Below are positions 1 to 64,000 of a stretch of DNA of 64,000 bases, piece after piece. Location of the stretch: sequence record NZ_CP023526.1. One strand, 5' to 3'. Each line of letters begins with the position of its first letter. Positions within the stretch are counted from its first letter, which is position 1. The DNA is from a plasmid. The notes beneath the pieces are model-generated. The model was not told the origin of the DNA. It worked only from the letters and a program-made list of their open reading frames with translations, and did no database searches. Both the position numbers and the translations under genes were made by a program.

Positions 1-1
1 C

Positions 2-1045
2 CCGTTCTTTCTTCTGGCGCCGGACTGGGCAATGATCCCGCTGCTCCTGGTTGCCACACTGGCGACCGTCATTGCTTCACAGGCAGTTATCTCCGGTGTT
101 TTCTCTCTCACCCGGCAGGCCGTTCGTCAGGGGTATCTGCCTCCTATGCGTATCATTTATACCTCGGATGTAGAATCCGGACAGATTTATGTGCCGCTGG
201 TAAACTGGTTGCTCTATGTGGCTGTGGTGATCGTCATCGTCAGCTTTAAAAGCTCAAGCAGTCTGGCCTCCGCATACGGCATCGTGGTTACCGGTACGAT
301 GGTGCTGACAGCAGTTCTACTCAGCATTGTGCTGGTGAAAAACTGGGGCTGGAAGCGTCGCTGGGGGGGGATGATGCTCGTTGCCATGTTGGTGGTTGAT
401 CTGCCACTGTTTGCTGCGAACCTTTCCAAGTTGTTCAGTGGGGGCTGGTTACCTGTGGTGCTCGGCCTGGCGATACTCCTTATCATGCTTACGTGGAATA
501 CAGAACGCCAGCGCTTGCTTGGGCGTCTGCGCGATAATCCCGAAGCCCTGCAGGCCATGATTGGCTCCCTCGAACAGTCAGAGTCCCTGCGCGTCAGGGG
601 GACCGCGGTCTATATGGAGCGATCACAGACAGCTCTGCCGCTTGCATTGATACATAATCTTAAACATAACAAGGTGCTGCATGAGCGGGTGATCCTGCTT
701 AATGTGACCACGGCCGATGTGCCTTACTGGCACAATGTGCAACGTGTAACCATCACGCAATTGTCACCTACCTTCTGGCGTGTGGCGGCATGCTACGGCT
801 GGCGAGAAACGCCAAATGTGACGGATATTCTCTATCGTTGTGGCATGGAGGGACTTCGTGTCACGATGGAAGAAGCCTCGTTCTTCCTATCCAGAGATAC
901 GCTATTGCTGGGCGACCGACCTTGGTATTTGAAATGGCGAGGGTGGATGTTCCAGATCCTGCAACGCAATGCTCTACGTGCACCTGAACTCTTCCAGATC
1001 CCCGCTAATCGAGTGATTGAGTTGGGTTCCCAGGTTCGGTTCTGA
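2..1045 (+). CDS. kup: Kup low-affinity K+ uptake transporter, C-terminal ~345 aa. The gene continues upstream of the window.
   Basis: Translation matches the conserved C-terminal half of E. coli Kup ([30 protein letters not shown]). The reading frame is open back to base 2. Confidence 0.9.
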
Positions 1046-1250
1046 TGGGCGTGAATGGAATGGACGCCCCCAATTAAGTGGCAGCTGTGTGTCAGAATGA
1101 AAGTGGGTCTTCCGCAACTTGGGTGGAGATTTTCATGCCAGAGGACTCATCACCCGTCATGACTGGTGAACTAAAGGCGCTGAAATCGCATAATGAACAG
1201 TTGGCTGCGTTGCTGGCCGGAAAAACAGAACCAGTTAAGGGAGATAAAAA

Positions 1251-1835
1251 ATGACTAAAGAAGATGACCAGAAAAACTGCCCGGAGTGCGACGAAGAGGG
1301 GCGGAACATGATGCTCAGTCTTGAAGACATATTCGGCGACAGCATTAGAGAGATGCGGGAGCGAGATAAAGAGTTTTTACCGAAAACAGAATGGTTCTCC
1401 AGAATTGAGACTGACCTGGACACCTTTATGCAGACCTATATGACGAAGTATCCCTTTACGTCCTTTGAAGCGATCCCACGGGACGAGTCGGGACTGACGT
1501 TTCCGGCCTTTGAGGATTTGCAGTTTTATTTGCCACAACTGCTTCGTCATCAGCCAGTGAAGATTGTTGAGGTCGACGGACTGGCCTTTCTCAGCGTTCT
1601 TGGTGATGGTGCATTTTGCATCGATCCGCGCCGGTGGCACAGGATCAAAACCTACATTGCGAAAGGCACTGTTGAATACCCGCAGGTATCAGTCATGCAC
1701 TCTGGCGTATCGGACGGCCGCCATCGCACGTTGTTGCTCATGCAGCTGTACAACCGCAGAACAATCCCGGTTGTAGTCCCTGAAAGTCACTACGAGACGT
1801 TTATGGCTGAGGCGAAAAACAATGGTGCGGTTTAA
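1251..1835 (+). CDS. Hypothetical protein (194 aa), acidic N-terminus with a CPEC motif.
   Basis: Clean ORF with an AG-rich RBS upstream. No family recognised. Confidence 0.5.
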   Translation: MTKEDDQKNCPECDEEGRNMMLSLEDIFGDSIREMRERDKEFLPKTEWFSRIETDLDTFMQTYMTKYPFTSFEAIPRDESGLTFPAFEDLQFYLPQLLRHQPVKIVEVDGLAFLSVLGDGAFCIDPRRWHRIKTYIAKGTVEYPQVSVMHSGVSDGRHRTLLLMQLYNRRTIPVVVPESHYETFMAEAKNNGAV

Positions 1836-1839
1836 TTTT

Positions 1840-1900
1840 GGGGTCAGTTTGGATATAGAGAATTTTGTACGGTAAGCCTTTTTTGAACAGGCTTACCTAT
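1840..1900. repeat. Partial copy (left end) of a MITE-like repeat with a GGGGTCAGTTTGGATAT terminus and an internal hairpin (ggtaagcc...ggcttacc).
   Basis: Near-identical to the first ~60 bp of the full copy at 2888-3143. Confidence 0.7.
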
Positions 1901-1916
1901 TGCGATGTCCAGTCGA

Positions 1917-2549
1917 TTAACCAGCTGCACCCAACAAAGCCTGAATAGGCTTAAAATGATGAGTCGCAATGATATTCCTACTCTCCCAGCGGTCATGTGA
2001 AGCCTGCAGATTTATCCAAAAATCTTCGTCTGTCTGGAACAAAACGGCCAGCTGCGATGCTTCCGCTACACTCAGCCGGCGGCTGTTATTTACGATCTGC
2101 CCGATGACTTTACGGGACACGCCCATAACCAGCGCCAGTTCAGCCTGGGTGATATTCAGCGGCTTTAAAAACTCTTCAGAGAGCATTTCGCTTACAGTGG
2201 TAGGTTCTGCAACAGTCGTATCCATATCCCCCCCGTAACGGTATTTATGCGGATCGAGATAAATCTCGTAAGCGTGGCCGTCACGCCAGCGGAAAATCAA
2301 TCGCCACTGGAGACTAACCCGAATGCTTGACCAGCCTTCAAGGTTGCCACGCAAACGCTCATAGTTATTACTTGGCGGCGCAAACAGGGTTTTCTCACTG
2401 CTGGCCGCTTCAATAAGCGACAACTTACGACGAAGAGGCTTTTCAATCATGACCGGAATCCCTGCGCTTCTCTTCCCATTCAGATAGAACCGGGCAAGCT
2501 CACCATCCTGGCCGTCCTTAAAGCTACCAATCATCATTCGGCTCGTCAT
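1917..2549 (-). CDS. HigB-like RelE/ParE toxin fused in-frame to a HigA-like HTH (XRE) antitoxin, as a single 210-aa ORF.
   Basis: The N-terminal ~105 aa resemble HigB plasmid-killer proteins (RLRGNLEGWSSIRVSLQWRLIFRW...YLDPHKY). The C-terminal ~100 aa resemble HigA (LNITQAELALVMGVSRKVIGQIVNNSRRLSVAEASQLAVLF). No stop codon separates the two. Confidence 0.75.
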   Translation of the reverse strand: MTSRMMIGSFKDGQDGELARFYLNGKRSAGIPVMIEKPLRRKLSLIEAASSEKTLFAPPSNNYERLRGNLEGWSSIRVSLQWRLIFRWRDGHAYEIYLDPHKYRYGGDMDTTVAEPTTVSEMLSEEFLKPLNITQAELALVMGVSRKVIGQIVNNSRRLSVAEASQLAVLFQTDEDFWINLQASHDRWESRNIIATHHFKPIQALLGAAG

Positions 2550-2887
2550 GTTTGTGATGTGGTTATTATATCATCACCCAAGGCAATGCAACCAAAAAGG
2601 AACATGGTGTGCCAAAAAGGAACATAAAATAGATCCTATTGCGATCAAACGATCCTAAGAAGATCGCCCTGAAAGCCCTTCTTTCTGGCGTAAAACCTTC
2701 GTCCTTTCAGGCTACTCTGTTTTACGAAGTGGATTGGACACTTGCAGTCGATCATTTCTAACCTTCTCAGACGAGCTGTAAGCCATTTTGAGCACTTTTC
2801 TGCAGTAGTCGGTATCAAAACTTGCTTTGATAAGAGCGAAGCGGCTTAAGCTCGCGTAGCGAGTGAGAAATTATTTCCCTTTTCTTT

Positions 2888-3143
2888 GGGGTCAGTTTGG
2901 ATATAAAGAATTATTGTACGGTAGGCCTGTTTTTTGAACAGGTCAGGCCATCGCAGTAGGGTGTACTCCCGCGCTATATAGCGTCTGCTGTAGATTTTGT
3001 CTAATCGGACAACCTAAATGCGATACTGCAAGGACGATAACTTAATGGCAATAGCCACTGACGCCAAATCAATCCCTTACGTGTCATAGTTGGTTAAAAA
3101 ATACTCCTAACGTACAAAAATGTTCGATCTCCAAACTGACCCC
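2888..3143. mobile_element. MITE-like non-autonomous element, ~256 bp, with terminal inverted repeats GGGGTCAGTTTGGA...TCCAAACTGACCCC.
   Basis: Perfect 14-bp TIRs are seen directly. A partial copy lies at 1840 and a diverged full copy at 62860. There is an internal hairpin and no coding capacity. Confidence 0.7.
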
Positions 3144-3165
3144 TACCATAGCAAGTGGCAAAAAT

Positions 3166-3507
3166 ATGGCGGCTTGCCGCTTACAACCCCATGCACTGAG
3201 GAAACATGCTATCGGTCTTGTATCGACGCTGTCGTGGTTGCCGGATGACAGAGAATCAGTGCGAGCTTCCTTACCGATAGCCTTTTTGAGGCCGCCATTG
3301 GCGGGGGGCAGGCTTAGCTGCCAGGCTTTCTATGAAAGGTGTAAAGACATTCTGATGTCCTGGGCAATCCGGGGGGCACGTCACGACGCGGGTATGGGTC
3401 TTCTGGAAAACGGAGTGACAGCGCTTGTAGTTCTGGCTACCAGGGAAGGAACTGCCGCTGCCGTTGATGTCTTAAAAGTGCAGTTCCGGAAAATGTTGAC
3501 GGGCTGA
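3166..3507 (+). other. Uncharacterised 113-aa ORF, possibly a gene remnant.
   Basis: ORF only. The downstream 3.5-3.8 kb holds only short broken frames. Confidence 0.2.
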
Positions 3508-3820
3508 TGCCCCCACACCGTAAGTCCGTGGCCGTGTTGCAGCCCGCCTCGTCAGACGCATCAGTGAAGTCCGTCGCTACGCGGGTATCCCTTCATCTCG
3601 TATTGAACATGAGCTTGCACTGCTTGAACATAGTGCTGCACGTGTAATGATCCATGAGATGGCGGAAATCCTTGCGCCCGGGCAAATACAGCCGCAGTGA
3701 TCCGGAAGAGTAAACCAGGGGGGCCGGGCATGGCTGATACGAAGCCTGGCCCCGGAGGTCACTCTGGCTTCAACAAAGAAAATCATTGCCCTCGCTTTTC
3801 GGGGAAGGGCATATGTACGG

Positions 3821-5182
3821 TTACTTCACTTTTTCACCCATGATGTAGGTATGTTCTATGGTGCGATCGTCACCCATCATTTCAATTGCGAAGATTTTGC
3901 TTTCGACCGATTTGCTGTTCTCAGTTCTGATTTTCAACGCATTGTCACTCTGTGGATTGATAACGATGAAGTCGGCTTCTTTCCCTGGAGTGAAACTTCC
4001 AATTACGTGGTCAAGTGACAGGGCTCTTGCTCCTCCAAGGGTCGCCATATACCAGTTTTCCATCGGATCGAGAGGGTGGATATTTTCGGGTGTTTCTGTG
4101 AACGCTTTTCTTAACTGCGTCACGTTGTAGGCTCCCCCCATAACTTTAAGCATGGACAGACTGGTACCGCCCCCAACGTCAGTTCCCAGTCCTGTTTTAA
4201 CCTGATTTTTCTGGCTCTGTTCCAGATTGAATAACCCGCTCCCCAAAAACAGATTCGACAAGGGGCAGAACGCCACACTGCTGTGTAACGTTGCCAGTAT
4301 CTGAAAATCTGCATCAGAAACATGAACTGAATGGGCAAAAACAGACTTCGGCGTGACGAGACCATAATGTCTGTAAACATCCAGGTAACTTTTGCTCCAT
4401 GGGAACAAGGTTTTCACCCAGGAGACCTCCTGCCAGTTCTCTGCCAGATGGGTTTGCAACCAGACATCCGGGTATTCACGTAATAACCTGCCGGCTACCC
4501 GCAGTTCTGCCTCACTGGAAGTGGGCGCGAATCGTGGGGTAACGGCGTAACCCAGGCGTCCCTTATTTTTCCATTTCTCTATCAGCATTTTGCTCTGCTG
4601 GTAAGCCGTCTCTGGCGTGTCCAGTAGCGGGGCCGGCGCATTCCTGTCCATCAGCACTTTTCCGGAGATGAGACGCATATTTTTCCCAAGCGCTTTGCTG
4701 AACAGCGCATCCACAGAAACGGGATTGCTGGTGGCAAAGACCAGTGCTGTTGTAGTGCCATTGTTGATCAGTTCGTCGATAAATTTCCCGGCATAAATAG
4801 TGGCATGCTCCGGTGCACTGAATTTTATTTCGGTCGGGAAAACATAATCGTCCAGCCAGTCGAGGAGTTGTTTTCCATAAGAGGCTGTCATTTCGATTTG
4901 AGGAAAGTGTACGTGTGTGTCAACAAATCCGGGGGATATTATTTTCCCGCTATAATCAATAATCTGGTCAGGATGATATTTTGCCTGCATCGCAGTGGAT
5001 GAGCCGACATCAACAATATATCCGTCTTTTACCAGTAATAAGCCATTATGGATATAATGGCGGGACTGTATTTTCTCTTGAGGATCTCCCGTAAAGTGTA
5101 ATATATCGCCTTTATAACCCGTTAATGATGCATGGGTAATGAAAGGTGCAAGCAACAGGCTTGCAAAAAATGCGTGTTTCAT
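3821..5182 (-). CDS. Amidohydrolase-superfamily guanine-deaminase-like enzyme with an N-terminal signal-peptide-like extension.
   Basis: PGFVDTHVHFPQ metal-binding HxH motif and a GTDVGGG region typical of guanine deaminase. The N-terminus (MKHAFFASLLLAPFITHA) is signal-peptide-like. Confidence 0.7.
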   Translation of the reverse strand: MKHAFFASLLLAPFITHASLTGYKGDILHFTGDPQEKIQSRHYIHNGLLLVKDGYIVDVGSSTAMQAKYHPDQIIDYSGKIISPGFVDTHVHFPQIEMTASYGKQLLDWLDDYVFPTEIKFSAPEHATIYAGKFIDELINNGTTTALVFATSNPVSVDALFSKALGKNMRLISGKVLMDRNAPAPLLDTPETAYQQSKMLIEKWKNKGRLGYAVTPRFAPTSSEAELRVAGRLLREYPDVWLQTHLAENWQEVSWVKTLFPWSKSYLDVYRHYGLVTPKSVFAHSVHVSDADFQILATLHSSVAFCPLSNLFLGSGLFNLEQSQKNQVKTGLGTDVGGGTSLSMLKVMGGAYNVTQLRKAFTETPENIHPLDPMENWYMATLGGARALSLDHVIGSFTPGKEADFIVINPQSDNALKIRTENSKSVESKIFAIEMMGDDRTIEHTYIMGEKVK

Positions 5183-5259
5183 TTTAATCCTTAAGGTATG
5201 TAAATGGTCTGGTGAAACGAGCTTTGTGTTCGTCTGTCCAGACCATTTTTAAAAAGAGT

Positions 5260-6105
5260 TTATTGTCTGATCAAACGTGTTGTTGGCAGAATGCTTTCAA
5301 AATCACTTCGGAACGGGTTGATATCCAGCCCACCACGCCTTGTATAACGGGCAAAAACGCTAAGTTTTTGCGGGCGGCAATATTGTTTAATATCCATGAA
5401 AATCCGCTCAACACATTGCTCATGAAATTCATTGTGGTTACGGAATGAAATGATGTAGTGAAGAAGCCGCTTTGGATTGATTTTCTTTCCTTCGTATTTA
5501 ATGATAAGACTGCCCCAGTCAGGCTGGTTCGTGACAAGACAATTTGATTTAAGCAGGTTTGATGTGAGCATCTCTGAAACAGTAATGGCGTCATCAGTCA
5601 CAGCATTGTTCAGTATTTCAGGGCTGAACGAGTAATCCTTAACGTCAATATCTTCATGGTCGATATTGATTCCCGGTAAGGCCATGATGGTATGATTAAA
5701 CCCGATAAAATGGGGGTACAGCCTGACTTTTACTTCCCCTCCCGCAACCTGGCTAAGATCCTTTGTGAGTATGGCTGCAACAGCATCATGGCTTCTGATC
5801 TTTGTCTGGTTAAAACTGTTGAGATACAGCTTCAGCGATTTGGATTCTATCAATCCCGGCGTCGTGGCCGGGATTTCAAACTCTCCAATGGCAACAATAG
5901 GTTTACCTTTTTCATTGAGCCAGGAAATTTCATATGCTGTCCACAGATCAAAACCTGAAAAGGGGAGGTTGCCCTCACCGGTAATTCCAGCCTGTTTTCT
6001 GCCCAAAGAGCGTGGTAACGACTCCAGAATGGACGGCGAGTAAGTCTGTGGGGGCGCTATTTTTGAACCCAGCACACTTAGCGCATCTTCATCGTAATCA
6101 GGCAT
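5260..6105 (-). CDS. queF: NADPH-dependent 7-cyano-7-deazaguanine (preQ0) reductase QueF, bimodular type.
   Basis: Near full-length similarity to E. coli QueF/YqcD (ESKSLKLYLNSFNQT, LLKSNCLVTNQPDWGS, HNEFHEQCVERIF, YTRRGGLDINP). Confidence 0.9.
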   Translation of the reverse strand: MPDYDEDALSVLGSKIAPPQTYSPSILESLPRSLGRKQAGITGEGNLPFSGFDLWTAYEISWLNEKGKPIVAIGEFEIPATTPGLIESKSLKLYLNSFNQTKIRSHDAVAAILTKDLSQVAGGEVKVRLYPHFIGFNHTIMALPGINIDHEDIDVKDYSFSPEILNNAVTDDAITVSEMLTSNLLKSNCLVTNQPDWGSLIIKYEGKKINPKRLLHYIISFRNHNEFHEQCVERIFMDIKQYCRPQKLSVFARYTRRGGLDINPFRSDFESILPTTRLIRQ

Positions 6106-6114
6106 GTTAATTCC

Positions 6115-6984
6115 TTATTGATTTACTGTGTGAATAAATTTTCTGAATAACTTTCGTGTCCCATAGATAGGAAATACACCGGAGACAGCGTAGATAAGTT
6201 TAATAATAAATTGCGATACGATCATGGCTTTAATTGTTGGAAGGCTGAGTACACCATAAAAAGCAATGCTACAAAAAATGATACTATCGATGGCTGCCGC
6301 ACAAACTGAACTGATGATGACCCTGACAAAGAGATACCTGGAGTTGGTCAGGACTTTTATTTTGCACAGCAACCATGAGTTGATGTTTTCGGAAAGGAGA
6401 TAGGCCAGAGAGGATGCAAGCAGTACAGCAATAATATTGTGAATGAAGTACCGATAGGCCTGATCGTGAGGCCATTCTTTAAGGTCTGGTAAAAGTGTAG
6501 TCATCCACAACCCCCCCACGAAGAGGATGTTAGCAATAAATGATATGATAATAGTTCTTCGCGCCATCTTAAGCCCGTAAAACTCATTGAGTATATCCAC
6601 CAGGATGAATGTCAGTGGATAGAAAAAAATGGCCGGGGGAATAATAAGATTAAATGTGGACAGATGGACAGGCTTTACACCGCTGACAGTGGACAGAATG
6701 TAAATGACAGCCAGTGCTAAACTGATGGAGAAATATGCGTACCAGGAACGTTCATTTCGGTCGCTCATTTCATACTCAGTGGTTATGTTGTGGTGCATAT
6801 ACAGTTTTTTGTGTAGCGCTTTTATTTCATGAGGATTTAAATCATCTGAGATTTCTGAGTCGTCAAGCTCCTTCAGGGGCATGGCAATCACTTTCCCGGT
6901 CGACAGAACCAGCACTCTGGCAGTGATGATTTCGCCAAAGAGAAAGCCCAATAGTTTGTATTTAAGATTGTATTTCACTGACAT
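6115..6984 (-). CDS. YhhQ/COG1738-family queuosine-precursor (preQ0/preQ1) transporter with an ~80-aa N-terminal extension.
   Basis: Multi-TM protein with a FILVDILNEFYG motif typical of the YhhQ (DUF165) family. It sits immediately upstream of queF. Confidence 0.65.
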   Translation of the reverse strand: MSVKYNLKYKLLGFLFGEIITARVLVLSTGKVIAMPLKELDDSEISDDLNPHEIKALHKKLYMHHNITTEYEMSDRNERSWYAYFSISLALAVIYILSTVSGVKPVHLSTFNLIIPPAIFFYPLTFILVDILNEFYGLKMARRTIIISFIANILFVGGLWMTTLLPDLKEWPHDQAYRYFIHNIIAVLLASSLAYLLSENINSWLLCKIKVLTNSRYLFVRVIISSVCAAAIDSIIFCSIAFYGVLSLPTIKAMIVSQFIIKLIYAVSGVFPIYGTRKLFRKFIHTVNQ

Positions 6985-7589
6985 ATTTCCTCAATCAGGA
7001 CGCCTAACCAGACTTCCTGGTTGTCACAGTTGTTTTCTTCCGATGACGTTTCTCTGATTTTTAGCGTGTTGTTGTTATCCAGAAACAGCGAGGGCAGCAG
7101 GCTTCGTTTAAAGGGGGAACGATTCACGATGAGTAAGGTCCCCACATCAAAAGTCTCCCCCATCTCGGCATCAATCAGAAGCGCAATAAAATTTCCACCT
7201 GAACTGAAATACCAGGTAGTATCAAAAATCTGTATGAGCTGGCCTACAGTCTTTGAAAGTGTGTTGCGCAGGCAGGTCCCCGGAATAATCGGGAGCGCAA
7301 TCGGGTTCTTGTTCCCGTTGAATGCTAATGTCTCCTCCGTTTGTTTCATTTTACCCAGGTCAGTATTCTCGATGGTTTCGCAGGAGATGCCAAAAAAATC
7401 AGAAATCCGGGTGACCGTCGACTGTTGTACATGACTGACTTTGCCTTCCAGTATTTTATAAATTGTTGCGCGAGTCAGACCTGTTTTCTGGCTGAAGGAC
7501 GTTTTAGTTTCGCCATGCTCCTCTATCAGGAAATTTATATTTTTAGCAATATTGCTATTACGTTGCGCATTTGTGATCCTATTGCTCAT
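6975..7589 (-). CDS. XRE-family HTH transcriptional regulator with a C-terminal S24/cupin-like domain.
   Basis: N-terminal HTH (TKTSFSQKTGLTRATIYKILEGK). Overlaps the transporter start by 10 bp. Confidence 0.65.
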   Translation of the reverse strand: MSNRITNAQRNSNIAKNINFLIEEHGETKTSFSQKTGLTRATIYKILEGKVSHVQQSTVTRISDFFGISCETIENTDLGKMKQTEETLAFNGNKNPIALPIIPGTCLRNTLSKTVGQLIQIFDTTWYFSSGGNFIALLIDAEMGETFDVGTLLIVNRSPFKRSLLPSLFLDNNNTLKIRETSSEENNCDNQEVWLGVLIEEICQ

Positions 7590-7892
7590 GTTTAACCTGT
7601 TCGCTAGCGAGATTTGAGAGAAGGACTGTTACGGAAGCTACGTTTCACAGCGTAGTGGACCAATAACGATTTTCTAATCGATTGTGTGTTTTTGTTGTTT
7701 ATTTCGGATGTTTCTCTTGTTGTCCTAATTTTAAATAAAACATCAGGTTGATGAGTTGCTTTTATGGAAGGATTCAAATTAATGATCACATGTTAATTAT
7801 TGTGTTGATTTTAATCCGAGGGTGCGCTATTCCTGCTTAAGTTGAGGTGCATCCATCTCTGAAAGGAATGAATTAAAAACAAGGCGGGAATA

Positions 7893-8501
7893 ATGATGTC
7901 AGCGCATCAATCGTTATCGGAAATAAAAAAGAAAATTCTTATTTTCATGTTGACAGTCGAGCGTCATTTTCCAGGTTCTTTCCCGATAAGATATATTCAT
8001 AAATCGCTTGGTATTGACAGTGTTTATTATTCCTGTGGGCTGCTGGAGTCCGCAGGTTTGGTTTGCCTGCAGCGAAAGCCCAATCGCAGGGTCTTTATCG
8101 AGCTGACCGATGCCGGGCGTGCGATGGCGGCTTCGCTGATGCCTGTGGAATATTGTCAACATCGGGAGGCCGGGAACCGGATCTTACCTTCCCGCGCTCA
8201 GAGAAGAGAGATGCGGGACATTGAAATCGACATCAGAGGGCGGCCTTACATTGTCAGCCGGGCGGCATTTGTTATCCATCCCGATGGCACGACAAGCCTT
8301 GCCTTGTGGAGTAAAAATAAAGGTCAGGCCTGGCTGAACGGTAATGCCCGCCAGGTCAGTGAGTGGTACCAGGCCTGCTATGACGCCGGGTTGCCTGTCA
8401 GTGTGCAGGTTGAAGATGATCGGTGGATGGCCAGCCTGGACGACAGATTGCCACACCTTTCACGAGGGGAAGCCGTCGTTATTTTTCCCTCACCATGCTG
8501 A
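7893..8501 (+). CDS. Hypothetical protein with an N-terminal winged-helix-like region.
   Basis: 202-aa ORF divergent from the queF operon. No confident family. Confidence 0.45.
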   Translation: MMSAHQSLSEIKKKILIFMLTVERHFPGSFPIRYIHKSLGIDSVYYSCGLLESAGLVCLQRKPNRRVFIELTDAGRAMAASLMPVEYCQHREAGNRILPSRAQRREMRDIEIDIRGRPYIVSRAAFVIHPDGTTSLALWSKNKGQAWLNGNARQVSEWYQACYDAGLPVSVQVEDDRWMASLDDRLPHLSRGEAVVIFPSPC

Positions 8502-8689
8502 GTTAGGCGTGACCGGGCAGGCAGACCGGAAACAAAATGCCATTTTATCTCTGCATTTGAGGACATCCGAGGCCTTACACTGATACGCCTGAACATACGG
8601 CCATTATTGACTGGAAAGGGGAGCGCCTGCCAACCCTGAAAGCCGGTTGCTGTACCCGGCCTATAACCGGACCGCCAGGGATGAGGCTG

Positions 8690-9039
8690 AGCAGACGTAC
8701 CCCTTCAGCGTGGAATGCAAAACCTCCCATCAACGGGCATAGCCGGGGTTCGGGCGTCCCACCTGATCAGCAATCTGCGTATCACCGATAATCTTCGGCT
8801 GCTCAACACCCACCACTGGCCTCTGGCGCGTAGCGCACTGGACACGCTCAGCCATTTTCTCTGCAGCGGTTAAGTGAGCATCTCAAAGAGCTGGATAGTC
8901 AGTTCGTCGAACAGGAGAAAGAAATCCAGTACCAGCATCGTGAAAATGTGAACCGCCGGAGATTATCGGAGATACCCGGCTCTGGTCCGATAACGACAAG
9001 CGCTCTGATGGCGTGGAAAACCGATCCCGCATCTGCATA
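8690..9039 (+). pseudogene. IS110-family transposase remnant (C-terminal region).
   Basis: Frame translates to ...SEIPGSGPITTSALMAWKTDPAS, resembling the IS110-family C-terminal signature. The upstream part is broken by stops. Confidence 0.5.
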
Positions 9040-9257
9040 AGTGTCAATACGGTCTGTATATGACGCTTACGTTTCTCTGTGCCAACATGTTAAACGTATT
9101 CCGATTATTTGAAATAAGTGGCTATTTTACTGAATGGAAGGCTTTCCAATCTTCATCTTTGCAGCAGTGGCCTCTCAGTAGACCTCTTCCACTGGATGAC
9201 CAATAATGAGCCGTCATGTGTATTTAAAGACCAGACGCACTGAAACAGTGCGCAGAC

Positions 9258-10040
9258 CTAGTGAGCCGATTTTGCAACAGTGCAGCTGTGATCCTGTAGT
9301 TCTTCCGCCGTCGCGGGAGAACTTACGCTTCCCGGATTGACCAGAAGCAGAAATTCGTCCGACCGTGTGCGCGCAGGTACGACAGTCACTTCTGCGTACT
9401 TCATATTGCTCCGATATCGCTCATGTACCAGGTCGAAAATGTTCTCATTGAGAAAAGCCGTTGCACTGAGCTTCCTGATATCATAGAGAATGTCTCGATC
9501 ATTTTTATTTTTAAGCGGCTTGCTTTCCCATCCCCATCCCAGTTTTTCGATATCAAGGTCACTGAGGCTTTGTTGGGTTTTTGCCGCCAGGCAGGATATA
9601 TGAATATGCAAATGATTTTGTGTCCGGCTATTTACCGGATTGATGGTCAGGGCAATATCTTTCTCCGCCAGTTTTTTCCCTCGTTGTTTTAGTTGGTCAA
9701 AGACAAAACCACGTGATTGCCAGGCACTGTAAAACAAGCTACTCACCGGATGCGTGTAGGGACGACTAAGAACGCCTTTATCCTCAATACCTGTGACATT
9801 GTCCATCGGCAGCAGAAGAAACTGGTTATCACTGGCGGTTCTTGTTTTCAGAATGACATACCCGGCCTGATAGTCCATCAGGCTGCAGTCACCATAATTC
9901 CCCGCCTTTTTATACTGGTCCTCACAGCCCTGAAGTGCCTCATTCAGCTCATTGCCTGTGGCTGCCTGCAAGGCATGCGCGGACAAAATAGACGTACACA
10001 GCATACACATGAAAAATAGTCTTGATACAGAACCTGGCAT
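9258..10040 (-). CDS. cdh: CDP-diacylglycerol pyrophosphatase.
   Basis: Matches E. coli Cdh (RTQNHLHIHISC, AEELQDH.C) and has an N-terminal signal sequence. Confidence 0.85.
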   Translation of the reverse strand: MPGSVSRLFFMCMLCTSILSAHALQAATGNELNEALQGCEDQYKKAGNYGDCSLMDYQAGYVILKTRTASDNQFLLLPMDNVTGIEDKGVLSRPYTHPVSSLFYSAWQSRGFVFDQLKQRGKKLAEKDIALTINPVNSRTQNHLHIHISCLAAKTQQSLSDLDIEKLGWGWESKPLKNKNDRDILYDIRKLSATAFLNENIFDLVHERYRSNMKYAEVTVVPARTRSDEFLLLVNPGSVSSPATAEELQDHSCTVAKSAH

Positions 10041-10082
10041 ATCCTTTTCTCCTTGTTTTAATCCCGATAGTCTCTGTCGTTT

Positions 10083-31626: not shown

Positions 31627-31827
31627 TCAGTGATCCAGCGTGAAAACCGCCTTGCCGCGCATCTGACCGGCCTGTATCTGTTGTAATACGGCATCCGTTG
31701 TTGACCAGTCGGCCAACTGGATATCCACGCGCAGCCGACCGTCAGCAACCAGCCCGATCAGCTCCGCGAGATCATCCTTATCGTCAGCCTCCGACAATTC
31801 ATTGTACACAAAATGCCGCAGCGTCAT
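31627..31827 (-). pseudogene. C-terminal fragment of a zinc-type alcohol dehydrogenase / quinone oxidoreductase, truncated by the Tn3-like insertion.
   Basis: Resembles the MDR-family C-terminus (..GKAVFTLDH). Only 66 aa, and it abuts the Tn3 IR. Confidence 0.45.
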
Positions 31828-31890
31828 GCCTTCATGCCCGCCGAGCTGGCTGAAGAAGGGGTCTGACGCTCAGTGGAACGAAAACTCACG

Positions 31891-34800
31891 TTAAGCAATG
31901 TTTTCTTCCTCTGACGCCTCTTTTAATGGCCGCAAATGTCCTTTTGTCACCAGTTCTGCCAGTGTGAAGGAATAATGGCCGAGCATATTGATATGCCCGT
32001 GGCAAAGCGGTGAGAGTCGTGCAATATCTTCATCATTCAGGGTTTCCCCCTGTGCCCGGAGATGATCCAGGGCTGCCTGCATATAAATAGTGTTCCATAA
32101 CACGACGGCGTTAGTGACCAACCCCAGTGCGCCCAATTGATCTTCCTGACCGTCAGTATATCGCTTTCTTATCTCACCTTTCTGACCGTGACAAATAGCT
32201 CTGGCAACGGCATGGCGACTTTCTCCCCGGTTTAGTTGGGTCAGAATGCGCCGACGATAATCTTCATCATCAATATAATTAAGCAGATACAGCGTTTTGT
32301 TGATGCGTCCCACTTCAATGATTGCCTGAGTCAATCCGGAAGGGCGTTCACTCTTCAGTAACGAGCGAACCAGCACCGAAGCCTGCACCTTGCCCAACTT
32401 CAGGGAGCCTGCAGCCCGGATCATTTCGTCCCACTGAAGGACTATTTTTTGGGGTGCTGACTGCCCTCTGGCAATATCATTCAGCACCCCATAATCAGCG
32501 TCATTGTCCATGCGCCAGAAAACCGAAGCACCGGCATCAGCCAGGCGTGGGGAAAACTGGTATCCCAACAGCCAGAAAAGACCAAAGACAAGATCGCTGG
32601 CCCCAGCGGTATCGGTCATAATTTCGGTAGGATTCAGCCCAGTTTCCTGTTCCAGAAGGCCTTCCAGCACAAAGATTGAGTCTCTCAGCGTCCCTGGTAT
32701 AACAATGCCATGAAAGCCGGAATACTGATCGGACATAAAGTTGTACCAGGTGATCCCCCTGTTATGGCCAAAGTATTTGCGGTTCGGTCCGGCATTGATT
32801 GTTCTGACCGGCGTAACAAAGCGCATTCCGTCTGCAGAGGCCACTTCGCCACCACCCCAGACCTGTGCCAGTGGCAGCGTTGCCTGAAAATCAACCAGCC
32901 TGGCATTCGCACTGGTGATAGTTTCAGCCCGCAGGTAGTTTGCTTTTGTCCAGTTCAGCCGGTGTCGGGTCAGGGCTGGAACATTTGACCGTATCAGGGG
33001 CTCCAGGCCGATATTGCAGGCCTCAGCCATCAGTACGGCGCTGATGCTGATGGGCAGATCGTCAACTCTGGCGCTGGCTTCGCTGGCGTGGAAAAACTCA
33101 TCAGCAAATCCGGTGTGGGCATTGATTTCGAGCAACAGCTCTGTCAAATCTACAGTCGGAAGCAGATCACTGACCTGTTTGCTCAGTCGTTTCAGACTGT
33201 CCGGTTCGTCAAGACTGGCGAGGGGAGAAATTGTCAGCCTGGGTTTTGGGCCGGAAATATCCAGTTTAACCGCCTCATTTTCGCCAAGGCGTGCGGCAAC
33301 CTGCCTGTAACGGGTGTCCAATTGGAGACCCAGCGATTTTATTGCGTCCTGTGGATTCGTCGGGTGCCCCAGAGAACGATAAACTTTAATTCGGTTTGCC
33401 TGCCAGTCTGCGCCCTGTAGTAATTTTTCGCGGGGATCGCCCCACCGGCTACTGCCGGTGACGTAGACATCCCGCCGCCTCAGGCTGTCCTGCAGTTTAC
33501 TGAGAAAGCACAGCGTGTATCCCCTTCGGGTAATATGTTTTTCCTTATTAACAACCAGTCGTTTCCATGGACGGCTAATGATTTCCGTTGGTGCATCATC
33601 AAAATACTGCCGCCGTGAGCTGAACTCGCGGCTGAGGTAATCGCAGGCATTCAGGATAGTGCTCCCGGCGGGAGCTGCTGAAAATTTAACGGTATTCAGC
33701 AGACGGGGCAGGAAACGACGAACCCGCCCGTACTGTTCCACCATTTCGTCATGAAAGTTATCGTCTGATGGTCGGGCAATTTCGTGGACAAGTGCGATGA
33801 TGTCGGCCAGTTTTTGCCTTGAGATGTGGCTGAATACTTCAGCCCGGATTGATTCGTCCGGCGTTTCCTCTTTCAGCAGGTACGAACATGCGCTGGCGAG
33901 CGCCAGTGCTGATTTATCCAGATCTTTCAGCGATCGGAGCCGTTTTTTCTGCCCAATCTTTCTGGCGTCACGGATGATAACAGCCAGCATGGCATCCAGA
34001 ACGTCCAGAGCATCATCCAGCGCCAGCGTCTCCCATGCAAGGACAAAGGCAACCAGTATCACTGTCCTTTTCTGCGGAGCCATCCTGGCGATATTGAACA
34101 CCGAAGTCATTCCCGCATAACGAGCGAGATTTTTTAGACGTACAGCCGGGATCGCACTCAGATTATCAGTATGAAGGCCAAAATCGCTCAGCGTTTTCCA
34201 GCGATCAATTGCCTCATTAAACGCCGGGCCGCTGATGGTGACCGGGCCTTTCTTCAGTGATTCCAGCAAAGACAGGCGGCCGGAATCAGCAGGTCCCAGC
34301 AGCGTCTCCAGTTGTGAACGCTGCACGGCAGACGGAATCATTGCCAGCCTGTTCCACAGTCGCAGCGTTGCCTTTTCCCTTACCTCTGAAATCAGTCGGG
34401 TCAGCGTGGTCGCGCCGGGGAGAATAATCCTGTGCTGCATCAGCCACCCTGTAGCCAGCTCAAAAAGCAGGCCCGGACGCTCGTTGCTTATCCAGCTCCG
34501 GGTATATAAAAGACGGGTAAGACGAAAAGTCCAGGGCCAGGAAAATTCACGATAATCATAATGCTGACGTATCAGCGCGGCATGCTCACGACGGGTATTT
34601 TCTCTCTGGCCGTATTCTGCCAGCACGGTGATATCATGGATGGCGAGCTGTCTGGCAATAAAGTGCCGAACGCCGGAAGGAATATGATTCATATCGGTGA
34701 GGAAGGTGCCCAGAAAACGGACGCATCCAATTTGCAGGGCAATACCCAAACGATTGTGATCACCTCTGCTTTTTCCGATAAATTCCTTGTCTGCTTCATC

Positions 34801-34896
34801 AAGGTGAAAATATCGTGCCAACTGAAGCTCATCCGGCTCACCGGTGAATCGACCATAGCTTTCAGTCTGCTCAGTGGTCAGAAAATCGACGGGCAT
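31891..34896 (-). CDS. tnpA: Tn3 transposase TnpA (1001 aa).
   Basis: Essentially colinear with the Tn3/Tn1/Tn2 TnpA sequence. Confidence 0.95.
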   Translation of the reverse strand: MPVDFLTTEQTESYGRFTGEPDELQLARYFHLDEADKEFIGKSRGDHNRLGIALQIGCVRFLGTFLTDMNHIPSGVRHFIARQLAIHDITVLAEYGQRENTRREHAALIRQHYDYREFSWPWTFRLTRLLYTRSWISNERPGLLFELATGWLMQHRIILPGATTLTRLISEVREKATLRLWNRLAMIPSAVQRSQLETLLGPADSGRLSLLESLKKGPVTISGPAFNEAIDRWKTLSDFGLHTDNLSAIPAVRLKNLARYAGMTSVFNIARMAPQKRTVILVAFVLAWETLALDDALDVLDAMLAVIIRDARKIGQKKRLRSLKDLDKSALALASACSYLLKEETPDESIRAEVFSHISRQKLADIIALVHEIARPSDDNFHDEMVEQYGRVRRFLPRLLNTVKFSAAPAGSTILNACDYLSREFSSRRQYFDDAPTEIISRPWKRLVVNKEKHITRRGYTLCFLSKLQDSLRRRDVYVTGSSRWGDPREKLLQGADWQANRIKVYRSLGHPTNPQDAIKSLGLQLDTRYRQVAARLGENEAVKLDISGPKPRLTISPLASLDEPDSLKRLSKQVSDLLPTVDLTELLLEINAHTGFADEFFHASEASARVDDLPISISAVLMAEACNIGLEPLIRSNVPALTRHRLNWTKANYLRAETITSANARLVDFQATLPLAQVWGGGEVASADGMRFVTPVRTINAGPNRKYFGHNRGITWYNFMSDQYSGFHGIVIPGTLRDSIFVLEGLLEQETGLNPTEIMTDTAGASDLVFGLFWLLGYQFSPRLADAGASVFWRMDNDADYGVLNDIARGQSAPQKIVLQWDEMIRAAGSLKLGKVQASVLVRSLLKSERPSGLTQAIIEVGRINKTLYLLNYIDDEDYRRRILTQLNRGESRHAVARAICHGQKGEIRKRYTDGQEDQLGALGLVTNAVVLWNTIYMQAALDHLRAQGETLNDEDIARLSPLCHGHINMLGHYSFTLAELVTKGHLRPLKEASEEENIA

Positions 34897-34957
34897 ACCG
34901 GCCTCCCTGCCTGACGGCTATTTGTTAATAACTTTGTAACCGTCCGAAATGTTATAA

Positions 34958-35605
<648 letters not shown>

Positions 35606-35650
35606 CTTTATTATACGGATACAATCATTAAATATGAACTGGAGGTACAA

Positions 35651-36133
35651 ATGAAAGGATACTTAATTATTTTATTTTTTATTACTGGCACTGCTAACGC
35701 TTCAGAAGCCATATCAAATAAGTACACAATAGATTCGGACAACCAGTTAATATTATCGAATGGAAATATTAAGGCTGTTGGCCATGTACACGCTGTAAGC
35801 GGGGATATGACTATTGATGCAGAAGAAGCTATTTATCATCGTGAAAACCCCAACGATACATATATAACTGCCACAGGGAATCCAATAAAATACAATGGGA
35901 TAACAGAAGACGGTAAACCGTTCTCAGGAAATTCTAAAAAGCTTAAATATACTCCAGAAACAGGAGAGGTTATCCTAACAGATGAGGCTTTTGTTCAGCA
36001 GAATGGAAATACTCTATCGGCCGAAGTAATAACATACAACACCATTACGAAAAAAATGATAGCTTCTGCTGCACCTGGTAAAAGAGTAAGGAGTGTGATT
36101 TATCCTGACAAGGTATCACAGACGAAAAAATAA
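35651..36133 (+). CDS. LptA/OstA_N-like periplasmic protein, the cargo gene of the Tn3-like element.
   Basis: Signal peptide plus OstA-like beta-jellyroll sequence features. AT-rich relative to tnpA/tnpR. Confidence 0.55.
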   Translation: MKGYLIILFFITGTANASEAISNKYTIDSDNQLILSNGNIKAVGHVHAVSGDMTIDAEEAIYHRENPNDTYITATGNPIKYNGITEDGKPFSGNSKKLKYTPETGEVILTDEAFVQQNGNTLSAEVITYNTITKKMIASAAPGKRVRSVIYPDKVSQTKK

Positions 36134-36785
36134 TTATTCTTAGTCAGCATGCTGAATCTGACAAAAACCATTTACCCAAACAGTAAACTGTTAGGGTAAA
36201 TGGTCAATGTTCCAACACGTAATGAAAGCTTAGCGTGAGTTTTCGTTCCACTGAGCGTCAGACCCCGATCCGAAAAAAGCTAGACGTGGAGATGAGAATA
36301 ACTACCTCATAAGAAGCAAAATTTACCCCTTTGGGGGCTTTTATTCAGTGCAGAACCTTCCGGGAAAACGGGTTTTCGTGGGGAGTCGGATCGTAATGTG
36401 CGCAATAAGAATATTTTAAATAATTCAATTAAATCAGTTTGATAGGTGTTTTTTTCAGAATGTTAGTCCCTGTTGCCGGAGGTTTTCGGAAGTAGAAGTA
36501 AGAGGTGAGGGCAATCAGTATAGTCAATTACAATAAGCAGGTGGAGAGCAGAACAATGCCAGAAGAGGCGCTTTTTTATAGCTCCCACCGCTCTGGTTCT
36601 CTGTTGTAACGGCATCATCCCATCTGTGATAGCGGTCAGTCATCCGGCGTTCATCGTTGAAGTGACGACAGAATGGCTTACAGACCGGAGTCTCAGAGAG
36701 GAGATCTGTCTCAGCCGTATAGCGATTGCTATACATAACATTTGTGCTATTATTGTAAAGCAATTGCTATACAAGGAGTGCACAC

Positions 36786-37525
<740 letters not shown>

Positions 37526-37709
37526 AAGGTGAGCGGAAGGTAACTCGTAACAAATTGATTTAGAACATTATATTTAGTAAATTTAACATAAGATAGATTA
37601 TGCGCACCATGATTGTAACTCCAATATTCTGATGTCACTTTTAACACATTTAGTGATGTCACTTTTTCTGGCATAAAGGATTCAATCCTCAGGCCATGGA
37701 GACATCAGG

Positions 37710-39068
37710 ATGCTTGTGACCATGTCAGATAAAGAACTCAGTCGGATCAACATCATTCAGTCAGTTGTTGAAAAGCGCATGCGCCGTCGCGATGCTGCTC
37801 ATCAGCTTGCTTTGACCGAACGTCAGACACAGCGTTTGATGAACCGCTTTCGTGAATCTGGTGCTGCAGGTCTGGCAAACCTTCGACGAGGACGCCCCGG
37901 TAATCATAGACTTCCTGAGTCACTGAAGCTGCGTGTACTTTCTTTACTTCACGATCATTACAGCGACTTTGGACCAACGCTGGCCGCAGAAAAATTGCGC
38001 GAACGCCATAACATCACGGTGTCTATTGAAACACTGAGAAAATGGATGACGGCTGATGGGCTCTGGGTCCAATACTCACGTCGCAGGCCACGTGTTCATC
38101 AACCCAGATACCGGCGTGACTGCCTTGGAGAACTTGTTCAGATCGATGGTTCCCCGCATGACTGGTTTGAAGGACGTGCCCCCAAATGCTGCCTGCTCGT
38201 CTTCATTGATGATGCTACTGGGCGCCTGATGCACCTCCGTTTCGGCGAGACTGAATCAGCCTTTGATTACATGATGGCCACCCGCGAGTATCTTGAACAG
38301 CATGGCAAACCACTGGCGTTCTACAGCGATAAGCACGGCATTTTCAGGGTCAATAATGGTGGCACTACCACAACTGGAATCACTCAGTTCGGCCGGGTGC
38401 TTTCCGAACTGGGGATCGAGTTGATATGCGCCAACAGCCCGCAAGCTAAAGGTCGCGTTGAGCGCGCAAACCAGACTCTTCAGGATCGACTTATCAAAGA
38501 AATGCGGCTTGAAGGCATCAGCAGCATCGAGGATGCCAATGCCTGGCTGGATTCCTTCATTATTGACTTCAATCGTCGTTTTGCCAGACCAGCAAAATAT
38601 CCCAAAGACCTGCATCGACCGGTGGTTGAAAGCTCTGAAGATCTGGATGATATCTTTGCTTGGCAGGAATCACGAAAACTCTCGAAAACACTGACTTTCC
38701 GTTACGATAAGATGATATATCTCGTTGAACCTACGGAAGAAAATACCAGAATTGCAGGTGAAAAAATCACAGTTTACGACTACCCAGATGGTACGCTGGC
38801 GTTTAAATATGGCTACCGATCACTCAATTATCAGGTCTTCGATAAACTGGAATGCATCGACCAGGGGCAAATCGTTGATAACAAACGGCTCGGTGCTGTA
38901 CTGAAACTGGCTCAGGACAAGATGGATGAATTGGATCGAGAGGGAAAGCGAGATAGGAGTAAAAAAATGCCCAAACGACGTGCACAGGCCCGGGTTCAGG
39001 AGCAACTCAAGGCCATCAACCCTGTACTGGCTAATCCTGAAGAGTTCCGAGCCAGTCTGAAACGCTAG
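37710..39068 (+). CDS. DDE transposase, ISNCY/IS1202-group-like (N-terminal HTH plus rve core). The element is roughly 37640-39500 with TGATGTCAC / GTGACAT subterminal repeats.
   Basis: 452-aa ORF with an integrase-core DDE architecture. Short inverted GTGACAT motifs are seen near both ends. Confidence 0.6.
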   Translation: MLVTMSDKELSRINIIQSVVEKRMRRRDAAHQLALTERQTQRLMNRFRESGAAGLANLRRGRPGNHRLPESLKLRVLSLLHDHYSDFGPTLAAEKLRERHNITVSIETLRKWMTADGLWVQYSRRRPRVHQPRYRRDCLGELVQIDGSPHDWFEGRAPKCCLLVFIDDATGRLMHLRFGETESAFDYMMATREYLEQHGKPLAFYSDKHGIFRVNNGGTTTTGITQFGRVLSELGIELICANSPQAKGRVERANQTLQDRLIKEMRLEGISSIEDANAWLDSFIIDFNRRFARPAKYPKDLHRPVVESSEDLDDIFAWQESRKLSKTLTFRYDKMIYLVEPTEENTRIAGEKITVYDYPDGTLAFKYGYRSLNYQVFDKLECIDQGQIVDNKRLGAVLKLAQDKMDELDREGKRDRSKKMPKRRAQARVQEQLKAINPVLANPEEFRASLKR

Positions 39069-39545
39069 CCCCCTGCTCTGTTCTGTTTTTTTACCTTTAG
39101 CAGTGTGATGGAGTGCAAGCTTCTGAAAACACGTCAGTTGGTTTTATAACCATGAACCCTCATTTCATATTTGGCATTACTGCCACAGTTCGTAAATATG
39201 AATCTGTTTGTCACTCAAGGAGATTTTTATGGGTATTAAACCTGGCCCAAAGCCGATTGCTGAATCAACTGGCAAAGAAGATAAAAGAAGGCGTGTCACT
39301 CCGGAAAACAAACCAAAGCATCCCGGACTGAAGGAACACGACCATAAAAAAGGCGAATAACAGCTTATTGGTATAGCCTCTCATCACAGGCATGGACGTC
39401 ATTCATGCCTGCTTTCCTCTGACATAAACCACCTTCTCTCTCTTCACATCACTTAAGGTGACATTTCTAACTGGCTAAATGAGGTGACATTTTAAGCTTG
39501 CAATAACATTAGCTAAATTTAAATGTCCGTCTCTGACCAAATGAC

Positions 39546-39800
39546 ATGTCCGCGCTACAGTCTCACCACAGCGATCACTGCTTTCCAAGGATGAGATTCA
39601 TGACGGCATACGGAACGGAGTTTTTCTCAATGAACGATGTGAACCGACTCAGGATCCTTCAGGACGTGATTGACAGGCGTCTGACAACACGCCTTGCAGC
39701 CAGCCGGCTGGAGATCTCTGACAGACACTGCCGCAATATGCACGGGTTACACGGAGACCATAGGTGTCCAGGCGTAGTCGTATTTGAGTCATTTTGTCGT
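39546..39800 (+). pseudogene. N-terminal fragment of a second ISNCY-like transposase. The IS left end is repeated at 42070-42140.
   Basis: MNDVNRLRILQDVIDRRLTTRLAASRLEIS parallels the N-terminus of the 37710 transposase. The 75-bp left-end sequence (..GACATGTCCGCGCTACAGT..AAGGATGAGA) recurs at 42070. Confidence 0.5.
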
Positions 39801-40125
39801 GCCTCGTTTTGTGCAGCAGGACAGCCTGTTCAAGCACCTTTATCAGTTCCTCGGCTGAAACCTCTGGCGACACGGCTATGCAACCTGGCAGAACAGAGCA
39901 ACTGCCAGTACGAACAGGCAGGCCACACCGGCACTGGCAGCACCGGTAATGAGGTAGCCCGCAACAACCTGTAACCAACTCATTATGGCCGCTCATTGCG
40001 GTAGGCGTGGATACGGCGTTTTATCGTCATTCATTTCTTCACCTCGCTGCTAATCCACGGCGACGCTGTTAGTAGTTAATACATTGGCAGTTACACAGAA
40101 TCACTGACAGGCACTGATAGCAAAA

Positions 40126-40419
40126 TTAAAAGGTGTCCCACTGAGGAAAGTCCTGATAACCCATGTACATGGCATACCCAACATAGTTAACATATCTTGT
40201 TGTTCCCGATCTGTTCCTCGGGGTGAACCGGGCGACTTTGCGGTGCAGCTTGGAGCGATTGACTATTAGCCTTTTGTTTCTCAGTTCGCCTAAGTAGCGC
40301 CCATCAACACCATAGACTTCATTGCCGTTCAGTTTGCCAACATGCTTGCCTCTGTACGTATAAAGATCGTCATTGGATATGTAGCCGAAATATTTTCCTG
40401 ACCAAGTCCAAATATTCAT
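40126..40419 (-). CDS. Hypothetical 97-aa protein with internal Gly/Tyr-rich repeats.
   Basis: ORF only. Confidence 0.35.
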   Translation of the reverse strand: MNIWTWSGKYFGYISNDDLYTYRGKHVGKLNGNEVYGVDGRYLGELRNKRLIVNRSKLHRKVARFTPRNRSGTTRYVNYVGYAMYMGYQDFPQWDTF

Positions 40420-40850
40420 TTTTAGCCTCCATTTAGCTTATAAAAAAAAACCAAATCATGATGTTGTTGACTTATCAAGCCAACCAACCGTTAAACATAC
40501 AACAGTGGCCACCTGGGATTGCAGTTATATTTACCCATAAGAAAATAACTAAATAACCGGTCAACAACATAATGCCGGAAATTACTGGGTAACGTAGGCT
40601 TGCCGAATTTGATATTCACGAGGACCGTCTATTATTCTCTGTTTTGCCCCTGCTGGCAGGGACGGTTCTAATTCAAGGATCAGCCAGTGGGTTCAGCATA
40701 CTGACTCGCCAGACAGGATCGGAATACCTCTCAATAACCAGGTCACGCACCATTACCGAAACGGGTTTGATATAGGGCGACAGTTGTAGCCTTAACAACA
40801 ATCAGAAATTTTGGGCTGCTCTGTTTGGGCAGAATTTCTTGTACATCCAC

Positions 40851-41177
40851 TCAAACGCTAATCAGGCGTTTGAAGAGAAGGTTCTGAATATCCTGCCTGT
40901 GGGACAGTATTGCATGAGCCGTTATTGCATCATCCTCAACCGAGTACAGGACTCTGTAGCCATCCGGAGTATTGCACTCCCGATATTTTGCGCAGCCTAT
41001 TTTGAGTAGTTCAGGGCAAATCTGACAACCCAACGGAAAATCACCTACCCTCTTTTCGAAGTGCTCAATGATGCCACTGATCACGTCTTTGGGTGCGGTG
41101 TCGATACGACGAAGATGGCTGGCGATGTCATCGATGCAGGTTTTGACGGTTTTGGTGTACTGAATCATTACCGCCAT
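40851..41177 (-). CDS. parE: ParE/RelE-family type II toxin.
   Basis: 108-aa ParE-like sequence. 1-bp overlap with the upstream Phd-like gene. Confidence 0.75.
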   Translation of the reverse strand: MAVMIQYTKTVKTCIDDIASHLRRIDTAPKDVISGIIEHFEKRVGDFPLGCQICPELLKIGCAKYRECNTPDGYRVLYSVEDDAITAHAILSHRQDIQNLLFKRLISV

Positions 41178-41404
41178 TACAGACCCGCCAGCAGTTGCTC
41201 TTTACTGAACACGTTACCGTCTGCTTTGTCTTTCTCTGAAAGCGTCAGCAGTTTAAGCAGTGCTATTGAGTTCTCTCGCTCCTGCTGCGCGGTGTAGGAC
41301 TCAATCACATACGCCGGAACCCCGTTCTGAGTGACCAGTATCGGTTCTTCCAGATCGAGCGATGCCGCGTTTTTCTTCACGTAGCTGATGGTTTCAACTT
41401 TCAT
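41177..41404 (-). CDS. phd: Phd/YefM-family antitoxin.
   Basis: MKVETISYVKKNAASLDLEEPILVTQNGVPAYVIESY is typical of Phd/YefM. Confidence 0.75.
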   Translation of the reverse strand: MKVETISYVKKNAASLDLEEPILVTQNGVPAYVIESYTAQQERENSIALLKLLTLSEKDKADGNVFSKEQLLAGL

Positions 41405-41470
41405 AATAACCTCACAGACAATAGAAGTCTAAATATAGGCCAAATTTGAGTTGTCTGCAATGTTACGATT

Positions 41471-41698
41471 TTGACGTACATCGCCCGCTGGAGAATGGCG
41501 AAAACCTGCAGGCGACACTTACCTTGCGCGGACAACGTAAGGTCTCAAAAAAACCTGACTTTACAGTATGATAAGAAGCTTTATTTGCTTGAGGATAATG
41601 AAGAAAACCGTCGTTTTCAGGGGAAATGCATCGATGTCTGGCAGTATCCGGACGGCCTGAGACCTCTCTTCCGGGCTGAAGCATTTGTTTGTGCCTGA
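41471..41698 (+). pseudogene. C-terminal fragment of an ISNCY-like transposase.
   Basis: NLTLQYDKKLYLLEDNEENRRFQGKCIDVWQYPDG parallels TLTFRYDKMIYLVEPTEENTRIAGEKITVYDYPDG of the 37710 transposase. Confidence 0.55.
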
Positions 41699-41748
41699 GC
41701 GAATGGCCAGGGGACGCACATTTGGGTAAAACTCTTCAATCCAGCGCT

Positions 41749-42040
41749 TTAGAATTTCGCTACTGGGTAGCCGATGACACGGCGAGTGTACGACAGGCAA
41801 CCACCGTGAGTAAGATAATGCTCAACAGCAACAATTTTCTGTGCACGTGAATAGCGTTCTCTTGGCTTTAATTCCCTGGGTAAATCGCCCTTCTCTTCAT
41901 AAATCCTAACCCAACGGCTCAACTGTTTTGTGGAAGGATATCTCAGCTCCATGACAACAACGGAGACTTACTTTCTATACCGGTAATAGAGTTCGACGGC
42001 CCGGATCCAGTCCTCGTATGAATGCATAAATTAACCCCTG
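41749..42040 (-). pseudogene. IS3-family (IS150-like) OrfA remnant with an internal stop.
   Basis: LSRWVRIYEEKGDLPRELKP and KIVAVEHYLTHGGCLSYTRRVIGYP HTH repeats resemble IS150 OrfA. A stop lies after the MHSYEDWIRAVELYYRYRK segment. Confidence 0.5.
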
Positions 42041-42282
42041 AAGGTCCAGGAATTCGTCCGCATCCTCCTCTGACCAAATAGACATGTCCGCGCTACAGTA
42101 TCATCACAGTGATCGCTGCTTTCTAAGGATGAGACCCATCTTCAGTCTGGCGGGCCCTTATATAGTGAGGTATCTACTATTTCCCGAGGACTTTTGATCA
42201 GGCCTTGTTTGTACCTATAAAGGTTAATACGGCTCAACGGTTATCAATGCCACTTTATACTACTGCTCGGTTAACAATGTCC

Positions 42283-42483
42283 TTAACCCTCTATACGACG
42301 TAATTCTGTTAATAGCTTCGGATTACGTTGCAGGAGCGCCAGCACCTTTAACGCAACGCCGGTAGGTTGGCGGCGTCCTAACTCCCAGCTCTGCACCAAC
42401 GCGGTTGATGCGCCGACCGCATCAGCGAATTCGGCGCGGGAAACGCCCAGTGACAGGCGCAATTCCTTCACATCTACCATCAC
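42283..42483 (-). CDS. YiaG-like XRE-family HTH protein, putative antitoxin/regulator.
   Basis: VKELRLSLGVSRAEFADAVGASTALVQSWELGRRQPTGVALKVLALLQRNP resembles E. coli YiaG. 4-bp overlap with the upstream gene. Confidence 0.65.
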   Translation of the reverse strand: MMVDVKELRLSLGVSRAEFADAVGASTALVQSWELGRRQPTGVALKVLALLQRNPKLLTELRRIEG

Positions 42484-43115
42484 GCGGCCTCCAGCGGCTT
42501 TTTGCTGATAATCAGGCGGCGGTGTGGATGTACATCACGGTCATAACCCCACGCATATTCAAGCCATCGGTTTTCCAGTTCATCCAGTGAGGTGATTGGA
42601 AACTTAGGCCAGTCCTCTCCTTCGGTTCCATCAGCAACGTAAAGCGAGTAACCGCTGTTATATGCCCAGTCGAGCATATCCAGCCAGAAACGCTGTCCAT
42701 CGCCTGTTTGCTCGCTGTCTGATACCACAATATTGGTGATATCCAGTAAATGGCGGAAAAACAGCTTTGCGAAGCCCTGAATGGCTGAATAATGGCGGCT
42801 GGATGGGGTACGCCAGACCATCACTTGAGTTACAGCGCTATGCGGATATGTGATTTCACGATGGTGCACCAGCTTCACGGCGTAGGCGGTATATGGCTTA
42901 CCTTCGTCAGTGGTGACGATTCGATACTGATCCTCAAACAGGGATTTGACCAGGCTATAGTTAGCTGGTGGCACATAGCCATCAATATGGTAATCCTCAA
43001 TACCACTGGCAAGAAATTGCTCAGTGTGCTCCGAATTTCTGGAGTACATCCCCAAATTTTTGCTGAAATCAGCGGAATCAATTTTCAACGGTGGCACGTT
43101 GTTGCGTTCTCTCAT
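42480..43115 (-). CDS. Hypothetical 211-aa protein translationally coupled to the YiaG-like HTH gene. Candidate toxin/effector partner.
   Basis: Clean ORF. No family recognised. Confidence 0.5.
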   Translation of the reverse strand: MRERNNVPPLKIDSADFSKNLGMYSRNSEHTEQFLASGIEDYHIDGYVPPANYSLVKSLFEDQYRIVTTDEGKPYTAYAVKLVHHREITYPHSAVTQVMVWRTPSSRHYSAIQGFAKLFFRHLLDITNIVVSDSEQTGDGQRFWLDMLDWAYNSGYSLYVADGTEGEDWPKFPITSLDELENRWLEYAWGYDRDVHPHRRLIISKKPLEAA

Positions 43116-43267
43116 TTTATCAGCTCCCGTTCAGGGGTAATGAACACAGCTTACCATGTACACTGTACGCAGACAACAGAACAGAAACCCCAGCTCGGCC
43201 GGCCGGGTTCAGGAAGTATGGCGGGGTAATCAGAATCAAGGCACAATAATCAGATGTGACACATTAT

Positions 43268-43603
43268 TTAATGAGTTATAGATTTAGAGAAGAGCTGAAT
43301 AATTATAATACCTGCTGCAATGCACGCCAATCCGATGAGTGCCGGAATGTCGAGTCGTTGTTTATATATCAAAAATGACATTACTGAAACAAGAAATATC
43401 CCCAAGCCGGCCCATATTGCATAAGCAATTCCAATATTCATTACTTTTACAACCTGCGAAAGCCCATAGAACGAAATAGAATAACCGAGAACCACAACAA
43501 CACTGGGTATCAATCTGGTGAATCCATGTGATGCCTTCATCATTGTGGTTGCCAGCGTTTCTGCCGTGATCGAAACAGCGAGAATGATATATATTTTCAA
43601 CAT
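43268..43603 (-). CDS. SMR-family small multidrug resistance efflux protein (EmrE/SugE-like).
   Basis: 111 aa with 4 TM segments and a conserved glutamate in TM1 (ITAETLATTMMKAS). Confidence 0.85.
   Translation of the reverse strand: MLKIYIILAVSITAETLATTMMKASHGFTRLIPSVVVVLGYSISFYGLSQVVKVMNIGIAYAIWAGLGIFLVSVMSFLIYKQRLDIPALIGLACIAAGIIIIQLFSKSITH

Positions 43604-64000: not shown

Follow-up and report, generated by a model that had tools for sequence, protein, structure and literature searches.

Escherichia coli YhhQ is an importer of preQ0 and preQ1 with a six-transmembrane, C-in topology (PMC5372724), and the COG1738 genes to which it belongs cluster with queuosine genes (Zallot et al. 2017, PMC5372724; PMC11130926). 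Two further E. coli proteins serve as references here: the bimodular QueF YqcD, with its Vibrio cholerae counterpart (PDB 3BP1), and the guanine deaminase GuaD (PDB 6OHB).

We analyzed a 64,000-nucleotide stretch of plasmid sequence (NZ_CP023526.1; hereafter the window) in which relatives of all three are encoded side by side, together with an XRE/Cro-CI-type helix-turn-helix (HTH) protein (Table 1). This Cedecea neteri cassette is a mobile unit of four genes made up of two joined parts. The reading we favor, with some reservation, is that a protein-controlled operon for import and reduction of preQ0/preQ1 has been combined on it with a passenger periplasmic guanine deaminase.

Table 1. Features of the cassette and its flanks, by position in the window.
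Feature	Position	Strand	Remarks
Downstream stretch, gene remnants only	3191..3820	.	moves with the cassette
Guanine deaminase (amidohydrolase superfamily), exported clade, 453 aa	3821..5182	-	NF006679, TIGR02967
Sec-type signal peptide of the deaminase	5129..5182	-	residues 1-18, MKHAFFASLLLAPFITHA; predicted cleavage after THA
Hairpin in the QueF-deaminase spacer	5202..5248	-	conserved; terminator-like
Bimodular QueF, 281 aa	5260..6105	-	TIGR03138, 375 bits (cut-off 293)
Vut_1/COG1738 (QPTR-family) transporter, 289 aa	6115..6984	-	predicted preQ0/preQ1 importer
N-terminal domain of the transporter, predicted cytoplasmic	6730..6984	-	residues 1-85
XRE/Cro-CI-type HTH protein, 204 aa	6975..7589	-	HTH_26 2.9e-07, HTH_3 4e-05
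Divergent intergenic region	7590..7892	.	presumed cassette promoter/operator region
Divergent ORF, 202 aa	7893..8501	+	travels with the cassette (amino acid identity to the L004-L007 copies)

The cassette and its genomic settings

The first-pass annotation had described four collinear minus-strand genes, packed like an operon, for an XRE regulator, a YhhQ-like transporter, QueF and a guanine-deaminase-like amidohydrolase. All four reading frames were found exactly where it had placed them, and profile matches uphold the identities. Read from the sequence, the XRE and transporter frames overlap by 10 nt (ATGTCAGTGA), 9 nt separate the transporter from QueF, and 77 nt lie between QueF and the deaminase.

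XRE, transporter and QueF genes are joined to a deaminase only in the Cedecea-type cassette, which was found in four settings: that of the window; beside kup, with the HigBA segment absent (L097); beside an integrase, a TraI_2 relaxase and UvrD (L004); and beside IS605 and Tn3 remnants (L005-L007). Deaminase identity among the closest copies is 91-93%, L097 having been measured for the transporter only (99%). Protein divergence has reached 7-23% and at least four genomic settings are involved, yet the four genes remain linked; this may reflect selection for the combination and to that extent counts against a passenger role for the deaminase. GC and GC3 of all four genes are lower than those of the neighboring core gene kup. 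Since the GC content of the deaminase (0.469) is not distinct from that of the other three genes (0.409-0.444), composition cannot serve as separate proof that the cassette is of mosaic origin.

Both flanks are shared with other copies. An 87% identical block common to the window and L004 takes in the divergent intergenic region and the downstream stretch, and ORF 3166-3507 corresponds to the 3' portion of a DUF2254 gene (749 aa) of L004. The divergent 202-aa ORF is 57-64% identical at the amino acid level to cassette-adjacent copies in L004-L007; L005 and L006 have two copies, each adjoining an HTH and Vut_1 gene pair. Searches of Pfam, NCBIfam, PHROG and PADLOC with this ORF gave zero matches, and it is absent at the chromosomal XRE-transporter loci. 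The intergenic region would presumably hold the promoter and operator; within it a sigma-70 consensus search gave zero hits, no operator common to different genera was found, and Rfam returned no preQ1 riboswitch or other match even at E<=5.

A predicted importer module paired with an XRE-type protein

The cassette transporter belongs to the same Pfam family (Vut_1, PF02592, 5.6e-38) and the same TIGR00697 equivalog (86.7 bits, cut-off 51) as E. coli YhhQ, is likewise a predicted multi-helix inner-membrane protein, and adjoins QueF (QueC in Pseudomonas), as COG1738 genes generally adjoin queuosine genes. Its substrates are thus likely to be preQ0 and preQ1. It differs from YhhQ in scoring only 23.5 bits against the YhhQ equivalog PRK11212 (cut-off 252), in carrying an additional N-terminal domain of ~80 aa, in always following a translationally coupled XRE-type gene, and in that the cassette has no preQ1 riboswitch. 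Transporters of this extended family measure 285-300 aa in Serratia, Xenorhabdus, Photorhabdus, Dickeya, Erwinia, Vibrio, Pseudomonas and Moritella.

We compared 38 species-level XRE-transporter(-QueF) loci with 40 ordinary Vut_1 loci. The gene directly upstream of the transporter encodes an XRE homologue in 38/38 of the former and 0/40 of the latter, which confirms the XRE gene as the partner of the extended transporter; in most loci its stop codon touches or overlaps the start of the transporter gene, and the gap is <=39 nt elsewhere. QueF follows the transporter directly in 24 of the 38, in keeping with the proposal that QueF and YhhQ-type importers are salvage partners, while the 14 loci that have no QueF include two where the contig ends. 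In Pseudomonas saxonica the XRE-transporter pair adjoins QueC. The loci span Enterobacterales, Vibrio, Pseudomonas and Moritella and are chromosomal in many Gammaproteobacteria. The XRE-transporter(-QueF) set is an ancient, widely conserved module for scavenging queuosine precursors, and the cassette carries a diverged copy of the chromosomal module.

The N-terminal extension, which the first-pass annotation had called unusual, is real and conserved: 12 positions are invariant across 21 sequences with identity down to 40%. In the AF2 model of the transporter (pLDDT 83.5) it is compact (pLDDT 86-91), with a predicted core of three strands and three short helices at residues 9-61 and a predicted disordered linker at 66-75. 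Comparison of the fold with the PDB gave no significant match, and among 1.84 billion proteins there were only 27 representatives, essentially all in this transporter family. Given the YhhQ topology (PMC5372724), the domain would lie in the cytoplasm.

Beyond its HTH (residues ~16-73), the XRE protein has a linker whose motif G-N-K-N-P-x-A-x-P (residues 92-100) is invariant, and then a beta-rich C-terminal domain that has no assigned fold. This layout, with a C-terminal domain of similar size and a 'PGDxLIIKR'-like motif, resembles that of Lambda CI/LexA-type repressors, but the Ser-Lys dyad motif is missing. Comparison of the C-terminal half with these repressors by hhalign gave nothing, so that homology is undetectable by this method, and Pfam Peptidase_S24 was matched in 1 of 20 family members (E = 0.023); membership of the Lambda CI/LexA type is not established. 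In one natural protein (P0375) the XRE linker is fused in frame to the transporter N-domain.

The pairing of this regulator with the N-domain is a new point. The co-translated XRE-type protein would set the expression of the operon, probably by repression, a task that falls to a preQ1 riboswitch for yhhQ in E. coli. The pair might instead be chiefly a sensor, by analogy with Mlc-PtsG or MalT-MalK, in which the cytoplasmic N-domain would hold or release the XRE protein according to transport status, further genes might be controlled, and QueF would be an optional accessory rather than part of a system mainly for tRNA queuosine. The exclusive pairing across four orders with translational coupling, the compact, confidently modeled, family-confined domain on the cytoplasmic side, the natural fusion and the QueF-less loci (contig-edge cases included) all speak for such a role, but it is drawn purely from co-occurrence, perhaps within a single monophyletic lineage, and we regard it as doubtful. 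It is compatible with the import-and-reduction reading and not exclusive of it.

A complete QueF

Cassette QueF matches the bimodular enzymes over its full length, with the same two-domain architecture (296 bits to V. cholerae QueF), and has their catalytic set: the Cys of KSNCL, the Asp of QPDWGS, the His of EFHEQC and the QueF motif, ESKSLKLYLNS. By these residues it is catalytically intact. It differs from them in being encoded on a mobile cassette and in sharing no more than 65% identity with QueF proteins other than the cassette copies, and it is presumably a second copy next to the host's own queF. In the pathway we propose, the transporter would bring in 7-cyano-7-deazaguanine (preQ0), probably also preQ1, QueF would convert preQ0 to preQ1, and the host TGT would then put preQ1 into tRNA.

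A guanine deaminase with an export signal

The first-pass annotation was right about the family of the amidohydrolase, and its motifs PGFVDTHVHFPQ and GTDVGGG are present, but 'guanine-deaminase-like' proved too weak a description: the scores are far above the curated equivalog cut-offs (NF006679, 601 bits against 351; TIGR02967, 544 against 375). The alignment to E. coli GuaD (446 bits) is end to end and covers the whole catalytic domain, with HxH, Q, R-F, HxxE, H and D identical, and all 121 deaminase sequences compared share H90, H92, Q95, R217, H245, E248, H284 and D335. At every catalytic and substrate position the enzyme has the residue of a genuine guanine deaminase.

Unlike GuaD, the cassette deaminase has an insertion of ~9-10 aa at about residues 361-370, which is specific to its clade, and an N-terminal Sec signal peptide, as had been claimed. 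The guanine deaminase profile begins at residue 21, and the predicted signal peptide ends just before it, ahead of SLTGYKG; the ribosome-binding site described below supports this N-terminus. A signal-peptide-like N-terminus occurs in 105 of 120 homologues, some with a lipoprotein signal (lipobox in 11; a twin-arginine-like motif in only 1), so that export is the rule in the clade and this is no ordinary cytoplasmic GuaD. Small residues at -1 and -3 were search criteria, and only two regularities are informative: position -1 is Ala in 66 of the 93 sequences with a placeable candidate cleavage site, and the site usually falls 3-4 residues before a conserved GY(R/K)G. E. coli GuaD falls outside the exported clade in a neighbor-joining tree.

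Exported guanine deaminases apparently form a large, undescribed clade, a further new point; we found no enzyme of this kind in the searchable literature. As precedents by analogy, the Tat-exported phosphotriesterase OPD is a metal-dependent enzyme of amidohydrolase fold that works outside the cytoplasm, and asparaginase II is a case of periplasmic ammonia release from nutrients by bacteria, although substrates and export route differ from those of the cassette deaminase. The deaminase would, from its signal peptide, be periplasmic and convert guanine to xanthine and ammonia there.

The junction between salvage genes and deaminase

The spacer between QueF and the deaminase contains a stable hairpin (centroid -22.3 kcal/mol, z = -4.7; none of 200 shuffled sequences was as stable), which in L004 and L005 keeps its stem and varies in its loop. 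A similar hairpin follows QueF in four of six chromosomal operons (Serratia, Xenorhabdus, Erwinia piriflorinigrans and Moritella); the other two, Vibrio L043 and Erwinia aeris L012, had no clear one. The spacer hairpin probably represents the terminator or attenuator of the ancestral operon and marks the junction of two modules. Because its U-tract is weak (UUU), read-through is plausible. Sequence similarity of the window to stand-alone deaminase copies sets in ~22 nt before the ATG. The deaminase starts ~18 nt after the hairpin. It has a strong ribosome-binding site (TAAGGA), which does not vary among six aligned homologous loci, but a promoter of its own was not detected; it is therefore probably co-expressed with the salvage genes. 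Appended behind the terminal hairpin of the operon, it would be transcribed by read-through.

Such co-transcription, and the position beside QueF and an importer, would suit the original proposal that a 7-deazapurine or similar precursor is processed by the exported amidohydrolase, in a genuine salvage step that supplies QueF. The insertion that GuaD lacks could alter specificity, and Drosophila guanine deaminase is reported also to deaminate dihydropterin (Kim et al. 2009, as cited in PMC5270733), which suggests that related 2-amino-4-oxo heterocycles can be accepted. The insertion is, however, common to the whole clade, including many members that have no Q genes nearby, and the guanine-deaminase-defining residues are all invariant in an enzyme scoring above the equivalog cut-offs. 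Deamination of preQ0 or preQ1 at C2 yields 7-deazaxanthines, which QueF and TGT are not known to use. Loss of the 2-amino group would thus destroy substrates of QueF and TGT and create none, and the deaminase cannot 'prepare' a QueF precursor. Nor is the triad of QueF, YhhQ-type transporter and amidohydrolase kept beyond the closest cassette copies (0/38 module loci, 0/40 ordinary Vut_1 loci); not one of the 80 Vut_1 loci fetched has a guanine deaminase within 10 kb. With relatives that stand alone and a hairpin ahead of it, the deaminase looks like a recent addition rather than a step in salvage, and we consider the original proposal highly improbable.

An indirect coupling is unlikely, if less so, namely that the exported deaminase alters the periplasm to the importer's benefit and that the four genes are a selected unit. 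Guanine, as a competitor of nanomolar preQ0/preQ1 at the transporter, might be removed as xanthine, which has no 2-amino group, or toxic guanine analogues such as 8-azaguanine might be deaminated before a newly acquired purine-analogue importer admits them. The intact cassette in four settings, with all four genes diverging in parallel, is consistent with this, as are the probable co-expression and the predicted placing of enzyme and transporter binding site in one compartment, from the signal peptide and the YhhQ topology. Against it, exported deaminases mostly stand alone, no sign that guanine inhibits QPTR transporters was found, nor any literature connecting the two, and the zero counts among the modules and ordinary Vut_1 loci show that the importer has no general need of a deaminase.

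We therefore favor the deaminase as an independent passenger, which would serve in purine or nitrogen scavenging or in detoxification of guanine analogues. Its relatives from 83% identity downward stand alone (L001, L002, L003, L009/L010 and L095), and in L091-L093 the gene is plasmid or transposon cargo. In Massilia (L094), it adjoins genes for a xanthine/uracil permease and a second amidohydrolase and a GntR gene.

A proposed two-part cassette and its boundaries

The four minus-strand open reading frames proposed by the first-pass annotation proved exact in their coordinates (see table). We lean toward reading them as two parts: an XRE-transporter-QueF module that would import and reduce preQ0/preQ1 under XRE control, and a guanine deaminase with a signal peptide that would be a periplasmic, guanine-deaminating passenger.

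Genes of the cassette, in order of transcription
Feature	Position	Strand	Basis	Junction with the next gene
XRE-type HTH gene	6975-7589	-	ORF and Pfam	10-nt overlap with transporter gene
Vut_1 transporter gene	6115-6984	-	Pfam/NCBIfam	9 nt before QueF gene
Bimodular QueF gene	5260-6105	-	NCBIfam	77 nt before deaminase gene
Guanine deaminase gene (amidohydrolase)	3821-5182	-	NCBIfam	

Copies of the cassette share a block of DNA (window ~3191-8868) that includes a divergent 202-aa ORF without a known family. The full four-gene order occurred only in the closest relatives, namely loci L004 (deaminase 93% identical), L005-L008 (91%) and L097 (transporter 99%). A deaminase 100% identical to that of the window is on record for Cedecea neteri. 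A 77% relative of the transporter (P0122), a potential marker for when the deaminase was gained, sits on a contig that stops before QueF. No DNA nearly identical to the cassette was found in E. coli genomes or PLSDB plasmids. A scan of species-representative genomes gave nothing closer than 65%, so that the cassette appears to be strain-specific.

GC and GC3 of the whole cassette are below those of the adjacent core gene kup. In the window, ~2.8 kb separate the cassette from kup, with a HigBA-like ORF in between, and in L097 kup directly adjoins the cassette. The neighbors in L004 are an integrase, a TraI_2 relaxase and a UvrD helicase; IS605 and Tn3 remnants lie beside the cassette in L005-L007. 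No phage or defence-system affiliation was found for the cassette genes or the 202-aa ORF, and the 20 ORFs scanned at 12.9-47.2 kb of the window included no further queuosine or Dpd genes.

The putative import and reduction module

COG1738 transporters and QueF have an established role in preQ0/preQ1 import and reduction (PMC5372724, PMC11130926). The window QueF scored 375 bits against the type II model TIGR03138 (cut-off 293), with domain matches to PF14819 (1e-42) and PF14489 (6.4e-29). Alignment with V. cholerae QueF (3BP1) showed all of that enzyme's catalytic and substrate-binding motifs to be present, as KSNCL, QPDWGS, EFHEQC and ESKSLKLY.

The transporter matched Vut_1 (PF02592) at 131 bits and the equivalog TIGR00697 at 86.7 bits (cut-off 51), which places it in the QPTR/COG1738 family of queuosine-precursor transporters. 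Against the YhhQ model NF008406/PRK11212 it scored 23.5 bits, with a cut-off of 252, and it is thus not a YhhQ orthologue; unlike E. coli YhhQ, it belongs to a separate subfamily bearing an N-terminal domain. A word-seeded search detected 129 relatives, nearly all of 285-300 aa, in Serratia, Xenorhabdus, Photorhabdus, Dickeya, Erwinia, Mixta, Moritella, Vibrio and Pseudomonas. One 445-aa protein (P0269), 63% identical to the window QueF, carries QueF_N, QueF and Vut_1 in a single chain and is possibly a QueF-transporter fusion or a merged gene call.

Scanning one genome per species yielded 38 loci with a full-length extended transporter. An XRE homologue (32-49% identity) lies immediately upstream of it in all 38; in most of these loci the XRE stop codon touches or overlaps the start of the transporter gene, and in the others no more than 39 nt lie between them. 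QueF (53-63% identity) follows immediately downstream in 24, and two more contigs end too soon for its presence to be judged. The transporter is therefore associated in genomes with queuosine genes, through QueF in these 24 loci and QueC in L032. A guanine deaminase was found within 10 kb in none of the 38, and neither it nor an XRE homologue stood beside any of 40 ordinary short Vut_1 loci. The co-conservation of QueF, YhhQ-type transporter and amidohydrolase that the first-pass annotation had proposed as a check is thus confined to the closest copies of the cassette. The E. coli-type synteny of queF, which we take to be syd/ppnN, was not seen around the module in Serratia, Pseudomonas or Vibrio.

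In Pseudomonas saxonica (L032:9334-11611), an XRE-transporter pair without QueF is convergent with QueC (PF06508, 1.5e-78). A unimodular (type I) QueF precedes Vut_1 by ~15-100 nt in about 16 of the 40 ordinary short Vut_1 loci, these being from Anaerolineales and other MAGs (L051-L066, L080), and gene order there, QueF then Vut_1, is reversed relative to the gammaproteobacterial module.

Control by a preQ1 riboswitch is common, not universal, in QPTR/COG1738 genes. Rfam gave no match to a preQ1 or other riboswitch in 3000-9000 at E<=5, and no riboswitch reached the gathering threshold across the whole window. The window XRE protein has a Cro/C1-type HTH (HTH_26, 2.9e-07; HTH_3, 4e-05), which was matched in all 20 members of its family. 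The linker of the family, G-N-K-N-P-x-A-x-P, is invariant, and its C-terminal domain is beta-rich. The pattern 'PGDxLIIKR...GxIIEER' in that domain is suggestive of a LexA/CI (S24) identity, yet searches did not bear it out: hhalign of the family alignment (A3) against an approximate LexA sequence matched nothing past the HTH, Pfam S24 was hit weakly in one of the 20 members (E = 0.023), and a PDB profile search with the family matched the HTH and nothing else. The single-sequence AF2 model fell below pLDDT 30 beyond residue 80 and was unusable there. Neither an operator common to all XRE upstream regions nor a consensus promoter was found upstream of the XRE genes; palindromes were genus-specific, that of Mixta and Pantoea being TACATTAA-N-TAAATGTA.

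In the mechanism that we propose, this part of the cassette would import preQ0/preQ1, QueF would reduce preQ0 to preQ1 for the host TGT, and the co-translated XRE protein would control expression in place of a riboswitch.

The N-terminal domain of the transporter

The ~80-aa N-terminal extension, which the first-pass annotation had singled out as unusual, is a conserved feature: 12 positions do not vary among relatives as distant as 40% identity. It was modeled confidently as a compact domain of three strands and three helices (pLDDT 86-91), which a disordered linker connects to the membrane helices. In E. coli YhhQ there are six helices and the C-terminus is cytoplasmic (PMC5372724), a topology from which the N-domain should be on the cytoplasmic side. 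Foldseek returned no PDB match to the fold below E = 0.1, and weak resemblances to a chromoshadow or CarD-N-like fold in the same search were distrusted. When the N-domain alone was used as the query in an exhaustive search of 1.84 billion proteins, 27 representatives were recovered, essentially all of them from this transporter family or short proteins taken as its fragments. A 742-aa protein with seven N-domain matches (P0372) is a eukaryote-type 'HA' repeat protein (PF03457); because of its repeats, and because it is helical where the N-domain model has strands, we judged it to be repeat-inflated noise.

As a hypothesis separate from, and compatible with, the two-part reading, the XRE protein may dock on the N-domain, so that transport status would set transcription. 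The XRE gene accompanies the N-domain transporter in 38 of 38 loci and the ordinary Vut_1 in 0 of 40, counts that are not independent events insofar as the 38 loci may be one monophyletic lineage. One natural fusion also joins the XRE linker to the N-domain. This 253-aa metagenomic protein (P0375) has no XRE C-terminal domain: its linker (…EGNMNPCAVP…) continues in-frame into the N-domain and membrane part of the transporter, through either a natural deletion/fusion or faulty assembly.

A guanine deaminase with a predicted signal peptide

Over its full length, the deaminase scored 544 bits against the guanine deaminase model TIGR02967 (cut-off 375) and 601 bits against NF006679 (cut-off 351). 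The next-best family, 5'-deoxyadenosine deaminase, gave 221 bits with a cut-off of 522. E. coli GuaD (PDB 6OHB) aligned over the whole catalytic domain at 446 bits. We aligned the 120 best homologues (52-93% identity) with E. coli GuaD. All 121 sequences share the metal ligands H90, H92, H245, H284 and D335, the catalytic E248 (HxxE) and, among the substrate contacts, Q95 and R217; at position 218, which is F218 in the window enzyme, 115 have Phe and 6 have Ser. Since metal, catalytic and substrate residues are kept, the catalytic core matches, at the level of sequence, that of an ordinary guanine deaminase.

This active site bears directly on the model of the first-pass annotation, in which the enzyme converts a precursor for QueF. 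Loss of the 2-amino group would yield 7-deazaxanthines, which to our knowledge are not known as substrates of QueF or TGT. A new 7-deazaguanine conversion step is therefore very improbable. A full-text literature search, with subscription journals outside its coverage, found no link between guanine deaminase and 7-deazaguanines.

The N-terminus of the deaminase reads MKH / AFFASLLLAPFI / THA|S, corresponding to predicted n-, h- and c-regions with a small-x-small signal peptidase I site and no twin-arginine motif. The residues before the start of the profile match at residue 21, MKHAFFASLLLAPFITHA, are arranged in n, h and c parts as in a Sec signal peptide. A TAAGGA ribosome-binding site precedes the start codon and is invariant in six homologous loci. 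By a heuristic count, 105 of the 120 best homologues have a signal-peptide-like N-terminus, so that the signal peptide noted in the first pass holds as a trait of the clade. It directly precedes the conserved GY(R/K)G(D/E)(I/V)L(Y/H)F at the start of the mature domain. A lipobox, the lipoprotein-type signal, was found in 11 of the 120 and a twin-arginine-like motif in just 1; of the 93 sequences in which a candidate signal-peptidase site was located, 66 have Ala at -1. The signal-bearing homologues came from Enterobacter, Pantoea, Salmonella, Vibrio, Massilia and other Oxalobacteraceae, Microbulbifer and Mucilaginibacter, and the 15 without a signal are dispersed within the clade. From its N-terminus, the deaminase is predicted to be Sec-exported. 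E. coli GuaD differs from the exported clade in lacking a ~9-10-aa insertion, and it was placed outside the clade in a crude neighbor-joining tree. No description of an exported or periplasmic guanine deaminase was found in the same full-text search, again with subscription journals outside its coverage.

The junction of the two parts

Similarity between the cassette and stand-alone deaminase loci starts ~22 nt upstream of the ATG. Between QueF and this point lies a hairpin (5202-5248; -22.3 kcal/mol, z = -4.7) whose stem is conserved and whose loop is variable across versions of the cassette. A terminator-like hairpin follows QueF in 4 of 6 folded chromosomal operons, that of Serratia being textbook, and no convincing one was found after QueF in Vibrio (L043) or Erwinia aeris (L012). 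In the simplest history, the gene for an exported deaminase, until then standing alone, would have landed with its ribosome-binding site just behind the terminator of an entire three-gene operon. The U-tract of the cassette hairpin is weak, and a separate deaminase promoter has neither a detectable consensus nor room; expression of the deaminase is thus probably by read-through. Sliding-window GC had hinted at compositional mosaicism (~50% versus 42%), an argument that we dropped because gene-level GC and GC3 do not set the deaminase apart.

Deaminase genes elsewhere

At 83% identity or less, relatives of the deaminase gene stand alone. A resolvase adjoins it in Enterobacter asburiae (L001), and it lies amid unrelated genes in L002, L003, L009/L010 and Microbulbifer (L095). 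In L091-L093 the gene travels as cargo, with IS66, a resolvase, Tn3 remnants and TraI on its flanks, on what appears to be a conjugative plasmid of the F type; the protein (P0021) is indexed in 65 collection blocks, of which we read 24 contigs. Among PLSDB plasmids, one from Salmonella has a full-length, signal-bearing copy annotated as guaD, and no other PLSDB match included the signal peptide. No Q genes were found among the called genes near the stand-alone deaminases (L001-L003, L009/L010, L091-L095).

In Massilia dura (L094:7001-11759), the exported deaminase is followed by a Xan_ur (xanthine/uracil) permease, a 458-aa second amidohydrolase and a GntR regulator. This order, a candidate periplasm-first guanine catabolic cluster, fits conversion of guanine to xanthine in the periplasm before uptake.

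Under the two-part reading, the passenger would deaminate guanine in the periplasm and would bring a benefit of its own, either purine/nitrogen scavenging or detoxification of guanine analogues. A functional link between the parts, in which the deaminase clears guanine or toxic analogues from the periplasm, strikes us as unlikely, given that the importer needs no deaminase in any of the 38 native modules. Quite doubtful, too, is the most elaborate possibility, that the cassette is a selected four-gene competitive scavenger. Here the exported deaminase would strip away guanine or toxic analogues so that the importer could take up scarce 7-deazaguanine precursors selectively and safely; a repressor docked on the N-domain would make transport itself the signal, with no riboswitch; and guanine deaminases with export signals would form a periplasmic class of purine-processing enzymes, common but overlooked, that spreads on plasmids and islands.

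Significance

The locus does not overturn known pathways. The family of each protein is already known, and the transporter-QueF pairing is a known theme; what is new is the regulator and N-domain architecture of a transporter subfamily, its mobilization as a cassette, and a broad clade of exported guanine deaminases. Queuosine precursors are micronutrients shared in microbial communities, and bacterial competition for them is an active question. A sizeable COG1738 subfamily has an extra domain and, matched to it, a DNA-binding protein of its own that would take over control from a riboswitch, a pairing that offers a testable handle on the regulation of uptake, and the import-plus-reduction module can turn into mobile cargo. 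Guanine deaminases, cytoplasmic in textbooks, have a large, predicted exported clade in Proteobacteria and Bacteroidota, partly on conjugative plasmids, which matters for purine turnover outside the cell, for nitrogen scavenging and possibly for resistance to antimetabolites that are guanine analogues.

Neighboring features

On the minus strand at window 1917-2549, a 210-aa ORF combines a HigB-like toxin (residues 14-101; PF05015, 1.3e-24) with a HigA antitoxin HTH (115-191; TIGR02607, 3.4e-20); toxin and antitoxin, normally expected as two genes, appear to be fused in frame.

The island that carries the 91% cassette has two copies of a divergent ~180-aa ORF with an HTH gene and an overlapping Vut_1 gene (L005:532-2715 and L005:5559-8069, also in L006); the ~180-aa ORFs are homologues of window 7893-8501. 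In the second L005 pair, the HTH protein has 221 aa and the Vut_1 protein, which lacks the N-domain, 212 aa; the pair has no detectable homology to the first beyond the HTH. Homology of the cassette XRE protein to the 221-aa protein was considered and rejected, there being nothing beyond the HTH.

Two further minus-strand genes follow in the window: a divergent CDP-diacylglycerol pyrophosphatase paralogue at 9258-10040, with a hydrophobic N-terminus (PF02611, 3.8e-43; under every NCBIfam Cdh cut-off), and at 10083-11519 a 478-aa protein whose N-terminus is signal-like and which matches no family. A 454-aa protein at 12925-14289 (+) ends in an OspG-type effector kinase domain (PF22303, 6.8e-13), and its middle is Gly/Ala-rich and membrane-like; the DNA around it stands out for a high GC content (0.60) and a strong GC skew. 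An RCC1-repeat protein (20824-22137, -), a Fic/SoFic-type adenylyltransferase (28249-29325, +) and an intact Tn3-family transposase (1001 aa) with a resolvase (31891-35605) together suggest a large mosaic accessory/effector island.

A full-length copy of the Hfq-binding sRNA isrN lies at 50344-50486 (+) in this Cedecea host (RF01396, 107 bits; gathering score 44); the family is one described from Salmonella islands. In L007:439-4330, ~2 kb upstream of the cassette, are a membrane-fusion protein (401 aa), a MacB-type ABC protein (645 aa) and an outer-membrane factor (241 aa as called). Three ORFs at window 53267-57789 (+; 401, 645 and 459 aa), ~46 kb from the cassette, correspond to these by size and order only; if the equivalence holds, it suggests one island rearranged in related strains.
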